Shown here piece by piece: positions 1-64,000 of a DNA stretch of 64,000 bases; the stretch's first letter is position 1; each line of letters opens with the position of its first letter. A program made the translations under genes and the position numbers. The DNA is taken from IMG/VR virus record IMGVR_UViG_3300007276_000045, positions 8,735 through 72,734 of that record; one strand, given 5' to 3'. This DNA comes from a virus. The notes below the pieces were generated by a model. It saw only the letters and a program-made list of their open reading frames with translations, ran no database searches and had not been told where the DNA came from.

Positions 1-1741
1 CAACCTCAACATCCGTAGGCTTGGTCAAGCGGCCTCGTACAAAGCCAGCAGGAGCGAACCATGGGAAGGCTACACTATCCGTTACACCCATCTGACGCAC
101 ACCGTAGATGGCAGGATCTAACCAGCGGTCCTTACCGTCAAAGACTTGGAAGACTTTGACCCAAGGCCAGTAGATCGTAGCGTAAGAACTGTTGATCGCA
201 GCCGTTCTGGTCGTAGCGAAACCGTTACTCCAGTCAATCGCATCGCCAGTTGTACCCACAGCATATGGAGGTGAGACAGCGGCGAGGAAGTCCGTGGTTC
301 TTTCTGCAACCGTAATCAGTCCGTTCTGAACAGATTGTAGGTCACCAACACCCGGACCCGGAGCAAGAGCAATCGAGACATTCAGGATGGGATCATCCAG
401 AGCTTCAATTCCAGTCTTACCACCAGTCGCCTTTACTTCACCAACAATCGTGCTTACCACATCAGCTTCAGCAGATGGGATACCACTATCACCCCCAGCC
501 AAGTTGTAGGTTCCTTGAACCAGCTTGACGAAGCGAGGATCAGCAGCCACTCCAGTAACCCCACCACCCTGTCCACCCGTTAGGGATACAGCACCTACTA
601 AGCTCGTAAGAGGCTTCTCGAAAGAGGTAAGAGGCGTTGGGACAATATCAGTGTATTCACCAGTGGCATAGTTTGCAGTGATGAAGTTCGAGGTTCTAGC
701 ATCGTAGTTCGTACCAATCTGATCTTCGATGAAGGCAGAAGAAGTAGCACCTGCGATGAACGACTCAGCAGCAGAGCCTAGATCGTTTACAGTGAGTGCG
801 TTATTCGCACCACCAAGAACACCTACTTCGAAGGAGACACCGCTAGTGTCACCGTCAGTCTTGGTTCCAGTGTTATAGCCTGCTCCGGGGAACAAACTCT
901 TAGCATGGTAACTAGCCTTGGTAGTATCAATACTAGTTCCAGAGGCAGTCCCGTTCGCGGTGGCAGTCCCAGCACCGCCAGTGATGCTTAGAGGCTGAAG
1001 GCCAACAACATCCACATAGGTGAGGTCTGTTTTCTGGATCTGCATTTGAACGTCAACAGATGCTGCGTTACCCGCTGCAAGTGCAACGAAGAAAGAGGAA
1101 GCGTCAATGCCGTTTGAATCTGCGAAAGCACCAACCTTATCAGCGTCTAGTGATCCACCGACAACCTTTTTAAGTGCAGCAATCGTAGTTGCCCCTTGCG
1201 AAGCCGAGGTGCTTAACGTACCTTTAGCAACAGTATAAGTCTTGTTATCTACAATCTTAGTTCTGTTTTGGTCATAAGCAGTAACGATGAACTTAACAGA
1301 AGAGGTTTGGAGATCGGAACTACCGAGAGCGGAAACACCCCCACCAGCAGCCCGTGCAGGAACTCCATCTTGACCAGCCATAAGCGGGAAGGCGTTAGTA
1401 CCGCTAACTTGGAAGGCAGGGCAAGCACCGATCTGGACAGCAGCCGAAGCTTCTACTGCACTGTCACCAGCACAGCGAATGAATCGCATCGAGTTAGTAG
1501 CCTCCAGAATCTCAAGCGCACCTTCAAGGGCCTGACCCTTAACGGCTTCGCTCGGTTCACCGAAGGTATCGACAAGCTGCTGTTGGCTAGTGATCAGCGT
1601 GGCTTTGTTGTTGTTTAAACCTGCGATTGGTCCTCGGTCTGCGAAACCGACGATACCGACAACAGATGAATTAATTTGGGCGGGGTAGTCAGAGATATCC
1701 TTCTCAATGACATATACACCGGGGCTAACGTAGTTGGGCAT
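1..1741 (-). CDS. gp18: Contractile tail sheath protein (runs off the left edge of the window)
   Basis: Not in the ORF track because it is truncated. Manual translation from CAT at 1739-1741 gives MPNYVSPGVYVIEKDISDYPAQINSSVVGIVGFADRGP...LITSQQQLVDTFGEP, the typical sheath N-terminus; PWFAPAGFVRGRL occurs near position 60. SD-like AGGAG upstream. Confidence 0.95.
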   Translation of the reverse strand, partial: MPNYVSPGVYVIEKDISDYPAQINSSVVGIVGFADRGPIAGLNNNKATLITSQQQLVDTFGEPSEAVKGQALEGALEILEATNSMRFIRCAGDSAVEASAAVQIGACPAFQVSGTNAFPLMAGQDGVPARAAGGGVSALGSSDLQTSSVKFIVTAYDQNRTKIVDNKTYTVAKGTLSTSASQGATTIAALKKVVGGSLDADKVGAFADSNGIDASSFFVALAAGNAASVDVQMQIQKTDLTYVDVVGLQPLSITGGAGTATANGTASGTSIDTTKASYHAKSLFPGAGYNTGTKTDGDTSGVSFEVGVLGGANNALTVNDLGSAAESFIAGATSSAFIEDQIGTNYDARTSNFITANYATGEYTDIVPTPLTSFEKPLTSLVGAVSLTGGQGGGVTGVAADPRFVKLVQGTYNLAGGDSGIPSAEADVVSTIVGEVKATGGKTGIEALDDPILNVSIALAPGPGVGDLQSVQNGLITVAERTTDFLAAVSPPYAVGTTGDAIDWSNGFATTRTAAINSSYATIYWPWVKVFQVFDGKDRWLDPAIYGVRQMGVTDSVAFPWFAPAGFVRGRLTKPTDVEV

Positions 1742-1753
1742 TTAAATTATCTC

Positions 1754-1930
1754 CTATGCGTTTTTGATCGAGATTAGACTTCGTTGTTGATATCTAATAA
1801 CATCGTCAGTGATATACGAAGCAGGGACTTGAATACTCTGCTCTGGAGCTAAATAAAAGCTTTTAACACCTTCTTCAGTTTGTAAATAGATGTTCCAGCT
1901 TTGTAGACTAGTGTTGGTGAGTCGCTTCAT
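1754..1930 (-). CDS. Small hypothetical protein (58 aa) preceding the sheath gene
   Basis: Manual translation MKRLTNTSLQSWNIYLQTEEGVKSFYLAPEQSIQVPASYITDDVIRYQQRSLISIKNA*; AAGGAG upstream; fills the gap between flanking genes. Confidence 0.75.
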   Translation of the reverse strand: MKRLTNTSLQSWNIYLQTEEGVKSFYLAPEQSIQVPASYITDDVIRYQQRSLISIKNA

Positions 1931-1973
1931 ATCATTATCTCCTTAGTATTTACTCAACTTGTGAGGGTTTTTA

Positions 1974-2711
1974 TTATTTTTTTTCATATATAGTGGCATC
2001 CAATTTGAACTCTTCAATTTCACCTGTAGATGTGATGATAAATCTAGGGTTTGGAATATAGCCTTCTAATTTTACAGAAAAGGATCTCCTAACAACGCGC
2101 TCTTGCCTGTCAGAAGTATCCAGAGAGGATTTATCAGATTCTTGCTCAATATGAGCTTGAGCTACATTAGTTTGTGCGGTCTTAATAACTAAGTGTGGGT
2201 TGAATAGTAGTCTAACTTGCTCGACCAACTGGTCCATATCAGCCTTATATTTGCACCACACATTAATGTTGTACTCAATATCTACTGCTCTCGGAGCCTC
2301 ACTAATGATACGAACTGCTCTTTTTTTCTCTTCACTCCAAAAAGTTTCGTTAATTATCTGTGCTGCTGGCCTTCTTCGGTTATCCGCATTTGCCGAGGAG
2401 TTTTGGCTAATAGATATGATGGGTAGAATAATGTTGTTTTCTTGCTTCAGCTTGGCGATGGTCCGCTCAGGGTTTGCGTGGATACATCTAACATCTACAA
2501 CCTTATCCTCGGAGTTCATATACCCTAGAGTCCCAAGTTTAGAAATTATATACTGCAAAGCATCACGATAGAAGTGAGGGATAATATTTACTTTATTAGT
2601 ACGCTCTGCGATCTTTCTTCTTGCCCACATGGTGGGATCTTCCCCCACATCCGAGACAGAAATGTCACCAGTCGCAAAGCTTTCTAACATAGTGTTTCTA
2701 CTAAAGCTCAT
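1974..2711 (-). CDS. Tail terminator / sheath stabiliser (T4 gp15-like)
   Basis: LPIISI and P..VDIEY.INVW..YKADMDQLVEQ motifs; position between neck genes and sheath matches T4 order 13-14-15-18. Confidence 0.65.
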   Translation of the reverse strand: MSFSRNTMLESFATGDISVSDVGEDPTMWARRKIAERTNKVNIIPHFYRDALQYIISKLGTLGYMNSEDKVVDVRCIHANPERTIAKLKQENNIILPIISISQNSSANADNRRRPAAQIINETFWSEEKKRAVRIISEAPRAVDIEYNINVWCKYKADMDQLVEQVRLLFNPHLVIKTAQTNVAQAHIEQESDKSSLDTSDRQERVVRRSFSVKLEGYIPNPRFIITSTGEIEEFKLDATIYEKK

Positions 2712-3300
2712 TATACCCTTCCTCTAAGCTCTTAACTACTTCTTGTCTTCCAAGAGGCTCAGATACATCAGTGAGGGGTGTATCTTGTACATCATCAGAG
2801 TCGCGCAGGAGTTTAGCAGCGCAAACAAGATGATAAACACCATAAATTTCAAAGCTATCTTCTTGGACTTCGATAATCTCATATCTCTGGTTCTGGAACT
2901 TGGGTTGAAGGACATCCCCAGCCTTGAGATGCCCCTTAATTCGCTGCTCCATGTAGCTCTTATTGAAGATAAAAATCTGATCGTTAGATAATTCAATTCC
3001 AAACTCAGTTAAGTTTTCCTCAAGAACCTTTGGCTCATAGTGACCAAAAACTATAACGGGATCTTTGGAGACAGGCTTGTTTCGAGCCTCCATGTATACG
3101 TCATCAAACTGATCCTCACCCTGAACATACTGGTAGTATAGAATCTCTGACCCAGAGATCTTAATCATCTCATCATCAACCATATTAAAAAGGTTGATGT
3201 CTGGGTTGACGGGATCAAAGAAACTTAACTCCCCACTAGACTCTTCAATCTGTGGGAGAGCAGGGGGTTTTACGTTAACCTTATAGTTATTATGAGCCAT
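2701..3300 (-). CDS. Neck / head-closure protein (T4 gp14-like)
   Basis: DDVYME, LTEFGIE..NDQIFIF and GDVL.P motifs; synteny. Confidence 0.7.
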   Translation of the reverse strand: MAHNNYKVNVKPPALPQIEESSGELSFFDPVNPDINLFNMVDDEMIKISGSEILYYQYVQGEDQFDDVYMEARNKPVSKDPVIVFGHYEPKVLEENLTEFGIELSNDQIFIFNKSYMEQRIKGHLKAGDVLQPKFQNQRYEIIEVQEDSFEIYGVYHLVCAAKLLRDSDDVQDTPLTDVSEPLGRQEVVKSLEEGYNEL

Positions 3301-4166
3301 TAATAAGTTGAGAAGCGAGCGGGTTCTTCGAACTCATCAAGCAATCTCTTGAGAAGAGCTTCTTTCTCCTCTTGGCTTTCCTTAACGAGAGCGTCACCAT
3401 TTAGCTTCGCACCACCACCGGGAGAAGGCACAGTTTGGTACTTGCCTCTAATCTGGCCTAAGGTTCCTTTAGCACACGCTAAGGCATAGTTCTGAATCCA
3501 GTTCCTATACGCTGGGTGTAAAGTGTCAGAGTTTAAGCCTCTGTAGATTACAATTGCTACTTGGTTATCTGTAACAGGCTTTGGACTGATGTGGAGGTAT
3601 CTGTTGTCTAGCACCGAGAAGGAACCCTCTTGGCCTAAAATCTTTCTCATCATCTCCAGATTCTGCTGTAATAGGTAGAATTCCCCCACTCCAAAGTTTT
3701 GGAACAAGTAGTTATCTTGGAAGTATTTGATAAAGAAATCAAACTCCAAGGTACCAGCTTCTTGTTGGATGGATAGTAGGGTTTTTTTGTAGACCACATA
3801 CTCTAAGTTGTTAAGAATATAACTCGGCAACTCGTAAGTGGACACCCCAGCAGTGCATTGAAAGGTTACAAACTGCGTAGAGAAAAGCGGAGCATGGTTA
3901 TACATGGTAGTGACCGCTTCGTCAATACAAGTCTTAAGTTGGTAGGGAGTTAACTCCACCCTAATTACGGGGTGCCCTAGTCTAGCTAAAACGAAGTCCT
4001 TAATTACTTCATCAAAGTGTGTAAATTCAACACCATCTACCGTGGTGGTGTTGTTAAGCTTCTCAACATCAATCTCACCATTAGTTTTAGTGGCATCATT
4101 AACATTGGCTCCTGCATAGGGAGCAAAGCTATTACCGTATGCTGCTAGCTTCGGTCGAGTCGGCAT
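3300..4166 (-). CDS. gp13: Neck / head-tail adaptor (T4 gp13-like)
   Basis: RLGHPVIRVELT..QL..CIDEA at the N-terminus and WIQNYALA..K..LG.IRGKY..VPSPGG...LNG at the C-terminus. Confidence 0.85.
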   Translation of the reverse strand: MPTRPKLAAYGNSFAPYAGANVNDATKTNGEIDVEKLNNTTTVDGVEFTHFDEVIKDFVLARLGHPVIRVELTPYQLKTCIDEAVTTMYNHAPLFSTQFVTFQCTAGVSTYELPSYILNNLEYVVYKKTLLSIQQEAGTLEFDFFIKYFQDNYLFQNFGVGEFYLLQQNLEMMRKILGQEGSFSVLDNRYLHISPKPVTDNQVAIVIYRGLNSDTLHPAYRNWIQNYALACAKGTLGQIRGKYQTVPSPGGGAKLNGDALVKESQEEKEALLKRLLDEFEEPARFSTY

Positions 4167-4356
4167 CCTTAATCACCTTTTTAGTAGTTTGTTTGACCGC
4201 TTTCTTAACTGGTTGGGGTTTTGGTGTGCTGTCAACTGCGACAAAGCCACCTCTCGGAGTAGTCGCCGCATCAATTATATCCCCTTCTCGTACAAGACGG
4301 AGATTCCCCTCCTGCACAATGACTACGGGGTCTTTTGTGATGCAACGAAATTTCAT
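4132..4356 (-). CDS. Hypothetical protein (74 aa)
   Basis: Coupled to neighbouring ORFs; Lys-rich tail. Confidence 0.6.
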   Translation of the reverse strand: MKFRCITKDPVVIVQEGNLRLVREGDIIDAATTPRGGFVAVDSTPKPQPVKKAVKQTTKKVIKDADSTEASSIR

Positions 4357-4556
4357 AGCTTCTTCTTCTTCTTAGTAGCCTTCTTCACAACCTTTGGCTC
4401 TTCTACCACTGGCTTCGTTTGAACTGCTTCAGTAACCTCGATAAGCCAGTTCTGTAACCTTGGGGGTGCATCAGGAAGTTCGACAATCTGTCCGGGAATT
4501 AAAGTGGTTTTTCGATATCTCTCTTCGTAATCACCAACGTACATGTATTTTCTCAT
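4353..4556 (-). CDS. Hypothetical protein (67 aa)
   Basis: Strong SD AGGAGGA upstream; ATGA overlap with the next gene. Confidence 0.65.
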   Translation of the reverse strand: MRKYMYVGDYEERYRKTTLIPGQIVELPDAPPRLQNWLIEVTEAVQTKPVVEEPKVVKKATKKKKKL

Positions 4557-4582
4557 AGGAAGTTCCTCCTAATTATATAGGT

Positions 4583-4621
4583 AAAAGAGAAGAGCCGAGG
4601 AAAATTAATTCCTCGGCTCTT
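4583..4621 (-). terminator. Intrinsic terminator after the major capsid gene
   Basis: AAGAGCCGAGG (4590-4600) / CCTCGGCTCTT (4611-4621) inverted repeat followed by a U-rich run on the minus strand. Confidence 0.8.
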
Positions 4622-4648
4622 ATCACTTTTAAACTAACTTACGTTAGA

Positions 4649-6193
4649 TTACGGGCTTACTCGGTTACCACCTAAGGGGCTAGCGAGAGCTTTCTGACCG
4701 GGTTGGTACAGGAAGTTAGCCGTAGCACCGACAAGTCGGATGATGCGGTAGAAGCGACCCTCAGGCGATACAGCAGCCTTACCGTAACGGGTAAGGATAC
4801 CCTTCCTTGGTTGGAAGGTAGTCGGATCGGTGATGGTGGGAAGCTGCTGGAGCGGGATGTACGGCGAGTAGACGTAACCTGCATCCATCGGGCTAGAACC
4901 CTTGTAACCAATCATGATCTCGTCCTCAGGGTACATCGGGTCGATGTAGAGATCATACTTGCCAGCGAACTTGCCACGGTACTCAATGGAGTTAGGCGTA
5001 AGGTTCGTCGGACGATCAGCAGGAGCCATGCCACCCTCAAGCTTCGCAGCCGATTCAAGCATCGAAGCGATGATTGGAGAGGTGACTAAGAACGTACCCG
5101 GACCACGGAAGGTCGTGCGGTAGATGTCGTTCGAGGCAAAGTTGATCGCAGCAAGAAGGTTGGCATACACCTGACCAACGTGCTGAGGAGCAAAAGCGGT
5201 TCCACGGAAGTCGCCAGCTAAGTCCACAAGGTAGACGTTGCTGTTAGTTCCCGAAGGGTTAAACGCACCAGCGTTAGCGAAGTCGTAGAGGTACTCGGTA
5301 GGAGTAAATCCACGCTCAGACGGGGTTTCAGTGGCAGTAGCCTTAGCTGAGTTGCGACCCGTAGCACCGAAGTCGTTGGAGTTCGCCATGTCGAGAGACT
5401 GACGGTTCCAGCCCGTCATACCAGACGGATCGTAAGCGATCATACGAAGATCTTCAATAAGCTCACGGTCGATTTCCAAGGTAAGTTCCTTAGAAAGAAG
5501 ATCCGTAAGTTCACCCTCAAGGTTGAGGTTGTGGTATGCACGAAGGTCTTGAGCGGCTTCAAGAGTCCAGAGCGCACGCATCTTGCGAGTACGCGCAACA
5601 ACGGGCTGCTGCTCAATGTGCATGTTCATCTCAGGGATTTCGTCACCCGTGAGAGTTTCACCAGCCGAGACACTGTAGCCGAGGATCGTAGTCGCATCCG
5701 GGAAGGAAGCGATTTGACCACCCATCGTAGCCGATGGCGCACCAGATGCGTTGTTGAAGACAGTACTAAACTGAATATCATCGTTGCTCGTACCAGCACC
5801 CTGCTGGATGGAGCTTGCAGTGTTGCCACCATACGTCAAGCGGTACTTGCTGTAAATGGTTTCAGTGCGGTTGAACGATCCAGAGTGACGATCAGCACCG
5901 AGGTAGAAGATCTGTGAGACGGGACCACCCATCGGTTGAACACCGACAATGGCGTTGGCGATTAACTGTGGATAAACGCGACGAACGAGAGGGAATGCAA
6001 ACTTCTGGAACGTGCCAAGCTTACCGACAGAAGTCGGAGCGTCAGCTTCGTCAACTCGATCCTGCTTCTCAGCAAGAATCGACTTGGCTTGGTTCTCAAG
6101 CAGTTGTGCAGTAACGCTACGAGTGTAGTCGTTGGAGATCCCCTCAAGCACAGGCGACCACTTAGTCAAGAGAGTAGAATTTTCTTGTAACAT
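4649..6193 (-). CDS. gp23: Major capsid protein (T4 gp23-like)
   Basis: KWSPVLEG, AQLLENQ, FPLVRRVYP.LIA..IVGVQPM.GP, ARTRKMRA.WT.EAAQDL.AYH, DAGYVY.PYIPL and FQPRKGILTRYG motifs. Confidence 0.97.
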   Translation of the reverse strand: MLQENSTLLTKWSPVLEGISNDYTRSVTAQLLENQAKSILAEKQDRVDEADAPTSVGKLGTFQKFAFPLVRRVYPQLIANAIVGVQPMGGPVSQIFYLGADRHSGSFNRTETIYSKYRLTYGGNTASSIQQGAGTSNDDIQFSTVFNNASGAPSATMGGQIASFPDATTILGYSVSAGETLTGDEIPEMNMHIEQQPVVARTRKMRALWTLEAAQDLRAYHNLNLEGELTDLLSKELTLEIDRELIEDLRMIAYDPSGMTGWNRQSLDMANSNDFGATGRNSAKATATETPSERGFTPTEYLYDFANAGAFNPSGTNSNVYLVDLAGDFRGTAFAPQHVGQVYANLLAAINFASNDIYRTTFRGPGTFLVTSPIIASMLESAAKLEGGMAPADRPTNLTPNSIEYRGKFAGKYDLYIDPMYPEDEIMIGYKGSSPMDAGYVYSPYIPLQQLPTITDPTTFQPRKGILTRYGKAAVSPEGRFYRIIRLVGATANFLYQPGQKALASPLGGNRVSP

Positions 6194-6204
6194 AGTATTT
6201 TTCC

Positions 6205-6846
6205 TTACTTAAGATTGGATTGAGGCATGAACTTCATAACCTCCGGGGTTAAGAGTTCGTTGTATGCCTGTGCTTCAGGCTTATTAACCTCTCTTTTGTC
6301 AACATCTTCTGCAATGATGACAGCTTTTTCGGAAGACTTAAACGGCTCGTCCTTAGATTCCTCTAATACATCGACAGCCTCTAATAGAGTTGCCTTATCT
6401 TCCTTAAGTCTATCGACTTTCGAAGAGACAGCTTTCAGGGAAGTAGCAAGCTTCTCGTTTTCCTCAAAAGATTTTTTGAGTTCTTCGGTAAGCACACTAA
6501 CCTCTTCTTCATGCTCTCTCTGTTCTTGAACGAGATCAGAAATTGCGCTTTCTTCATCGTCCTTCTTCAGTTCCAGTGCCATCAAAGTTTTAACTGATTC
6601 GAATAGCGAAGCGTTGCGTAGAACGTCACTCTCCTCATTCAATTCTCTCATGGCTTGGTCTTTTACTTCGTCAACTCTAGAGCGGAGGAAGCCTTTGACC
6701 TTGGATTCAAGTTCACGGACTTTCTCATCCACCTGTTCAGTGATGACGGTGTTAACCAGCGTGGCAATTTCCGTAATTGCAGCCTCCGAGAGACCCTCGG
6801 GCAGCAACTCAGCAATCGGCAGCGTTTGTTCGTTTGGTTTATTCAT
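6205..6846 (-). CDS. Prohead core scaffolding protein (gp22-like)
   Basis: Acidic coiled coil located between protease and capsid genes. Confidence 0.7.
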   Translation of the reverse strand: MNKPNEQTLPIAELLPEGLSEAAITEIATLVNTVITEQVDEKVRELESKVKGFLRSRVDEVKDQAMRELNEESDVLRNASLFESVKTLMALELKKDDEESAISDLVQEQREHEEEVSVLTEELKKSFEENEKLATSLKAVSSKVDRLKEDKATLLEAVDVLEESKDEPFKSSEKAVIIAEDVDKREVNKPEAQAYNELLTPEVMKFMPQSNLK

Positions 6847-6903
6847 AGAGTTCGACTCCTATCAAAATATTTACAGAATAACTGTAGTTAAGGTTAAAAA
6901 TTT

Positions 6904-7509
6904 TTATTTTTTGCTTAGTTTATTTTTGAGCATCGTAATAAAAACTTTTTCAGATAATGCCTTATCATAGGTCTGTCGTACCGTGTCATCAATAAATTTT
7001 GAATCCGTGGACTCGTTAACGAGGCCGGGGAAAGCTCCCTTCGTAGAAGGATCAGCAACCAGATCAAAAGTTACGAGCTTGAAGTCCTCGTTTACAACAG
7101 AATATTCACCTCTTTCTGTGAGAGATCCCATCCCTCTAGAGGAGATTCCGAGCTTAACACCACCCTTAATAAGAGCCTGTGCGACTTGGCCGCAAGGAGT
7201 ATTAAGGATCTCAGCCTCACCAATCATCTCATCACCTCGCATTTGTAGCTTAGTAACTAGATGAGAGACATTGCCTAATTTTACCGCATCGTGGGTAGGG
7301 TGGTCAAGTTCACCCATGAGCCTGCGCTCAACAATAGCTTCATCCAACCGATTCATCTCCCGAACAAGAAGCTTCTTTTCATAGATTCTCTTGTTGTGGT
7401 TTGGGGAACCAGCGCGTTGAAAGATGCCAGCAATCTTCATAGTACCTGAAGACTTTGATTCCTCTAGAACTTGTAGTTCCTCAATAATAAATGTATCAGT
7501 AATAAACAT
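6904..7509 (-). CDS. gp21: Prohead protease (T4 gp21-like)
   Basis: GIFQRA..PN.N.RIY, GELDHP, VSHLV, LGISSRGMGS and FDLVADPS..GAF motifs. Confidence 0.95.
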   Translation of the reverse strand: MFITDTFIIEELQVLEESKSSGTMKIAGIFQRAGSPNHNKRIYEKKLLVREMNRLDEAIVERRLMGELDHPTHDAVKLGNVSHLVTKLQMRGDEMIGEAEILNTPCGQVAQALIKGGVKLGISSRGMGSLTERGEYSVVNEDFKLVTFDLVADPSTKGAFPGLVNESTDSKFIDDTVRQTYDKALSEKVFITMLKNKLSKK

Positions 7510-7952
7510 TAGGAGCCTCCTCCTTTAATAGCTTTCTTAGAGTTCTTGATCTTGTCTTTAGCACCCGGCCCGTACTTACTCATTAGTCTCTTACTTTTGG
7601 TAGCACCATGTTTAAGTGCTGTCCTATTAGAATGTGCTTTTACACTCTTCCAATCAGAAGATGGAGTAGACGCTCCCGGAGTAAAGCCTTTGGCAATTTT
7701 CCCAGAACTCTTCTTGCCCCAACCAGCTTTAGAAATTACATAAAGCCTATCGGAGCCTTTAGTGCTGAAGACCTGTCCAACTGTTCCTTGTTCTAGAGCC
7801 TTGGCAATAGTAGCAAAGACGCGCACCCGACCTTTAACAGCCTTGGTAGCACCTTTTTTCTTTGCACCGTCTCTACTGGTATACTTCTCTCGGCCCTTGG
7901 ATGATCCTTGGCCCGATTCGGCACGCCCCTCTAGAATATGGAATAAGCTCAT
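7509..7952 (-). CDS. Basic hypothetical protein in head cluster
   Basis: Lys-rich 147 aa ORF coupled to neighbours. Confidence 0.65.
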   Translation of the reverse strand: MSLFHILEGRAESGQGSSKGREKYTSRDGAKKKGATKAVKGRVRVFATIAKALEQGTVGQVFSTKGSDRLYVISKAGWGKKSSGKIAKGFTPGASTPSSDWKSVKAHSNRTALKHGATKSKRLMSKYGPGAKDKIKNSKKAIKGGGS

Positions 7953-8395
7953 GATCTCTTAGCTTTAATACGCTTGAGGATTCGTTTTACGTTGTCCTCT
8001 TCGTCATCCTTCTTAGTGTCTTTACTTTGGGCACCACCCATGTTCACACCCAGACCACCAGCAGCGGTCATCTCGGTAATAGTTTGTTTCATTTCCGAAA
8101 CAAGCTCCTTTAATTCACTGACTAAGGATTTTAGTTCAGCAACTTCCGTCAAGGGTTGAGGGGTTGGTGTTTCGGGGATGGACTCTTGCTGTACTTCAGG
8201 CTGGTTGCCTTCAGTAAGGGAAGCGACGAAATCATTAGGAACCTCGATGTTAGAAACATCTGGTACCTGTTGAGTAATGTCTGGCGAGTAAGAAGATTGC
8301 ACAGGGTTAAGAGTAGGAGGGGTGTTAAACCCCTGCCCACCAGTTTGTTCCTGAGCTAATAGCTTCTCCGCGAAATCTCCAACTGAGAACTCCAC
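7949..8395 (-). CDS. Hypothetical head-associated protein
   Basis: 148 aa ORF in the head operon. Confidence 0.6.
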   Translation of the reverse strand: MEFSVGDFAEKLLAQEQTGGQGFNTPPTLNPVQSSYSPDITQQVPDVSNIEVPNDFVASLTEGNQPEVQQESIPETPTPQPLTEVAELKSLVSELKELVSEMKQTITEMTAAGGLGVNMGGAQSKDTKKDDEEDNVKRILKRIKAKRS

Positions 8396-8402
8396 GTTAG
8401 CC

Positions 8403-8930
8403 TCACTTACCCTTCTTAGCAGATGCCTTGAGTTCCTTGACCTTCTTCATGACCTTAGCCTTCTTTGAAGCATTCATCTTCATTTCCTTAGGCTCGTCTT
8501 CTTCTGGGTCCATGGCTTCTTCAACTTCTTCCTCTTCCTCGTCTTCCTCTTCAACTTCCTTTTCGTCGGCAGCTTCTTCAAGAGTTTCAACGGCTTCAAG
8601 AATGTCGTTAACGTGCTCAGAGATACGCTCGTCGGAAAGTTCTTCCTCCAACTTAGACTCGCAGAGGGGGCAAACATGCTCCTCAACCGACTCCTTCATC
8701 TCCTTCTCGTCCTTCTCGTCCTTCTCGTCCTTTTCAGGCTTCTTGCCCTTCTTAGAGCGGAGCTTGGCGAGATCATCACCTTCGATGTCCCCGTCCTTAT
8801 CCTTGTCCATGGCCTTTTGAGCGGGAGAGAGTTCTTTCTTCTCCTCCAGCTTAACCTTTGCGATGTCCCAAGCAGCGTTCTTGATCAGGGCATCTACATA
8901 ACTTTCTTCAACTTTGATGTAATCAGACAT
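8403..8930 (-). CDS. Acidic/basic prohead core-like protein with DxDxDG and CxxC motifs
   Basis: DKDKDGDIEGDD (EF-hand-like loop), HVCPLCES, Glu-rich tract. Confidence 0.6.
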   Translation of the reverse strand: MSDYIKVEESYVDALIKNAAWDIAKVKLEEKKELSPAQKAMDKDKDGDIEGDDLAKLRSKKGKKPEKDEKDEKDEKEMKESVEEHVCPLCESKLEEELSDERISEHVNDILEAVETLEEAADEKEVEEEDEEEEEVEEAMDPEEDEPKEMKMNASKKAKVMKKVKELKASAKKGK

Positions 8931-9027
8931 AATTATTTATCCTTTGTGGTATGCTCAGGACAGCTAAATGTCCCTACTTTATATTTAGCCGTATTATGGC
9001 TAGTGTTTTATTTTTTATTTAATTTTG

Positions 9028-9399
9028 TTACCCATTAGCAAAAACAGTGCTCTGGGTAGGCTCCTGAATGATGTGGTCGTTGACCAAAAAATAAGTATCC
9101 AACTCCCTTGCAACAGGCTGCCCATTAACATAAACGTCAGGTGATCCTGAGTTGCAAGGAGGCTCATGAGGGGTACACAGGGGGTCTGTCGGACTGAGCT
9201 TGTAGTTTTTTGGGTGCGCTAGCATTAAATCTCCCAACCTTACAGCCCCGAACCCCTCTACAAATACATCGGTAGAACATTCGTTGGTAAGAGGTTCTTT
9301 TAATTCCTTGCAGCATGGGCACACGTTCGGCTCAGGTGCTCCGTGCGCTACGCACGCTACCTCATCCCCACTCCCAATCCCTCTTGCAATTAATGGCAT
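9028..9399 (-). CDS. PAAR-like spike tip protein
   Basis: IAR..GD...H, S.DVFVEG.GAVRLGD...H, GSPDVYVNGQPVAR..D and STVFANG motifs. Confidence 0.85.
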   Translation of the reverse strand: MPLIARGIGSGDEVACVAHGAPEPNVCPCCKELKEPLTNECSTDVFVEGFGAVRLGDLMLAHPKNYKLSPTDPLCTPHEPPCNSGSPDVYVNGQPVARELDTYFLVNDHIIQEPTQSTVFANG

Positions 9400-9400
9400 A

Positions 9401-12157
9401 TTATTTATATAGCCTACCTAAGAATTCGGTAGGAAAGTATCTTGCGTTGTTAAGTGCAGTGCTTTGCACTTTATTTGTTAGAGGAGTTCCAGTTAACCTA
9501 TCTGCTGTTAAGAATGTTTTTTCTAAATCCTGTAGTTCCACAGGCTCCACCTTAATGTTATTATAGCTGCCTGCGAATAGGTTAGATATAATAGTTCCGG
9601 GAACAAACTCAAAAAACTCAGCAACCTCTGCGGCAGTCATGTTAAAGAATACATCTGGCTGAAGAATTCGTTTTCCTCTAGCCCCATCTTCAATATTATA
9701 ATTATCGTCGATAGCCTTAACTCTAGAAAAGACTTCAGCTAGTGGAGATTTAATAGTTGTAAAACTTGTTTCTGTTCCATGCAGAGTAGAAGCTTCTCCA
9801 ACCACGGATTCCCTAGCTGCATACTCAAATGCATAGTTATCTTCCTTAAGGGAAGGTGCTTTACCATTCGCAGTCTTTGCTGACTGAACATAGTTTTCTT
9901 GGGCGACAGATTGCAAGGGGTTGTTTACAATACGCATGGTTCTAACTGAGTGTTGTCCCTCGACAAAGGTCTCAAGAGTAGATCTTCCTTGGTAGGGGGA
10001 ATACTTGATTAGATTTGTTGGGTAGATCGCAAAGTCTGTATAAATTTTCCTAGCAAAAACCTTACCATCTAAAGCTCTAGTAAAGTCCGTCATCTTTAGC
10101 TGAACTGTATTCTTCTCCAGCAAGTAGTTCCAAATAGGATCTCGATAATCAATATAGATTGACATCCTCGGTCCTGACCAAGAAGACACCGTTGCATTAA
10201 AGTTTTCGTAGTTATTCCCATTGGTAATGGAGTCCCAAGCTAACTCATAGTCTACAGTGGTATTGGTAAAATCTATGTCACCAGCAGCTTCTGTTCTAAT
10301 AGTTTCTCTAGTGGACGAGAAGAGCATAACGGAAGGGATAGCCGAACCCTCGCCAGAAACCTCGACGCTACCACTACCTCCATAAGTTAGGGAGCTAACG
10401 ACTAACTCTGGTTCGTATGTTCGGATCATCGTCTCCTGTTGAGGTGGGATAACAAAAGCCTTGTCTCTGTTTGAGACGAGACTTACAGTTTCAATGGTAG
10501 AGTCTGCCTTCCTTACTTTAACAAACTCATTTAACTGATAAACAGAGGAGGTATTTGTGCCAGCATCAGTAATACCTCTAACTGTAATCCCGTCATCATC
10601 TCTAACCCGAACACCTGTTAGCTTACCACTTTTTGTTTTTACCGAGACAGTAAGATCAATATCGGTAGGCATAGCACGCCATCTTTGGATCTCACGCTTC
10701 CTATCCCCATTCGAGTATTGACCAGTGAAGATAGACGCTGGTTGGCTATTTCTTACGATTGAGTACTTAAGTCTAGATCCTGTATCGGTAAAGCCCTTGG
10801 GCATTTCAGGAACACCGTAGGGAAAGAAGGTCTTACCCGCTTTAATAATCTCATCTAAAACTTCTTGGTTATAACCACTTACAGTACCTAAAATAGTTGC
10901 TCGCCTAATAGCAGCAGTTAAAAGACCCTTACCGTCTTTTGAAGACACATTAAACTTACTAGCCTCTTCAAGCCGCTCTCTAGCAGAGTCTTTAAGGGAC
11001 TCTGGAATGGCTTGTTGGTTATAAAGAACAGTGGATATACCGATACCACTAAAGGGAGTATTACCTCTAAGTACATCTCCTACCGCAACATTAATTTTAT
11101 CTCTAAGCACTCCTTCGTTAGAGAAGACAGGGTTACCTGCTTCATTACGGGCGTAAGATAAAAGAGTTTGGTTTGTGGAAATCAGTAGGTTATGCTCTGG
11201 GTCAAATACTTCATCCTCTGTTGGGTATAACGGGAAGTTAGATACGTTATCTCCTGTCGCAGTTGCTTGTGGAGGAAGGTTTGCATTAGTATTACCGCTA
11301 TTGATAACCTGTCCAACTATAGGATCTTGAGAGGTAGTAGTATTCCCAAAAGCGGGTGTATTGCTACCTATTGCTACATTTCCCGGAGATACAGGAGTTC
11401 CTCCATTTTCACCACCATCAACTTCTTGCACATCCCCAGCAGATATACCCCCTCCCGGTTCTGTTACATGACAGTAGGTGATACTCCACATCACCTTAGC
11501 AGTTTTGCAGGTCTTATTCCCGCACCCCCCAGAGCCACCACAGGTATGGTTCCCAGATAACACAGTCTTTTGATTTGTAGGCTGAGACGGGTTTCCAAAT
11601 TGATCAGTTGCCCCATCTGGGGCCGCAGGAGGTTGATAAGTATCTTCGGGTCGAGGAGGTCGTTGAGTTCTAAGTTTGCAAGTATACGTCCAAGTAGCTA
11701 CATATCTGCGTATCTTATAGCAAGGTCCACCACCACTAAGAGGCGAGTCGGTAAATGTAATCGTGGGGGTATTACTATCAGGTACACAATAACATGCAGC
11801 ACCACCAGTAGTAGGGCCTTGGCCTCCACCGCCCTGACCACCCATTTGGCTCATCTGCCCTCCTCCCGGAAAAACAGGACCGGGGTGTGGAGGAATAGAA
11901 AAATCCATCTGGCCCATTTGACCCATCTGGCCTCCCATTTGCCCACCTCCATTATGGGAGATTGGGTCCATCATGCCAATGTTCATCTGACCCATCTGAC
12001 CCATCTGACCCATTTGCCCACCGGGAGGTGCAGGTAGACGGTGACATACTCCCCCTACTGCGGGAGGAACTTCATTCATCTGACCACCGCCTTGACCACC
12101 CGGAGGGTCTTGGATCGGTGTATCTTCGCAATCACATTGGCTCAGATCCTGAGGCAT
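9401..12157 (-). CDS. Large virion protein with GQM-repeat and Cys-rich N-terminus
   Basis: 918 aa; repeated GQMGQMGQM; position in the tail/baseplate cluster. Confidence 0.55.
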   Translation of the reverse strand: MPQDLSQCDCEDTPIQDPPGGQGGGQMNEVPPAVGGVCHRLPAPPGGQMGQMGQMGQMNIGMMDPISHNGGGQMGGQMGQMGQMDFSIPPHPGPVFPGGGQMSQMGGQGGGGQGPTTGGAACYCVPDSNTPTITFTDSPLSGGGPCYKIRRYVATWTYTCKLRTQRPPRPEDTYQPPAAPDGATDQFGNPSQPTNQKTVLSGNHTCGGSGGCGNKTCKTAKVMWSITYCHVTEPGGGISAGDVQEVDGGENGGTPVSPGNVAIGSNTPAFGNTTTSQDPIVGQVINSGNTNANLPPQATATGDNVSNFPLYPTEDEVFDPEHNLLISTNQTLLSYARNEAGNPVFSNEGVLRDKINVAVGDVLRGNTPFSGIGISTVLYNQQAIPESLKDSARERLEEASKFNVSSKDGKGLLTAAIRRATILGTVSGYNQEVLDEIIKAGKTFFPYGVPEMPKGFTDTGSRLKYSIVRNSQPASIFTGQYSNGDRKREIQRWRAMPTDIDLTVSVKTKSGKLTGVRVRDDDGITVRGITDAGTNTSSVYQLNEFVKVRKADSTIETVSLVSNRDKAFVIPPQQETMIRTYEPELVVSSLTYGGSGSVEVSGEGSAIPSVMLFSSTRETIRTEAAGDIDFTNTTVDYELAWDSITNGNNYENFNATVSSWSGPRMSIYIDYRDPIWNYLLEKNTVQLKMTDFTRALDGKVFARKIYTDFAIYPTNLIKYSPYQGRSTLETFVEGQHSVRTMRIVNNPLQSVAQENYVQSAKTANGKAPSLKEDNYAFEYAARESVVGEASTLHGTETSFTTIKSPLAEVFSRVKAIDDNYNIEDGARGKRILQPDVFFNMTAAEVAEFFEFVPGTIISNLFAGSYNNIKVEPVELQDLEKTFLTADRLTGTPLTNKVQSTALNNARYFPTEFLGRLYK

Positions 12158-12170
12158 TTAAAAGACCTTC

Positions 12171-14930
12171 TTAGGTAACAGATCGGATGTCAACAAGGCT
12201 TGGTTGGTTGGGACTAGTAACGGGAGCTTGTGATCCTAGCAGGTTTGTAGTCGCTTGCCCATTAATAACATTTTGAATAAGTGAATACTTGTTACCCGCA
12301 GCGTAAGCTTGGTTCCTAGTAAACGTATCCGACTTGTAGCCTACGATGGTAAACTTTACAGTTGGGTAGTAAGAAGCACCAGTCTTAGGAGCCAGCCTTC
12401 TCAAGTTTTGAACCCCTACTGTTTGTTTTTGCATGTCCCAATTAGTCTGCTTAAATTGTGGCAGAACAACCGAGTAGCTTAAGAACTGATATAGTTTATT
12501 TTGATCGGAGTTAGCAGACTCAAAAGTTCCTGAATCGGTATCTAGCATATCCCCATCACCTTGAACAAAGGAAGAATGATCTCTTCCCGGCTCAATGTTG
12601 ACGTTATCTGCCATTGAGTTAATTTGGAAAACAGCGTGACGCAATCCAGATCCTGAATCGGTATACACTGGCCCCTTGTTTACGAACAACCCACCACCAG
12701 TACCAATGTTAGCATCATTCGTTGACATCCCAGTTATAGGAGAGCAGTTAGTGTATTCAACAATTACGTCATAGTCGTTACACCAAGTGGGCAAGGTAAC
12801 TTGAATCTTCTTGGAGCAAACATTATACCCCGCCTTCATCTGCTCATCACCTGTTCCAAATCCGTAAAGTCTAGACAGATGCGAGTTAGCGATTGCAGAG
12901 TTTTGAGAAACAACACCACCGGGAGCATAAGCTAGACCTCTGTTATTAGTGGTCGCATCAAAGTGCATCCACCAAGATACCTTCGGAGTGTTTGCAAAAA
13001 ACTGATTAAGGCTATTACTATCTACTGGCGCATCCCACTCTGGGAAAACAGGGATGTTTCTGCCCACATCTCCCTGCGGTAATCCTAGGTAGGTTAAAGA
13101 TCCAGATTGACCTCCTAAGCCCCCAGTGTTGGGGTCAGAGAGCCAACGCTTTAGACTGCCTTGTCTCTGCTCTACGATATACTGTAAGTATGCTTCTCGC
13201 AAAGTAAGATCTTGGCTCTCTAAGAATGCTTTAGGGCTAGTAAAGTTTAGCGAGTATTGAGTATTTGTCTCTGGGTTGGTATATGTCGTAGTAGACTCAG
13301 AGCCAAAGGGGTCAGTCGTAGTTTGTGTATAATCACACATGGTTAGCATGGTTCCTTCTACACCATAGGCTAATCCACCCATAACATAATCCGTGTAGAG
13401 AGCTTGCCCATCCTTCTCAACCTCTTCTACATTATCAATCTTAGTGTTGAGAACATCGACAGCACGCTGAATCTGATAAGCACCTACAGCGGGGTTGGCA
13501 AATGACAGCGGAGGGTTTGCTCCTGCTACACCAGCACGTTCGTTATAGGTAAGCTCCGTAGTTCTTAGGAACGGACGGATATCAATGATATCGTCTTGGG
13601 TAATGTTGGTCTGGTCCTTCTTAACAACGACATATGCGAGCGGTAGAGCAGCCTGCCCAACCAGTTGGAAATCGTCAGCATCAACGTCAAGAGCGATAAG
13701 AGGAGCTATATTAAGTAGGTCATCGGGAGACGGGAAGCTACCGTGAACTTTCACACCAAGTCGGTTAGTAATTCCCTGATTTGCATCAGAGTTCTTATCA
13801 GACACATTTCCTACAATCCTAGCGGAACCAGCGGGAGGCGTGTCGGTGGCTCTTCCACCATCGGCTGTTCCAAGCACATTGGTAGTAGCATTGTTGGTAA
13901 TACCGATGCCTGCACCCTTATATAAGCCTAGGACAGGCTGCGTAATCTTCTTTGGAGAAGCTGACGAGCCAGTGTTTCCAAAGCCAGTTTGGTAATCTTG
14001 TAGGGCTGCTCCAGAAGAATCTACTGGAACACTATACGCAACTAACAAGTCGATGCGCTGATCAGCGGTAATCGTAATCTTGTTTTCATTCTCATCATAG
14101 TAGTAGAAGTCTTCGTCGTTCCACTCTGGGATGTTAATCGTGGACTCTGGGAAATCTACAACAGCAGTGCGGAAAACACCTCGCCACATCTTAACAAAGG
14201 CTTGGTGAATATCAGCTAAGTCTTGGGCTTCATAAATAATCTGATCGCTACCCGCTACTTTACGCAGAGTTTGACCAGCTAAAGGGCCGAGAACATTATG
14301 TCCGGGCCATCTGTGTTGGTTGTTGGGGTCTACGTTTTTGTAATGGGGGTAATTACCAGAACCTTCTCCAGAAGAGAAAGTGCTAGGTTGCCATCCGTAG
14401 TTGCTCCCAACACCAGTGGAGGGTGATAGGTGGAAGGTATAAGTAAACTCTAGACCGTTAATGTTGTATGCTTTTCCAGCAGAAGCAGCACCTGTGAATC
14501 TATCAAAGATAGTCTGTCTGAGGCTGGATGCGAACACATCCTTCATAGGTGGGATGATGACTGGAGTGCTCTGAGGAACAGTTGAGTCTGTAGCTAGACT
14601 GAAGAGTGCTTTATCAATATCAAAAGCATCATTAATTCTAGAGTTGAATACACCAGCATTAACCGTGACCTGTCTACCTCCCGTAGACTTCGGCCTTAGT
14701 TGTTTAATAAGTGTTAGATCTAATTCACTGTTTGTCGTTACTAGCCCACCTACACCTGATCCTGAGCCTGATCCTGAGCTACCAGAACTGGAACCAGTTC
14801 CGTCTAACAACTTCTTAACGTATAGAATATTTTCTTCTAGTTGACGTAATGGAATATTATCTACTTCGTAGTAGTACGGATCATTCGCCTTGTAGTAGCG
14901 AATGGGTTGTGTAAACGTGTAATCAGCCAT
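12171..14930 (-). CDS. Putative tail/baseplate structural protein
   Basis: 919 aa; PIRYYKANDPYYYEVDNIPLRQLEEN N-terminus; IIDIRPFL motif; synteny. Confidence 0.55.
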   Translation of the reverse strand: MADYTFTQPIRYYKANDPYYYEVDNIPLRQLEENILYVKKLLDGTGSSSGSSGSGSGSGVGGLVTTNSELDLTLIKQLRPKSTGGRQVTVNAGVFNSRINDAFDIDKALFSLATDSTVPQSTPVIIPPMKDVFASSLRQTIFDRFTGAASAGKAYNINGLEFTYTFHLSPSTGVGSNYGWQPSTFSSGEGSGNYPHYKNVDPNNQHRWPGHNVLGPLAGQTLRKVAGSDQIIYEAQDLADIHQAFVKMWRGVFRTAVVDFPESTINIPEWNDEDFYYYDENENKITITADQRIDLLVAYSVPVDSSGAALQDYQTGFGNTGSSASPKKITQPVLGLYKGAGIGITNNATTNVLGTADGGRATDTPPAGSARIVGNVSDKNSDANQGITNRLGVKVHGSFPSPDDLLNIAPLIALDVDADDFQLVGQAALPLAYVVVKKDQTNITQDDIIDIRPFLRTTELTYNERAGVAGANPPLSFANPAVGAYQIQRAVDVLNTKIDNVEEVEKDGQALYTDYVMGGLAYGVEGTMLTMCDYTQTTTDPFGSESTTTYTNPETNTQYSLNFTSPKAFLESQDLTLREAYLQYIVEQRQGSLKRWLSDPNTGGLGGQSGSLTYLGLPQGDVGRNIPVFPEWDAPVDSNSLNQFFANTPKVSWWMHFDATTNNRGLAYAPGGVVSQNSAIANSHLSRLYGFGTGDEQMKAGYNVCSKKIQVTLPTWCNDYDVIVEYTNCSPITGMSTNDANIGTGGGLFVNKGPVYTDSGSGLRHAVFQINSMADNVNIEPGRDHSSFVQGDGDMLDTDSGTFESANSDQNKLYQFLSYSVVLPQFKQTNWDMQKQTVGVQNLRRLAPKTGASYYPTVKFTIVGYKSDTFTRNQAYAAGNKYSLIQNVINGQATTNLLGSQAPVTSPNQPSLVDIRSVT

Positions 14931-14931
14931 A

Positions 14932-17900
14932 TTATAAATACCTGTCTAGATCGAATAGTGATGCGGACCCAATACCTCTAGCCATGTCCGTTGAGTCTGT
15001 CGCACCTGTGCCCCCACCATAGTAACCAGCACCAAACCCTAGATCGGCATTGTGGAACCAGCTACGGTAAACCGAGAAAATCTTCTTTCTATTAGAGGTT
15101 CCTAACAAGCCGTTCTTAGCGTTTGCAAAGGTGTTTGCTGCGGATTCATCTAGCCAGATCTTATGCTCAGAATCATTCGGAAGCAAGTCTTTTGCATAGA
15201 AGAAAGAGGAGGCTACATTCTGCCCCTGCTGGTCAGCAGGCAGGCTTAAAATGTGTGAGCTAAATCCAAGCTCTTGGTAGATAGAACTTGGGTTATTGTA
15301 GGTTGCCCCCATGTCATTTAAGGAGCTACAGTCACCAGAGGTGTTATACCCCTGAGCAACAACTTGGTAAGGTGCCCCAGTCTTTAGCACCGCTTGATCA
15401 CTAAACTGGAATCCCATACTGACGAATGCGGCTGGGTTTACTGGTGGCACATAAGCAGCACCAGCAGCAACTGGGTATCCTAGGTACTTAGCTCTGGAGG
15501 CAGGTGATACATAGATTCGGAAAGGACCAATGTTCTCCTGCTCAGTCTTACCGTAATAACCTAACTCCCCACCTGTCTGAACCCCTAATCCATACGAATC
15601 AAGAACACTCGCGCCAGAAGTATCAGGCGTTGACGATGGAGCACCTGACAATCCTGTGCCCGTATCAGCGGTCCACATAGCACTTGGTCCGTAGTAGTTA
15701 CCACTCATATCCTGTGGGTGATAACCACTTACCATTAAGAACGAAGCATTTAACTCTGAGTTATCCGCAATGTTCCAAATCTTTAGTAGGTCACACGCAG
15801 TTCCAGAAAGATCGTAGTACGCTCCAGAGGTGTTAAGCCACCCACATGGGAACTTGGTATTAAGAACATTAACAGTACTCCCCTTGGTAGCTCTGACACA
15901 CATGCCTCCAAAAGATGCCCCTGAGAAAGTAGCTGGGGTTAGAGCAGAATCAAGCTGAACGTCTGTCCATACCTGCGTCTCACTAGGAGCTTTAAGAGTA
16001 ATGTTCTTCGTCTGAGTTGGATACTCAGCTTGTGGACCAATATTAAATGTACCAGAGGCTACAAGAGGGTTAGCAAAGAACTGCATGTAACCCCCAGAAG
16101 TACAGAATGCCTTATTGTATCTAATGTCGTTAGTAGCGACAGTAGCAGTAGGGTAGTCTAGCCCAAGGTTAGATTGATACTTACTTGCCCACTCAACAGT
16201 GTGGTCCCCCAAATCCTTCATATTAATTACAGAACCCTTATCCGCAACTAATGAAGCTCTAGAAGAGTGTAGCTGCACCTTGGTATGGTTTGCTCCGTCA
16301 AGACCAATATTGTCTAGACCATAACCGCTAACATCCAAAACACCATCTCTCATGTGTGGTTGGAAGTTGACCGTAGAATTGTTTTGTGCTAGAACTGGGA
16401 CACCGTATTGGGCGATACTAGTAGGTCCAGCAATGTTAATAGTGGAGCCTCCATCCGCGTAAACTCCAGCACTAATTTGCTGGGCCTGTAGCTCTACTGG
16501 GCCGAGGATATTAGTAACGTAGTTCTTAGTTCCATTTAGATCTAAGGTGCTTCCACCCTTAACACAGAATGCGGCACCGTAAGTCGGCCTAAAGTATGGA
16601 GATCCTTGAGTAGTGCTCTGAGCAGCAAAACTAGCTCTAAGCACGTTACCTGCATTAACTGCATTCATGTAAGAGCTATCGTTTAGAACAACGGCAGGGT
16701 TTACAGAACCCACCGTGCTTACCTTTCCATCAACTCCGAATACCTTATTGAAAGCTAGGCGATTGTATACATCATACATACCGCTAACTTGGGTAGGGAT
16801 AAATTGCGAATTACTTAGGTTTGCATGTTGCCCGTTGAGTTCAAAATCACTTTGGAATCCAACAGCAGGTGTTAGCTTCTCCGCATTTAGGTTATAATTG
16901 AACACGGAGTTTTTAGCCAGCAGCCCATGTTGTTGGTTATGGTCAATCGTAAACATGGCAGTAGCCAGTTCAGAGTTAACTAACTCAACACCTACTTTAT
17001 TTTGGTAAGAGCTAATAGCCGTTCCCATGCTGATGTTTGAACTCTTAGCTAGGATTCCTTGTTCGGTATTAAGAGAAGTCTGTAAGTAAATAGTTTGCGA
17101 CCCAAAGATTTCAGTTGATGTCGGGGTGTCACCAGCAGTGTTCTTCCCATTCTTGTACCCATCTGGGGTTTTAAGAATCGAGTTTACTAAATCAACTCCA
17201 ATTACGTTTCTAGTAAATTGGAACGGGGAGTCGATAGGTAGACCTAAGCTATCCTCAGTGGAAGAACTGAGCGTTACTGATGAGTTAACCGCTCTCATGC
17301 CGGGAGTTTTCCTAGCACTATTTCTCGTATTTAGGTGCGAGCCATCGGTCAAAAGCTCATAGTTATAGAAAGCTAAGAACCCTCTGCTTAAGGTTACGTC
17401 AGAGTTATCAATATGTAACCCCGCTTCCTTACATCTGGTTGCGGTGCAGTTTTCAACAACAACCTCAGAGTTTACAATATCAAACCCTCGGCTAGTTCGT
17501 TGCGATCCTGCACTAGTAATATCTGCTTGAGTAGCTCCGTCAACGCAGAAGCCTCTAATGAAAACTTTACCAGTGCAATTCTTAATAGTAACTTGGCTAA
17601 GGCAGTTATTGTATAGCATACCTACTGCTCTGTTCTTAGTCCCAGAACCAACCGCAAACTTAGTCCTTTCAATTACTTCAGTTTGGTAGTTGGGGTTTCT
17701 AATTACAATGTCATCAGAAGGAGTGGTATTGTCTGCATAAGCATCAAAAGCAAAAACATTAGCTGTTGGACTACCAGACTGCTTAAAGTAGGTTCCGTTA
17801 TTATCGCTGAAGTTACAAGTGGTAGCAATTCCTCTAACAGTGGTGGTATGCGCTTGCTGAACCTCTGGGGCTAACGCAAACCCTCTAGCAAAACTATTCC

Positions 17901-18495
17901 AGAAGGTGAAAGTTGTAGCGTGCTTGTTGCCAACTCTCGCCCCCTTAAGACCAACACTAAATGTGTCAGTCATCGTACTGCTAGTGTCGGGGGACAGGAG
18001 CGTAACCACGCTATCTCCATCTGAAGCACCGTTCTCAGACGTTAACGCTACAGAAGAGGGGCTAGTGCTACTACCGCACATTACCTTTGCAAAGCCTCTG
18101 TTGATAATCTCGATGCCTCCCCCTGAGGCTACAAATTCCTTATTCTCCAGTCTAAGATCCCCAAGCTGACCACTGACGCAAACCTCAATAATTACAGGTT
18201 GTCTAATGGTATTAGGTAGTGCTTCCACAGCAGAAGAGACAGAACCAAAAACCTTTTTATTATCTACACCACAGTCTGAGACTGTAAGCATGATGCTTGG
18301 AGCAGTTGCGGAGGCTGGGTAACCAGCCATTTCATGAAGCAGATCGTCTCTATCTTCTAAATCGTAAATAGGGAGGTTGTCTTGTTCCCAGTTATAGAAG
18401 GAACTGGAATCAAACTTATACACAGGATCAGTCCAGCTATTAATTAGCTGTCCAGTTCCAGATGCTAGATAAAGATCATCTTTATTAAATGCCAT
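14932..18495 (-). CDS. Putative tail spike/fibre protein with beta-helix-like region
   Basis: 1187 aa; N-terminal YNWEQDNLPIYDLEDR resembles that of the neighbouring ORF; repeated G(I/V).(A/L).NS.(V/I) rungs suggest a right-handed beta-helix. Confidence 0.55.
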   Translation of the reverse strand: MAFNKDDLYLASGTGQLINSWTDPVYKFDSSSFYNWEQDNLPIYDLEDRDDLLHEMAGYPASATAPSIMLTVSDCGVDNKKVFGSVSSAVEALPNTIRQPVIIEVCVSGQLGDLRLENKEFVASGGGIEIINRGFAKVMCGSSTSPSSVALTSENGASDGDSVVTLLSPDTSSTMTDTFSVGLKGARVGNKHATTFTFWNSFARGFALAPEVQQAHTTTVRGIATTCNFSDNNGTYFKQSGSPTANVFAFDAYADNTTPSDDIVIRNPNYQTEVIERTKFAVGSGTKNRAVGMLYNNCLSQVTIKNCTGKVFIRGFCVDGATQADITSAGSQRTSRGFDIVNSEVVVENCTATRCKEAGLHIDNSDVTLSRGFLAFYNYELLTDGSHLNTRNSARKTPGMRAVNSSVTLSSSTEDSLGLPIDSPFQFTRNVIGVDLVNSILKTPDGYKNGKNTAGDTPTSTEIFGSQTIYLQTSLNTEQGILAKSSNISMGTAISSYQNKVGVELVNSELATAMFTIDHNQQHGLLAKNSVFNYNLNAEKLTPAVGFQSDFELNGQHANLSNSQFIPTQVSGMYDVYNRLAFNKVFGVDGKVSTVGSVNPAVVLNDSSYMNAVNAGNVLRASFAAQSTTQGSPYFRPTYGAAFCVKGGSTLDLNGTKNYVTNILGPVELQAQQISAGVYADGGSTINIAGPTSIAQYGVPVLAQNNSTVNFQPHMRDGVLDVSGYGLDNIGLDGANHTKVQLHSSRASLVADKGSVINMKDLGDHTVEWASKYQSNLGLDYPTATVATNDIRYNKAFCTSGGYMQFFANPLVASGTFNIGPQAEYPTQTKNITLKAPSETQVWTDVQLDSALTPATFSGASFGGMCVRATKGSTVNVLNTKFPCGWLNTSGAYYDLSGTACDLLKIWNIADNSELNASFLMVSGYHPQDMSGNYYGPSAMWTADTGTGLSGAPSSTPDTSGASVLDSYGLGVQTGGELGYYGKTEQENIGPFRIYVSPASRAKYLGYPVAAGAAYVPPVNPAAFVSMGFQFSDQAVLKTGAPYQVVAQGYNTSGDCSSLNDMGATYNNPSSIYQELGFSSHILSLPADQQGQNVASSFFYAKDLLPNDSEHKIWLDESAANTFANAKNGLLGTSNRKKIFSVYRSWFHNADLGFGAGYYGGGTGATDSTDMARGIGSASLFDLDRYL

Positions 18496-18496
18496 T

Positions 18497-19123
18497 TTAG
18501 AAGTTTAACGTCCACTTAAAAATTAACGAGAAATCGTCTGTTTTTGTAATATTTGTAAAGGGCCTATACGCCACCAAGTTAGATCGGTAAGTCGCATTAC
18601 CCAGAGGGTTTTTCATAAACAGACCCACCTCATTTAAAGGCTCCGTTAAATCGTTACAGGAGTTTCTGTCTATGTAAAGTATATAGGTGACTGAGTTCAA
18701 ATCCACTCGTTTGATTGCATTATCAGAAATAAGTGGGAATACCCAAGTATCACTGCCGTCAGAGTTGTCCTTGGGGGTACCGTCCCAGTCCATTAATTGG
18801 TGAGTCTCCACAGGCAATTTTGAATCACCGTTGGTATTGTAATCAGTGGTTCCGTTCTCCTGACCCAGCGCAGATGCTAGAAAGCTCTCGGAGACCCCGT
18901 AAGTGCTAATTTTATCATCCCCACCCACGCCTAGTTGGAAATATCTAACTTGAAAATTATCTACAGAGGTGGCACCTGACCCAGCATAAAGAAGCCCCAA
19001 ACCAACTCCCATCCCAGAAGTAATGGTATTTGCTTCGTCAAAAAATAGTTCCTCATCGCCGCTCTCGTAAACTTTATAAATTTCCAAGTGGCCTGATACG
19101 TCAATAATGTCTGAGTTTTTCAT
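18497..19123 (-). CDS. Tail-collar/baseplate-associated protein (paralogue 1)
   Basis: GHLEIYK...E....N.IT.G.G N-terminus and EVGLF.KNP...AYR.F....K...FSL..KW C-terminus, shared with the next ORF. Confidence 0.6.
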   Translation of the reverse strand: MKNSDIIDVSGHLEIYKVYESGDEELFFDEANTITSGMGVGLGLLYAGSGATSVDNFQVRYFQLGVGGDDKISTYGVSESFLASALGQENGTTDYNTNGDSKLPVETHQLMDWDGTPKDNSDGSDTWVFPLISDNAIKRVDLNSVTYILYIDRNSCNDLTEPLNEVGLFMKNPLGNATYRSNLVAYRPFTNITKTDDFSLIFKWTLNF

Positions 19124-19139
19124 AATTTACCTATTATAG

Positions 19140-19853
19140 TTATCTAATATGGAAAGGGGTTACTTTACCTAAGCTCTCTGTATCTCCTTGAGAGAAGTGA
19201 TCATCCACATTAGAATCTAGGCCCAAGAACCCTATGGACCAGTTAATAATTAAGGAGAACTCCGCAGTCTTATTTAGTGCTGCAAAGCTTCTGTATGCCA
19301 TCAGAAGAGGACTCTCTTCGTAAAACCCTTTTGGATTTTTAGAAAATAGCCCTACCTCTGTAATAGCTAACCCATTGGCTGTGTTCTCATCTAAAACAAT
19401 CTGAGACTCAAATGAGTCTAAGAAATTTTTAGTTACCGAACCCTTGGTAATATTTGCAAAGTAACCGTCTGCTCCACTAAAAACAACAGATGACAAGGGT
19501 GCTTTTGTTTGCTCAAGCTCCGTGTACACCCCATCCACTACACTGCTTGCATAAAAGCCTCTATACTTTTGTGAGATAGTTAACTCTGTATCTTCCCCAT
19601 ACCCATCCCAGCTTACAGGAGCACAGACTTGGTACCAGAAACCAGAGGTATCAGTCGCTGCAAAGCTAGGAGCACCTGTTCCAATCTGGAAGTAGGCGGG
19701 TGAGTAGTCGGAGGGGTGCTTAGAGCCAACATCCTTTTGGATATCTAAAAAGGAGGAGCCAAGCCCCGCTGTGATCATGTTGGCACGATCAAGAACGGTT
19801 TCTTTGGTTCCATCTTTGTAGATTTTACAAATTGTTATATGTCCACTAATCAT
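19140..19853 (-). CDS. Tail-collar/baseplate-associated protein (paralogue 2)
   Basis: GHITICK..DG..E....NMIT.G and ITEVGLFSKNP...MAYRSF..LNK..EFSLI.NW motifs. Confidence 0.6.
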   Translation of the reverse strand: MISGHITICKIYKDGTKETVLDRANMITAGLGSSFLDIQKDVGSKHPSDYSPAYFQIGTGAPSFAATDTSGFWYQVCAPVSWDGYGEDTELTISQKYRGFYASSVVDGVYTELEQTKAPLSSVVFSGADGYFANITKGSVTKNFLDSFESQIVLDENTANGLAITEVGLFSKNPKGFYEESPLLMAYRSFAALNKTAEFSLIINWSIGFLGLDSNVDDHFSQGDTESLGKVTPFHIR

Positions 19854-21060
19854 GATCTGACCTAAAGTCTAATGTCCACCTAACTAAAAGAGAGGCGTGG
19901 TTTAAGAGTCCGGGAAGAGGTACAGTTCCTAAAAGCGGGACAGATGGAGACTGATCACTCGTAGCTGCCAAGTTAGACGAGAAGGTCTTCTTGGCAAAAA
20001 GTTTAAACTCTTGTTTTGTTACTCCCGATGTATCAATGTACAACGCATTATCTTGTAAGAAAGGGGCAGCGTTACTTTTCAAAGACTCTTTACAATCTAA
20101 GCCCCATAATCCCATTTGATGGAATCCTCCATACACGTTTAATGCTTGAACGTCCCATCTTGCAATGTAGCACGCAATTGTTACACGGGGATCTTGAACA
20201 AACTCCCGTACATTTGCTGCGCCTGCTGTTGAGGAAACCATGGTATTGCCTACACCCGGTGCTGCTTGTTTGGAATAATCCACGGTAGCGAACCCTCTAT
20301 AGTCCATACTACTGGCGTAATTAAATCCTCCAATCAAACTACTAAGATAAAAATAAGGTTGTTGAGTGGAACCGGGGAAATAGGAAGACGCGCAGTTTAC
20401 CATTGCATTAACCGTTGGTCCTGTAAAGTCCCCATCAAAAGAGCTTACAATTACAGTCTGTGGTACGTTCACCACAGTCACAGGTGTAGCATCTCCTGTC
20501 GGATAACCCCCTTGGAAGTAACTAGAGGGGTCACCACTAGCGAAAGCAATTCTGTTTTCTAAGTGGCCGTATGACCTAGTTCCATCCCCACTAAACATAG
20601 TGTATGCGGTGTCTTCTTTTTCGAGTCTCGTATCAAGAGGGTCTGGGTATGAGGGTAGATGATAATTTGGAGTATAGGTTGAGACATCCCCAGCCACCTC
20701 TCTTGCGGAGTTACTCAGTAGTCGTAATGTTTTTTGTACACCAACAGCATTTAACATGTTTGAAACACGTTGAGAACCTGTCCCATCACACTGATCCCCC
20801 GGAGGAGTCCATGATGCACCAGATGGAAAAAAGAATCCATTCTCTTGAAACGCTCCACCCGCAGGACCGAAAGACAAAGCTCCAAATCTCCAGTTAGAAG
20901 TGTCCATGACCCGTGGTGCTATACCCAGAGTGCTTGAGGGGACCGTCAGCATGTCCACAACAAGCTCGCCAGCACCATCCACCACAAGGTTACGAGCACT
21001 GTGTACGAGCCTCTGAGAGCCATCTGAGGCGATGGCATAAACTTCTACTTTACCCTTCAT
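19846..21060 (-). CDS. Tail-collar/baseplate-associated protein (paralogue 3, expanded)
   Basis: MKGKVEVY...DG......NLVVDG N-terminus; LFAKKTF and LLVRWTL C-terminus. Confidence 0.55.
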   Translation of the reverse strand: MKGKVEVYAIASDGSQRLVHSARNLVVDGAGELVVDMLTVPSSTLGIAPRVMDTSNWRFGALSFGPAGGAFQENGFFFPSGASWTPPGDQCDGTGSQRVSNMLNAVGVQKTLRLLSNSAREVAGDVSTYTPNYHLPSYPDPLDTRLEKEDTAYTMFSGDGTRSYGHLENRIAFASGDPSSYFQGGYPTGDATPVTVVNVPQTVIVSSFDGDFTGPTVNAMVNCASSYFPGSTQQPYFYLSSLIGGFNYASSMDYRGFATVDYSKQAAPGVGNTMVSSTAGAANVREFVQDPRVTIACYIARWDVQALNVYGGFHQMGLWGLDCKESLKSNAAPFLQDNALYIDTSGVTKQEFKLFAKKTFSSNLAATSDQSPSVPLLGTVPLPGLLNHASLLVRWTLDFRSDHD

Positions 21061-24000
21061 AAATATCCACGCTTGAAACTTGGAAGAATCCGACAGGTGA
21101 AACTCCCCACCCTAAAGCACCGCCATCCATAATTGCCGTCTCATCCTCATACATGCCAGAGGCAGAGCGATAATTTAGGCGACTTCCACCACTAACTTCC
21201 ATAACCGCAGAAGTATTGTAAGCATCTCTACTTGCTAAACCACTACTTAAAGATTTAAAGTACCTACAAACAGATTTAAAATCTTGCACTGTTAGCTGGG
21301 CATCACCATGATCAGTTTCAATCACTGCATTATTATAGTTAGTTAGATCAACAATAGAAATCTCTTCGATAACTACAAACCTCCGCTCATCTCCGTCACG
21401 GACGAACAACTCGATTGCATACTTCTGGTCAGTCCTGTGAACGTAACCCTTAGCTTCTTCATACTCAGCAGTCGGAGGAGTTACTCCAAAATCATTATTT
21501 GTGGTAAACCTAAACTTCATCTCTTGTAGAGAGTTCTCGTTTATATTAACAATAGCTAGGGGGTTAGATCCTTCGACAATCTGAGTCTTCCCAATAGGCT
21601 CCCAACATCTATAATCATAAGTGGTCTCCAGAAGCGGCCCGTCTGCAACACTTTCTCCACGACCTATTACGTTATCAAGATTGAATGTATCAAAAGTATT
21701 TAGTTGAACTTTATTTTCAACCCAGTTAATGCCTGCGGTGGAGTTTAAAAAGTTATTAGTTACTATCTCCCATCTGTCAAACTCTCTACCACAGTCATCA
21801 TATACACCTTGAGGATCAAAAGACCAGATATGCCCATACCCTTCATCCAAAGTATGAATCCAACAACCAAGGCTTTGTCCTCCACATAAGTCGAAGCCTC
21901 TGGATATGTTGTGAGCTTTTACAGTTATCTCATATTCGTGATTAGGTTGTAAGAAGTTTTTTGCTTGAGTAGTATCTGAAGGGTCAATCACGATCCGAAT
22001 TCTTGGGAAGGTTGACCCAGACTCACCTCGGTGATACTTGATAATTTGATTATTAATTAAGTACTTAGCGTAGGAGTACTTGCTTTGATCATCTCTAGAC
22101 AACCTGAACAAGCTGAATGTTGGGTTACTAGGACCAGTGGGAACTGTCACATCCGATGATGTGTCAACTAGCTCCACCCCACTAACAAGATGCTTATTCC
22201 TGAACTCAGGCTTAGAAAGGTATAAATCAGTGGAGTCCGAAGCGGTTACTGTGCCAACTTCATATACACTTCCTGAAGTTCCTGAAATACTTAAGACTCC
22301 ACTGCCATCAGCAAATGCGATATCAGCTTCGTATAAAGAAGAACTTGCAGACAAATACCCAGATGCATCTAATGCTGACCCATCAGTGTCTAGGTTCGAG
22401 TTGTAGATTAGAGGGCCAAAGGAGTGTGAGAACATGTTAGGCACACCAAGGAGGTTATAATTGTTGGTTGTGCCATGCCCCCCAAAGAGACCCATGTAGT
22501 CATTGTACAGCCTATGAACTTTCCTACCAAACGTAAAGTGGTCATAGTCATGTATGCTTGTATCAGAATTATCGTTTTCAATAAGCTGGTTTGCAATTGA
22601 TCTAATTACAGAATCCATTGGATCGTAAGTAGTGTTAAATTGATTAAACCAGTCTTGGAAACTAGTGGGCCTAAGCAGAGAAGACTCAGACGGCCAATCC
22701 GTATTACTAACTCCTGTCTGGGTATCGAAGCATCCTGAAACTAGAGAGCTTGCTTGTAGGTATTTTTCTAAATCATTTACACGGGTCATCATGTAAATGA
22801 TTTCGGGTAGTTGCCCCCTTCTACCGTAGGTGTTACAACTAGATGTTGGAACATTCTGCTTTGCTCTAGATGCAAAAGTATTGCTTACATCATAGCCGAA
22901 GTGGGAGCTAGGGGAGGTAAGGTTTTGACAAATTTCCCAGACAGGGTGAACATCCCCTAGAAGATAACCTATACCACAAGCTTGTGTATCTTCAACTAAA
23001 GATACCTCTTGGAAGTGTTGAGATGATGGGACAAAGCCTAGAGGCAAGTATCCTGTGGCTGACGAATAATAACTAGTAGATAATTCTAGTGATCCGGGAT
23101 TATTCCTCCCACCCCTAGTGAATAATTTACCCTCTGGTAAAAGGTTCTTAAAGCTTCTGCGTCGAAGTGAGTTTCTAGGAGCGGCTCCTCTGGCTACAAA
23201 ATCAATAGCTTGGCCCGACCCAGAAACCATAATGTCATTAATGTTATTAACATCTATTCTTTTGAAGCGGTTTGGGGTTAGTCCTGCGGATAACGACAGA
23301 TTAGCCATATCCACCGCGCAAGTAGCCCAGCCAGTGGTTACTGTTGAAGAACCTTCATACAGGTCATTGAAGTTGGGTCTCCACTCTTGGCACGGATTAT
23401 CAGCGATAGCATCTAGGCTGTCTGCAACACTTGATACCCCCACTAAGATCTCAGGCATAGCGTGCGCTGGGATAACTTGATTTAAGACTCGCACAACTTT
23501 GGTTAAGCCATACTTGCTTGTAGCCTCAAGAGCATCAGAGTTGAAGTTAAAGCTACTAGCATCAAAATTAATAATAAAGTGGGAAGACTTACCGTTCCAG
23601 AGGGACAAGAGACTCACAGGGTCTGGTGTCCTTTCCGCTGTTACGTTCTTTAGAATAGTATCGTAATTAGGTGCATACTTCTTTTCTTTTGTAAAGAATA
23701 GGAAACTGTTAATCGCGCTATCCGTATCCAAGGTTTTTACGGTGTTTACATCAATGTAATCCGTAACTTGGTTTGCAAAACTAGTGTCTACACCATAGCA
23801 TCTAAGGTAGTAATTAATCCTTTCAAGCATCCCCGACGAAATCTTCGTAGGCATGTAATACTGACGCTTCTCATACGGTGGGATGTATTGGATACCTCCT
23901 CTATATTGGAACACAAACTCTGGATCGTAGTGTAAAGTAAGCTCTTCCGACGCAGCTTCAAACTGCGATCCAACGAAGTATCGCACATCCCCTTCTGAGT

Positions 24001-25609
24001 CTACTTTAATATTATACGGCCCGATGTAAGCACCCGTGCCTTCCTCTGAACCTTCAGGCCATTGCAGTTGTGGCACTGGGAAGGGTTTACCTCCGAGGAA
24101 GAAAGAGTTTGGAAACTCCCTGACTAGATCAAACATTATCTTGTCTACCAACATCTTAATATTGGTGTTTAGATTAGCAGGATCATACTTAGTAACTCCG
24201 AACTGTTTTGCTAATTCAGGAGTGTAAGTGTCAAAGTTTTGGAATGCAGCAGAACTAGTAGCAAGGGAGTAGTAGATTAAGTCTGGAACGTAAGACTCCC
24301 AAAGCTCTTTTAAGTTCTGAGTGGGGGTACTGAATACTCCTGTAGAAAATAACGTATCAAGTAAATATTGGATTGACCGCTTCGTGCCTTTCATCTTATA
24401 GATGTCTACTGCGTTGCGAAGCTGTACTCGCCACTTATCAATGTCGCCTCCAATAAACTTCCAACCAATAAGTTCCCCAAGAAGTTCTAAGAATTCCTCA
24501 GGACACTTACCAATATCATAAAGAACATTAAGCTCTGCTTGTTCTGTTACTCGATCAGCGATAGCGAAAGAGATGGAGTCTACAAACCTCTTCAGTGGTC
24601 CTGCTTCTTCTACATCTGTAATCAAAACCCCATCAGCCGTAACAGAGGAGGTGTCAAAGAAGGATGTGAATGCAGACTTTACTTTGTTATCTGTGCTGTC
24701 TAGGAAGTGCGGGGAGTATACGATATCAACCAGAGTCTTCAACCGATCTACCTGTTGGGTACCGCTGGTGAATACGCCCACACTACTATCCAAGGAGGAG
24801 GTATAGCTTGCTGGGATAAGGTCATCCGTTGTCGTAAACGTAGGCTGGTTCTTCCAGAGATACTCTTGATACAGTGCTAGAGTATCTTGTAGTACGATTG
24901 ATTTACCCTGCCATACTGTTTTTGCTAGAAGTTCTGGTAGAGCCGTGGAGGGGTCAAACGGAGTAGGCTTCAGCGATACTGGGGCTGGTCCTGATCTGTT
25001 TAAGAAATATACCCAACCTAAATTATTTGCTAGGTACTTATATGTTCCCGATGAATCATTAGAAAACGCGCTAGCGGTCAGTGTGGCTAAGTTATCTGTT
25101 GCGTGGTCTCCCGCATGAACTAGAGGGATGCTAGGGAGGAGTGTTCCAGAAACGTAATCAACGAACGCTTGGCTTGTCGCGTAGTCCTTTAGCTTTACGT
25201 TTAGAGGGGTTAGGATATTTCTTTGAAAATCATCCGAGTTAATCTGTGCTGGGTTTTGAGTTTTGTAGAAGTATCTTGCGAATCCTTGCGGGGTTCCTAG
25301 GCTAGAAAGCTCCTCATCATACGTTAGAGACGATACTGGGAATATGGTAGCTTGGTTCTTATTAGCAAGAATATGTGAGTTGATTAGCTGGTTAGGGTAT
25401 GATACATGCGTCCCACTAATTGTCTGCTCATCGGAAAAATAAAACTTTGGAATAATCTTCCGAATAGCATCCGAGTAGTTTCTTTTAAAATACTGCTGCT
25501 CATCATTAGAGACTATAAGATCGTCCCTAGAAGTTACGACAGCCATGACCTCAGGTATAATCTTACCCTGATCATCAAATCTAGATTTTTGGACGTATCT
25601 TCTTGCCAT
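21050..25609 (-). CDS. Large baseplate wedge protein (T4 gp7 / P2 gpI-like domain)
   Basis: LYDIGKCPEEFLELLGELIGW...WRVQLRNAVDIYKMKGTKRSIQYLL, the P2 gpI-like tail motif; adjacent to gp6. Confidence 0.7.
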   Translation of the reverse strand: MARRYVQKSRFDDQGKIIPEVMAVVTSRDDLIVSNDEQQYFKRNYSDAIRKIIPKFYFSDEQTISGTHVSYPNQLINSHILANKNQATIFPVSSLTYDEELSSLGTPQGFARYFYKTQNPAQINSDDFQRNILTPLNVKLKDYATSQAFVDYVSGTLLPSIPLVHAGDHATDNLATLTASAFSNDSSGTYKYLANNLGWVYFLNRSGPAPVSLKPTPFDPSTALPELLAKTVWQGKSIVLQDTLALYQEYLWKNQPTFTTTDDLIPASYTSSLDSSVGVFTSGTQQVDRLKTLVDIVYSPHFLDSTDNKVKSAFTSFFDTSSVTADGVLITDVEEAGPLKRFVDSISFAIADRVTEQAELNVLYDIGKCPEEFLELLGELIGWKFIGGDIDKWRVQLRNAVDIYKMKGTKRSIQYLLDTLFSTGVFSTPTQNLKELWESYVPDLIYYSLATSSAAFQNFDTYTPELAKQFGVTKYDPANLNTNIKMLVDKIMFDLVREFPNSFFLGGKPFPVPQLQWPEGSEEGTGAYIGPYNIKVDSEGDVRYFVGSQFEAASEELTLHYDPEFVFQYRGGIQYIPPYEKRQYYMPTKISSGMLERINYYLRCYGVDTSFANQVTDYIDVNTVKTLDTDSAINSFLFFTKEKKYAPNYDTILKNVTAERTPDPVSLLSLWNGKSSHFIINFDASSFNFNSDALEATSKYGLTKVVRVLNQVIPAHAMPEILVGVSSVADSLDAIADNPCQEWRPNFNDLYEGSSTVTTGWATCAVDMANLSLSAGLTPNRFKRIDVNNINDIMVSGSGQAIDFVARGAAPRNSLRRRSFKNLLPEGKLFTRGGRNNPGSLELSTSYYSSATGYLPLGFVPSSQHFQEVSLVEDTQACGIGYLLGDVHPVWEICQNLTSPSSHFGYDVSNTFASRAKQNVPTSSCNTYGRRGQLPEIIYMMTRVNDLEKYLQASSLVSGCFDTQTGVSNTDWPSESSLLRPTSFQDWFNQFNTTYDPMDSVIRSIANQLIENDNSDTSIHDYDHFTFGRKVHRLYNDYMGLFGGHGTTNNYNLLGVPNMFSHSFGPLIYNSNLDTDGSALDASGYLSASSSLYEADIAFADGSGVLSISGTSGSVYEVGTVTASDSTDLYLSKPEFRNKHLVSGVELVDTSSDVTVPTGPSNPTFSLFRLSRDDQSKYSYAKYLINNQIIKYHRGESGSTFPRIRIVIDPSDTTQAKNFLQPNHEYEITVKAHNISRGFDLCGGQSLGCWIHTLDEGYGHIWSFDPQGVYDDCGREFDRWEIVTNNFLNSTAGINWVENKVQLNTFDTFNLDNVIGRGESVADGPLLETTYDYRCWEPIGKTQIVEGSNPLAIVNINENSLQEMKFRFTTNNDFGVTPPTAEYEEAKGYVHRTDQKYAIELFVRDGDERRFVVIEEISIVDLTNYNNAVIETDHGDAQLTVQDFKSVCRYFKSLSSGLASRDAYNTSAVMEVSGGSRLNYRSASGMYEDETAIMDGGALGWGVSPVGFFQVSSVDIYEG

Positions 25610-27228
25610 TAGATTAGAACAGTGTTGATAGTAAAGTTATTTAGCTGAATAATCTCACTAAAATCGACCTCGGTAACCTCTGGGAGATTGTCAATCGTGG
25701 AGTACCTAACACTAGGTAGTCTGAAGATCTCCCTGTTTAGCTCCGAAGCTATAAAAGGCTTACCAAAATCAGCATTATCAATATTGAAATACTCCCGAAT
25801 TATCTCAGCAACCTCTTGCTCAACCTGCTGTTGGCGAGGAGATAGCTCTCTGTCAATGCGAATAGTTATAACTATATCTAAAGTTCTAATTAAGCCATCA
25901 ACCACTACTACTTCATCCGTTAGCATCTTCTTAGGTTCAATCTCTTCTAACAACTCCTGCTTAAAAGTAGGAGAAGCTTTTTGCAATCTAAGATCATCTG
26001 CCTTCTCTAAAGTATACATGTCAATTACGTTGCCTGATGAAAAAGCGTCTCTAACAGCAGCAGTAGTTTTACCTACGGTTCCTTGTTTTGATCTAAACGT
26101 ATTACCAATAGCAATAAAGTCCTCAAGAGTTACAACCCTATCTTGTCGTTTGAAAGTATATGGGGCGTACTTTTTAGCGTGTTCGGCAGTTTCTGCCTCT
26201 GCTCCACCCGTGGCAGGTGTTCTGTTTTCTACCGTTAAGGATGTCGCACCTCCTGATCCTGCTCGGGCTGTTGTTTCTACATTTAACACCCCTTGGTCCA
26301 AGTTTCCTCTAGATCCTCCTCCCACTCTATAGGCTACAGTAAACTCAGCACCTGCGGGTGGGGAAATGCCAATAGCATTATCCCCAAAAAGAACAGTGGC
26401 TGCGTAGTTATCATCGTAGACCACTTGGAAAATTTTATCAGTTCCACCAGAGGCTGAGTATAACCTATCTGCCTGAGTATAGGCTCCGTTCGCGTCTGAG
26501 TCTTCGTTTTCCGTGGTCACAAAAACTTGAACACTTCCCTCCACAATCGGAGAGTTTGTTAAACCAATTCTTTTGTTACCTTCTAAAGTATCAAAGGTGC
26601 CTTTCTGAATAGCTATGGCACCCTCAAGCAAAGCGCAGTTCTCAAACACAGAACTAGCCCCTGTTGCCCCACCATTTGCAACTTCAGATTGTTCGAAGTT
26701 TAATTGTGCAGCAGCATTCTGAATATCCTCAATAGCATTATTTGTAATTTTGTAAAGAGTATAGTTTACAGGAGCACTATCTTCCTTAGATGTAATAGCA
26801 ACTGTTCTATTAGTAGGAACAATACTCACTGGGAAATCGTTATGGTCTGAGGGGAGGGTTTGGTTGGTTAGCCTAGCCCCAGCCCCAGCAGCTAACGGAC
26901 CTTTCATGTCCACGCCTACTAGCTCCAAAAGTTTCTTAAGGTTATTCCTATTTTTTACAGTTCTTAAGTAGTTCTCGTTAGCCAACATGTCCCCCTTCAA
27001 GGATAGGACACTGCCCATGTAGGAGACTACTTCAATAAGCATCATTCCTAGATCCGACTCTGAGAAGTTTTGATAATCCTCAGGGTAGACAGCCTTGATG
27101 TATGAGACGAGGTTTTCTCTAAGCGAGAAGAAGTCCGTTCCCGCGTAGTCAATATACTCAACCTTTTTTCTATCAGGGATAGAGGCGAGCTTCATAAAAT
27201 CACTGTTTGCTGTTCCTGAAAAAGACAT
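25609..27228 (-). CDS. gp6: Baseplate wedge protein (T4 gp6 / baseplate J-like)
   Basis: IDY...DF.SLRENL..Y....YPE.YQNFSESD.GMML, FGD...G..PP.G, YRVGGG.RGN, ATGGAEAET and RVVTLEDF motifs. Confidence 0.9.
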   Translation of the reverse strand: MSFSGTANSDFMKLASIPDRKKVEYIDYAGTDFFSLRENLVSYIKAVYPEDYQNFSESDLGMMLIEVVSYMGSVLSLKGDMLANENYLRTVKNRNNLKKLLELVGVDMKGPLAAGAGARLTNQTLPSDHNDFPVSIVPTNRTVAITSKEDSAPVNYTLYKITNNAIEDIQNAAAQLNFEQSEVANGGATGASSVFENCALLEGAIAIQKGTFDTLEGNKRIGLTNSPIVEGSVQVFVTTENEDSDANGAYTQADRLYSASGGTDKIFQVVYDDNYAATVLFGDNAIGISPPAGAEFTVAYRVGGGSRGNLDQGVLNVETTARAGSGGATSLTVENRTPATGGAEAETAEHAKKYAPYTFKRQDRVVTLEDFIAIGNTFRSKQGTVGKTTAAVRDAFSSGNVIDMYTLEKADDLRLQKASPTFKQELLEEIEPKKMLTDEVVVVDGLIRTLDIVITIRIDRELSPRQQQVEQEVAEIIREYFNIDNADFGKPFIASELNREIFRLPSVRYSTIDNLPEVTEVDFSEIIQLNNFTINTVLI

Positions 27229-27731
27229 TATCCTATAGTAACCTCAACATCAAAAATATCTAACGACTGATCAAGTAATTGAAGTGTTAGACTAACATAA
27301 AGCTGAGATCTCTCTGCCTGAAGAGGGTCTGAGTAGACAGACAACGTGATAACATTTACAGAGCTAAAATACCTCTCTAGTGTTCTAAGAATGTCTTGCT
27401 TTATTAAATAATAAGTTGTTTGATCTAATGGCTCAAACAGGTACCTTTCTAAGTTAAGGCCATAGTCTGGTAACATGACGCGCTCGCCTTTGTTACACAT
27501 AAGAAGCTGCCTTAAGTTATTTCGAATGAGTTCTCTACCAGTCTCACCAGTGAAGTATGACCCCTCACCTGTGTTATTTTGAAGGCTGGGGGGAGCACCT
27601 GTGACCGTCTTAAACTTACCCACAAGTGGGTAACACATACCCAGCTTCTTCTTATACTTAGACTGTACCTTTCTTTTTACAGAAAGGCTGGGTTCAGCAC
27701 CATATAAATTATTTGAAGTAGTAGTAGCCAT
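27228..27731 (-). CDS. gp25: Baseplate wedge gp25-like protein
   Basis: LIRNNLRQLL...KGERVMLPDYG.NL..YLFEP motif. Confidence 0.9.
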   Translation of the reverse strand: MATTTSNNLYGAEPSLSVKRKVQSKYKKKLGMCYPLVGKFKTVTGAPPSLQNNTGEGSYFTGETGRELIRNNLRQLLMCNKGERVMLPDYGLNLERYLFEPLDQTTYYLIKQDILRTLERYFSSVNVITLSVYSDPLQAERSQLYVSLTLQLLDQSLDIFDVEVTIG

Positions 27732-30700
27732 TAATAGGAGTAAGTTCTAATATTTGTGAAAAAGCCTTTTTGTGCATTGTAGTTCTTCAATACTTCTACT
27801 GAAGTTAAGGCTCTATTATATAGCTTCATACTACCAATGAACCCATGTAGACCACTTTTTTTGCCGCCAAACTCTCCACCCATGAAGTTCATGCCTTGAG
27901 TGGTTCCAGCATAATTAGCTAAGTATGTTGCTGCGTCTGGGAAATCTATAACGTGCATACCGTCCGTGTAGCCCCCTCCGATAACCCACGGTGTCAACGC
28001 GGTCATGCCTCCAATAACTTTAGGGGTAGGCCCTTCCCACCACCAAAAGTCTCTAAATCCTAAGGCATCTGGTGGGAATAAGGGTGCGTTAGGGGGTAGA
28101 TAACTTTCAAAAGATTTTGTATAACTAAACGAATTAGAGTCCACCGTGGATGGAATATTCGGTGGAGTAGCCTCAGTAGTTCCAAAAGTGTCCGCAATGC
28201 TAGCAGTCGTTAACTCCTCACCGTTTAAGTATATGGATACTTGATCCATGCCATAGTCAATAGTAATGGCCGTATGAACAAATGCGGTGCTACAGTCATT
28301 AAACTTATGACCTCCTGTAGTTGCGCTAGAAGTGTCAACCCTAATACCGAAGTACCCACTAGGAGGAACCTCATCTTGGATGCAATACCCAGAAGATCCT
28401 GATGCTGTTAGGAAAGTAACTGCGCTAGTATTGACTGACTGCGTAGGACTCATATGAAACACTAATCCTGCGTTAAGATCATTATCTGCTGGGAGGTTTG
28501 ATGGAGGCAAGTTCTTAGTTAATCTACGGTCTCTACTAAACCCAATAAGAAGCCCTTTGACAGCATTGCTATTTGGGGGTGCTCCTGCCGCATCTCCAGT
28601 TGTGGCTCCACCCCTATTCTCACATCCTAAAATAACTCTATGGATAGATGATAAGCTACTATCAGCATTCCAACCCGGATCATTCGGATTCGCTAGGTCT
28701 GGGACATGTGTCCAGAAATCAAAGGATGCTCCTGTTTGTCTGTATAAAAGGCTATCAATATTGTCAAAGCCTTCTTGTAGGCTAGCATACCCATACGGGC
28801 GATATGCTGAATGCAGATACTGGGTGTTGTTTGTTCTAGAAGAGGCTTTGCTATTCCCGTCCCCATCAACACCTGAGAAGAAGTTACACACTCCTCTAAA
28901 GTAAGGCACACCGATCCCTGACGGGAAAACGCTATCTATTGAAGAAGCTACTATCTGAGCAGGTGCCTCAAATGTAGACGAGGTAGCACAGTTAATGGAC
29001 AAATACTTGTCGGAGTCTGGTAGAACTAGGTCTGCGTCTAAGAAGTTATAAACCGCAGCAAGACCGTCTGTTGATATCATATCGGTTAATGAGAGGACGG
29101 TTCCACTAGTGCCCGATGCTCCGGGATCAGAGGTAATAATTTGTCCAACTCCAACCTCAGGAACTATAAGATCTTTAGCAGTAAACTCGTCTTGAGGAAC
29201 TTCACTCTTAATAAACTCAGGGCAAAGGGGCAACACTACACCAGAAACCTCTGCTGGGTTAAATAATAGATTCTGCTGCTTAGATTGCTCTACTGCGATA
29301 AGACCCGCATCTAGATTTTGGAAGTTGTTGATAGGGATCTCTCCCAAAACAGCAGGCTGTTCGGCTGGTGCTAGCAGAACATGCACTTCAATCTGCTTCT
29401 TGCGTCTTTTGATTTTGTTGTCGTGATCTGCAATCTTAGAGAACATGACTTGTCTTTGGTTACTAAGGACCGCACTGTCTTCAGTATACCCTGAAGATTT
29501 CAACTCCCCAACATAAGCGGATAGATCATAAAGTTCTCGGTTTCTATTATCAATTAGAACCTGTAAGAAATGATCGGTGTCGTAGTATTGTTGAATCTGA
29601 GGATCTTCATTAATATAATCCAAATCAAACGCTGTGTTAGCCCACTTGTTAAATGTGTGCCAACTTACGATCTCACCCTTACCTCCAATATTAGGATTGT
29701 ATGCGTGTAAATACTTTAGTGCCTCAGGAGGAACTCCTGTTCCTGCTCTCGGATTCCCAGATGCATCGTAGTAAATAGCACTTACAATGTTGGTTATACA
29801 TCCAGAGTAGTTTAATCCTCCACCATAAGAATCATAATAAATCCCTGTACGCGAGAACAAGAACTGGCCCTGATTGGAGACAGGAGGCTCCATCCCACTT
29901 ACATTAATTACATCTACAAACGGGTTAAACCCATCATCGCTAGGGATGATAGGGTTGCCTTGGGCATCTGTCTCGCAGTCGATTAGTTTAAACGAGGTAA
30001 GCCCTGAGAGCGCGTCTCCCAGCGTTTTGCTAGGGTCGTTAGGGTCAGGCATGTTGTTCCAGAACACAGGCTCAGGGTTGTTCTCAGGGTCTGCCTGACG
30101 CGCTTGTTTAATCTCTCGGATGGACTGTAGCTGCTTATCTGCACCAGCCACGAAACCAGCGGCTTGCTCTAAAGTTTCTTTATTATCGTCGTAAACTTGG
30201 CTTGCTGCTTCTAGTGCTGGGGGAGGTGGGTCGAATGCAATCTCTTCTCCCGTTACGGGATCAATAGCCGTAAAGCCCACCATCTTATCTGCGATTGCAG
30301 ATGGGCCTTTTTGCAATGCGCTATAGGATTTAAATTGGTCTAAACAATTCTTAACACTATCAATCTGGTTCCCGATGTTTTGCCCAATTACAACAGCTTG
30401 TGCTCCAAACCCTAGGATAGTCCCTAGACCTTGGAGATCATTAAGCCCCTGTAAGGCGTTTTGCTCAATACCTTTATTGGAAGAACTTGAAACAAAAACA
30501 AACCTTCCAAGAGTAGTATCATACTCTACGATACCCGTATCAAGGAATACCGAACGCATAACATCTTTGAATACGGAATCGGCTAATGCCTTACCTTCAT
30601 TAATGCCTTTCGACATATCGTTTAGGATAGGTGATGGGAAGGCTTGAAGAACCTCCTTTGTAAAATCCAACATACATTGAGGAACTCCGAACTGTGCCCC

Positions 30701-30772
30701 TAAGGCACCCAGAACGGGTTGATCAGATGTGGTAATAATACCTGCTGCTTTTGTGAAATCAAATGTTGCCAT
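27731..30772 (-). CDS. Virion protein with C-terminal LamG/concanavalin-like domain
   Basis: FVHTAIT.D....SIYLNG and G.IG.MKLYNRALT..EV..NYNA LamG-type signature. Confidence 0.65.
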   Translation of the reverse strand: MATFDFTKAAGIITTSDQPVLGALGAQFGVPQCMLDFTKEVLQAFPSPILNDMSKGINEGKALADSVFKDVMRSVFLDTGIVEYDTTLGRFVFVSSSSNKGIEQNALQGLNDLQGLGTILGFGAQAVVIGQNIGNQIDSVKNCLDQFKSYSALQKGPSAIADKMVGFTAIDPVTGEEIAFDPPPPALEAASQVYDDNKETLEQAAGFVAGADKQLQSIREIKQARQADPENNPEPVFWNNMPDPNDPSKTLGDALSGLTSFKLIDCETDAQGNPIIPSDDGFNPFVDVINVSGMEPPVSNQGQFLFSRTGIYYDSYGGGLNYSGCITNIVSAIYYDASGNPRAGTGVPPEALKYLHAYNPNIGGKGEIVSWHTFNKWANTAFDLDYINEDPQIQQYYDTDHFLQVLIDNRNRELYDLSAYVGELKSSGYTEDSAVLSNQRQVMFSKIADHDNKIKRRKKQIEVHVLLAPAEQPAVLGEIPINNFQNLDAGLIAVEQSKQQNLLFNPAEVSGVVLPLCPEFIKSEVPQDEFTAKDLIVPEVGVGQIITSDPGASGTSGTVLSLTDMISTDGLAAVYNFLDADLVLPDSDKYLSINCATSSTFEAPAQIVASSIDSVFPSGIGVPYFRGVCNFFSGVDGDGNSKASSRTNNTQYLHSAYRPYGYASLQEGFDNIDSLLYRQTGASFDFWTHVPDLANPNDPGWNADSSLSSIHRVILGCENRGGATTGDAAGAPPNSNAVKGLLIGFSRDRRLTKNLPPSNLPADNDLNAGLVFHMSPTQSVNTSAVTFLTASGSSGYCIQDEVPPSGYFGIRVDTSSATTGGHKFNDCSTAFVHTAITIDYGMDQVSIYLNGEELTTASIADTFGTTEATPPNIPSTVDSNSFSYTKSFESYLPPNAPLFPPDALGFRDFWWWEGPTPKVIGGMTALTPWVIGGGYTDGMHVIDFPDAATYLANYAGTTQGMNFMGGEFGGKKSGLHGFIGSMKLYNRALTSVEVLKNYNAQKGFFTNIRTYSY

Positions 30773-31992
30773 TATGCTGTGTATGGTCCTCCACCAAGAC
30801 TGTCGTTGATTCTAACCTGAGGTCCACCATCAATGGTAACCACTCCTCCGTTAATGTCAACTGCGCTCTGTCCATTAATTTGTACTTCTGGGCTGTTAAT
30901 CTCCACCTTCGTATCGCTCTGTAGTGTAAGCTTTCCAGCGGCAACAACGTCAACGCTGCCCCCACCATCAATTATGATTCTAGAGTTTTGTCCCGGAGTA
31001 TTTATATAGATCACTGAGTCATCTTCTTTTGCTTCGAGAGAAATGTTGTTATGATGACTCACCAATTGAATGCACCCAGTGGTCTGATTTCCAAAGACCC
31101 CTTGGCGACTAGCCTTATACCCGCCTACTCCCGGATCTCCAAGCTTGGTATGCTTCTGGGCACCATACTCTTTAGACCCTGTAGACTTGTTTTCGATCTG
31201 CATATTCAAACCATCTTCTACCCAAATATGAAATCTGTTAAATAGGGTGTACATATTAACAGGACCGTGAGTACGCATATGGTATTCCCCCTCTGCAAAG
31301 GGGCTTTCTGGGCTAAGGCCAGTGCTCCAAATGAAGAAGTCCTTACCCCTGTGCTCGTTTGTCATTACAATACCGTCAACGACTGGGGAGTCAACAGCTT
31401 GAATACGTTTACCATTTCCACTCATGATACCAATGGCATAATCTTGGAATGGGTCGGCAGATTCAGAAGTTGAGTTGTACCTATCGGTAATCTGGAAAGC
31501 GTCACCTCGGTGGTTAGTAAAGCCTAGCTGCTCAGGGATTACACCCTTTCCATCATACATTCCTTTGAATCTTTCAGGAATCCAACCTAGGTTTTCTTTA
31601 GTGGAGACTGCTACCTGATCTTCTGCTAATCCCGGACCATGCTGTCCCGGTTTGTTTTTTGGCACATACTCAGTGCTGGGCGTGGCTTTCTTATTTGCAA
31701 AATTTCTATCTTGTTGGTTGTTCCCCTCAATAGCTCCCATAACAGAACCCAGATAAAAGTAACCCTTAAAGTTATCTCCATCTAATGCTGCGTTTGGTTC
31801 ATACCCTACCAAAACTTGAGCACCTACAGGTGGTAAAAAGAACGCACCTTCCTTGGAGTTTCCGTAAGGAGACACATACCTGACATTCTCCACAATAGCT
31901 CTACCCTCTTCAACGGGTCCAAACGAGACCTTAAATAGACCTGTTCTGGAGATGTCTGCTTTTGATTTTACTGTTCCAATTTTAAGATCCAT
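30772..31992 (-). CDS. Baseplate central spike (gp5/VgrG-like OB fold plus beta-helix; no lysozyme domain seen)
   Basis: SPYG...G.FFLPPVGAQVLV...YLGSV OB-fold motif; C-terminal repeated V.I.G strands ending VRIND. Confidence 0.7.
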   Translation of the reverse strand: MDLKIGTVKSKADISRTGLFKVSFGPVEEGRAIVENVRYVSPYGNSKEGAFFLPPVGAQVLVGYEPNAALDGDNFKGYFYLGSVMGAIEGNNQQDRNFANKKATPSTEYVPKNKPGQHGPGLAEDQVAVSTKENLGWIPERFKGMYDGKGVIPEQLGFTNHRGDAFQITDRYNSTSESADPFQDYAIGIMSGNGKRIQAVDSPVVDGIVMTNEHRGKDFFIWSTGLSPESPFAEGEYHMRTHGPVNMYTLFNRFHIWVEDGLNMQIENKSTGSKEYGAQKHTKLGDPGVGGYKASRQGVFGNQTTGCIQLVSHHNNISLEAKEDDSVIYINTPGQNSRIIIDGGGSVDVVAAGKLTLQSDTKVEINSPEVQINGQSAVDINGGVVTIDGGPQVRINDSLGGGPYTA

Positions 31993-34736
31993 CAGTCATC
32001 CTCATTGGGTTTCGCAAGCCCCTTGTTTCCGGGTCTTGATAGGTAGAAAGTAGATTTAGCAGACTGCGCTGAAATTGAATGCTTAAACCCAATCATATTA
32101 TAGATGCCACTAAACCAAGTAGTATTGCCTTTATAGCTTTCTTGGGGATTATTTGGGATAGTAATTCTAGGTTCCACACAGTGAACAACACACGCCTTAT
32201 TTAACACTCTTCGATCTGTGGATAAGGCAAACATAGGCAAAGTGCTAATGTTTCCATTCAAAGCCATCTGGTTAATATTTTGTGTTACACGAACACTATT
32301 TGCAATCGCTGCCTTACTGGGATTCTTTGAAGGAGTAACCTGCTCCATGGTGGGCTTAGAAGCTTTGTATAATTGAGAAAATGCTTCCCACATAAATTTC
32401 ATGAACTTTTGTTTACCATCCAAACCGCCGAACCAGTCACTTGAGAAAGACTTGTCAGACATGTTCTGATACTTATCGGAGTCTAATTGATCGAAAACCT
32501 CTTGCCACTGCTCGAAGTTTTGGATATCATCTCCACTGAGGTAATCGTGGTCGTAGTAATTTTCCATCAACTTTTCAAAACCCCTAGGCACTTTTGTCTC
32601 AGGGTCAACGTCAGTCAGATCTAAAGTTGCAATGCCCTTAAATATGCGTGCAGCCTCGGCTTCAAAGCCAGCAGGGATCATACCTGCTACGCCTCCAAAA
32701 GCCTGCCTTCCAATCGGGCTTGAGGAGTTCATTGCTGCAATATACTGATTGTCTAAATTAAAATTAACAGATAAGATATTTGGGTTCTTATTTCCAAAGC
32801 TAAACAATGGCATTCGAGAAGCTAGTAAAGGATTAGCTTTTTTCGCATCCTTGGAAGCGTTCTGTAAGTTTGTATCTGCTGGGAAGGTAGCGTCTAATTC
32901 GTTACTACCATTGTACTGTTTTCCAAAGGGGCCAATCCAACTAGTAGGAACAAAGTAATCGAACACATCTTTAGCAAACTCTGAATTAAGACCTCGTAGC
33001 TGATCCAATCGGTGAACGTAGTCGGTTAGTTTCTCATCAACGTAGGCTAATAGGTCACCTGTGTCTGCAAAAGAAGCATCCTTTATAGTTTGCTCCTCTG
33101 CATCTGCGTCTTGTGCCTTTGCTCTAGCCTTAGCAGTTGTTTCATAAACTCTACCATATAAAACTTGATCTACAATGTTTCTTTCGCCCCATAGAAGAAC
33201 AGGCTGTCTATTATTAGTAATTAGACCTTTTTCAAATAAAATCTGAATAAGGTTGAAGTCGGTAATAACATTAACCTGATTCATAAACTGAGTGGGGATG
33301 GCTTTATCGTCTGGAGCGTATTCAGCCATCTTGTTTGCGATGGCCTTACCTACCTCACTTAGAGTCTGTAGGAAGGTCTTCTTAGGAATTTCAGTTTGTA
33401 GAACTGCTCTGTAGTGATTCTTAGCAAACCAATCTGTTACCTTATCAGCAGATCCACACTCCTCAATATACTCAAAAACATTCTCTCCGATAGCTCCTGT
33501 GAAGTTAGAATCTGATCCCGTATCAACCTCACACATACCTAATCCTATACCCTCCAAACACTTGGAATATCCTAGCACATCATCCGCTAAATCTTTCCAA
33601 CTGCCGGGATTGGGGGCACCGAAGTCCGTCATCCCTAAAGTAAGAACCTCCCCTACGGAGGCGTATACACTATCTTGCATCTCAGCGTAATACCCCTGCA
33701 AATAGAAGTCTAAGTCTGGCATGAAGACCAAGACGTTTTCAGATTTATTAGTCGCTGATCTAATGAAATTTTCTATAGCTCCAACTACGGCCCAGTGAAG
33801 GCTAGGCTTAAAAGAATTACCGTCCCCATCGAAACTTAACCCCTCCTCAACTTCACTCCTCTCCGAAGCTTGAATTTGGTAGGTTTTTACAAACTCATCT
33901 GCCTCCTTCTTAAACCCTTCCTCACTGAATAGTCTAAATTTTGAAACACCCTTACATAGTAATCCTTTATTAAAGTTAATACCAAGAGGACTAACTCCGA
34001 GTTGGGTCAAGTTAGGATGAATACTTTTTCCAGTAAAGTGCATAGTTAAAGTTCTAACACCATCGCCTGTAAACCCATAATCAATTCTAAGAATTTTTCC
34101 GAAGCACTGCACAGGTGCCCAGTCCTGCAAGTTGCTCCCTATACCATAGGTGATATACACCTGCCTTTGCATCTTACCCGTATAAGCTTTTAATTGATCT
34201 TTAATAGATTGATTTTTATCATCATCATCTAATACAGAAGTATTTGCAATCTCTGTTTCTATTGCATCAAGCTTATCTTCAAGTTTTGTGCGTTCCTGTT
34301 TGAGATCCTCAAGATTCTTCTTTGGACCAATATAGTTTTTCCTTTGGGCATTTTCTTGGTCTTTCTTTAATTGAGCAAGTTCATTGTCAGCTAAAAACTT
34401 CTCAGACTCTAAAGCCTCTAGACGCTGTAGGAATGGGTCTGATTTAATATCTAACTGCATCCCCAAGCTATTGTCTAACATCTCACTCTCAAAAACACCT
34501 TGTGGGTCCATGATCTTTAGTTTCATTTGGTTATCAGAATCTCCTCCACCAAATGAATGAACCAAATCCAGAAAGTTTGAATTCGGAGCATTAGAGAAGA
34601 TCATGGTTTCTCGTTTCTTACCATCGCTCTGACTATCAATAAACTTTTTAAACGAACCAAAATCCTTAGTGTTCTGGAACGCGATCATTGCTTCAGGGTC
34701 GTAGCTAACTACGATGTTGGCAGCAGGGATATACAT
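31992..34736 (-). CDS. Putative baseplate hub protein (gp27/gpD-like)
   Basis: C-terminal FSGIYN.IG.KHSIS.....STF.L motif; lies between the gp53-like and spike genes. Confidence 0.5.
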   Translation of the reverse strand: MYIPAANIVVSYDPEAMIAFQNTKDFGSFKKFIDSQSDGKKRETMIFSNAPNSNFLDLVHSFGGGDSDNQMKLKIMDPQGVFESEMLDNSLGMQLDIKSDPFLQRLEALESEKFLADNELAQLKKDQENAQRKNYIGPKKNLEDLKQERTKLEDKLDAIETEIANTSVLDDDDKNQSIKDQLKAYTGKMQRQVYITYGIGSNLQDWAPVQCFGKILRIDYGFTGDGVRTLTMHFTGKSIHPNLTQLGVSPLGINFNKGLLCKGVSKFRLFSEEGFKKEADEFVKTYQIQASERSEVEEGLSFDGDGNSFKPSLHWAVVGAIENFIRSATNKSENVLVFMPDLDFYLQGYYAEMQDSVYASVGEVLTLGMTDFGAPNPGSWKDLADDVLGYSKCLEGIGLGMCEVDTGSDSNFTGAIGENVFEYIEECGSADKVTDWFAKNHYRAVLQTEIPKKTFLQTLSEVGKAIANKMAEYAPDDKAIPTQFMNQVNVITDFNLIQILFEKGLITNNRQPVLLWGERNIVDQVLYGRVYETTAKARAKAQDADAEEQTIKDASFADTGDLLAYVDEKLTDYVHRLDQLRGLNSEFAKDVFDYFVPTSWIGPFGKQYNGSNELDATFPADTNLQNASKDAKKANPLLASRMPLFSFGNKNPNILSVNFNLDNQYIAAMNSSSPIGRQAFGGVAGMIPAGFEAEAARIFKGIATLDLTDVDPETKVPRGFEKLMENYYDHDYLSGDDIQNFEQWQEVFDQLDSDKYQNMSDKSFSSDWFGGLDGKQKFMKFMWEAFSQLYKASKPTMEQVTPSKNPSKAAIANSVRVTQNINQMALNGNISTLPMFALSTDRRVLNKACVVHCVEPRITIPNNPQESYKGNTTWFSGIYNMIGFKHSISAQSAKSTFYLSRPGNKGLAKPNEDD

Positions 34737-34742
34737 GATATA

Positions 34743-35045
34743 TTATAGTGGCAGCCTAATTGCTTCACCAGATTTCAATTGTTCGAATACATCAAAAATA
34801 GCGTTTCGTTCACAAATTACCCACCAAGAAAGAGGACTCTCTAAGAACAAGTTTGAAATCAAATCAGGTCGATGCTCGTAACCTAGTGGAATGTTTCCAT
34901 TAGTGTTTCTAAAATTTCTAAGACCCTTCTCGCCTGCGAAGAAGTCCTCATACTGTGCGCTGCCTACTGAAGTTTTTAAAACCTTTCCTTTGTGTTTAAT
35001 CTCAACTTGCCCGTAAGACGATCTTGAACCTTTTTTTCTTTCCAT
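34743..35045 (-). CDS. Baseplate gp53 / LysM-like protein
   Basis: RPDLIS..F...P..WWVI...N.I.D....L..G..I.LP motif. Confidence 0.75.
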   Translation of the reverse strand: MERKKGSRSSYGQVEIKHKGKVLKTSVGSAQYEDFFAGEKGLRNFRNTNGNIPLGYEHRPDLISNLFLESPLSWWVICERNAIFDVFEQLKSGEAIRLPL

Positions 35046-35917
35046 TAGTTAGACCCCTTCCAAAATCCACCCGCAGCCAAGGGGTCTGTGGTGTGTGGTG
35101 AGTTAATAGCACTTTCCCATCCTGTTAAGTTATCTCTCTTTGTAAATACAGCAGGATCATAAGTGCTAAAATCTCCAGTCCTTATTTCCTCTAAATTGAG
35201 GCTAATTTTTACAACTCTAGGTGTAGTGGTTTCTAAGTCGTAACCTCCAGCTTCATCATAAGAAATATTATACGATTTACAAACACAAGGAACTTGTTGA
35301 TACATCGTGCCAAAGTCTATCCTAATCAGTGGTGGGCCAAGCAAGGGATTAGTAGCTTTATTAACTACAGAAGTTCTGAGTAGCGCAACGAAAAATAATA
35401 AAGTGTCTAATACTCTGTTTCTGTCCGTCAAAGATAAAGTATTTAGAAAAGCAGCATTTAAATCAACCCCAAATGGCCCATCAAAATTATCATCATCTAA
35501 CTGTAGCCGAACAAAAGCTTTTTCTACTGCTAGAGACAGTGATTTGTTAGGGTCACCGGGTAAAGGCTTTGAAGAAAACTTAGCGTCCTTCGTGAATAAA
35601 AGTTGCTGGGACTCCTTGCTACTGCCTGAGTACACACGAATAAACCTACTAATTCCCATTGGGTGTTGTGCTAGGTGAGGTAGTGTCATGTTGAAAGACA
35701 ACTTAAACTTCCTAGAGGAAGCTCCTGTGTATGCATATAATGCGCCTGCTCGCCCTATGGGGTTATACTCAGCGTAGTTAGCACTTTGGGTTTCCGTGAT
35801 CGTTGGGTTCTCGTAAAAAGGTAAGAAGACTGTCGTGGTTTCTCCATCTTCACTAGGGTATTCAAAGATGAGTTTATTCCTCTCAGAGAAATATCTGTTA
35901 TTAAAAAAGTTACTCAT
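35045..35917 (-). CDS. Tail tube initiator-like protein (gp48/gp54-like)
   Basis: A.Y.E...IGR......Y.G..SR...LSF and PPLIRIDFG motifs; follows tape measure. Confidence 0.6.
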   Translation of the reverse strand: MSNFFNNRYFSERNKLIFEYPSEDGETTTVFLPFYENPTITETQSANYAEYNPIGRAGALYAYTGASSRKFKLSFNMTLPHLAQHPMGISRFIRVYSGSSKESQQLLFTKDAKFSSKPLPGDPNKSLSLAVEKAFVRLQLDDDNFDGPFGVDLNAAFLNTLSLTDRNRVLDTLLFFVALLRTSVVNKATNPLLGPPLIRIDFGTMYQQVPCVCKSYNISYDEAGGYDLETTTPRVVKISLNLEEIRTGDFSTYDPAVFTKRDNLTGWESAINSPHTTDPLAAGGFWKGSN

Positions 35918-38301
35918 TAGTCTCTACCTGCTGGTTGACCTAAGGGGGATGAATTGTCCATTGTTTCCTGAACTTGCTGTACCCTTCGGTTATGGAGTCG
36001 CGTCTGCTCACCACCGTTTTCATAAATATCTACTAGGATCTCATTCATCTTCTGTTGCTCGCGAATCTGCTCCCGCAACATCCGCGCCACTTCTCTTTGA
36101 GGTTGACGGCCATCGTCTTTGAATCGCTGTGCCTTCGCTCGGGTTTCCTCGATTTCTTTAGGGTCGGTGTATCTAGTGTCTGTGCGGTAGTCCGTCTTCA
36201 TCTTTGGCTGATTTGAACCTAGCTCGGCACTTCCAGCAAAAGGCACAGAGATCTTTGGCTTCGATACCGCCTTAGAAGCCTTAGAAGCCGCAGAAACCTT
36301 AGCTAGTTTCGTAATATCACCCGCTTTAAGTTGCCCTAATGAGGGGCCTAAGGAGGATACTGCCTCCGATAGAATGCTAAAGCTTTTCGCTAGCTCAACT
36401 AGTGCAGGAGCGTGCTTGCCTAGTTGGATAAGTTTATCAAGAGGATTATTTCCTCCCGTAAAGAAACCTACAATACCTCCAACAAGACTTCCAACAGTTA
36501 ATGCAGCGAAGCCTGCGGACAAAGCAATTAAAGAAAGTCCTAACAAAGTGATCTGTAACGGACTAATACTACTCATCCTCTTTAGGGCTTTTGAGAACTG
36601 CTCCATTGGTGGTCCTGCTAGACTTAAAGCGTAAGCTAGGGGGATAAGTGCAACACCTAGTGCTGCGATTCCAAGGACTCCAGCAGCAAATGCTACCCCA
36701 CCAACGCCCGTACCAAGTAACATACCTAAACCAAAGGCAGCGGCACTGAAGATAACTAATGCGCCAGCTAAGAGCAGGATACTACCGATCCCTACTCCCT
36801 TAACCATATTTAAAGCTTTTCCAAAACCCATTAAACCTAAGGAAAGTCCTCCAATAGCAAGAACTCCCATTAGAACTTTCGGGTTGCCAAAAGCAGCGAC
36901 TCCCTTGGCTATCCCTTTAAGCACTCCACCAATGCCCTTTCCAATACCCTTACCTAAACCTTTTACACCTTTCCCTATTCCGGCCAAACCTTTTCCAATG
37001 CCACCGCCCATTGCGCCACCACCACTTGCTGCACCTGCCGCTCCACTCGCAGCACCTTGTGCAACTCTGGCTACGCCTCGCGCTATCACTAAGGCTTTAA
37101 AAGCAATAAATGCTGCGGTAAGAGCAACAATAGCTTTGGTGGCTGTAAGAAGGATTGGATTGTTTAGAATAACACCAGTAACCGCTGTTAGACCTTGGAC
37201 AACTTTGGTCATTGCCCACTGGAGAGGAGAAAATACTGTGCTGTAAAAGTTATCTAACGTGTTGTTAAACTCTTCTTTAATTCTCTTCTCTTCTGCTACG
37301 CTCTGCAAGTACTCTCCAACACTCTTATTCTGAGCCTTCGCTTGAATCACTAACTGGTCGTATGTCTGCGCGGATTTAGCCATCGCTGGTCCGAGAGCGT
37401 CTTCTACGGCTTTGTATGCAATAGCGGGGTCTCCAGTTCCTGCGAGATAAGACTCATACATTCTACTGGCTTCCGCTCCAGCAGCCTCAACCATTCGTAA
37501 TGCATTTTTAGTAGTATCACCTTCTTTATTTAGAAGAGCATTTCGCTCATTCATTACGCCTAGCTGGCTTGCTAAAACTGCTCCCTCAGCAGATGTGAAA
37601 GCGGTCATTACATCTGCTGCCATATCACCTGCTTCTTGACCAAGAGCGGCACCTAGTCTGGCTGTAGCCTCGGCAATTTCGGGTGCGATACCGAGAATTT
37701 TGTACATGGGCATGGCTTTATCCAACCCTTTAATAGTACTCATAAGCTCATCGGTGGTCATGCCGTAGTTCTGGCTCATGGTCATGATCGTTTTCCCAAG
37801 CTTGCCTTGCTGCTCCGAGGAAATACCAACACCGAAGCCAAGCTCACCCATTTGTTTCAAAAGCTTCTTAGAATCACCGCCCGTTAACTTTGTGTATAGA
37901 GCAAGCTTATCCATTCCCTTTGAGTTAACCTCAATACCTGCTGCAAACTTCTCCCCTTGGATCTCATACATATTTGAGAACCCAGTAAGCTTACCAGCTA
38001 AATCATTGTTTGACTGTGCCTGTCTTTCTACAATCTTATTAAGATTAAGACCCCTAGAAAGACCTTTCTTCTGGAGATCAAAAGATTGTTTAATTGCTGC
38101 CTCAACAGCCGCAGACCCCTTCTTGACGGCCCCTTCAACGCTGGGAAAACCCTTCCTAAGATTTTTAGCGGATCTGTCTAGAACGCCAAGATTCTTATCA
38201 TCATTATCCTTCTTCTCTTTGTCATTTTGCTCCTGACGATCATTTTGGCGTGCTAACTCGCTCAGAATGTCTGCCAAGATGTCTTTTGTTGAATCAGCCA
38301 T
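35917..38301 (-). CDS. Tape measure protein
   Basis: 794 aa, helical Ala/Gly-rich with hydrophobic segments; precedes the tube initiator and LysM-like genes. Confidence 0.75.
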   Translation of the reverse strand: MADSTKDILADILSELARQNDRQEQNDKEKKDNDDKNLGVLDRSAKNLRKGFPSVEGAVKKGSAAVEAAIKQSFDLQKKGLSRGLNLNKIVERQAQSNNDLAGKLTGFSNMYEIQGEKFAAGIEVNSKGMDKLALYTKLTGGDSKKLLKQMGELGFGVGISSEQQGKLGKTIMTMSQNYGMTTDELMSTIKGLDKAMPMYKILGIAPEIAEATARLGAALGQEAGDMAADVMTAFTSAEGAVLASQLGVMNERNALLNKEGDTTKNALRMVEAAGAEASRMYESYLAGTGDPAIAYKAVEDALGPAMAKSAQTYDQLVIQAKAQNKSVGEYLQSVAEEKRIKEEFNNTLDNFYSTVFSPLQWAMTKVVQGLTAVTGVILNNPILLTATKAIVALTAAFIAFKALVIARGVARVAQGAASGAAGAASGGGAMGGGIGKGLAGIGKGVKGLGKGIGKGIGGVLKGIAKGVAAFGNPKVLMGVLAIGGLSLGLMGFGKALNMVKGVGIGSILLLAGALVIFSAAAFGLGMLLGTGVGGVAFAAGVLGIAALGVALIPLAYALSLAGPPMEQFSKALKRMSSISPLQITLLGLSLIALSAGFAALTVGSLVGGIVGFFTGGNNPLDKLIQLGKHAPALVELAKSFSILSEAVSSLGPSLGQLKAGDITKLAKVSAASKASKAVSKPKISVPFAGSAELGSNQPKMKTDYRTDTRYTDPKEIEETRAKAQRFKDDGRQPQREVARMLREQIREQQKMNEILVDIYENGGEQTRLHNRRVQQVQETMDNSSPLGQPAGRD

Positions 38302-38717
38302 TATTTAAGAAAAACTTTGTATATCTCTTTCATCTGTTCGAGCTTATAGGTACGATAGCTGTCGATACCTAGTAGCTTAATCAGACTCTTTTTAATCTTA
38401 CCATAGTAAGATGCAACTCGTCTCTTCTTATATAGGTTATCTACGATAGCATTCACTACATCCTCAGAATTACCATCTAATTTAAAACAACTGACAAGTT
38501 TTCCTGATAATCCCGGAAAAACTCCATCTCCTCTTCTATTCTTAATTATAAGGATAACACGCTGGGACTGACTACCGGGACCAACCCCTAGAAAGTATCT
38601 AAAGACTAATAAATCTCCCGGAGTTATCCTACTGGCACTAGCAGGCATAGGCTGGAGAATCTTCGGTCCTCCAACTACTCCTAAAAATTCCTTGGTTTCT
38701 TTTGAAAAACGTGGCAT
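38301..38717 (-). CDS. Hypothetical protein (possibly gp2 DNA end-protector-like)
   Basis: PGDL..FRY and YRTYK motifs loosely resemble gp2-type proteins; function uncertain. Confidence 0.45.
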   Translation of the reverse strand: MPRFSKETKEFLGVVGGPKILQPMPASASRITPGDLLVFRYFLGVGPGSQSQRVILIIKNRRGDGVFPGLSGKLVSCFKLDGNSEDVVNAIVDNLYKKRRVASYYGKIKKSLIKLLGIDSYRTYKLEQMKEIYKVFLK

Positions 38718-38751
38718 AGTCCTGCTCTAATACTATAAATTATATAAGCTT

Positions 38752-39042
38752 ATGAATACTGATATTGATCTCGTTGATTTTATGGATTTACTAAACTACA
38801 CTCTACACAAAGACTTCGTAGAGAAATGGAGATATAAATACTCTGAGAAGTTTATAAAGCATTTCCAGATTAAAGTTCTAGAATCACTTAACAAACAGAA
38901 GATTTTAAAGAGAAGTAGTCTATTCAATTACATGACCAAGAAGTGTAGGTACTCTCCAGACCAAGTAGAAAACTTTTTCATTTCCATAGACATTAGTATA
39001 TACTCACCCCTGATCGTAAATGACAAACCGAGACAAAAATGA
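38752..39042 (+). CDS. Hypothetical protein (96 aa)
   Basis: Clean ORF divergent from the tail operon, AT-rich upstream region. Confidence 0.6.
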   Translation: MNTDIDLVDFMDLLNYTLHKDFVEKWRYKYSEKFIKHFQIKVLESLNKQKILKRSSLFNYMTKKCRYSPDQVENFFISIDISIYSPLIVNDKPRQK

Positions 39043-39139
39043 AATTACCCAGACCCTACTGGCTATTCTCTTCATGGAGAACTTTCCGGGTCTTACCCGG
39101 TTGATCCTATTGGGCTGGCAGCTTTTCTTTCTAGCTGTT

Positions 39140-39931
39140 TTACTTCTTCTTCCGTTTGGATTTTTTGCTAGCCTTTAAGGCAGTAATCCTTTCCTCGCAG
39201 ATGTGCCCAGAATTGAACTCGGGACACATAGGCTTGTAAGCACACCAGTTGCAGAACTGATTCTGCATGGCATGGAATTGATCCTTCTTCATCTTTCGGA
39301 TCTTCCAGATCTGATCAACCTTCTCCTTGATGTAGTGCTTGATCTGATTCGCGGAATACTTACAACTGACGAAGTGGTTGGTGACGGGGTAGTAGTGTGC
39401 TACCGTGATCTTATCCAACGACACACCCAGCTTCTTATGGATGGCAAAGGCGTAGCCTTGCATTTGTCGGTCTTGATACAGGTCTAGTTCCGATAGCTCA
39501 CGCTTTGAAGTCTTGTAGTCAATGATGAGGTAGCCCCCATCCTTGCCTTTGATCACTCGGTCGATAACACCATTGAACTTGATGTCCTTCTCTTTGTCAT
39601 ACACAACTTCATACACCATCTCAGTAGAGACGGTCTCCTGTAAAGTTGCATTGAAGCGGAGGAAGTTCTCTAAACACGTTTTGATCTTCGGAGTATAACT
39701 TTCTGAAAACGTGTAGTCTTTTTTGGCCTGCTCGGCTATAACAAGTAGCTGATCGAGCGTGGTAGCTTGATAGCCATCCTCTAAGATTTTATGAATAAAC
39801 GAGCCAAAGTGAAGAGCGTCAGTGGGAGCATCAGAAGGCTCGGGAAGACGATCAACATACCGATAACGGTATTTGAGTTGGCAATCTTTGAAGGTTTTGG
39901 ATTTTGATTCGGAAATTGTATTAATGAACAT
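39140..39931 (-). CDS. PD-(D/E)XK exonuclease, Cas4/RecB-like, with probable Fe-S cluster
   Basis: S.SK..TF..C..KY, G.FIH..LE, GVIDR, IIDYKT, Q...Y and CNWCAYKPMC (1+3 Cys arrangement). Confidence 0.9.
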   Translation of the reverse strand: MFINTISESKSKTFKDCQLKYRYRYVDRLPEPSDAPTDALHFGSFIHKILEDGYQATTLDQLLVIAEQAKKDYTFSESYTPKIKTCLENFLRFNATLQETVSTEMVYEVVYDKEKDIKFNGVIDRVIKGKDGGYLIIDYKTSKRELSELDLYQDRQMQGYAFAIHKKLGVSLDKITVAHYYPVTNHFVSCKYSANQIKHYIKEKVDQIWKIRKMKKDQFHAMQNQFCNWCAYKPMCPEFNSGHICEERITALKASKKSKRKKK

Positions 39932-40928
39932 TATAGTACCTCAGTATATTAGAGACTACCTGACGGAGAAGTTCGAAGAAAATTACAGGTTATCTTCTAG
40001 CAACGATGAGATGATCGTCCCGTCTCTTTTTGTTCCCGACGATTACAAGCGTCACATGTCCGTAAATTTGAATACGGGGTTGTGGCAATGTTTTAAGAGC
40101 GGAAACAAGGGTAACTTTATCCAGCTTTACGCATACCTAGAAGGTATCACTTATAATAAAGCTGAGTCTGCGATCCTATTCAAAGAGCTTCTCGACGGTG
40201 AAGTATTTAGTGCTCCTAAAGAACTACCTAAGAAAAAGCATAATCCTAAGAGGCAGGAAGAGCTTGGTCTTATTCCCGTCACAGTGGATTCTTATGAATC
40301 AGAAAACAGTCTGATTCAGAAAGCTTGGGCTTTTCTGTATGAGCGTGGTCTTTTTAACCTAAATCCTGATGTGGAGTTCTCTCCCACATACTACATCGCC
40401 ACTAAGGGCATCTACAGAAACCGTCTGATTATCCCCTTCGAATATAATTCGCAGATTTTTTACTTTCAGGCACGAACTTTAGCGGACGAGACACCTAAAT
40501 ATCTTAACGCGACTGGGGACTGGCCTAAGTCCTCCGCAGTTCTATATCCGTATGATACTGAAGCGGATCACCTTGTGGTGTGTGAGGGACCACTAGATGC
40601 CATCTCACTACAGTTGCAGGGTGTGAATGCTACTTGCACGCTAGGTTGTTCAATTTCTGATCTTCAAGTCGAGGAATTGAAGTCTTTTGAAGGGAAGATC
40701 ATCGTAGGTTACGACAACGATGCAGCGGGGAAGAAGGGGGTAAACAGGTTTGATTATCTGCGCCGTCTAAAAAGGATGGCAGACTTGCACATCTGCCATC
40801 CACCTTCGGAAGTTAAAGATTGGAACGAGGCCCATATGAAGAGTATAGGCTTAAAGCGTTTTGTCGAATTGCGTACTACGAAGTACGACTACGACTACCT
40901 TGTTGATCACCTCCTTACGACACTGTGA
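39924..40928 (+). CDS. DNA primase (TOPRIM, DnaG/gp61-like)
   Basis: NRLIIP, FQAR, PKYLN, VCEGPLDA, YDND.AG and KDWNE motifs; start moved to the ATG at 39924. Confidence 0.9.
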   Translation: MNIIVPQYIRDYLTEKFEENYRLSSSNDEMIVPSLFVPDDYKRHMSVNLNTGLWQCFKSGNKGNFIQLYAYLEGITYNKAESAILFKELLDGEVFSAPKELPKKKHNPKRQEELGLIPVTVDSYESENSLIQKAWAFLYERGLFNLNPDVEFSPTYYIATKGIYRNRLIIPFEYNSQIFYFQARTLADETPKYLNATGDWPKSSAVLYPYDTEADHLVVCEGPLDAISLQLQGVNATCTLGCSISDLQVEELKSFEGKIIVGYDNDAAGKKGVNRFDYLRRLKRMADLHICHPPSEVKDWNEAHMKSIGLKRFVELRTTKYDYDYLVDHLLTTL

Positions 40929-41841
40929 GGTAGTACAGCGGACTTATAATTGTCTGATTTAGCAAGGTGTATTTTACTTGCACGCTATACGTCCCTGTCA
41001 AACTTCCAAAAGTTCCGTTCGTGAAGCTGGACAACCCGTTAATTTGGGTCGTGTCCCAGTTCATGATAATAGTATTATCTTTAGTAATAGTAGTTGTTGA
41101 GTCAGCAAACGAGGATACTGTAAAGGGACCATCAAAGTTGTGGTCTTGGTTGACCTTCTTGATCTCCATCGTTGCGCTAGTAATTACAGAGTCTTTGAAG
41201 ATATTCTGAACAGTGTCAGTCATGCCTTCATTCTGAACTGTAGTCTCAGTACTTACCTTAAGATCAATCTTCTCCCCGAGCCTAACCTTCTTATTCATTA
41301 ATTTGTTAGAAGTGGTTAGCAGCAGCGGTTCCGTGAAGGCGAAGAAGGTATCTTCATGCAGGCTGAAGTGGTTTGTAATTACTTGATACTTAGATGCTGA
41401 ATCTAATTTGACCGTCCAAAGGTCAACGTAGTCACCTACAGAAGAAAGGCTAGAAACGCAAAGCTCTGTGGAGGAGTTGGTATCATACCCAGAAAGGGAT
41501 AAAGTCTGGTCCAGAACAACAACGTAGTCCCCCGTCCCAACTTTATAAATTCCACTAGCTGTGACAGAGGGTATGTAATTACTGCTGTCAAAGTTATCAT
41601 GAGAAGTGAGGGTCTGCCCCGAAGCCCCGTATGTCATTAAGGGTGTAGAGCTAACGAGGTTCTCACTATCGAGTACTGTATTAGGGGTTAAAGTAGAGGA
41701 CTTAGTGAATAGTTGGACTGAGCTAATCTCATAAGGATCAACGTATGCCCCGTCATTTATAAAGAAGACGCGCAACCCTACTCGCTGGCTCACGTTAGGG
41801 CGATTTCCTCTATCTACGATTACTGTGTTGTTGACTTGCAC
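40915..41841 (-). CDS. Hypothetical beta-rich virion protein
   Basis: 308 aa, Ser/Thr-rich; GTG start preceded by GAGGA. Confidence 0.55.
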   Translation of the reverse strand: MQVNNTVIVDRGNRPNVSQRVGLRVFFINDGAYVDPYEISSVQLFTKSSTLTPNTVLDSENLVSSTPLMTYGASGQTLTSHDNFDSSNYIPSVTASGIYKVGTGDYVVVLDQTLSLSGYDTNSSTELCVSSLSSVGDYVDLWTVKLDSASKYQVITNHFSLHEDTFFAFTEPLLLTTSNKLMNKKVRLGEKIDLKVSTETTVQNEGMTDTVQNIFKDSVITSATMEIKKVNQDHNFDGPFTVSSFADSTTTITKDNTIIMNWDTTQINGLSSFTNGTFGSLTGTYSVQVKYTLLNQTIISPLYYLTVS

Positions 41842-42004
41842 GCTTTTCCTCTTCTATTTCTTGGCTGAAAAACTCTAAGAACGCCGACCGATCCGCTCGG
41901 CTCATGTCCTTTACGTCCGCATAGCTGAATCTGACATGCTTCACAAGTATATAGGCTTCATGAAGCAAGTCTTTTAAATTAAAAGACTCAGCTATTTGCT
42001 CGAA
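41810..42004 (-). CDS. gp51-like tail/baseplate chaperone extension, probably reached by -1 frameshift
   Basis: Open -1 frame after GAT TTT TTT TCG reads FEQIAESFNLKDLLHEAYILVKHVRFSYADVKDMSRADRSAFLEFF...*, resembling the Y.L..H...S..D...M...ER pattern of chaperone C-terminal extensions. Confidence 0.6.
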   Translation of the reverse strand, partial: FEQIAESFNLKDLLHEAYILVKHVRFSYADVKDMSRADRSAFLEFFSQEIEEEKRASQQHSNRR

Positions 42005-42762
42005 AAAAAATCCGCTGTAATCGGTAGCTCCATACTTTCAACATGATCGCAGTATGAACAGGCAAATCTCACATTAGTATCAATGCCATAATTCGTGCAA
42101 CCTAATGCTTCCATAATAATGTGAGCATCTTTGATAGGTAATTGAGGAACTACCTTAGAGATAACAGATTTAGCATCGTATCCTCCAATGCTAACAATAA
42201 ATCTCCACAAGTTATTTAGTGTGGTCTCTGAGTTAGTAAAGTATCTTTCATCTTCAACACGCGGAATCTTAACAACTACCTCCTTTTTTAGGATAGGCAG
42301 TTGGACTTTCATGGGATTGGTAAGCTCTTCATCAGCGTAATTAACATTAAACGTGTCCAGTGCAAACACTACATTGTTTTCCGACTTACAACTTGGGCAG
42401 TTAATAGTAACATGGTAGTTTGGTCCGTAGGAAATCTCTCGTAGCTTCATTAGCATGTAGAGTTTATCCATCTGCAAAAGCTGTGCAATGTCAATATTGG
42501 TCACACACCTAGCCAGTAGCTTATTAATGATATCACTCCCCCCGTCTTTCTTAGACAACATGCTCTTTTCATCCGCAAAACTCATTGGGCGCATCGTAAT
42601 TGGCATACTAGGGTCTTGAAGAGTGTAAAAACGGTTCTTTGAAGGAAGGTCTACCTCGATAGCATCGTTAGATGGCATCTCTTTCAAGATATCATCAATA
42701 ATAGACTGGTCACCTTGGGGGAACTTCGTCTCTTTTGGATTTGGGTTGGTTGGTTCTGACAT
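41992..42762 (-). CDS. gp26: Baseplate hub / tail assembly chaperone (T4 gp26-like)
   Basis: V.LPS...FY, MRPM...DE, D..Y.L.KLREISYG..Y, CPSC...C..C and PI.ADFF C-terminus. Confidence 0.8.
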   Translation of the reverse strand: MSEPTNPNPKETKFPQGDQSIIDDILKEMPSNDAIEVDLPSKNRFYTLQDPSMPITMRPMSFADEKSMLSKKDGGSDIINKLLARCVTNIDIAQLLQMDKLYMLMKLREISYGPNYHVTINCPSCKSENNVVFALDTFNVNYADEELTNPMKVQLPILKKEVVVKIPRVEDERYFTNSETTLNNLWRFIVSIGGYDAKSVISKVVPQLPIKDAHIIMEALGCTNYGIDTNVRFACSYCDHVESMELPITADFFSSK

Positions 42763-42809
42763 AAAAAATACTCCTACTGCGGTACACAGAGCTATTCTAT
42801 AATAGTCTG

Positions 42810-44186
42810 ATGAAGATCCATATAAACACTCTAAAATCTAGGATAGAAACGGATAACCAATCTCTCCTTGATGCGTTATATAGCCTATACTCTGAAAAAA
42901 CTCCCGGATACCAATATTCTCCCGCGTACAAGCGGCGACAATGGGACGGGAATATGCACTTTATCACTAAAACAGGCACATTTAGGACTGGATTGTTAAA
43001 TAAGGTGTTAGAAGACCTTGAGAAGATTGGTTGTACACCTGAGCTTTGCTATGAAAATGCACAAAAAGTGGACACTTCTACACAAAACTACGAAATTGAT
43101 AACTTTTCCTACTACTCGTACCAAAAAGAGCTAATTGAAAAAGGTTTAGAGGAACAGCGCGGAATCATAAAATCCCCTACAGGGTCTGGAAAAACACTAA
43201 TTATGGCTGGATTGGTTAAAGCACTGGCTGGAAGGAAAATGGTGCTTCTTTTTAACGCAAAACAGCTACTTACACAAAGTTATGATTTTCTTACTAAAAC
43301 TTGTGGGATGGATAATATTGGCCTTTGTTTTGGTGAGGGTTATATTTACGGTGATATTATGCTTTGTACTGTCCAGAGCATTGAAAAAATTCTAGACACG
43401 CACTTGGAAGAAGCCGAAGTTTTGATGGTAGATGAGTGTCATGAGTTTGGAAACGGCAAGACTACACTAGCTGCCCTACAAGCCTTCCCTAAGGCCCTGT
43501 ATCGCTTTGGGTTCACCGCAACGCCACCATCCGACAAGATACCCAAGTTGAACCTAGAGGGTGCTCTAGGGCCTGTGTGGGCCTCTGTGGAGACTGCTGG
43601 TCTTGTGGAGTCAGGAAAGCTCACTAAACCCATTATTCAACTGATTGATAGACCTTACACGGCAAGTGGGGCAGACGAAGATATGTCCTATCTTGAGGCA
43701 TATGATGAGTACATTGTCTATAACGAAGATAGGAATAATATAATTAAGGATGTAGTTAATGAAATTAGAAAAAACAACAAACAATCTCGCATACTTATAC
43801 TTACCAAATCACTTGATCATGGAAGAACCTTGGAGGAGTTGCTTGGAGACGGGCCAGTTCAGTTTCTACAGGGTGAAAACTCGCTCGGAGACAGGTATCA
43901 GAGTATTGCTAAGTTCCTCGGACATAAAGAATCTAGTGTCCTTATTGGCACTAAAATTCTCCAAACAGGAATCAACATTGAGGAAATCACCCACTTCATT
44001 AACGCAAGAGGGATGAAGTCTGAAATAGCAACCCTACAGGCTCTGGGAAGAGCCTTACGCCGACACGAATCTAAGGACAAAGTATTTGTATACGATTTCT
44101 TAGATAAAGAAAAATACCTTCGCGAGCACTCTAATGCTAGACGAAGGCACTACAAGAAAGAAGGACATGAGGTACGCACAATATGA
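42810..44186 (+). CDS. uvsW: SF2 DNA helicase (UvsW-like)
   Basis: YSPAYKRRQWDG, SPTGSGKT (Walker A), VDECH (Walker B), GFTAT and LQALGRALR motifs. Confidence 0.9.
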   Translation: MKIHINTLKSRIETDNQSLLDALYSLYSEKTPGYQYSPAYKRRQWDGNMHFITKTGTFRTGLLNKVLEDLEKIGCTPELCYENAQKVDTSTQNYEIDNFSYYSYQKELIEKGLEEQRGIIKSPTGSGKTLIMAGLVKALAGRKMVLLFNAKQLLTQSYDFLTKTCGMDNIGLCFGEGYIYGDIMLCTVQSIEKILDTHLEEAEVLMVDECHEFGNGKTTLAALQAFPKALYRFGFTATPPSDKIPKLNLEGALGPVWASVETAGLVESGKLTKPIIQLIDRPYTASGADEDMSYLEAYDEYIVYNEDRNNIIKDVVNEIRKNNKQSRILILTKSLDHGRTLEELLGDGPVQFLQGENSLGDRYQSIAKFLGHKESSVLIGTKILQTGINIEEITHFINARGMKSEIATLQALGRALRRHESKDKVFVYDFLDKEKYLREHSNARRRHYKKEGHEVRTI

Positions 44187-44410
44187 AAACCCCCGATGAA
44201 ATTAAGGAAAGCAAAAGTAAGTTTAACACATCAGAGATTAGCGATTTAAGTTGGCTATCGGCTGAGTTGGAAACTTTTATTAAGGATGACGAGGTTAGTG
44301 TCCAAGGACTACAAACACTGGAGAACATGACCAACACTCTTAATAACTTTAAGCGGACGTATACTCAACGTATCATCCGCTTATTAAAGAGTGCTCACAT
44401 AGTAGACTAG
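44183..44410 (+). CDS. Hypothetical protein (75 aa)
   Basis: ATGA overlap with the helicase stop; GAGG upstream. Confidence 0.6.
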   Translation: MKTPDEIKESKSKFNTSEISDLSWLSAELETFIKDDEVSVQGLQTLENMTNTLNNFKRTYTQRIIRLLKSAHIVD

Positions 44411-44649
44411 TTACCCTCAGCGATTCCGGGAATCTTAATATTTGGGTTCTCCATTTTAAGCCTAAGCCCCCAGTTCTCCATGTCCCGCACGGTCCACTGA
44501 TCTTCAAGCTTCTGCTCTAATGTGTCGAGCTTATAATTAATGTTAGTAAGCTGAGTGCTTATCCAGACTACACCTCCACAGAGGGCAATCACCATGCCCA
44601 GTGGCATTAGAGTCTCTTTCGAGAGTGTAAGTGTTTTTGTTTTTTCCAT
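44407..44649 (-). CDS. Small single-TM protein with coiled coil
   Basis: LMPLGMVIALCGGVVWI hydrophobic segment followed by a heptad pattern. Confidence 0.6.
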   Translation of the reverse strand: MEKTKTLTLSKETLMPLGMVIALCGGVVWISTQLTNINYKLDTLEQKLEDQWTVRDMENWGLRLKMENPNIKIPGIAEGN

Positions 44650-46583
44650 TATGCTATTCTGACGATACTCACGGTGGTACCAGATTTAAACGCGCAATTC
44701 CCTGTACTGGCTGTAGCGGTAAATTCGATGTCCCACGAAGTTCTACCTACTTGTCCTACCCACTCTAGTGTCATACATTGAGGTGAAATAACCGAGTAAC
44801 TGTTATTAGCGATAGTATGCTTAGTACTACCATTAATATCTAGATCAATAGTAACAGTAGGGTTGACAGCACTGTTTGAAACTATCGCACACAGTAGAAC
44901 TCTGTAGACTCCAGTCCCTGTGCCAACTCGCCATGCTGCCGGAGTTGAACCATCTGGGTCTTTGGTAAACGTCAAGAAGGTGTCATCACCTGCTGCTGCG
45001 CCAGTTGGGATACTCTTTACTGTAGCCGTATCCCCGTCAGAAGATAAACCTTGTCCTAGATTGGAGATTGTTGCGTTATTTGAATCGCCAAGGAATCTAG
45101 TCCATAGGAACTCCCCATGCATGTGTGGAGCAGCCCAGTTTTCAGAAATAGTGGCTACAGTACCATCATAATCAACAGTGCCAGTCGTGGAATAGGATAA
45201 AGGAGCATTAGTATCAATAGCCACACCTGAGAGATTAATACTTTTAGCAAAGTTACCCACTCCAGACACGTTCAAGCCAGCGTTAGTCTTTAGTCCAGCG
45301 GTAGTAACGATCCCTCTAAAAGTTGCAGCAATCGAATTAAACTGGTTGGAGGGAACATCTCCACTATCTTCAGGGTCAGCATCGCCAGCAAAGTATGTAA
45401 TGGGCAGACCTGTAACATCTAAGATAGTGTTATCACTCTTTCTAATCTTGTCTGCTGCAATATGCCCAGACCCAGTAGCGGCAAGAGTTTGCCCTGAAAT
45501 AAAGAGAAGAGTTACGGGACTATTTCCATCACTACCTTCAATAAAGTTGCCATCACTACCAAATACACCTTGCGAAAAATCGAACTCGGCACCGACTTGA
45601 TCACCCGGAGTAACGATTCCAAGAGCAACATCATTCATAGGTCTCAACCCGTAGGATGAACCCTCTGCGTTCGGCATGAATTTAAATACTTGTCCACCTC
45701 TAGGGTTAGGGCCTGTAAATTTAAACTCTCCTGTTAGGTTAGTGGGCATGGAAAGTCCAGCAACGACAATCCTATCCTTTGGACCCGCATCTCCCTGAGC
45801 ACCTTGAGTACCTTGAGCACCCTGAGAACCAGTATCACCAACAACCTTACCTAGCTCCTCAAGTAAAGTACTACCATCTGGCTTAATGAAGTCCACAAAA
45901 AGACTAGGACCAGAGATCCTCGCCCTAGTAAACCCTGATCCTGCTGAACCAGCCGCGCCATCATTTCCATTAGATCCATTATCACCAACAACCTTACCTA
46001 GCTCTTCAAGTAAAGTACTACCATCGGGTTTAATGAAGTCCACAAAAAGACTAGGACCAACGATCCTCGCCCTAGTATACCCTGATCCTGCTGATCCGTC
46101 AGACCCGTTAGTACCGTTAGATCCATTATCACCAACAACCTTACCTAGCTCTTCAAGTAAAGTACTACCATCGGGCTTAATGAAGTCCACAAAAAGGCTC
46201 GGGCCAACGATCCTCGCCCTAGTATACCCTGATCCTGCTGAACCATCCGAACCATCCGAACCATTAGATCCATTATCACCAACAACCTTACCTAGCTCTT
46301 CGAGTAAAGTACTACCATCTGGCTTAATGAAGTCCACAAAAAGGGTTGGACCCAAGATCTGCGCCCTAGTATACCCTGATCCTGCTGATCCGTCAGACCC
46401 GTTAGTACCCGCTGGCCCTTGTGGGCCTTGTGGGCCTTGTGGGCCTTGAGCACCCGCGCCACCTGAGCCTCCCGAATACATCCCACAAATGGGAGCACAG
46501 ATCTCGTCCCCTGCGGGTAGCTCCTCGAAGATAATCTGCCCGTTAGCGTCAGTCCCTAATACAAGAGGTATGCGATCTGCCAC
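44649..46583 (-). CDS. Collagen-like fibre protein with four 49-aa tandem repeats
   Basis: GPQGPQGPQ and GAQGTQGAQ triplets; repeated GSAGSGYTRA.I.GP.LFVDFIKPDGSTLLEELGKVVGD. Confidence 0.75.
   Translation of the reverse strand: MADRIPLVLGTDANGQIIFEELPAGDEICAPICGMYSGGSGGAGAQGPQGPQGPQGPAGTNGSDGSAGSGYTRAQILGPTLFVDFIKPDGSTLLEELGKVVGDNGSNGSDGSDGSAGSGYTRARIVGPSLFVDFIKPDGSTLLEELGKVVGDNGSNGTNGSDGSAGSGYTRARIVGPSLFVDFIKPDGSTLLEELGKVVGDNGSNGNDGAAGSAGSGFTRARISGPSLFVDFIKPDGSTLLEELGKVVGDTGSQGAQGTQGAQGDAGPKDRIVVAGLSMPTNLTGEFKFTGPNPRGGQVFKFMPNAEGSSYGLRPMNDVALGIVTPGDQVGAEFDFSQGVFGSDGNFIEGSDGNSPVTLLFISGQTLAATGSGHIAADKIRKSDNTILDVTGLPITYFAGDADPEDSGDVPSNQFNSIAATFRGIVTTAGLKTNAGLNVSGVGNFAKSINLSGVAIDTNAPLSYSTTGTVDYDGTVATISENWAAPHMHGEFLWTRFLGDSNNATISNLGQGLSSDGDTATVKSIPTGAAAGDDTFLTFTKDPDGSTPAAWRVGTGTGVYRVLLCAIVSNSAVNPTVTIDLDINGSTKHTIANNSYSVISPQCMTLEWVGQVGRTSWDIEFTATASTGNCAFKSGTTVSIVRIA
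45830..46410. repeat. 147-bp tandem repeat, four copies, within the fibre gene
   Basis: AATGAAGTCCACAAAA recurs at 45885, 46032, 46179 and 46326 (period 147). Confidence 0.9.
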
Positions 46584-46586
46584 TTA

Positions 46587-48371
46587 TTAACCCTCTTGTG
46601 ATTCGTCCTCGTCCTCGTCTTCGGATTCTTGCTCAGGCTCATCACCTTTCATACCTGCGAGCAACTCATCCATATCCTTCAAAGCCTCTAAGAACTCTTC
46701 CTTCTTCATTGGCTCTGCTTTTTCCTCTGAGTCCTCGGTTTCTGGTACGACTGGTTCCTCAGCCTCTTCTTTTACCTTCTTCTTCTTCTTCTTTTTAGAT
46801 TCGGTTTTCTCATCAGGGCCTTCCTCGCCACCCTCTTCAGAGTCAGCGTCATCATCATCTCCACCACCACCTCCAGCGGTACTGAATGGAGCAGGCTTGG
46901 AGAACTCAGCAGCACCTTCCTGTGCTTTTTGGACTGAATCGTCTTCCATATCGGCTTCACTGGCTGGGTCTTTTTCATCGGCCTCAGCCTTCTTCTTCTG
47001 CTTCTCTTGTTCAATACCCAACTTATCCTTCTCAATCACCTTAGCCTTGTCGTGCAGAAGCTTGGCCTTAGCCTTTTCAAGAAGCTCTTGGGTGTTAACA
47101 TTCTCATCTAAGATATCTTCAAACGAGATGCTTTCAGCTAGGGTAAAGTCTTCACAGAAGGAAGTATACCCACAAGTTTCAAAGCATTCTTGCAGAACAT
47201 CATTAACATCAATAACCTCTACACCGTTTTTCTTCTTCAGGAGTAAAGCAACTTCTGATAACGTGGACTTAACAACGCTACCTTTAGGAGCTAATCGGGA
47301 GAGAGCTTCAAAAATCACAACTTGCGTATTGGCTAGGCTAGAGAACGTAGCCGTTTCCTTAAGGTTCTGGACATTAATACCGTACTTCTCATTTAGAAGA
47401 TTAAGGATAATCTGCTTAAGAGGCTTCTTCATCTCGTAGATTCTAGAGCTAAACTCTTTAATATCCTTAGCGGAGATTGCGTTATGATCGGTTAAGCTAA
47501 AAGCGTTAGTAAGACTCTCGTTTAGTTGACGCTTAGTAGTTAGTGCGAGAAAGGGAACATCCACAACGGCTTCGACTAGCGACTCAAGAACTGTCTCATC
47601 GTTATCTTCAAAGAGTAAGCTAGCGAGTTGGCGAATATGGGGGTTAGTAGCCCAAACATCTTCAAAGTTCTTCTTGGATTCAAGAAGTTCCTTCTTTACA
47701 AGCTCTTGCTTGCAGACCAAATCGTAAACCGACTTGTTGATCCCTTTAGCGACACGGTAGCTGCCTGATTCTTGAAGAGCTTCGAAAGATAGACGCGGGA
47801 AGTTAAAGGCTCTCGATACGGAGTCAGAAAGTTTAATCGAGTTCTCTACTTCTTGTACCTTTTGCACCGTCTCACGGTTTTCTTCAAGGAACTCCACGAT
47901 CTGAGGCATAATCTCTAGGAATCGTTGGAACTGCTCAGTGTTAACGATGTCTTGGCTATCACCGAAAACAGCAGACTTCTCATCTAATCGCTTCTTCACG
48001 TTCTGGAACTTCAACCGATTCTCCCAAAGGGACAAAAGCTCGTTGAAGCTGCCGTCAGCATCATTGTAGCGATCCTCATTTAGATCCCCAACAAAATAAC
48101 TAACCTTTCGATCCACAAAGCTGTCGAACACTTCGTTGTCTGAGAAGATCTCAGAATCTTGGATAGTGATGTTGCTAAAGGCTAAATCCTCTTGGCAATC
48201 ATAGTTACCTGAAATAACCTTACCATTTTCAGTAAGGTAGGCTACTTTTTGGTCTTCACTATCAATAGAGAACAACTCTACATTTTCTCGTAAAGATCTA
48301 CCTAAGCAATCACCTAACTTAAGTAGGTTCGTAACGGTTGTGTTTCTGTTTTCGAATAAATGATCAAACAT
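46587..48371 (-). CDS. Hypothetical head-associated protein with acidic C-terminus
   Basis: 594 aa helical ORF directly downstream of the portal; AAGGAG upstream. Confidence 0.6.
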   Translation of the reverse strand: MFDHLFENRNTTVTNLLKLGDCLGRSLRENVELFSIDSEDQKVAYLTENGKVISGNYDCQEDLAFSNITIQDSEIFSDNEVFDSFVDRKVSYFVGDLNEDRYNDADGSFNELLSLWENRLKFQNVKKRLDEKSAVFGDSQDIVNTEQFQRFLEIMPQIVEFLEENRETVQKVQEVENSIKLSDSVSRAFNFPRLSFEALQESGSYRVAKGINKSVYDLVCKQELVKKELLESKKNFEDVWATNPHIRQLASLLFEDNDETVLESLVEAVVDVPFLALTTKRQLNESLTNAFSLTDHNAISAKDIKEFSSRIYEMKKPLKQIILNLLNEKYGINVQNLKETATFSSLANTQVVIFEALSRLAPKGSVVKSTLSEVALLLKKKNGVEVIDVNDVLQECFETCGYTSFCEDFTLAESISFEDILDENVNTQELLEKAKAKLLHDKAKVIEKDKLGIEQEKQKKKAEADEKDPASEADMEDDSVQKAQEGAAEFSKPAPFSTAGGGGGDDDDADSEEGGEEGPDEKTESKKKKKKKVKEEAEEPVVPETEDSEEKAEPMKKEEFLEALKDMDELLAGMKGDEPEQESEDEDEDESQEG

Positions 48372-48421
48372 TTCTAACTCCTTGTCTTTTATAATAGACC
48401 ATGTTTATATAGTAAAGCTAC

Positions 48422-50299
48422 TTAGATATTATTTTGGGGATTTCGTACATTTCTGTTCATAACCCTATCTAACGCTTTTGTTTTAGTGGAACCGCTACCA
48501 GATTCAGAAATTATTTTCTTCTTAAGTCTAGCAAGAGCGGCATGAGTTTTGGGATCAATGGATTCCTTCTTAGGCTTGGCCTTTTCGACTTCCATTTGTC
48601 TTTCAGCATCAGCCTGTTTAGAACCTTCATCACGGTCAGCATCAGCGTCCTTACCCTTCTGCTCGCGATCCATGTCCTTGTCTTTGTTTTGTTGGTCAAG
48701 ACCAGACTGCTGTTCAGCCTCTCCCTGCTGATCTGCTGCTTCCTCTTCTTTCTCTTTCTTAAGCTCCTCCTGCATCTGCTGGATTTGCTCCTCAGTCATG
48801 TCGTAGAACTCTTTATAGATGGTAGATTTAGGAAAAATACCTAAGCCCACAACTGCCTGTACTACGCGAGCTTTTTGCTCATCAATTTCCATTTTTCTCT
48901 TAGTAAATACATCACTAGGGTCTGGAAGCTGGATACGAAGTTCTTTAAACATGCTGGCTGGGTAACCTACAAGAGCAAGGTGTCTACGAGCAATCTGCTC
49001 TAAGCCCATCTCCATTTGCTGTTGAACGCGACTAATAACGCGAGCAAACTTAGCATCTAATTGTGACAGGTTCGCCTTACGCTCAGGGGACTTATCCTTC
49101 TCAACAATGTAATCCTTCGGAACCTTCAGTGCAGCCAGAAGCTTATCACGGAAGTACCTTACATCATCAACCTCACCTAAGTTTTGTGCGCCGGGGAGCG
49201 TGTCAATCTTAGTGCCTTGGTTTCCTCTTGTGGGAACGAAAAAGTCCTCATCAGCACTAAGTGGGTTGTAGCGAGAATCAACAGTGCCATCATTAGCGTT
49301 GTAGTATTTTTCCTTCTTGAACTTCTCCTTTACCTTTTCGATGAACATCTCAGCTTTGGTAGCTGGCATGTTGGCAACGTCAATGTAGAAAATTCTTCTT
49401 TCAGGTGCTCTAGCTAGACGGTAGATAAGCATCGCATCTTCCATAAGCTTGAGAGAGCGGAATACTCGAACAGCTAGGGCTGCAATAGACTTACCGTATG
49501 GGTAGAATGCAGGGTCAGAAGTTCTAAGCCTAAAGTGTACAATCTGGTTTCTATCTAAAGTGATATACTTAGAACTAGCCATATTACCAGCCATGCTACC
49601 AAATGCTTGCCAATCATTATCCTCTGGAATCTCTTGCAAGAAATCCGTAAGGTAGCCGTATTCATTCTCCACCCGAATAATAAAGTTAGGGTTTAGAACC
49701 TTTAGCCTTTGCAATCCTCTTTTTGGATGATTAACATCGAGAACCGTTTCGATAAAGCAGTCCCCATATTTGCAGGTATTTCTGATGATATCCCAGTAGT
49801 CCCTATCTAGCTGAATCTTCTTGAAGCACTTATTTACCTCATCCACAACCATCTGGCTATCAGCAAGAACAGTCCATCTCTCGTTACGCAGATTTTTTTG
49901 AGTCGAATCGTCAGCATAGATATCAAATGCAACCCCGATTTCGGGATAATCATCCATCTCCTCATACTTTGTATAACGCTCCCTCCTGTTCTTCTCCAGT
50001 TCAGGAAGCTGCAATGTGGTCCTACTAAGAGCACCAAGAGCGGGGAGAGTATCGGGCTTGACAGTATCGACATTCTGTACCGTGTCTCCAGCTAGGGTGG
50101 CTTGAGGAGTTACCCCATCATCTGCCTGCTTTGCCATATAAGGCGCAGCCTTTGTAGCAAAGAATCTAGCGAGGAATTGGCCTAACCGACCTGACGGCCA
50201 GAAGTAAGGACCAGTGTTACTATCAGGTGTGTTTGAGAATTTAGTATTGCCGATGGCATCCTCATTTAACTTGTCTTCGTCTTTTATTTCATCAGCCAT
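48422..50299 (-). CDS. gp20: Portal protein (T4 gp20-like)
   Basis: YEEMD.YPEI..A.DIYADD, L.LMEDAMLIYRL.RAPERRIFYIDV, EDFFVP.RG..GTKIDTLPG.QNLG and YFR.KL..ALKVP motifs. Confidence 0.96.
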   Translation of the reverse strand: MADEIKDEDKLNEDAIGNTKFSNTPDSNTGPYFWPSGRLGQFLARFFATKAAPYMAKQADDGVTPQATLAGDTVQNVDTVKPDTLPALGALSRTTLQLPELEKNRRERYTKYEEMDDYPEIGVAFDIYADDSTQKNLRNERWTVLADSQMVVDEVNKCFKKIQLDRDYWDIIRNTCKYGDCFIETVLDVNHPKRGLQRLKVLNPNFIIRVENEYGYLTDFLQEIPEDNDWQAFGSMAGNMASSKYITLDRNQIVHFRLRTSDPAFYPYGKSIAALAVRVFRSLKLMEDAMLIYRLARAPERRIFYIDVANMPATKAEMFIEKVKEKFKKEKYYNANDGTVDSRYNPLSADEDFFVPTRGNQGTKIDTLPGAQNLGEVDDVRYFRDKLLAALKVPKDYIVEKDKSPERKANLSQLDAKFARVISRVQQQMEMGLEQIARRHLALVGYPASMFKELRIQLPDPSDVFTKRKMEIDEQKARVVQAVVGLGIFPKSTIYKEFYDMTEEQIQQMQEELKKEKEEEAADQQGEAEQQSGLDQQNKDKDMDREQKGKDADADRDEGSKQADAERQMEVEKAKPKKESIDPKTHAALARLKKKIISESGSGSTKTKALDRVMNRNVRNPQNNI

Positions 50300-51822
50300 C
50301 TTATATCTTCCTCTAATTCTTGGTTAACCGCGTCATGGACAGTGGACCTCATAGGTTCTGGAGGTCTACGTTCTTGTTCTTCTAGGCTATCTTTCATCTC
50401 TAAGGGACCACTCCCTGCTAATGTATGTAGTAAAAATATAGAAATTGAAAGGCTCATAATTAAATCATCATGCTTGCCTTCATCAGCAGTAATCTTTCCA
50501 TTATCGTCAACAATAAAAGTTAGAAGCTCCTCCACAGTTCTTTTAGAATTAATTTTAATAAAGTTGTTTCGAATGTATTCTTCCATCCTAGCTAGAAGTT
50601 CCTCACGGTTCCTCGTCGTGACCTGAATACCAAAATCGTTTTTATCATCAATCCATAGATTGTCATACTCCATAACATTGAACATCCAATCAATCAGGTT
50701 GTTGCCGATTGTGTTCCGCTCAATAATTACGGATGCATTATTATATAGATTAGCTTCGTTAGTTAAAATTTGAGCAAGTTCATTAATTGGGGTTTTATTG
50801 GAGTAAAATTCCGCAACTTGCTCACCTGTGTAGGCATTAAAAATATGAAAAGCGGAATTATCCCGTTCCCTACCTAAGCTCACATCTACCCCAATCACAT
50901 ATTCGTGCTCTGGGCTAGGGTCTTTCCAGACCCGCATCTTATTATTGTACTTAATCCAGTAGTCTTCGTTCTGCTCCTCTACCAACCTAGTGAGTAGGTA
51001 ACCCTCCAAATAGGTATCACCTGTACCGAGGAACTCACACTCATACTCTTGAAGCCACTGCTTTAGGGGCATGTTAGCTTTTGTAGTTTTTTCCCAATCA
51101 TCTACATGAAGATCTTTCTTTTCCATCTCATCGTAAAGAAAATCAAACCCCTCCATCCGTTTATACTCAGGGTGGGATTCCCAGTTAATGTCAATAGCGT
51201 TGAAGGAGTTCTCCTTTGCTAAGGCTTTGTGATACACATCATAATACCAATTGCCAATACCATTAACGGTAGAAAGGACAAAAGCCCTACCTCCTGTGGA
51301 GATAATTGGGTATACAGCAGCCCAAATAGTGTCAATGTTTTCAATGAAAGCAGCCTCGTCAATAATTAGAAGGGAGCCAGCTAGGGAGCGGCCTGATTGC
51401 TTGCCTGATGGGCGAGACTTGATTGAAGAGCCTGTGGCTAACTTCATGGTATGTTTGTTATCTTCAACTAACTTAGGTCTTAAGAACACGGGAAGTTCTT
51501 CGTACATAATTTTAATACGATCCAGAACCTCCGTTGACTCAGCATCACCTTTTGACAAAATAACTACTTGCTTGTGTTTCTGGAACACGATCATCCACAA
51601 GGCATACGCAGCCGAGATCGTAGTGCAACCAGCCTGTCGGAACTTTCTTAGAATATTAAACCGATGTTCTTGCAAACATTTTAAAATATCCGTTTGAAAA
51701 GGGTATAACTTAAAGGGGACAAGACCACGAACGGGGTGAGTGACCTTGATGTAGTTAGAAATAAAATAACTAGCATCAGCCCTACACTTCTTAAACTCTT
51801 CTACTAATTCTGCTTGTTCCAT
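50284..51822 (-). CDS. terL: Terminase large subunit (T4 gp17-like)
   Basis: F.LYPFQ, K.RQAG.TT (Walker A variant), LIIDEAAF (Walker B), LSTVNG, QEYECEF, IGVDVS.G...D.S, IERN and HDDL.MS motifs. Confidence 0.96.
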   Translation of the reverse strand: MEQAELVEEFKKCRADASYFISNYIKVTHPVRGLVPFKLYPFQTDILKCLQEHRFNILRKFRQAGCTTISAAYALWMIVFQKHKQVVILSKGDAESTEVLDRIKIMYEELPVFLRPKLVEDNKHTMKLATGSSIKSRPSGKQSGRSLAGSLLIIDEAAFIENIDTIWAAVYPIISTGGRAFVLSTVNGIGNWYYDVYHKALAKENSFNAIDINWESHPEYKRMEGFDFLYDEMEKKDLHVDDWEKTTKANMPLKQWLQEYECEFLGTGDTYLEGYLLTRLVEEQNEDYWIKYNNKMRVWKDPSPEHEYVIGVDVSLGRERDNSAFHIFNAYTGEQVAEFYSNKTPINELAQILTNEANLYNNASVIIERNTIGNNLIDWMFNVMEYDNLWIDDKNDFGIQVTTRNREELLARMEEYIRNNFIKINSKRTVEELLTFIVDDNGKITADEGKHDDLIMSLSISIFLLHTLAGSGPLEMKDSLEEQERRPPEPMRSTVHDAVNQELEEDIRWLMK

Positions 51823-51853
51823 GATTGTATGCTAACTTTTACTATTATAGTCC

Positions 51854-52534
51854 ATGAAGATCTTCGCAGTAATATGTACTAGAACTAATAATTTCAGCAA
51901 AGTTACACGGGACTTGTTAGATACACTATCTAGCTTTGGTGTGCAAGTTAAAGTGATGACAAACCAAACATCTATCTTTGAAGCCTACAAAAAAGGACTA
52001 GACAAGTGTGATGCAAGCAGTGAGGATATCGTGATATTCTGCCATGACGATATTGAGCTTTTGGATACTAAGGCCGACTTCATAGCTAAAATAGCTTCTT
52101 GCTTACGAGAGAATACAGGCATCGTAGGCCCAGCAGGAACCACACGGCTTGGCCCTGATGCCGTATGGTGGAATTACGACAACTGGAGGGCTGGTTTACA
52201 TAGCGGAGCAGTGTATCACCGAGGCGAGAAGGGTCAAATATACAACACTGAATACGGACCCTACAGAAGAGTGGTAGTTTTAGACGGTCTATTCCTAGCG
52301 GCTAGAAAATGTGTATGGGATACCGTAGGAATGGGCAAGCCAGACTACTTTAGAGGGGACTGGGACTTCTACGATCTCCATTATACCAGCAAAGCACACA
52401 ATTCAAAGCTAGAGAACCACACAATTCCCATAAAAATCATCCACCACTCCGCAGGGGATATCGTGGGCAGAGATTCTTGGCACAAAAACCGAGAAGCCTT
52501 CATAAATAACACTTCACTACCCTTGGTTTCCTAA
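51854..52534 (-). other. Placeholder note: no supported minus-strand feature here; see the plus-strand CDS at the same coordinates
   Basis: The plus-strand ORF explains this interval. Confidence 0.05.
51854..52534 (+). CDS. Glycosyltransferase family 2-like protein
   Basis: SIFEAY..G, IFCHDD (DxD-like), GIVGPAG, VVVLDGLFLA and DFYDL motifs. Confidence 0.8.
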   Translation: MKIFAVICTRTNNFSKVTRDLLDTLSSFGVQVKVMTNQTSIFEAYKKGLDKCDASSEDIVIFCHDDIELLDTKADFIAKIASCLRENTGIVGPAGTTRLGPDAVWWNYDNWRAGLHSGAVYHRGEKGQIYNTEYGPYRRVVVLDGLFLAARKCVWDTVGMGKPDYFRGDWDFYDLHYTSKAHNSKLENHTIPIKIIHHSAGDIVGRDSWHKNREAFINNTSLPLVS

Positions 52535-52818
52535 TGGAATTACTTATCTGGACACTCGTTAGTTTTGGAATCACTTTCTCAGTGACTCACGGCAAGATTT
52601 TTGCCAATATGCGTAAAAACGCAGCAGAGGAGAGCCAAAAGCTTGGAGAACTCCTCCACTGTCCCATGTGTTTGGGATTTTGGGTTGGAATGTTGCTTAG
52701 TGTAGCTTGGAAAAGTATCACTGGCAACTTTATCCTTGATGGGTTCCTCTCCCTATCAACGTGTTGGCTGCTTTTCACAGTCAGTTGGGCATTAGCCCTG
52801 CACGATGATAGGGTTTAG
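52534..52818 (+). CDS. Small membrane protein with CPxC.GFW motif (DUF1360-like)
   Basis: ELLHCPMCLGFW flanked by hydrophobic helices. Confidence 0.7.
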   Translation: MELLIWTLVSFGITFSVTHGKIFANMRKNAAEESQKLGELLHCPMCLGFWVGMLLSVAWKSITGNFILDGFLSLSTCWLLFTVSWALALHDDRV

Positions 52819-52875
52819 TCAGCACCCGTTACTACAGTGAGCTACCCTTGGTAGCATAAACCTTTTAGTTAGCAT
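52819..52875 (-). CDS. 18-aa micro-ORF MLTKRFMLPRVAHCSNGC
   Basis: GGAGG SD just upstream of the ATG; fills the gap between the PAP2 stop and the convergent DUF1360-like gene. Confidence 0.5.
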   Translation of the reverse strand: MLTKRFMLPRVAHCSNGC

Positions 52876-52887
52876 ATACCCTCCAGT

Positions 52888-53553
52888 TTATCGTTTTCTA
52901 GTGGTGAGATCAATCTTTTGATCATATTTTATAGCCTCTTTATTAGTTTTTAGGAGACTATAAAGTCTTTTAGCTAAGTAGACCCCAGCTTTGTGGTCAG
53001 AAGGATAGTGGAAACCCGCCATAATTCTCCCCTGCCCACATTCTTCCGCTGCCCTGAGAAGGTTCTTTCGATGCTCTGGGTATTTCGCAGCGTAGATCTC
53101 AGCAATCAGTCTTGATTGGGTCGTGTGTCCACTAGGGTAGGCAGGAGTTTTTGCCGTTCGGCTACCCAAAACGTCTAATTCTATATCGTAGTAGGGAGCA
53201 AGCTGAAAGGGTCGAGGTCTATTGAAGCTGTTTTTGATAGTTTTTACAATGTATGCACTTTCAGTCAAAATCTTATCAATAAACTGCTGGTCATACTCCA
53301 AACCGAAGATGTCCATATACCGTTTCACAGCAAAAGCTGGGTCAGTATCATGTTTCTTAATACTTTTTATGATACCATCTGCTCGTAAGTAGGTCGCACC
53401 CTGAACTGCTAGGAGATCCTTCCCTGTTGCCAGACTGGAGTTTTCGCTTGGTGGGGGAAGAGCAATGAATTCTGCTCCGTCCCGAAACAAGGTTATTTCT
53501 CCTTTTGGCTTTCTTAATTTTGTAGAGTAAACTAAATCGTCTACCGGGTCCAT
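52888..53553 (-). CDS. PAP2-superfamily acid phosphatase / haloperoxidase-like protein
   Basis: All three PAP2 motifs present: K..FNRPRP, PAYPSGH, R..AG.HYPSD. Confidence 0.88.
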   Translation of the reverse strand: MDPVDDLVYSTKLRKPKGEITLFRDGAEFIALPPPSENSSLATGKDLLAVQGATYLRADGIIKSIKKHDTDPAFAVKRYMDIFGLEYDQQFIDKILTESAYIVKTIKNSFNRPRPFQLAPYYDIELDVLGSRTAKTPAYPSGHTTQSRLIAEIYAAKYPEHRKNLLRAAEECGQGRIMAGFHYPSDHKAGVYLAKRLYSLLKTNKEAIKYDQKIDLTTRKR

Positions 53554-53577
53554 TTGTATACCTCAACTATTAACACG

Positions 53578-54474
53578 CTAACAGTTCCATTTACGAAGAG
53601 CCTTGTTGATACGAGAGTTCGGATCACTGGCAGTCTTCTTGGAGGTTAGGCGTTTCTTCATACCACCCATTCTAGAGCAGAAAGACTTACGGCGACCAGC
53701 AGCCTTACTACCTTTCTTAAGCTTAGATGGCTTCGTGGTTACAGCAGTCTTTAATTTAGAACCGGGGTTCTTTCTACGGTAGGCAGCAACGCCCTTGGCC
53801 GTCAGACCACCAGCACGGGACTTGTGAACACCCATCTTCATCTTTGGCATCGTGCCCTTCTTCTCGTCCATGTCTTCGGTCTTGCTCTTACCATAGTTTG
53901 CAGCACCTTTCTTACGGCACTGAACGAGTCGGCCAGAAGCATACGCAGAAGGCCATACCTTAGCAGTTGCTTTTACCTTACTGTAACAAGCATCCTTTTT
54001 TTCAAGGAGTTGTTCTGCCAATTTGACGTATACGGTTTCTTTTTGTTCCTTTCTCATTTTAAGTCCTTTTTTAGTAGAAGGAGTATTAATAGGTTTGCCT
54101 GATCTTTCTGGATTTGGATCATCCCTGCGCTTTTTACGAACCGCAGCACTACGACCCTTTTTACCAAGTGCAGCAGCCTTCTCTTTAGAGAAGCATTTGG
54201 GTTTCGCTTCTCCCTCCTTACGACCGCCACACTTACCTAGCTTCTTTCCCTTGGAATCATAGCGATCCCAACCACCACCTTTGAACCAGCCTCGTAAGCC
54301 ACCCTTATCGGAGCCTTCTCCTAAGCCAGCGTCTTCAGCATCCATCTCAGCCTCTTCTTCGTCATCATATTCGGTAACCTTTTTACAAGATCCCTTCTGA
54401 CCTGATACCTTACCGGGCACCCTACGATACCCCGACCAACACTTCTTTTCTTTGATTATTTTTGAGATGGACAT
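53578..54474 (-). CDS. Highly basic mosaic protein of short Cys-containing modules (possible internal head protein)
   Basis: Modules CWSGYRRV, GLRGWF..GW...G..CG, DACY.KVK...VWPSAYASG.LVQCRK and GGL..KG..AYRR.NPGSKLK...RRKSFC.RM...ALRKWNC. Confidence 0.6.
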   Translation of the reverse strand: MSISKIIKEKKCWSGYRRVPGKVSGQKGSCKKVTEYDDEEEAEMDAEDAGLGEGSDKGGLRGWFKGGGWDRYDSKGKKLGKCGGRKEGEAKPKCFSKEKAAALGKKGRSAAVRKKRRDDPNPERSGKPINTPSTKKGLKMRKEQKETVYVKLAEQLLEKKDACYSKVKATAKVWPSAYASGRLVQCRKKGAANYGKSKTEDMDEKKGTMPKMKMGVHKSRAGGLTAKGVAAYRRKNPGSKLKTAVTTKPSKLKKGSKAAGRRKSFCSRMGGMKKRLTSKKTASDPNSRINKALRKWNC

Positions 54475-54590
54475 GTATTACCTCTTGCATTATTATATAG
54501 CAGTCATTGGCCCGAAGGGCCGCGAAATTTTAAAGCCCGCTCTAAGTACTTAGCCCTATATATTATAGTTCCCGCTTTTAGGAGGCCCAT

Positions 54591-55028
54591 ATGACGAAAA
54601 AACGACCCGTGTTTGAAGATGATGATTATACAGAGCCACGCACTCAGTTTGTGGTAAAAGATACTACCTCTGCCTTAAAGATTAAGCGCGAAGAGCGCAA
54701 AGAAGCCGAGAAGAGATTCAAAGCTGTTATTGAAAAATCTAGAATGGAGCAGAAGCTAGAGCTTCAAAAAATGAAGCTTCAAATGACCGCTCGCGAATCA
54801 GCATCTAAGCATATCGCAGTGTTCGGTCCCCTGTACCTACTAGTTCTTGTTGGAGCATTCTTGTACGCAGTACAATATATTCCCAGCAGCGAGATCTCAG
54901 TTGTGTCCTCAATTTTAACCTTGCTCATAACAATGTTCGGAGCCAACCTCAGATCTATTGTGGCTGGTGAGACAGATACTGGGAAGATCAAGGATGAACC
55001 GCCCAAAAAAGTAGAAGATAGTAAGTAA
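54591..55028 (+). CDS. Two-TM membrane protein with coiled-coil N-terminus (holin-like candidate)
   Basis: AGGAGG SD; two hydrophobic helices; charged C-terminus. Confidence 0.55.
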   Translation: MTKKRPVFEDDDYTEPRTQFVVKDTTSALKIKREERKEAEKRFKAVIEKSRMEQKLELQKMKLQMTARESASKHIAVFGPLYLLVLVGAFLYAVQYIPSSEISVVSSILTLLITMFGANLRSIVAGETDTGKIKDEPPKKVEDSK

Positions 55029-55101
55029 TTCGTTCTTACCCGTTTGAAGTTTAGCTATATAAATTAGAGAAGAGAAACACAACTCATCCTAGGAGATAAT
55101 T

Positions 55102-55956
55102 ATGACAGACAGTGACAGCAGAACACCCTTACCACCAGCAGACTTCAGCCCTGCTCTCCCAGACTACAATAGCTCAGGTACCGCAAGCGTAAGCGGTACT
55201 GGTTTTTCCGCGTCGAATGCCTTTGGAGGACCATGGTATATTGAGACCCAATCTCTTAATATCGAATACACCAGAGTCCCTACGGTTAGTTTAAATACGA
55301 TGGATGTTAACCTTAGTAGCACCTCGTCAACTTATAGCCATTACGGCTCTAAGATCATCGCCAATGTACATGCACAGGTTATTACAAAGATGGACTTTGG
55401 AACGTATCAAACAAGCTCTTGGGAACAACCACAAAAGTTTGAAATACTTGCTGTAAGCTCTGATGTCTATGGGAATAGTTATGGAGATCTCACTGCGTCT
55501 ACCTTGGGTCCGAGAGGTTCTATTGTTACGACTCAGGAGTACTACCGCCGTATACCTTGGATCGGTTCAGCTTCGGGACAGACAGAAATGACTAAGGTTA
55601 TTAATGCACCCACCTACTACGCGGTTCAAAACTGGACTAACAACTTCTCATCAACGATTGACCCAACGCCTTACCAGTTTGACCTGAAGGCTTGGGCCAT
55701 TGATCCAAAGTGGGATGGAGCACAGTCAATCTACGATCCAGCCCTGTACGCTGGCGGCACCTACCTCTATGGGTTAGGAGGAGAGTATGGAACTGCTTTA
55801 GAATCATTATGGAAGATCACAAATATGATTTCGACCATTGGAACCAGCGTTAGAGATGAAATATTGTATAGCAATCCTGCGACAACGCTTGGTTCGGTGG
55901 TCGTGGCAGATGTTGGAATTCCTGAATACGATCCAACCCGTCACGATTACAGCTAA
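55102..55956 (+). CDS. Hypothetical Ser/Thr-rich protein (possibly virion)
   Basis: AGGAG SD; 284 aa ORF followed by a terminator. Confidence 0.6.
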   Translation: MTDSDSRTPLPPADFSPALPDYNSSGTASVSGTGFSASNAFGGPWYIETQSLNIEYTRVPTVSLNTMDVNLSSTSSTYSHYGSKIIANVHAQVITKMDFGTYQTSSWEQPQKFEILAVSSDVYGNSYGDLTASTLGPRGSIVTTQEYYRRIPWIGSASGQTEMTKVINAPTYYAVQNWTNNFSSTIDPTPYQFDLKAWAIDPKWDGAQSIYDPALYAGGTYLYGLGGEYGTALESLWKITNMISTIGTSVRDEILYSNPATTLGSVVVADVGIPEYDPTRHDYS

Positions 55957-55977
55957 GAAAGTATAGCCCCCGTCATT

Positions 55978-56015
55978 AGAGGCTCCTAGTTAATTCTAGG
56001 GGCCTCTTTTTTTTT
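55978..56015 (+). terminator. Intrinsic terminator
   Basis: AGAGGCTCCTAG-TTAATT-CTAGGGGCCTCT hairpin followed by a run of T. Confidence 0.85.
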
Positions 56016-56017
56016 GA

Positions 56018-56137
56018 TAGGAGTCCCTAGTTTTTTTAGGAGTCCCTAGACCATATTCTGAATTAAATTTGGAGTCCCGGATATACTTCTTAGGTACTGT
56101 GTATATGGAGCAGGGGGGAGAGGAACGGAGTCCCTAG
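56018..56137. repeat. Four direct repeats of GGAGTCCC(TAG)
   Basis: TAGGAGTCCCTAG at 56018 and 56037, GGAGTCCCGG at 56071, GGAGTCCCTAG at 56127. Confidence 0.8.
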
Positions 56138-56164
56138 GGCGCGAAATCCTCCGGCGCGAGAGTG

Positions 56165-56189
56165 TAACTCCTTTGTTGACAAGCACTTA
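56165..56189 (+). repeat. 25-bp 9-7-9 palindromic site, copy 1
   Basis: TAACTCCTT-TGTTGAC-AAGCACTTA. Confidence 0.85.
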
Positions 56190-56260
56190 CATCAATGAAA
56201 TAAATAAAAAAACATAGGCACCACGCTTGACATTGGCTGAAATTGTGGTATAATGGTAGC

Positions 56261-56344
56261 ACAAGAGTAATAAGCAACTACCAACAAAACGAAGTTTTGT
56301 TCTCGGACAGGAAAACGGAAGCGTTGCTTATTACTGTTGTTCTA
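56261..56344 (+). ncRNA. Candidate structured small RNA from the first early promoter
   Basis: No ATG after the promoter; perfect 13-bp stem AGTAATAAGCAAC/GTTGCTTATTACT enclosing hairpin AACAAAAC-GAA-GTTTTGTT and a GGA-rich strand. Confidence 0.6.
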
Positions 56345-56379
56345 TTGACATTCACAGAAACACTTGGTATAATATACGC

Positions 56380-56508
56380 ATGAAGACACTAATCCTCCTC
56401 GCTCTCGCTGTCACCTTCAACGATTTCATCGGCTCTCTCATCGCCCTCATCGGCTCTCTGATGGTCAGAATCGGTCACAGCATCACCCTCATTCCTGAAC
56501 TTTTTTAG
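56380..56508 (+). CDS. Leaderless hydrophobic micro-protein (42 aa)
   Basis: MKTLILLALAVTFNDFIGSLIALIGSLMVRIGHSITLIPELF*; ATG 6 nt after TATAAT. Confidence 0.65.
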   Translation: MKTLILLALAVTFNDFIGSLIALIGSLMVRIGHSITLIPELF

Positions 56509-56553
56509 GGACTAGGGCTTGACATTCACCCAAACACCTGTTATAATACACCC

Positions 56554-56673
56554 ATGAAATACATCGTGATTCGTTACCACTCCTCCCCTGTCTCCTTCTC
56601 CAGTCTGCAAGACGCAGAGGACTTCGCCCAAGGTTGTGGCGATTTCCAAGATCTTCTGACAAAGAAGGCTTGA
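56554..56673 (+). CDS. Leaderless micro-protein (39 aa)
   Basis: MKYIVIRYHSSPVSFSSLQDAEDFAQGCGDFQDLLTKKA*; stop TGA lies inside the next TTGACA. Confidence 0.65.
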   Translation: MKYIVIRYHSSPVSFSSLQDAEDFAQGCGDFQDLLTKKA

Positions 56674-56817
56674 CATTCTCACAAACACTTGGTATAATAC
56701 ACCCATGCATTACTAAAGGGCTGTCCTACCCAAGCCACCACTTGGAAGTCCCACTGGACCCGAAAAAAACTCCCCTTACCCCTTGACATTCACCCAAACA
56801 CTTGGTATAATATACAC

Positions 56818-57024
56818 ATGAAAGAAAAAATGACATTTGAAGAATTCACCACTCAACTCGGTTACGCCGATTGGTTCTACATGATGAGTGATGACAGTCG
56901 CTCCTACAATGCTGGTCGTGACCAGATCCAAACCCTTAAGAACTTCGCTATCTCTATGGGTGGAGAATGGCAAGAGGCTTTCGAAGCCAAGTCTAAGGAA
57001 ATGATGTCCCGTCTCCACGGATAA
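56818..57024 (+). CDS. Leaderless hypothetical early protein (68 aa)
   Basis: ATG 6 nt after TATAAT; DW.Y..SDD...Y..G motif. Confidence 0.8.
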   Translation: MKEKMTFEEFTTQLGYADWFYMMSDDSRSYNAGRDQIQTLKNFAISMGGEWQEAFEAKSKEMMSRLHG

Positions 57025-57028
57025 TAAT

Positions 57029-57331
57029 ATGAATTCTCTCCATCTTCATCTCGTCAAAGACGATACGATCATGTCCCATAAGACTGGGGCACTCTGCGGA
57101 ATAGATTACGATGATATCGTGGACGTTCTAGGTGAACCCAACGTCTTCGATGATTTCGGCAAGGTCCGATGGTCTTGGGGCTTTCGTATGATGCCTGATA
57201 ATAAGCCCATGTCTATATGGGACTGGAAAGGGTCAGCGGATTATAACCAGTGGAGCATCTACGGTGCTACTGAGGACTGGGCCAAACTGTTTCCCAATGC
57301 CTTTACCTATCTCAGAGATTTATCAAAATAG
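57029..57331 (+). CDS. Hypothetical early protein (100 aa)
   Basis: Coupled to the previous ORF; Y..IV..LGEP...D..KV...W and IWDWK motifs. Confidence 0.75.
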   Translation: MNSLHLHLVKDDTIMSHKTGALCGIDYDDIVDVLGEPNVFDDFGKVRWSWGFRMMPDNKPMSIWDWKGSADYNQWSIYGATEDWAKLFPNAFTYLRDLSK

Positions 57332-57368
57332 CTCTTGATTTTTTAAAAAAGGGCCGGGTGAAAGCCCC

Positions 57369-57393
57369 TAAGTCCATTGTTGACAAGGGGTTA
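57369..57393 (+). repeat. 25-bp palindromic site, copy 2 (variant)
   Basis: TAAGTCCAT-TGTTGAC-AAGGGGTTA, preceded by TTTTTTAAAAAAGGGCCGGG. Confidence 0.8.
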
Positions 57394-57455
57394 GGACAGA
57401 AAGTTTTTTAGGACAGGGGGTTGACATTTGCCCAAACACCTGTTATAATACACAC

Positions 57456-57683
57456 ATGAAAAATAACACTACTACCTATCAAGTTCAATCAGTTCACAAT
57501 CACGTTCTCTCTACTCGTCCTCTTCGGACTGGAAAAATGGTCTACTTCACAGGGACCAAAGAAGAGTGCGAAGGTTGGAGGACTAACCCTCTCTTCGCTG
57601 ATCAAGTCCGAAAGGCTTTTGAAGGCACTACCTACAAGTCTCGCTCGACTGCGATCCGAGAAGTTTCTCTAGAAACTGCTTGA
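57456..57683 (+). CDS. Leaderless hypothetical protein (75 aa), paralogue of 63095-63295
   Basis: QVQSVH..VLS..PL.TGK.VYFTGT.EEC shared with the later ORF. Confidence 0.8.
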   Translation: MKNNTTTYQVQSVHNHVLSTRPLRTGKMVYFTGTKEECEGWRTNPLFADQVRKAFEGTTYKSRSTAIREVSLETA

Positions 57684-57714
57684 CATTCACTACCTCACTT
57701 GGTATAATACACAC

Positions 57715-57924
57715 ATGAAAAATCCCATTGATTACTTCGACCTTGCCTGTGACCTTGACCGCTGCTTCCCGTGGCACATTAAAGGCGTGCTGATGGCCGT
57801 CTCTACCCATACCAACGTCGAAGGCTACGATGTCTGCCCTCAGCGTATAGCTCTGGACTACCTCAAGGTGTTCTATGCTGATGAGCTTGCTGATGCAGAA
57901 ATGAAAGAAAACGCTCAAGGTTAG
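57715..57924 (+). CDS. Leaderless hypothetical protein (69 aa)
   Basis: ATG 6 nt after TATAAT. Confidence 0.75.
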   Translation: MKNPIDYFDLACDLDRCFPWHIKGVLMAVSTHTNVEGYDVCPQRIALDYLKVFYADELADAEMKENAQG

Positions 57925-57960
57925 TTGACATTTGGTCGATAATATAGTATAATGAAAGAC

Positions 57961-58446
57961 ATGAAAGAAACACTGAAGATCCTCCTCTCCTCGCTCTTGG
58001 GCTATGCTCTCTGGCTTGCTCTCGCCTTCTACGCTCTTAGTGGCGCAGTTAGTGCCCAAACGCACTACGAGCACATCGTAGCTAAGGATGGACTCACTAA
58101 GGCTACGGAATACGTTAATGCAATCCGTGACAACATTCGCCCTGAGCTACACTCTAAGCTAGCTCCCTATGTCTCAGCTATTCGCTACGCTGAGAATGGT
58201 GGCAAGGGTCGTGAATATGGGATTCTCCACCCACGGGTAAAGCCTACTTATCGCTCTCAAGCTGGTTGGTGTGCTGCTACTGTCCAGAAGAACTATGACC
58301 GATGGGTCAAGGCTGGCTCTAAAGGTGAGTTCGTGGTATTCCTCGGAAAGCGTTACTGTCCCGTAGGTGCAGACAATGACCCTAACGGTCTAAACAAGCA
58401 CTGGATTAAAAATGTGAGGAGGCTATATGCGAAACACTCCCGATGA
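57961..58446 (+). CDS. Membrane-anchored/exported lysozyme-fold (glucosaminidase-like) protein
   Basis: N-terminal hydrophobic helix; AIRYAENG (candidate catalytic Glu); RYCPVGADNDPNGLNKHWIKNV C-terminal motif. Start moved to the leaderless ATG at 57961. Confidence 0.6.
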   Translation: MKETLKILLSSLLGYALWLALAFYALSGAVSAQTHYEHIVAKDGLTKATEYVNAIRDNIRPELHSKLAPYVSAIRYAENGGKGREYGILHPRVKPTYRSQAGWCAATVQKNYDRWVKAGSKGEFVVFLGKRYCPVGADNDPNGLNKHWIKNVRRLYAKHSR

Positions 58447-58537
58447 TGGTCTAAATTTCTTTCGTGGCGTTCTATCCGTCACCGCGATCTATTTCCTCTG
58501 TCTTTGGATTGTCTGCATTTTTATGTTGATTTTTTAA
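58427..58537 (+). CDS. Single-TM micro-protein (36 aa)
   Basis: GAGGAGG SD then MRNTPDDGLNFFRGVLSVTAIYFLCLWIVCIFMLIF*. Confidence 0.6.
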   Translation: MRNTPDDGLNFFRGVLSVTAIYFLCLWIVCIFMLIF

Positions 58538-58558
58538 AAAAGGGCCGGGGCGCAGCCC

Positions 58559-58583
58559 TAAGTCCTTTGTTGACAAGCACTTA
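58559..58583 (+). repeat. 25-bp palindromic site, copy 3
   Basis: TAAGTCCTT-TGTTGAC-AAGCACTTA, preceded by GGGCCGGGGCGCAGCCC. Confidence 0.9.
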
Positions 58584-58655
58584 CGACGATTAAAAAAAGA
58601 AAAAAAACAAGGCCCATCCCTTGACAGTGGGGGCATTTCGTGGTATAATACACGC

Positions 58656-58766
58656 ATGAAAAACACCTTTCACGTTCACGCTTGGACCGTCATCTCGGCA
58701 AGCTCCCACATCGAAACCCACCAGTGCATTGATTGCGGCGAAAAACGCACAATTTATGTGGACTAG
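58656..58766 (+). CDS. Leaderless zinc-ribbon-like micro-protein (36 aa)
   Basis: MKNTFHVHAWTVISASSHIETHQCIDCGEKRTIYVD* with HxH and CxxCG. Confidence 0.7.
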   Translation: MKNTFHVHAWTVISASSHIETHQCIDCGEKRTIYVD

Positions 58767-58804
58767 GGCTTGACATTCACCCCTTAACTTGGTATAATAC
58801 ACCC

Positions 58805-59146
58805 ATGAAGACAGAGATTCAAAATACCCCAATCATCACCGTTCCGACCCATCGCAAAGGTCTGAAGCAGGTTTCTTTCCCGCACCACGACTACGTTCTG
58901 TCTATAGGGTATGGCAAAGGTCACTACGCCTCTTGGGTGATTGGTGGTCGTTGGGACGAGGAGGGATCGCAGCACTTCCCTACTACGTTCGAGCTTGCGG
59001 TTCTGGACAAGGACGGTAAATTCTACCCCCTTACATCTTGCGATGATGTTGCTGGTTGGCAACCCATCGACATGATCGAGATCATTGTTGACCGTATGAG
59101 TCGCTACCATTTCGATATCGCAGAATTGAAGTATTTCTGCGACTAA
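58805..59146 (+). CDS. Leaderless hypothetical protein (113 aa)
   Basis: ATG 6 nt after TATAAT; FELAVL and DDV.GW motifs. Confidence 0.75.
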   Translation: MKTEIQNTPIITVPTHRKGLKQVSFPHHDYVLSIGYGKGHYASWVIGGRWDEEGSQHFPTTFELAVLDKDGKFYPLTSCDDVAGWQPIDMIEIIVDRMSRYHFDIAELKYFCD

Positions 59147-59240
59147 CCCCTTGACATTCACTCCTCCATTTGTTATAATGGGGGGAACAAACGAGGCAAG
59201 TAGTCCTCACAACCTGACCCATATCCAAGGAGATATTACT

Positions 59241-59612
59241 ATGACCGATAGAAAGCAACGCACCCCAGCCGAGATCATCGCAGAAACCGAGGCGAAACTT
59301 GAACGCCTCAAGGTAAAGCAAGCAAAGCAGGAAGCCAAGAGCAATCCCGCCGTGGCACCCCTGATGGCAGAGCTTGACGGTCTGCGGAAGGACATTCGAG
59401 AAGCAAAGAAAGGTCTTGGGGACGGTCCCCAGTCTTTCAACGCTCGCGCCGACAAGCACCTAGTGTGGCTTGACAAGATCGAAGCCGAGCGGGAAGCCGC
59501 GCAGGATACTTTGGCGAGTGCGGAGACGCGCAAGTCGGAGATTGAGGCCCTGATCGCTGAGACGATCAACGGCATCGTAGATTCCTCTGACGAAATCACG
59601 TTAGAGGCTTGA
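59241..59612 (+). CDS. Coiled-coil early protein (123 aa), leadered
   Basis: AAGGAG SD; MTDRKQRTPAEIIAETEAKLERLK...; stop lies in the next -35. Confidence 0.8.
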   Translation: MTDRKQRTPAEIIAETEAKLERLKVKQAKQEAKSNPAVAPLMAELDGLRKDIREAKKGLGDGPQSFNARADKHLVWLDKIEAEREAAQDTLASAETRKSEIEALIAETINGIVDSSDEITLEA

Positions 59613-59683
59613 CAAACTGAGGGGATCATGCTATAATGGTTCCCTCAACTAACCCCTTTTCTTATCTATAGGAGATTCTTACT

Positions 59684-59914
59684 ATGCTTTCAAGCATCAC
59701 AAATGTCGTGCGTTCGAACCAGAACGCTGTTATGATCCGAGTTGGTAACGGTTGCGCTTCTAGTGCAGTCTATACCATCTTCGACCTGAAGAGCCAGAGC
59801 AACACCTACACGGGCACGCTCAACTCTTGCAAAAAGGCGTGGAACCGCCATTACATGAACTCTCGGCAGTTCGTGACCCGTGACGGTCTAAACCACCGCT
59901 ACATGAGTAAGTAG
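59684..59914 (+). CDS. Hypothetical early protein (76 aa), leadered
   Basis: TAGGAG SD; own promoter at 59609. Confidence 0.75.
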   Translation: MLSSITNVVRSNQNAVMIRVGNGCASSAVYTIFDLKSQSNTYTGTLNSCKKAWNRHYMNSRQFVTRDGLNHRYMSK

Positions 59915-60127
59915 TTCCCGACTCGACTGGGCGAGTATAAATAGCTTGTAGGCCCAGAGCGTCCCTGAGGGAAGAAGGCGAGCAATTGCTCAGACCTCAC
60001 CCTCAGGGGGATAGAGAAAAAAGAGGAGTCCGATACATTACGATGTGCCTTCTTAGCCCTTCGGGGACATCATCGGTAAGACGATGCACGGCTTGGTCTG
60101 TGGCACGGGACGCTCCTCTTTTTTCTC
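59915..60127 (+). ncRNA. Candidate multi-domain structured RNA
   Basis: Successive stems CTGGGC/GCCCAG; CCCTGAGGG/CCCTCAGGG with inner GAGC-AATT-GCTC; perfect 15-bp GAGAAAAAAGAGGAG/CTCCTCTTTTTTCTC closing a multibranch loop. Confidence 0.55.
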
Positions 60128-60170
60128 ACTTTCTTCTTGCAATTTTGAAAAAATCGCCGGGGCGAAGCCC

Positions 60171-60195
60171 TAAGTCCTTTGTTGACAAGCACTTA
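60171..60195 (+). repeat. 25-bp palindromic site, copy 4
   Basis: TAAGTCCTT-TGTTGAC-AAGCACTTA, preceded by GCCGGGGCGAAGCCC. Confidence 0.9.
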
Positions 60196-60256
60196 CGACC
60201 AAAAGTTTTTTAATGCTAGCCCTTGACATTCTCCGATTGTGTGGTATAATGTATGC

Positions 60257-60379
60257 ATGAACACGTTACCTCCCAATGCTCTCTTCCCCGTTCCCCCTGT
60301 CTGCTCTGCCTACTGGACCAATGCCCAGTGGTATCACTGGTGGGTCAACAGCGGAGGAAAAACCGCAAAAACCTCTTGA
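60257..60379 (+). CDS. Leaderless Pro/Trp-rich micro-protein (40 aa)
   Basis: MNTLPPNALFPVPPVCSAYWTNAQWYHWWVNSGGKTAKTS*; stop lies in the next TTGACA. Confidence 0.6.
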   Translation: MNTLPPNALFPVPPVCSAYWTNAQWYHWWVNSGGKTAKTS

Positions 60380-60410
60380 CATTTCCCCCACCCTTTGGTA
60401 TAATACACGC

Positions 60411-60833
60411 ATGAAAAAGAAAGCCTTCGTATTTGATCTCGACGGAACACTGTTCGAGACTACTGCAAAAGAAATCGAGTCTGCCCACGGTCACGCTCGC
60501 TACATCGAATTTTCAGACACTGAGAAGCTCCTGAAGGAATCAAAGCCTCGCTCCCTTGTCTCGTTCGCTCTTACTGTGCAGAGTGAAGGTCATCGTGTGT
60601 ATGTTCTCACGGCTAGAAACTCCCTCATCTACCGAGCTATCCGCACCCTCTTAGAGCGTTACGGCATCGACGCAGAGTATGTTTTTTGTGTAGGGGATCG
60701 AGGTTTCGACATCCCAGAATACAAGGCAGAGATTCTTTCCAGCCTTGCCGAAACACACGCCACCTATTTCTTCGACGATTGCGAAGAAAATCTTTCTGCC
60801 GTCCCTGACGGAATTCGCGCCTTCAAGGCTTGA
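60411..60833 (+). CDS. HAD-superfamily phosphatase (PNK 3'-phosphatase-like), leaderless
   Basis: FDLDGT (motif I), VLTAR (II), K (III), FFDD (IV); true start 60411. Confidence 0.85.
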   Translation: MKKKAFVFDLDGTLFETTAKEIESAHGHARYIEFSDTEKLLKESKPRSLVSFALTVQSEGHRVYVLTARNSLIYRAIRTLLERYGIDAEYVFCVGDRGFDIPEYKAEILSSLAETHATYFFDDCEENLSAVPDGIRAFKA

Positions 60834-60864
60834 CATCTTCTCCCCTTTGTGGTATAATACACGC

Positions 60865-61170
60865 ATGAAACTCCTCACTGATGAAATCAAATCTTCCCTT
60901 CCCGCTCTCTACTCCACTGAGGGAGACGGTGACAAGAAAATCGTCTGCAAGTTCTTCAACCCTGTAGGGGCTGGCACTTGGTATATTTGCGAAGGTCAAG
61001 AACAAGCCAACGGTGATTGGCTACTGTTCGGCCTTTGTGACCTAGGCTTCGGAATGCCTGAGTGGGGCTATGTCTCACTTAACGAACTGGAGTCTGTCTC
61101 TCTTCCTTTCGGTATGGGCATCGAAAGGGATATCTTTTTCTCGCCCAACACTCTATCTTCTGAGGTTTAA
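60865..61170 (+). CDS. DUF2958-like protein, leaderless
   Basis: LP.LYSTE, KFF.P.G..TWY, FGL.DLG.G.PE.GYVSL.EL and IERD..F motifs. Confidence 0.8.
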   Translation: MKLLTDEIKSSLPALYSTEGDGDKKIVCKFFNPVGAGTWYICEGQEQANGDWLLFGLCDLGFGMPEWGYVSLNELESVSLPFGMGIERDIFFSPNTLSSEV

Positions 61171-61173
61171 TTT

Positions 61174-61362
61174 ATGAATGTTTCCATCAAGGAAAACAAC
61201 GGTGTTTCAACTCTCGTCATCGAGACCCCTGTTTCACTTCGCCCGTCTAAGTCTGGTAAGACTATGCTCGTCGCTTCTAGCGGTGGCAACATCACCACGA
61301 CTGCGATGGTTGACGGTAAGCCCGTCACGGTAGGCTTGAACGCCTACATCCCCAAGGGCTAA
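61174..61362 (+). CDS. Small hypothetical protein (62 aa)
   Basis: PSKSGKT.LVASSGGN...VGLNAY motif; GAGG SD. Confidence 0.75.
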   Translation: MNVSIKENNGVSTLVIETPVSLRPSKSGKTMLVASSGGNITTTAMVDGKPVTVGLNAYIPKG

Positions 61363-61374
61363 CGCCTGAGGGTT

Positions 61375-61444
61375 AGGTGGGGGGCATGGTTGCCTTCGGA
61401 GCCATTAGGCGAGTCCAGCAACCAACCCCCACCTTATTTTTCTC
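61375..61444 (+). terminator. Long hairpin (terminator and/or structured RNA module)
   Basis: AGGTGGGGG/CCCCCACCT plus TGGTTGC/GCAACCA stems, followed by TATTTTT. Confidence 0.6.
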
Positions 61445-61475
61445 ATTTTGTGCTTGACGCGCCGGGGCGAAGCCC

Positions 61476-61500
61476 TAAGTCCTTTGTTGACAAGCACTTA
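61476..61500 (+). repeat. 25-bp palindromic site, copy 5
   Basis: TAAGTCCTT-TGTTGAC-AAGCACTTA, preceded by GCCGGGGCGAAGCCC. Confidence 0.9.
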
Positions 61501-61572
61501 CGTTCACAAGAAATCCAAAAAAAACTAGACCACCCCCTTGACATTTGCCCAACCACTTGGTATAATACACAC

Positions 61573-61643
61573 ATGAAGAAACGAGGAAGCCTCTGCTGCT
61601 TTGATGACCCTAGATAAGGATTCGAAGTTTCCTCTTTTTCTTC
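61573..61643 (+). ncRNA. Stem-closed small RNA cassette (also contains the 14-codon ORF MKKRGSLCCFDDPR)
   Basis: 5' GAAGAAACGAGGAAGC pairs with 3' GTTTCCTCTTTTTCTTC, spanning from the predicted +1 to the next -35. Confidence 0.45.
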
Positions 61644-61678
61644 TTGACATTCACCCAACCACTTGGTATAATACACAC

Positions 61679-61900
61679 ATGAAAAATCCCCAATACTCCC
61701 TTGAAGCCACCTTCAAGCACCAAGGCATCGAGCAGATGCTCTCCAACCTCACTGGCGTATCCCGTAAGGGTGCCGTTGCTGAGGCATCATGCGCCACCTG
61801 CAAAGGTGAGGCTTCCTCTTTCCGTGATGAGGTTTCCGAGAAGGAATACACCATCTCTGGCATGTGCCAGACCTGCCAAGATGATATTTTTGGCAAGTAA
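61679..61900 (+). CDS. Leaderless zinc-finger protein (73 aa)
   Basis: CATC...FRDEVS.KEY.ISGMCQ.CQD.IFG. Confidence 0.8.
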   Translation: MKNPQYSLEATFKHQGIEQMLSNLTGVSRKGAVAEASCATCKGEASSFRDEVSEKEYTISGMCQTCQDDIFGK

Positions 61901-61939
61901 CCCCTTGACATCCACCCTCTAACCTGTTATAATACACAC

Positions 61940-62206
61940 ATGAAAAATCTCCAAGATACTACTGATTTCGAACTCACGGGCGATAACCTCGATGAGTATA
62001 CCGCTCACCAAGAAGCCGAGCTTCTTTCTGACATGAACGATGAGCCTGAGCTTGTCGATGATGATGAACTCAAGTCACTGCTCCAAGAGCTTTGGCAAGA
62101 GGAAGCTGCCCTTGCTATGAAGCGAGAGCAGGAAGAAGAGGAATACACCGAGCGTGATGCGTTCGATGATTTCTACAACGATTACGCCAACGAAATGGAG
62201 GGCTAA
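61940..62206 (+). CDS. Leaderless highly acidic protein (88 aa)
   Basis: About one third Asp/Glu; ATG 6 nt after TATAAT. Confidence 0.8.
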   Translation: MKNLQDTTDFELTGDNLDEYTAHQEAELLSDMNDEPELVDDDELKSLLQELWQEEAALAMKREQEEEEYTERDAFDDFYNDYANEMEG

Positions 62207-62209
62207 ACT

Positions 62210-62509
62210 ATGAGAGTTGATATCCACAGCATCGACCAAATCAAGGTCGATATTCACAAGTCCGATTGGGAAGGAACCAAGAACGGTTGGTTTTCACTGA
62301 AGTTTGATAAGAAGAATTATTGGGAAGAAGAACCCAAGGAAGCGGATTATGAAACCACTTTGTTTTGCGAGGACATCGAAAACGCCTACGCTACGCTGAT
62401 TCAAAACCTTCAACGAGCTATGGAAGTTGCGCGTGTAAAGCACGCCGAGGGACTTGCAAAGCGTAAGGCTGAGGAAGCAGCAGAAAAAGAAAAGGAGGCG
62501 AACGCCTGA
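62210..62509 (+). CDS. Hypothetical protein (99 aa)
   Basis: GGAGG upstream; coupled to the previous ORF. Confidence 0.75.
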   Translation: MRVDIHSIDQIKVDIHKSDWEGTKNGWFSLKFDKKNYWEEEPKEADYETTLFCEDIENAYATLIQNLQRAMEVARVKHAEGLAKRKAEEAAEKEKEANA

Positions 62510-62823
62510 TGGATCACGGAGACTACTTTGCCTCTTACGAACCTACACCGCGCATTGAGGAGTGGGCGATTGTTGGAGACGCTAACCCCTACCAAGCCCC
62601 AGAACTCAGGGAGTTACGGATCACGGGGTTGGTATACGGCCATCCAAGGTTTAATGATGGGCAGGTAGTCACCACTTCGCCCGTTCGTGCCTCTGCTGGT
62701 CATACGGTCGAAACACATAACACAACATACAACCTTGGCAGGATGTCGGAGGAATACAAGAAGTGGTGTTCTTCAATGGGGATTGAGGTGGATGCCTCCG
62801 CTCCTGTCAAGGTCTTTTCTTAA
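62509..62823 (+). CDS. Hypothetical protein with G.VYGHPRF.DG motif (104 aa)
   Basis: AAGGAGG SD; I.G.VYGHPRF.DG..V.TS.V and T.NT.Y.LG motifs. Confidence 0.75.
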   Translation: MDHGDYFASYEPTPRIEEWAIVGDANPYQAPELRELRITGLVYGHPRFNDGQVVTTSPVRASAGHTVETHNTTYNLGRMSEEYKKWCSSMGIEVDASAPVKVFS

Positions 62824-62837
62824 AAGTTTCGCGGTCC

Positions 62838-62862
62838 TAAGTTGTTGTCAACGCAGCACTTA
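62838..62862 (-). repeat. 25-bp palindromic site, copy 6 (inverted orientation)
   Basis: Reverse complement reads TAAGTGCTG-CGTTGAC-AACAACTTA. Confidence 0.75.
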
Positions 62863-62888
62863 GGTTCGCGGGGCCGGGGCCGAGGCCC

Positions 62889-62913
62889 TAAGTCCTTTGT
62901 TGACAAGCACTTA
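62889..62913 (+). repeat. 25-bp palindromic site, copy 7
   Basis: TAAGTCCTT-TGTTGAC-AAGCACTTA, preceded by GGGCCGGGGCCGAGGCCC. Confidence 0.9.
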
Positions 62914-62986
62914 CGCACGCTGAAAAAAATTAAAAAACCGAGGCCCTACCCTTGACAAACCCCACCAGACTTGGTATAATACACAC

Positions 62987-63057
62987 ATGGAAACGAGCGA
63001 CTCCAACACAAGACCGCTCGTAGGGTTTCGAGTCCCTGTCAGAAAAACTCGTTTTCC
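62987..63057 (+). ncRNA. Stem-closed small RNA cassette / structured in-frame leader
   Basis: GGAAACGAG/CTCGTTTTCC closing stem; internal AGGG-TTTCGAGT-CCCT hairpin; alternative ACGAGCG/CGCTCGT pairing. Confidence 0.4.
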
Positions 63058-63094
63058 CCTTGACAAAACCTCTCCCCTTTGGTATAATACACGC

Positions 63095-63295
63095 ATGAAA
63101 AACACCTCTCCTACCTTTCAAGTTCAGTCGGTCCATGACCGCGTTCTCTCTCTCAACCCTCTTGTAACTGGCAAGACGGTCTACTTCACTGGCACCCTTG
63201 AAGAGTGCAAAGCGCACAAGATCGATTGGGTTGGTGAGTATCGGAACACCATCTACAAAGCTCGATCTACTATGATCCGAGAAGTTTCCCAATAA
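63095..63295 (+). CDS. Leaderless hypothetical protein (66 aa), paralogue of 57456-57683
   Basis: MKNTSPTFQVQSVHDRVLSLNPLVTGKTVYFTGTLEEC...; own promoter at 63060. Confidence 0.8.
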   Translation: MKNTSPTFQVQSVHDRVLSLNPLVTGKTVYFTGTLEECKAHKIDWVGEYRNTIYKARSTMIREVSQ

Positions 63296-63336
63296 ACCCC
63301 TTGACAATCACCCCCTACTCTGGTATAATAGAACAC

Positions 63337-63480
63337 ATGGACGAATACGAATACGACGAAGGCTCCGACATCGACAACTGGGAAGACGAGCAAGTTTTCC
63401 AAGATCGCGAAGGTGACGAGGACGATGAGAGCCTCAACTACTGGGACGATTTCGACGCTGATTGGAGGCACGAATCTTGA
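63337..63480 (+). CDS. Leaderless extremely acidic micro-protein (47 aa)
   Basis: MDEYEYDEGSDIDNWEDEQVFQDREGDEDDESLNYWDDFDADWRHES*; 22 Asp/Glu versus 2 Arg. Confidence 0.75.
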   Translation: MDEYEYDEGSDIDNWEDEQVFQDREGDEDDESLNYWDDFDADWRHES

Positions 63481-63590
63481 ATTTTTGGAAAGCATTGCTT
63501 GACCATCTGACCCCTTCATGGTATAATGATACACCCGAACGAGAGACGGGTTCTGATTCTCTCAACAACCCTTTGCAAAAGGATACTACT

Positions 63591-63821
63591 ATGCAGAATG
63601 ATTTTTCATTCAACCCTACTCAGGCCAAAGTTCAAGGTCTGAGTGTTCAAGTTGGCGAGCTTTTCGCGAAGCTCTACTCTGACGGTTCCGCTTCGGCAAC
63701 CGATGTCGATAACGCGCTGGAGGCTTACAAGTCTCTGCGCCGATTGCTCCCTCGGGAGTTTGGCATGGGTCGCCATGTGGGAGCGCAAGCTGCTCACAAG
63801 GCAACTCAAGGGCAGAGCTAA
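63591..63821 (+). CDS. Hypothetical early protein (76 aa), leadered
   Basis: AAAGGA SD; MQNDFSFNPTQAKVQG...; promoter at 63499. Confidence 0.7.
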   Translation: MQNDFSFNPTQAKVQGLSVQVGELFAKLYSDGSASATDVDNALEAYKSLRRLLPREFGMGRHVGAQAAHKATQGQS

Positions 63822-63990
63822 CGCTCGCAGTGGGGCCTCGACGGAGTGTCCCCACTATAAAGAAAGCGTGTAGCCTACGGGAAAAGGCAGGGGGGAGTTC
63901 CTATAGGGCGTGACGTATTCGCGCACGGGACTCCTCCCGCCCTTTTGGGGGTGTTTAGGTTGTTCGACTAGTAAGACCCTACACGGGAAC
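63822..63990 (+). ncRNA. Candidate structured RNA (may continue past the window)
   Basis: AGTGGGG/CCCCACT hairpin, then AAAAGG..GGGGGGAGTTCC / GGGACTCCTCCC..CCTTTT long stem. Confidence 0.45.
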
Positions 63991-64000
63991 TATTAGGACG

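Follow-up and report, generated by a model that had tools for sequence, protein, structure and literature searches.

A conserved 25-base palindrome in the repeated early-gene cassettes of an uncultured T4-like phage is a candidate protein-binding site

The window analysed here is a stretch of 64,000 nt from IMG/VR record IMGVR_UViG_3300007276_000045 (72.7 kb in full, labelled G000), derived from an uncultured T4-like phage that looks lytic. Between 56.1 and 62.9 kb it carries a 9-7-9 palindrome of 25 bases, which occurs six times in direct orientation and once as an inverted partner. Searching with the 25-mer gave five matches on the + strand, exact at 58559..58583 (M3), 60171..60195 (M4), 61476..61500 (M5) and 62889..62913 (M7) and with one arm mismatch at 56165..56189 (M1), versus none in 100 shuffles. 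A search with the core TTGTTGACAAG added a degenerate + strand copy at 57369..57393 (M2), in which four arm positions are changed and the spacer is intact. The remaining copy, M6 (62838..62862), is a diverged inverted partner whose spacer is, with one change, the reverse complement of that in the other copies; its start precedes that of M7 by 51 bp, a paired arrangement that is usual in other phages. The seven copies reported in a preliminary description of this DNA were thus all recovered. Scanning both strands of the whole window at up to three arm mismatches revealed no palindrome outside 56165-62913, and extending the search beyond the window, as that description had proposed, yielded none in the entire 72.7-kb record at up to three mismatches.

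Every copy is intergenic relative to the called ORFs, as had been described, and the motif delimits blocks of genes. The copies belong to a cassette that recurs at intervals of 1.2-1.6 kb. Its order runs from an A/T tract through a small GC hairpin to the dyad, then through an A-rich tract to a perfect sigma-70-type promoter, which is usually followed by a leaderless ATG. Both the GC boxes upstream of copies 2-5 and 7 and the A/T tracts downstream of all direct copies, also described previously, were confirmed. The small GC hairpin precedes these same five direct copies on the + strand, at 57351..57368 before M2 (with a T6A6 tract ahead of it), 58542..58558 before M3 (where a T run follows on the - strand and the structure scored as terminator-like), 60155..60170 before M4 and 61460..61475 before M5, the last two hairpins being identical; M6 and M7 are joined by a GC-rich linker of 26 nt (62863..62888, +). 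The distance from the upstream stop codon to the dyad varies in the window from 14 to 256 nt.

A feature missed by the preliminary description is a perfect TTGACA-N16/17-TGnTATAAT promoter that begins 27, 37 or 38 nt past every direct copy. The first promoters, all on the + strand, lie at 56227..56254 after M1 (37 nt from dyad to -35 box), 57421..57449 after M2 (27 nt), 58621..58649 after M3 (37 nt), 60223..60250 after M4 (27 nt), 61538..61566 after M5 (37 nt) and 62952..62980 after M7 (38 nt). The promoter after M1, with 12/12 hexamer matches and a TG extended -10 box, drives a structured non-coding stretch of ~84 nt; after M2 the ATG of a leaderless 75-aa ORF is found 6 nt past the -10 box, and the promoters after M3 and M4 likewise serve leaderless genes. 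The dyad is centred ~75 or 85 bp upstream of the transcription start and is present at only 6 of 22 promoters, these being the first promoter of each transcription unit. In a wider set of 86 dereplicated dyad-promoter pairs the gap was 26-33 nt in 35 and 37-46 nt in 26, with a modest periodicity of 10-10.5 bp (R 0.27, p ~0.003; relatedness left in). Across the broad motif family the promoter link is loose (of 100 dereplicated exact sites, 72 lack a consensus sigma-70-type promoter at a distance of up to 130 nt), which counts against a protein site linked to promoters.

The motif is not confined to this phage: many unrelated uncultured phages carry it, as do some Planctomycetota chromosomes. 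Exact arms occur in at least 138 IMG/VR stretches, and the 80 matches listed come from at least 64 distinct IMG/VR contigs with conserved arms. By BLASTP (E up to 1e-4), no protein families were common to G000 and the motif-bearing records G161, G163 and G164. Genome G006 contains 15 sites at up to one mismatch (control, 0), mostly intergenic; other genomes of its order (titled Phycisphaerales) carried sites in 21 of 60 cases (32 sites versus 3 in the control), and a phylum-wide sample in 9 of 150 (10 sites versus 3). Neither a coherent regulon among the host genes flanking the sites nor a regulator gene beside the host-chromosome sites was found.

Conservation is concentrated in the arms. When the orthologous module from six relatives was aligned at its anchors, 13 of the 18 arm columns were invariant and 0 of the 7 spacer columns, and the same pattern of conserved arms and free spacer was observed in the IMG/VR stretches and the Phycisphaerales chromosomes. 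Five large motif-bearing phage records contained 32 different spacers among 33 sites, and no spacer was seen more than three times among 107 dereplicated sites (in all site counts, dereplication leaves shared ancestry in). The preliminary description, in which the spacer is invariant while the arms drift, is accurate inside the window, where the six direct copies agree at 7/7 spacer positions and have 0, 0, 0, 0, 1 and 4 arm mismatches, and fails for the motif family; its proposal that spacer identity is needed for strand exchange is not supported by the variable spacer of the relatives.

Paired and oriented arrangements were also observed. Among 146 dereplicated pairs, the start-to-start distance was 53 bp in 71, 52 bp in 18, 50-51 bp in 15 and 42 bp in 11, corresponding to whole numbers of helical turns (53 bp being about five), and the linker between paired dyads was 75% G+C. 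At 15 sites whose loci were not picked by the asymmetric pattern, TCC...CAC pointed towards the promoter at nine and the reverse way at none. Consistent polarity was seen in G006 as well, where all seven copies in a shared conserved context had the TCC half distal to the downstream gene.

We favour the reading, at a probability of roughly 0.45, that the dyad is a polar site bound by a protein, probably one of the host, within a cassette resembling the promoter-early stem-loop (PeSL), and that recombination there is ordinary homologous exchange. A DNA-binding regulator had been the alternative in the preliminary description; promoter coupling, conserved arms and polarity now argue for it. The dyad, TAAGTCCTT-N7-AAGCACTTA in the direction of transcription, would form the sequence-specific core of a composite cassette that punctuates early transcription units, in which the small GC hairpin would end the upstream unit. 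It would act as double-stranded DNA bound by a dimeric protein, with two dimers potentially sharing one helix face where two dyads stand 53 bp apart, and the bound protein may tune the first promoter (activation or shut-off) or shield against read-through. Judging from the occurrence of the same dyad in phages without detectable shared proteins and in chromosomes of the order of G006, this protein is more likely encoded by the host than by the phage. No DNA-binding family was detected among the array ORFs and no candidate binding protein was identified; a C·C mismatch is prevalent in the dyad, which also speaks against a protein site. Early-gene shuffling would proceed by ordinary recombination, for which a cassette repeated every 1.2-1.6 kb supplies the homology.

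The PeSL cassettes of T4-type phages, proposed to shuffle early genes by homology, similarly join a GC-rich stem-loop and an AT-rich tract to a near-perfect sigma-70-type promoter (PMC2839356, PMC4122927). As in those phages, the cassette of this distant T4-like myovirus is repeated between small, mostly unknown early genes, and genes are inserted, deleted and replaced between relatives at the cassettes. However, in PeSLs as described no conserved 25-bp dyad separates stem-loop and AT tract, and the genes have a Shine-Dalgarno site, whereas most genes here are leaderless and the dyad is common to phages without detectable protein homology and to bacterial chromosomes. Helically phased upstream sites are known for class I CRP, for Fis together with the UP element at rRNA promoters, and for the KorB operators of IncP plasmids. 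The dyad shares with these a fixed upstream distance that falls into two classes differing by about one helical turn, an A-rich tract between site and -35 box, and many dispersed copies of one operator; it differs in being a candidate site recognised from its sequence, centred at about -75 or -85, and in having many copies in the wider family away from a recognisable promoter. In cluster A mycobacteriophages, stoperators are asymmetric 13-14-bp sites bound by the repressor of a temperate phage. They too are short intergenic operators in many copies oriented with transcription, whereas the putative operator here is a 25-bp dyad in a phage of lytic appearance.

The main rival, which we consider somewhat unlikely, is a dispersed extragenic palindrome of the REP/BIME kind, either single or in head-to-head pairs that enclose a GC-rich linker. 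It would form a hairpin in RNA or single-stranded DNA serving as terminator helper, mRNA 3'-end stabiliser or insulator, and might be mobile, its position before promoters being secondary. CGTC-tagged REPs are described as having 8-9-bp stems starting with A/T pairs, as being mostly head-to-head dimers and as lacking a dedicated transposase (PMC3733652). The dyad matches them in its short intergenic 9-bp stems opening with A/T pairs, its CG-rich CGNC flank tags, its frequent pairing and the lack of an associated transposase; it differs in its 7-nt loop (4-5 nt in the described CGTC families; PMC3733652), tags on both sides rather than one, a usual stem mismatch, absence of covariation, and a location in phage early regions, polar towards promoters. 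Placement of the dyad in convergent (15/64) and divergent (11/64) as well as unidirectional intergenic regions, and its start within 8 nt of the upstream stop codon at 9 of 35 sites, suit a general boundary or REP-like element. Dispersed copies within larger repeats in G006 and in G010, where most of the 15 copies belong to one multicopy element, and several copies directly adjoining tRNA genes in bacterial contigs (judged by eye), point the same way. The M6-M7 region (62826-62925) folded well into a single long hairpin (z -3.0 and -4.4), which favours a REP-like element over a protein site. However, the five single modules folded no better than shuffles on the + strand (z -0.68 to +1.51), RNAalifold found no consensus structure among 69 dereplicated paired elements, inner arm positions of non-canonical sites were complementary in only 39-46%, and flank positions were conserved in sequence with complementarity no higher than in shuffles. 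Moreover, structure alone is insufficient to account for a stem sequence kept across phages without shared proteins and a bacterial order, or for the fixed promoter distance and polar orientation in the lineage of the window.

The preliminary description had preferred a recombinase crossover site, with arms binding the enzyme and exchange within the 7-bp spacer allowing blocks to be excised, amplified or swapped. We consider this very unlikely. Simple core sites such as lox, FRT and dif have inverted arms around an asymmetric spacer of 6-8 bp, and the geometry here fits (9-bp arms, up to 13 bp with flanks, and a 7-bp spacer), with direct repeats flanking gene blocks. The shared spacer of the six direct copies, even that with four arm changes, favours it, as do copies with identical spacers in several other contigs. 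Blocks are indeed shuffled at cassette borders, genes being gained, lost, replaced and reordered in relatives and metagenomic variants: in one variant contig from run X16 the block between M5 and M7 (61459-62869) is missing, a second departs from the window sequence exactly where M2 ends, after base 57393, and the module-bounded F3-F4 gene pair occupies a different place in G003. However, many breakpoints coincide with promoter repeats that lack the palindrome, indicating that homologous exchange between repeats is sufficient, and the 61458/62870 joint is not in the dyads but 18-19 nt upstream of them (11 extra letters; flagged weak, with a short side of 22). The 32 distinct spacers at 33 sites indicate that spacer identity is not a family trait and that copies within one genome cannot recombine by it; the identity within the window fits a recent spread of the whole module. 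The lack of a recombinase gene in the window, noted previously, extends to the whole record for Phage_integrase (PF00589), also absent from G161-G165 (G161 being 95% complete), and Resolvase (PF00239) was not found in G000 or G161-G164. Taken together, free spacers, failure to find a recombinase and breakpoints at promoter repeats argue against a crossover directed by an invariant spacer, and neither a lox-like nor the suggested integron-like system is supported; the dyad has no long imperfect hairpin like that of attC; a recombinase supplied by the host may nevertheless act at the dyad.

It is very unlikely that the dyad is the promoter of an alternative sigma factor, with an arm as -35-like box and CGNC as -10-like box 16 nt further on, the geometry of ECF-type promoters; by symmetry such a promoter could fire both ways. 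The polarity of the element and the C-G-N-C directly after the right arm in ~60-70% of the 107 sites are in its favour, together with Sigma70_r2 proteins in G000 (outside the window), G003 (weak match) and G165, and BLASTP relatives in G162-G165 that match Sigma70_r2 as well. However, G161 has no such match, conservation extends to the second arm, which would not be expected of a promoter spacer, the CGNC flank is lost at the G006 sites, and perfect sigma-70-type promoters already serve the early genes. Equally unlikely, finally, is a palindrome without function of its own, a passenger in a tandemly amplified terminator-promoter cassette that matters only as recombination homology: M4 and M5 modules identical over ~43 nt, promoters near-identical beyond the hexamers and assembly graphs that break at module repeats would suit it, but it is at odds with the conservation data, in which orthologous modules keep the arms while spacer and flanks diverge, and in which IMG/VR contigs and bacterial chromosomes keep the arms too.

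A pattern search of the window returned four exact copies of the palindrome, a 25-bp dyad with 9-bp arms around a 7-nt spacer, on the plus strand at 58559, 60171, 61476 and 62889, and a further plus-strand copy with one mismatch at 56165. The copy at 57369 is degenerate, with an intact spacer and four arm changes, and a diverged inverted partner lies at 62838. The 25-mer had zero matches in shuffled sequence, and no further copies with three or fewer arm mismatches were found in the window or in the rest of the viral record (hereafter G000). The GC boxes and A/T tracts accompanying the palindrome are as the preliminary description had them, the 9-7-9 layout it reported, with inverted arms around a spacer in the 6-8-bp range of tyrosine-recombinase core sites (lox, FRT, dif, att core), is present in seven copies, and the consensus of the flanks lengthens the dyad. 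The copies at 60171 and 61476 are identical over ~43 nt, GC box included, consistent with the module having spread recently as a unit. The observation holds, and the motif is more widespread than the sequence alone could reveal.

G000 is a linear record of 72.7 kb, 65% complete (CheckV), in which the window spans bases 8735-72734 and which encodes a T4-type major capsid protein, a portal, a large terminase and a UvsW-like helicase. Structural genes occupy 1-54.5 kb on the minus strand, and small genes run on the plus strand from ~56 kb to the record end. The capsid protein has only ~30% identity to any cultured phage, megablast found no DNA similar to the 8-kb array in cultured phages, none similar to a typical paired element (two neighbouring dyads) was found there, and G000 is without a close cultured relative. 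Within the array a small phosphatase of the HAD family (polynucleotide-kinase-like by PHROG annotation) and a DUF2958 protein are encoded at 60411-60833 and 60865-61170; the remaining open reading frames belong to no known family. Two plus-strand frames, 57456-57683 and 63095-63295, each the first sizeable gene after copies 2 and 7, look paralogous by eye (unaligned); they matched only close relatives and no known family.

The 8 kb of the array contain 22 plus-strand sigma-70-type promoters (window 56227-63527), 21 of them perfect in both consensus hexamers and 20 of these 21 with a TG extended -10. An ATG lies 6-7 nt past the -10 box in 18 of the 22, so that leaderless early mRNAs are predicted to be the rule; almost all small early genes would each be transcribed from a promoter of their own, without a leader. 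The palindrome is found only at the first promoter of each unit (6/22). In all direct copies its end lies 27, 37 or 38 nt from the next -35 box, and 14 to 256 nt separate it from the preceding stop codon. In two modules the minimum-energy fold includes a small GC hairpin 5' of the palindrome, and on the minus strand one of these hairpins scores terminator-like.

This arrangement resembles the promoter-early stem-loop (PeSL) cassette, laid out as a GC stem-loop, an AT-rich tract and a near-perfect sigma-70 promoter in the available text of two papers (PMC4122927, PMC2839356). In the modules of the window a GC-rich stem-loop likewise directly precedes an AT-rich tract and an early promoter of the sigma-70 type, and the modules too lie in a plastic region of a T4-type genome, where relatives differ by indels and replacements at the cassettes, here at modules and promoters. 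They differ in carrying an extra 25-bp dyad, which goes unmentioned in the available text of PMC4122927 and PMC2839356. Our preferred but tentative reading, with a probability of roughly 0.45, is that the dyad is a polar, predicted protein-binding site within a PeSL-like terminator-promoter cassette, probably for a factor of a Phycisphaerales-type host. The PeSL concept, in which a regulatory cassette doubles as a recombination point, would thereby be extended to a distant T4-like lineage, with a new conserved component.

Portal-based loci and pattern matches yielded contigs of relatives with the same module, four of which were used whole. The first modules of six relatives were aligned as orthologues, with a conserved element upstream and the promoter downstream as anchors, and 13 of the 18 arm columns were invariant compared with 0 of the 7 spacer columns. 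An initial IMG/VR pattern that fixed 14 bases lacked specificity, its single matches being attributed to chance, and was dropped. The arms-only pattern, with the spacer left free, occurred in at least 138 IMG/VR stretches, and the 80 matches listed fell in at least 64 distinct contigs. Among 107 dereplicated sites, which like the other dereplicated counts still include related sequences, the same spacer recurred at most three times. A literature search on the arm words and on palindromic, intergenic or promoter motifs of Planctomycetes found no description of the motif.

Many phages carry a paired form, in which two dyads surround a GC-rich linker (75% G+C). The start-to-start distance in 146 dereplicated pairs was 53 bp in 71, 52 bp in 18, 50-51 bp in 15 and 42 bp in 11, and it is 51 bp in the window's own pair. 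These distances approximate five or four helical turns, from which we infer that both dyads of a pair would face the same side of the helix. Gaps between dyad and promoter (86 dereplicated pairs) formed clusters of 26-33 and 37-46 nt and showed a modest periodicity of 10-10.5 bp. The site is also polar: in loci picked without the asymmetric pattern, TCC...CAC points towards the promoter in 9 of 15 sites and the other way in 0. A fixed or phased promoter distance is true of the window's lineage, but the link is loose in the broad family, where 72 of 100 exact sites had no consensus promoter within 130 nt. All four types of intergenic region contained sites, some of them immediately next to a stop codon.

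Several observations bear on whether the dyad acts as DNA or as RNA. Its half-sites come from a small repertoire dominated by TAAGTCCTT and TAAGTGCTT, and sequence conservation extends into the flanks, which read roughly G-N-C-S ahead of the dyad and S-G-N-C behind it. Flank complementarity did not exceed that of shuffles, and the inner arm positions were complementary in only 39-46% of non-canonical sites. On the plus strand, the folds of five single modules were no more stable than those of shuffles (z -0.68 to +1.51), RNAalifold found no structure in 69 dereplicated paired elements, and no Rfam family covers the dyad in the window or in 16 related loci. Only the 62838/62889 pair folds well, into one long hairpin (z -3.0 and -4.4). 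A sub-threshold match to the Rfam family RT-3 at 61382-61520 (21.3 versus 40.5 bits) was taken as chance. The dyad combines conserved half-sites with an unconstrained centre, as in the operator of a dimeric DNA-binding protein, and its conservation pattern argues for a protein half-site, not a stem kept by pairing.

The same data weigh on the alternative that survives best, namely that the dyad is a REP/BIME-like element of the CGTC-tagged kind. The available text of PMC3733652 describes CGTC-tagged REPs that lack a transposase and form head-to-head dimers, with the tag at one end, a 4-5-nt loop and stems of 8-9 bp in which A/T pairs come first. The dyad matches this in stem length and A/T start, and the loose promoter link, the presence in all intergenic types and the abutment on stop codons keep the reading alive. 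However, the dyad has a 7-nt loop and a CGNC tag on both sides, and base pairing, whether by G·T pairs or compensatory changes, is not maintained in its arms or flanks; we consider a REP/BIME-like identity rather unlikely.

The preferred reading, a site for a host factor, draws on the distribution of the motif in bacterial chromosomes. The arms-only pattern matched 63 stretches in bacterial and archaeal contigs, against ~17 expected by chance on a rough estimate, and by title 27 of the 63 are in Planctomycetota lineages. A chromosome titled as a Phycisphaerales metagenome-assembled genome (G006) has 15 sites at one mismatch or fewer versus 0 for a reversed control, all with different spacers. 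These are mostly intergenic, several lie mid-way in a conserved ~150-bp dispersed repeat whose neighbours are unrelated (S41 peptidase, MltA, FtsK, DksA, Rho and others), and the seven sites with a shared context all have their TCC half on the side away from the downstream gene. In G010, another motif-bearing genome, most of the 15 copies fall within one multicopy element; G220, G216 and G209 are also among the motif-bearing bacterial genomes. Sites were present in 21 of 60 other genomes of the order of G006 (32 sites versus 3 in the control), compared with 9 of 150 genomes in a phylum-wide sample (10 versus 3). This order-level enrichment suggests that G000, like many orphan IMG/VR contigs, has a Phycisphaerales-type host. 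The DNA sequencing runs holding the array are mostly labelled freshwater or aquatic. A short motif common to many phages and to the chromosomes of one bacterial order offers a handle that can be tested at the bench, and a host lead for a large set of orphan viral contigs.

Pfam and PHROGs scans of the array frames and of the host neighbours returned no candidate for a dyad-binding protein. A shared phage-encoded binder was sought by all-against-all BLASTP of G000 against large motif-bearing phage records (G161, G163, G164 and parts of G162 and G165), and no family was common to G000 and the others; with G161, G163 and G164, G000 shared no protein family at E ≤1e-4. It is therefore unlikely that these phages encode a binder in common, and a factor of the host is the simpler explanation. 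The SOS (LexA) box of the host was rejected, as no dyad with fewer than three half-site mismatches occurred in 3-kb loci around six lexA homologues from four genomes of the order; the lone site with three mismatches is on the wrong side, ~800 bp downstream of the lexA match. A sigma-54 enhancer was likewise rejected: the window has no sigma-54-like site, and elsewhere 18 of 143 sites had one within 250 nt, in varied positions and orientations. Separately, strict sigma-54-type words (TGGCAY-N5-TTGCH) numbered 43 across 269 kb of viral loci with the motif (L205-L342 from IMG/VR, such as L210, L221, L243, L332 and L124) against ~0.8 expected by estimate, an excess by which some motif-bearing phages may use sigma-54 promoters. 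A 119-aa frame of G000 outside the window (G000:C1:3654-3800) has a Sigma70_r2 match (25.6 bits) and may be the gp55-like late sigma factor of this T4-like phage.

A bolder extension, which we regard as improbable, is that the full 25-28-25-bp element is the site of a new conserved Phycisphaerales-type factor, and that phages sharing no detectable proteins each took up such arrays as a portable boundary-plus-enhancer of early units and as a common splice point. If so, an element lying between the early genes of different lineages in the same hosts would serve as that splice point, and ready-to-express early genes could be exchanged between phage lineages at it. To our knowledge, almost nothing is known of early-transcription control in phages of Planctomycetota or other uncultured aquatic bacteria.

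The preliminary description had favoured a crossover site for a spacer-directed recombinase, in which spacer identity among partner sites is needed. The spacer is indeed the same in 6/6 direct copies in the window and stayed intact in the copy whose arms diverged, which is weak evidence for such a site, the chance of no spacer change at that arm divergence being estimated at ~0.1. Beyond the window this identity breaks down, both in the relative G001 and in the five large motif-bearing records G161-G165, where 33 sites have 32 distinct spacers and dyad copies cluster in one 5-16-kb region per genome. Tyrosine recombinases (PF00589) numbered 0 in G000 (65% complete) and 0 in G161-G165 (one 95% complete), and serine recombinases (Resolvase, PF00239) numbered 0 in five records (G000 and G161-G164). 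Such a recombinase site is highly improbable.

Excision, amplification or swapping of gene blocks at the sites had also been suggested as possible. Gene order does differ between relatives, but the joints fall at modules and promoters alike. The F1-F2 gene pair of the relatives G001 and G002 is split in the window, and a 68-aa gene (DNA 94.6% identical) has a different preceding neighbour in G002. The F3-F4 pair has modules on both sides in G001 and G003 and sits at another location in G003. Logan contigs (DNA) from four sequencing runs broke at both dyad modules and promoter repeats, a crossover inside identical repeats being impossible to place; bins of run X11 without cover were left out of the interpretation. 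In a variant from run X16, 245 other letters replace 57394-57702, with the left edge at the dyad's last base (57393) and the right edge in the -10 box of a promoter. A weaker joint, 61458/62870 (short side 22), lies 18-19 nt upstream of the dyads, has 11 extra letters and skips the block between copies 5 and 7 (61459-62869), and a variant from run X14 lacks 56267-56344, between two promoters. Together, the gene-order differences and variant joints indicate that cassettes are exchanged with junctions at any of the repeats, a pattern that would be as in the PeSL model of homologous exchange. Cassette shuffling is thus best explained as a probable by-product of repetition, not of a spacer-directed recombinase. 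The attractive integron-like reading of the modules as attC-like sites is corrected here, since it is not borne out by the family-wide data: an attC site is a long imperfect palindrome that forms a hairpin with extrahelical bases beside an integron integrase and attI, whereas no integrase was found in G000 or G161-G165, single modules fold no better than shuffles and no consensus structure was found.

Other elements were noted around the modules. A Pistol self-cleaving ribozyme (RF02679, 49.4 bits versus a gathering score of 34.5) lies at 59921-59975 on the plus strand, in the 256 non-coding nt that separate a 76-aa gene from palindrome copy 4. Downstream of copy 1, the first promoter serves no open reading frame; it drives an 84-nt stretch (56261-56344, plus strand), possibly a small RNA, whose predicted fold is a long stem (-26 kcal/mol, z -4.7). 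Words resembling GGAGTCCCTAG occur four times in 56020-56165 and in the relatives in alignment. A ~60-nt element (GGAGAGGAACGGAGTCCC ... GCGAAATC.TCCGG) directly 5' of copy 1 is conserved in six relatives and returned no tRNA and no Rfam family; a tRNA-like identity for the conserved pieces near the palindromes was rejected, ARAGORN finding zero tRNA in the window. Finally, CGATAA (or GTCGATAAT) in the -35/-10 spacer marks one promoter class, seen at 57925-57953 and in loci of G001, G002, G003, G161 and G163. Phages without shared proteins have this class in common, and it is often the promoter that comes first after the dyad; similar words, CGATAGA, are present 5' of lexA homologues from the host order.

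Follow-up and report, generated by a model that had tools for sequence, protein, structure and literature searches.

Candidate structured RNA elements in two positional classes of the modular early region of an uncultured aquatic phage

The early part of this uncultured aquatic phage genome appears to be modular, and it raises the question of what the short, foldable intervals are that lie among its small protein genes. An earlier note on the window, which is the whole 64,000-nt stretch analysed here, had listed seven such intervals and proposed that they form one family of stem-closed RNAs interleaved with protein cassettes. All seven are present at the coordinates given there. The idea of a panel of non-protein RNA cassettes stands insofar as short, conserved, structured elements occupy protein-cassette slots, but the single family does not, since blastn and nhmmer join none of the seven and leave seven groups unrelated by sequence. 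We consider it probable (about 0.7) that the seven intervals represent RNA elements without relation to one another, which fall into two positional classes of a modular early phage region. The first class (56261, 56705, 61573 and 62987) would consist of promoter-driven non-coding cassettes that replace a leaderless gene, are usually the first cassette of their module and conserve RNA secondary structure rather than a peptide. The second would comprise module-end RNAs 3' of leadered genes, namely the X RNA at 60014, a terminator at 61375 and a leader hairpin at 63882. The features are as follows.

56261..56344, plus strand: Cassette A, an 84-nt long hairpin, promoter at 56227-56254
56705..56761, plus strand: Cassette B, promoter at 56670-56698; a 3-codon mini-ORF, then a conserved core at 56718-56759
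59921..60013, plus strand: Pistol self-cleaving ribozyme (RF02679), Rfam span 59921-59975, long interrupted P3 to about 60013
60014..60127, plus strand: putative X RNA (core 60023-60119), P1 joining the 5' and 3' ends, U-run after it
60143..60199, plus strand: module-boundary element, G+C hairpin and inverted repeat CTAAGT-N16-ACTTAC, repeat family D5
61375..61434, plus strand: module-end element best read as an intrinsic terminator, extended G+C-closed hairpin and U-run, 62-aa gene (61174-61362) upstream
61573..61643, plus strand: Cassette C, promoter at 61538-61566; closing helix, conserved GCCUCUGCUGCU stretch and small inner hairpin
62987..63057, plus strand: Cassette D, promoter at 62952-62980; hairpin 1, hairpin 2, then an A-run
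62993..63021, plus strand: Cassette D hairpin 1, a compensated internal hairpin
63022..63037, plus strand: Cassette D hairpin 2, invariant and T-arm-like
63882..63946, plus strand: element best read as a leader hairpin (L), directly adjoining the mini-tmRNA at its first base
63947..64000, plus strand: 5' part of a tmRNA-like RNA (mini-tmRNA) of about 80 nt with the tRNA-like domain only, cut after 54 nt by the window and contig end

Between 55900 and 64000 there are 29 promoter-like sites, compared to 8.1 +/- 2.4 in shuffled sequence, and the plus strand carries 22 consensus promoters (21 matching at 12/12 positions and one at 11/12). Their form, TTGACA-N16/17-TATAAT, is perfect at 56261, 56705, 61573 and 62987, and these four intervals run from just past the -10 box to the next -35 box, as had been claimed. 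ATGs exactly 6 nt past a -10 box number 15 in the window with 0 expected, ORF ends coincide with the next -35 box (56673/56670, 57683/57680 and 60833/60830), and the stop codon of a leaderless mini-gene is often the TGA within the TTGACA of the next promoter. A pyrimidine-rich stretch lies 5' of most -35 boxes. The boundary element is found in six copies in the region, at 56137, 57341, 58531, 60143, 61448 and 62861. A module would be pictured as a boundary element followed by a series of sigma-70-type consensus promoters, each driving one leaderless mini-gene, and closed by a stem and U-run.

The strongest of the seven intervals is X RNA, which appears from its sequence to be a new pseudoknotted, stem-closed RNA. 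Its fold exceeds that of dinucleotide shuffles (z -3.40); P2 pseudoknots with P5, the P3 hairpin varies in length and the loop of P4 is an invariant GUAAGA. Among 13 distinct variants in related phage contigs, 96.1% of cells are paired, 11 pairs are changed on both sides and the pseudoknot helix P5 covaries; none of 500 shuffles was as good, and slid controls gave 37-52% paired. X RNA had no match in Rfam. A U-run always follows it (in the window, P1 and then TTTTTT), giving it the stem and U-run of a terminator around an atypically large interior, and a simple terminator scanner missed both this interval and that at 61375 because their loops exceed its limit. The P1 stem and U-run would terminate the transcript.

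Immediately 5' of X RNA lies a Pistol ribozyme, the only match at gathering score in an Rfam search of the whole window (49.4 bits against a gathering score of 34.5, E 5.4e-06). The model alignment contains the AUAAAUA linker and the matching strands, the pseudoknot between the P1 loop and a downstream strand forms in folds as CUGGGC/GCCCAG, in both the window and L025 the long P3 is formed, from arms that differ but stay complementary, and in relatives the 5' strand of P2 is matched by sequence 3' of the long P3. We infer the position of cleavage, predicted near 60010, and the 3' boundary of the ribozyme. The Pistol in the window adjoins the 3' side of a conserved 76-aa gene with 324 metagenome relatives; Pistols also lie behind the homologous gene in six other contigs (L100, L101, L184, L180, L025 and L181), and of 77 distinct downstream stretches read, most have a ribozyme-like sequence behind the gene. 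The RNA cargo 3' of the Pistol is interchangeable, being X RNA, the mini-tmRNA or an RNA of about 250 nt. The 5' neighbour of X RNA, read for 12 of the 13 distinct copies, is a Pistol in 3, a tRNA-like or tmRNA-like 3' end in 6, another RNA in 2 and an ORF in 1. The 5' end of X RNA would most likely be generated by the Pistol ribozyme, and in other phages processing of the preceding tRNA-like RNA would stand in for it. Phage T4 encodes small stable RNAs of unknown function together with its tRNA genes. By that description X RNA is similar, as it is co-located and probably co-processed with a tRNA-type gene, the mini-tmRNA, but at X RNA a ribozyme can substitute for tRNA-type processing.

Harris et al. 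2015 (PMC4604425) link Pistols to bacteriophage-related genes and to environmental DNA, and the bona fide RF02679 match in the window likewise adjoins phage genes. It differs from the described Pistol loci in having a conserved 76-aa gene upstream and an interchangeable structured RNA downstream, and our literature search found no published arrangement of a Pistol with a structured-RNA cargo. Theta (HDV-like) ribozymes of gut phages are reported to lie beside tRNAs (PMC10879173), which is likewise a phage small self-cleaving ribozyme beside a small structured RNA, presumably setting an RNA end. In contrast to the Theta loci, the ribozyme here is a Pistol and not HDV-like, with no HDV-type Rfam match in the region, and its neighbour is an RNA of no known family rather than a tRNA.

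The other two module-end intervals also fold better than dinucleotide shuffles (z -3.93 for 61375-61434 and z -4.93 for 63882-63946). At 61375-61434, an 8-9-bp G/C closing stem is followed by TTATTTTT just 5' of a boundary element; the 4 distinct variants always lie between the homologous gene and a boundary element, and in L027 homology ends where the 62-aa gene ends. The most fitting reading of this interval is an intrinsic terminator for the upstream 62-aa gene. For 63882-63946 the best reading is a leader hairpin belonging to the mini-tmRNA: in 3 near-identical variants all changes preserve pairing (G-U to A-U and the reverse), and in L100 its homologue ends at 7895 and an Rfam tmRNA match begins at 7896. 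RF00023 matches of 80-81 nt were found in six contigs (L100, L101, L180, L149, L150 and L161) with 55-64 bits against a gathering score of 47. The full mini-tmRNA, at 7896-7976 of L100, reads GGGGGUG...CACCUCCACCA and GGGUUCGAUUCCC; it contains the acceptor stem with a G-U third pair, the T-arm and the CCA end of a tRNA-like domain, and covers RF00023 model positions 1-374 in 80 nt. Within the 80-81 nt of the whole element no mRNA-like domain (tag frame, pseudoknots) was found, and ARAGORN called no tmRNA. The OM43 phage Melnitz carries a two-piece ssrA, a phage-encoded tmRNA (PMC9004378); the two cases share an aquatic phage and a tmRNA-related gene behind an early promoter, and they differ in that the RNA here has about 80 nt, with acceptor stem and T-arm and no tag-coding part.

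For the promoter-driven intervals, the folding and end pairing that had been described for all seven hold less evenly. Five of the seven intervals fold better than dinucleotide shuffles; the exceptions, Cassettes B (z +0.36) and D (z -0.50), are also those in which the 5' end is unpaired and the closing stem is missing from the MFE structure, respectively. Comparative analysis, with non-independent relatives and with structures tested on the very sequences that had yielded them, supports structure in four of the seven (X RNA, Cassette C, hairpin 1 of Cassette D and the hairpin of Cassette B). Cassette A has an MFE of -26 kcal/mol (z -4.71), and its support is thermodynamic because blastn and nhmmer found it only in the window and in an identical copy in L100. 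The close relative L101 has the same promoter slot and the same first 12 transcribed bases followed by an unrelated, E-type stem-closed cassette, so that near-identical phages have swapped the content of this slot (A in the window and L100, E in L101). The core of Cassette B has 4 distinct variants over 11 loci, with a central hairpin that varies between invariant GUCC and GGAC and is formed in 4/4 variants through three different stems; its flanking helices are uninformative because they are invariant, variation being confined to the central hairpin. In Cassette C (z -2.06), the closing helix is 98% paired over 6 distinct variants and contains 2 compensated pairs, with 1 more in the inner hairpin, a result equalled by 5 of 500 shuffles. 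Hairpin 1 of Cassette D has 2 compensated pairs, from L418, among 4 distinct variants, equalled by 34 of 500 shuffles, and the claimed closing stem of this interval fails, with 75% of cells paired in relatives, 0 compensated pairs and 500 of 500 shuffles as good. A tRNA was considered for Cassette D and rejected, as ARAGORN found 0 tRNA genes and Rfam no RF00005 match in the window; hairpin 2 has an 8-nt loop and no acceptor pairing downstream. An intrinsic terminator was likewise rejected for Cassettes A-D, which run straight into the next TTGACA with no run of at least 5 U behind the closing stem.

A cis-acting role for these four cassettes is possible, though we judge it rather unlikely. 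As operon leaders transcribed first in each module, they would act on their own polymerase or transcript, and possible roles are put-like processive antitermination, protection of untranslated read-through transcripts from Rho, or stabilisation by a structure at the 5' end. Short non-coding cassettes are strongly enriched in the first slot directly after a boundary element (13/24 vs 42/605, odds ratio 15.8), and leadered mRNAs from 59180 and 63528 open with a similar ACGAG-containing 5' hairpin. Without terminators of their own, Cassettes A-D have undefined 3' ends and transcription must run on into the next cassette; it may be that they are made solely as the 5' leaders of longer transcripts. 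However, in the window Cassette B sits in the middle of its module, and in L116 it follows an ORF, not a promoter; the gene downstream of a cassette is driven by a promoter of its own and lacks a Shine-Dalgarno sequence when read as an internal cistron. The put antiterminator RNAs of HK022 and 5' stabilising stem-loops are short, lie just after an early promoter and act on the polymerase or transcript. By this general description Cassettes A-D resemble put RNAs as structured RNAs directly after a promoter, but unlike them they are diverse, and unrelated cassettes occupy the same slot in near-identical phages.

The proposal that the phage presents different loops as decoys, sponges or antisense RNAs on one family of nuclease-resistant stem-closed scaffolds is, in our view, doubtful. 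At least 5 pairs between the first and last 20 nt were found in 15 of 23 distinct short non-coding cassettes and 2 of 24 small protein cassettes, a comparison (Mann-Whitney p 2e-4) that uses mononucleotide shuffles and related contigs that are not independent. The covarying closing helix of Cassette C, further stem-closed types in relatives (E and H) whose closing arms changed with complementarity kept, the exchange of unrelated cassettes within a single slot, and three GGA triplets in the interior of Cassette A also favor the proposal. Against it, the seven intervals share neither sequence nor structural homology, the closing stems of 56705 and 62987 fail, and position gives a simpler reading for three of the seven (terminator, leader hairpin and RNA released by a ribozyme). 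The purine-rich 5' and pyrimidine-rich 3' arms that had been pointed out are expected anyway, because a 3' arm also serves as a U-run or as the stretch rich in pyrimidines before the -35 box. An antisense scan of the phage's own genome yielded only chance-level 9-13-mers, that is, no complementary target above chance, and a repeat search listed no tandem array of any interval, each having one copy per module, unlike ToxI-like type III antitoxins, in which a short pseudoknot unit is repeated in tandem beside a toxin gene. CsrB/RsmZ and RNA anti-CRISPRs are structured RNAs, small and expressed at a high level, which titrate a protein or act as mimics, and CsrB/RsmZ-type sponges present multiple GGA motifs in loops. 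Cassette A has three GGA triplets within 56306-56323; its only homologue is the identical copy, and GGA is not conserved across the cassette families. Unlike RNA anti-CRISPRs, no CRISPR-repeat-like conserved hairpin was seen, and the hairpin sequence of Cassette B varies freely. That the intervals match no described family was borne out, with 0 Rfam matches at gathering score among the seven; at E up to 10 they are touched only by generic microRNA-model hairpins and by RT-3 on the minus strand (21.3 bits, gathering score 40.5), 61360-63070 having been searched within the 8.1-kb scan only.

We think it improbable that Cassettes B-D are leaderless protein cassettes that are either very small (micro-peptides) or decayed (pseudogenes), with RNA folds that are incidental. 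The absence of a credible protein had been overstated in that B, C and D, three of the four promoter-driven intervals, open with an ATG exactly 6 nt past the -10 box as protein cassettes do; two of the reading frames have 3 and 14 codons, and that at 62987 runs on without a stop into the next gene (102 aa). In L115, L110, L110a and L123, Cassettes C and D contain ORFs of 19-25 codons that end in the TGA of the next -35 box and resemble protein cassettes, so a peptide role for C and D is possible, and an in-frame TAA in the Cassette C of the window is CGA or CAA in relatives. On the other side, the ATG is absent from the Cassette C of L110b and the Cassette D of L418 and shifted in the Cassette C of L123, and the mini-ORFs of the Cassette B variants are wholly different (MHY, MK, MIN and MTHARDGP). 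Substitutions show no third-position bias (3/5/3 at codon positions 1/2/3 of Cassette C between the window and L110a, where 4 of the 11 changes form two compensated pairs), and end pairing is far commoner in these cassettes than in small protein cassettes. Least probable of all, and disfavoured, is that all seven are mere terminators or chance hairpins: U-runs at module ends close 61375 and 60014 and two intervals fail to beat shuffles, but A-D lie between promoters without U-runs, B, C and D show covariation, and 13 variants of X RNA conserve an interior of approximately 85 nt that contains several helices, invariant loop bases, a pseudoknot and an arm of variable length.

The reading that we prefer, unrelated RNA elements in two positional classes, is built on conservation, covariation and position, from which we infer the expression, processing, stability and targets of the RNA elements; among the listed sequencing runs that contain the region, none is an RNA run. 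The concentration of short non-coding cassettes at module starts is explained by action in cis at least as readily as by action in trans. We see about even chances that the genuine elements build up as separate small RNAs in early infection, with host factors as their targets in trans, in which case paired ends would shield them from end-dependent RNases and X RNA would be protected also by its ribozyme-made 5'-OH.

Minus-strand structural and replication genes, including those for the portal, large terminase and helicase, fill most of the window, which spans positions 8735-72734 of a 72,734-base virus record (65% complete by CheckV) and ends where the contig ends. Among 50,697 phage records, none is more than 35.5% identical to the terminase, and blastn of 56001-64000 found no match in the same set, which argues that the phage belongs to an uncultured group. 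The sequencing runs listed for the region number 21, none of those holding it being RNA, and the DNA runs are labelled freshwater, aquatic or marine metagenomes. The 56-64 kb region carries 29 promoter-like sites, where shuffles gave 8.1 +/- 2.4. TTGACA-N16/17-TATAAT is matched on the + strand at 12/12 positions by 21 of them and at 11/12 by one, and 15 promoters have an ATG exactly six bases 3' of the -10 box (0 expected); the latter drive leaderless mini-genes, with one consensus promoter each (56227-63527). Several ORFs stop at a TGA lying inside the next TTGACA (ends at 56673, 57683 and 60833; -35 boxes at 56670, 57680 and 60830). The array is absent from the stretch preceding the window and extends beyond the window end in the near-identical relative L100.

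Features of the 56-64 kb region (window coordinates; z, folding against dinucleotide shuffles)
56137-56193, 57341-57397, 58531-58587, 60143-60199, 61448-61504, 62861-62917: module-boundary repeat, 57 nt, six copies
56261-56344: cassette A, z -4.71
56705-56761: cassette B, z +0.36
60014-60127: X RNA, z -3.40
60411-60833: 140-aa HAD-type protein; best PHROG match, polynucleotide kinase family (phosphatase-like part)
60865-61170: DUF2958 protein
61375-61434: interval before the fifth boundary repeat, z -3.93
61573-61643: cassette C, z -2.06
62987-63057: cassette D, z -0.50
63882-63946: interval before the mini-tmRNA, z -4.93
63947-64000 (first 54 bases; complete at 7896-7976 of L100): mini-tmRNA, tRNA-like domain only, found with Rfam in L100

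The boundary repeat copies are spaced 1.2-1.6 kb apart and split the region into modules. Each consists of a G+C hairpin, whose stem varies among copies and relatives, then the inverted repeat CTAAGT-N16-ACTTAC, then an A-run lying some 13 nt upstream of the first -35 box, and it looks like a candidate protein-binding site. Protein cassettes are shuffled among the related phages, and two paralogous ones at 57441-57709 and 63080-63330 (~76% DNA identity) lie in different modules. Three leadered mRNAs (59180-59240 and 63528-63590 in the window, and about 370-310 on the minus strand of the related locus L001) begin alike, with a 5' hairpin that contains ACGAG, then A(C/A)(A/T)AACC, then a Shine-Dalgarno sequence. 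At loci L011 and L012 a leaderless ATG opens the homologous leader, which there reads as an N-terminal extension. A tRNA-Asp gene lies at 9355-9431 of L100, about 1.4 kb past the window end, and the window itself has no tRNA.

An earlier note had grouped seven intervals of this region as one family of small RNAs closed by pairing of their ends. All seven were located where it placed them, and four do start at a promoter +1 and end at the next -35 box. The single family dissolved in blastn and nhmmer comparisons, which gave seven separate groups without cross-matches. Unusual stability was found for five of the seven; the exceptions are 56705 and 62987, neither of which pairs its ends in the minimum free energy fold, contrary to the proposed closed ends. 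A leaderless ATG opens three of the four promoter-driven intervals: one ORF has 3 codons, another has 14, and the frame at 62987 runs on into the next gene. Rfam searches of 60005-60135 and 56250-56790 at permissive thresholds gave generic hairpin matches only. When each RNA was compared with all 72.7 kb of the contig for antisense targets, the longest matches were 9-13 nt, which is the chance expectation. Scanning viral contigs for the promoter pattern located related arrays. The conserved 76-aa gene (59684-59914), used in a protein scan, has 324 relatives in metagenome contigs, 80 of them retained here, and 24 in viral contigs; the 284-aa gene at 55102-55956 had no relatives in viral contigs.

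The best-defined element is the X RNA. Homology to loci L027 and L025 breaks at 60018 and resumes at 60121, with an insert of about 300 nt there instead. Distinct X RNAs gathered numbered nine at first and thirteen finally, and when these 13 are aligned, 96.1% of cells are paired and both sides change in 11 of the 22 pairs. None of 500 shuffles was as good and slid partners were 37-52% paired; the structure was drawn from the same mutually related sequences that were later tested, so these shuffle counts are not probabilities. Helix P5 also covaries; because it encloses the P2 3' strand, the fold is a pseudoknot. P3 ranges in length from 4 to more than 40 nt; the P4 loop (GUAAGA) never varies, nor do several junction bases. 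The upstream sequence was read for 12 of the 13 copies (all but L220): a Pistol ribozyme precedes 3 of them, the 3' end of a tRNA-like or tmRNA-like RNA 6, a different structured RNA 2 and an ORF 1; downstream, a U-run and boundary element follow wherever the flanks were read. In line with the earlier note, which recognised no described family, the X RNA has no Rfam match. Among at least 120 pattern matches listed for bacterial genomes none was real by nhmmer; in viral contigs three of 77 matches were real, L220 and L244 being informative and L236 a duplicate. The X RNA as the coding piece of a two-piece tmRNA was rejected by eye, as it has no conserved frame and its indels are not multiples of three.

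Upstream of the X RNA, a Pistol ribozyme at 59921-59975 is the only match in the window above an Rfam gathering score (49.4 bits versus 34.5). Folding of the window and L025 sequences gave P3 as a long, interrupted helix whose arms differ between the two yet stay complementary; in the window it closes near 60011. The bases 3' of this P3 are complementary to the P2 5' strand in relatives, as read from the sequences, which would put the ribozyme end and cleavage site at about 60010-60013, directly before the X RNA interval. The 76-aa gene belongs to the same unit (59684-60013), and in most relatives read (loci L100-L202) a Pistol-like sequence lies downstream of it. After this sequence comes a highly variable structured RNA, which may be the X RNA, the mini-tmRNA, one of roughly 250 nt that contains GGGTCGCATAATAAG, or another RNA. 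The 76-aa protein has no Pfam or PHROG match, none of its 192 homologous clusters bears a name, the Atlas offered no lead, and its AlphaFold2 model (pLDDT 76.5) has no Foldseek PDB match at E <= 0.001. Pistol cleavage leaves cyclic-phosphate and 5'-OH ends. The presence of an RNA-end-healing-type enzyme, the 140-aa HAD protein, near the ribozyme may be more than coincidence.

The interval 61375-61434 always lies 3' of a homologue of a 62-aa gene and before a U-run and boundary element, and is most simply read as an extended intrinsic terminator. The L100 homologue of 63882-63946 stops one base before the 81-nt Rfam tmRNA match, and its hairpin has three variants in which every difference preserves pairing; by sequence and position it is a predicted leader hairpin of the mini-tmRNA precursor. 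The mini-tmRNA (~80 nt) combines a T-arm, a CCA end and an acceptor stem whose third pair is G-U, and is without the tag-coding part; it recurs in many relatives, often directly 5' of the X RNA. Phage tmRNAs are described in PMC9004378, and our literature search found no description of an 80-nt tag-less tmRNA-like RNA in phages. Ahead of the leader hairpin, 63830-63880 contains a hairpin and then UAUAAAGAAAGCGUG, words that also precede the mini-tmRNA at locus L112; this stretch is faintly reminiscent of a Pistol linker and has no Rfam match. A further stem-closed RNA with a U-run lies between the mini-tmRNA and the next boundary element at 7985-8105 of L100, with a diverged copy in the near-identical L101.

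The promoter-driven cassettes number four. Cassette A is very stable and was seen solely in the window and in identical form in L100. L101 shares with them the promoter and the first 12 transcribed bases and then has an unrelated stem-closed cassette, E, a cassette swap between near-identical phages. Three GGA triplets occur within 18 nt of the cassette A interior (56306-56323), reminiscent of sponge RNAs that bind CsrA/RsmA. Cassette B has a conserved core (56718-56759) and forms its central hairpin in 4 of 4 distinct variants through three different stems; its GUCC/GGAC and GGG/CCC pairings never vary and are thus uninformative. The variants encode the mini-ORFs MHY, MK, MIN and MTHARDGP, and one copy follows an ORF, not a promoter. 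The single new locus with the B pattern (L280) lies inside a coding region and is a chance match, and cassette B as an HDV-like ribozyme was dismissed by eye, as its P1 would have just 3 bp.

For cassette C, the closing helix is 98% paired over 6 distinct variants and has two compensated pairs, the inner hairpin has one, and 5 of 500 shuffles were as good. Its ATG is absent in one relative (L110b) and displaced in another (L123), and a codon that is CGA or CAA in relatives is an in-frame TAA in the window copy. Between the window and L110a the alignment reads 11 changes, distributed 3/5/3 over codon positions 1/2/3, four of which make two compensated pairs. The common constraint on cassette C appears to be RNA structure, not a peptide. 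A scan with the C pattern gave 17 matches, none convincing beyond the already known L012. The 5' arm of cassette C (61583-61593) has an 11-nt perfect complement at 61808-61818 inside the next gene, within chance expectation. In cassette D, hairpin 1 keeps its pairing through two double changes in L418, a variant without the ATG; four sequences give weak statistics, 34 of 500 shuffles being as good. Hairpin 2 is T-arm-like and invariant, and a tRNA was rejected by eye for want of acceptor pairing. The closing stem once proposed for D fared badly, with 75% pairing, no compensated pair and every one of 500 shuffles equalling or beating it.

A survey of about 1080 promoter-defined cassettes on 132 locus-strands yielded 23 distinct short non-coding cassettes, four being in the window. 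Ends pair in 15 of the 23 versus 2 of 24 small protein cassettes (p 2e-4), and 13 of 24 short non-coding cassettes versus 42 of 605 others stand first after a boundary element (odds ratio 15.8); both tests count related sequences and the boundary regular expression is imperfect. RNA cassettes in leaderless promoter arrays were not found described in the literature.

Conservation, covariation and position of the RNA elements are matters of observation. Whether the real elements would accumulate as discrete small RNAs acting in trans we put at even odds (about 0.5). This reading draws on the paired ends, on a ribozyme or tRNA-type processing site 5' of the X RNA with a terminator 3' of it, on the occurrence of X, B and D independently in different contexts, and on the swapping of cassettes. 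Its main rival, that the promoter-driven cassettes are cis-acting leaders of their modules, is favoured by their position at module starts and seems to us distinctly less probable. A more far-reaching and rather doubtful reading would be a two-part RNA toolkit for host takeover or counter-defence. In one part, the 76-aa gene and Pistol unit would release interchangeable cargo (the X RNA, the tag-less mini-tmRNA or the ~250-nt RNA); in the other, promoter-driven RNA cassettes would be traded between near-identical genomes in the manner of anti-defence genes. The X RNA would then be a new functional class, protein- or ribosome-binding or a further ribozyme, as its pseudoknot, invariant loop bases and frequent mini-tmRNA neighbour suggest.

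Phage-encoded small RNAs and phage-associated ribozymes are already known, and we know of no biological role for Pistol ribozymes. PMC4604425 records Pistol ribozymes as phage-associated, and PMC10879173 reports ribozyme-tRNA pairs from gut phages. Pistol-released cargo RNAs were not found described, with an earlier mention possible in the Pistol discovery paper, which lies outside the search scope. At least four conserved RNA motifs without an Rfam match (X, B, C and D) occur in a widespread uncultured phage group, together with an unusual gene-expression design in which each leaderless mini-gene has one consensus promoter. A tag-less tmRNA-like RNA next to them is a hint that translation or ribosome rescue may be interfered with. 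The locus also offers a concrete, testable role for Pistol, the freeing of a structured RNA from the 3' end of an early mRNA; if the toolkit reading is true, making the 5'-OH ends of small RNAs would be the first biological role for Pistol ribozymes.
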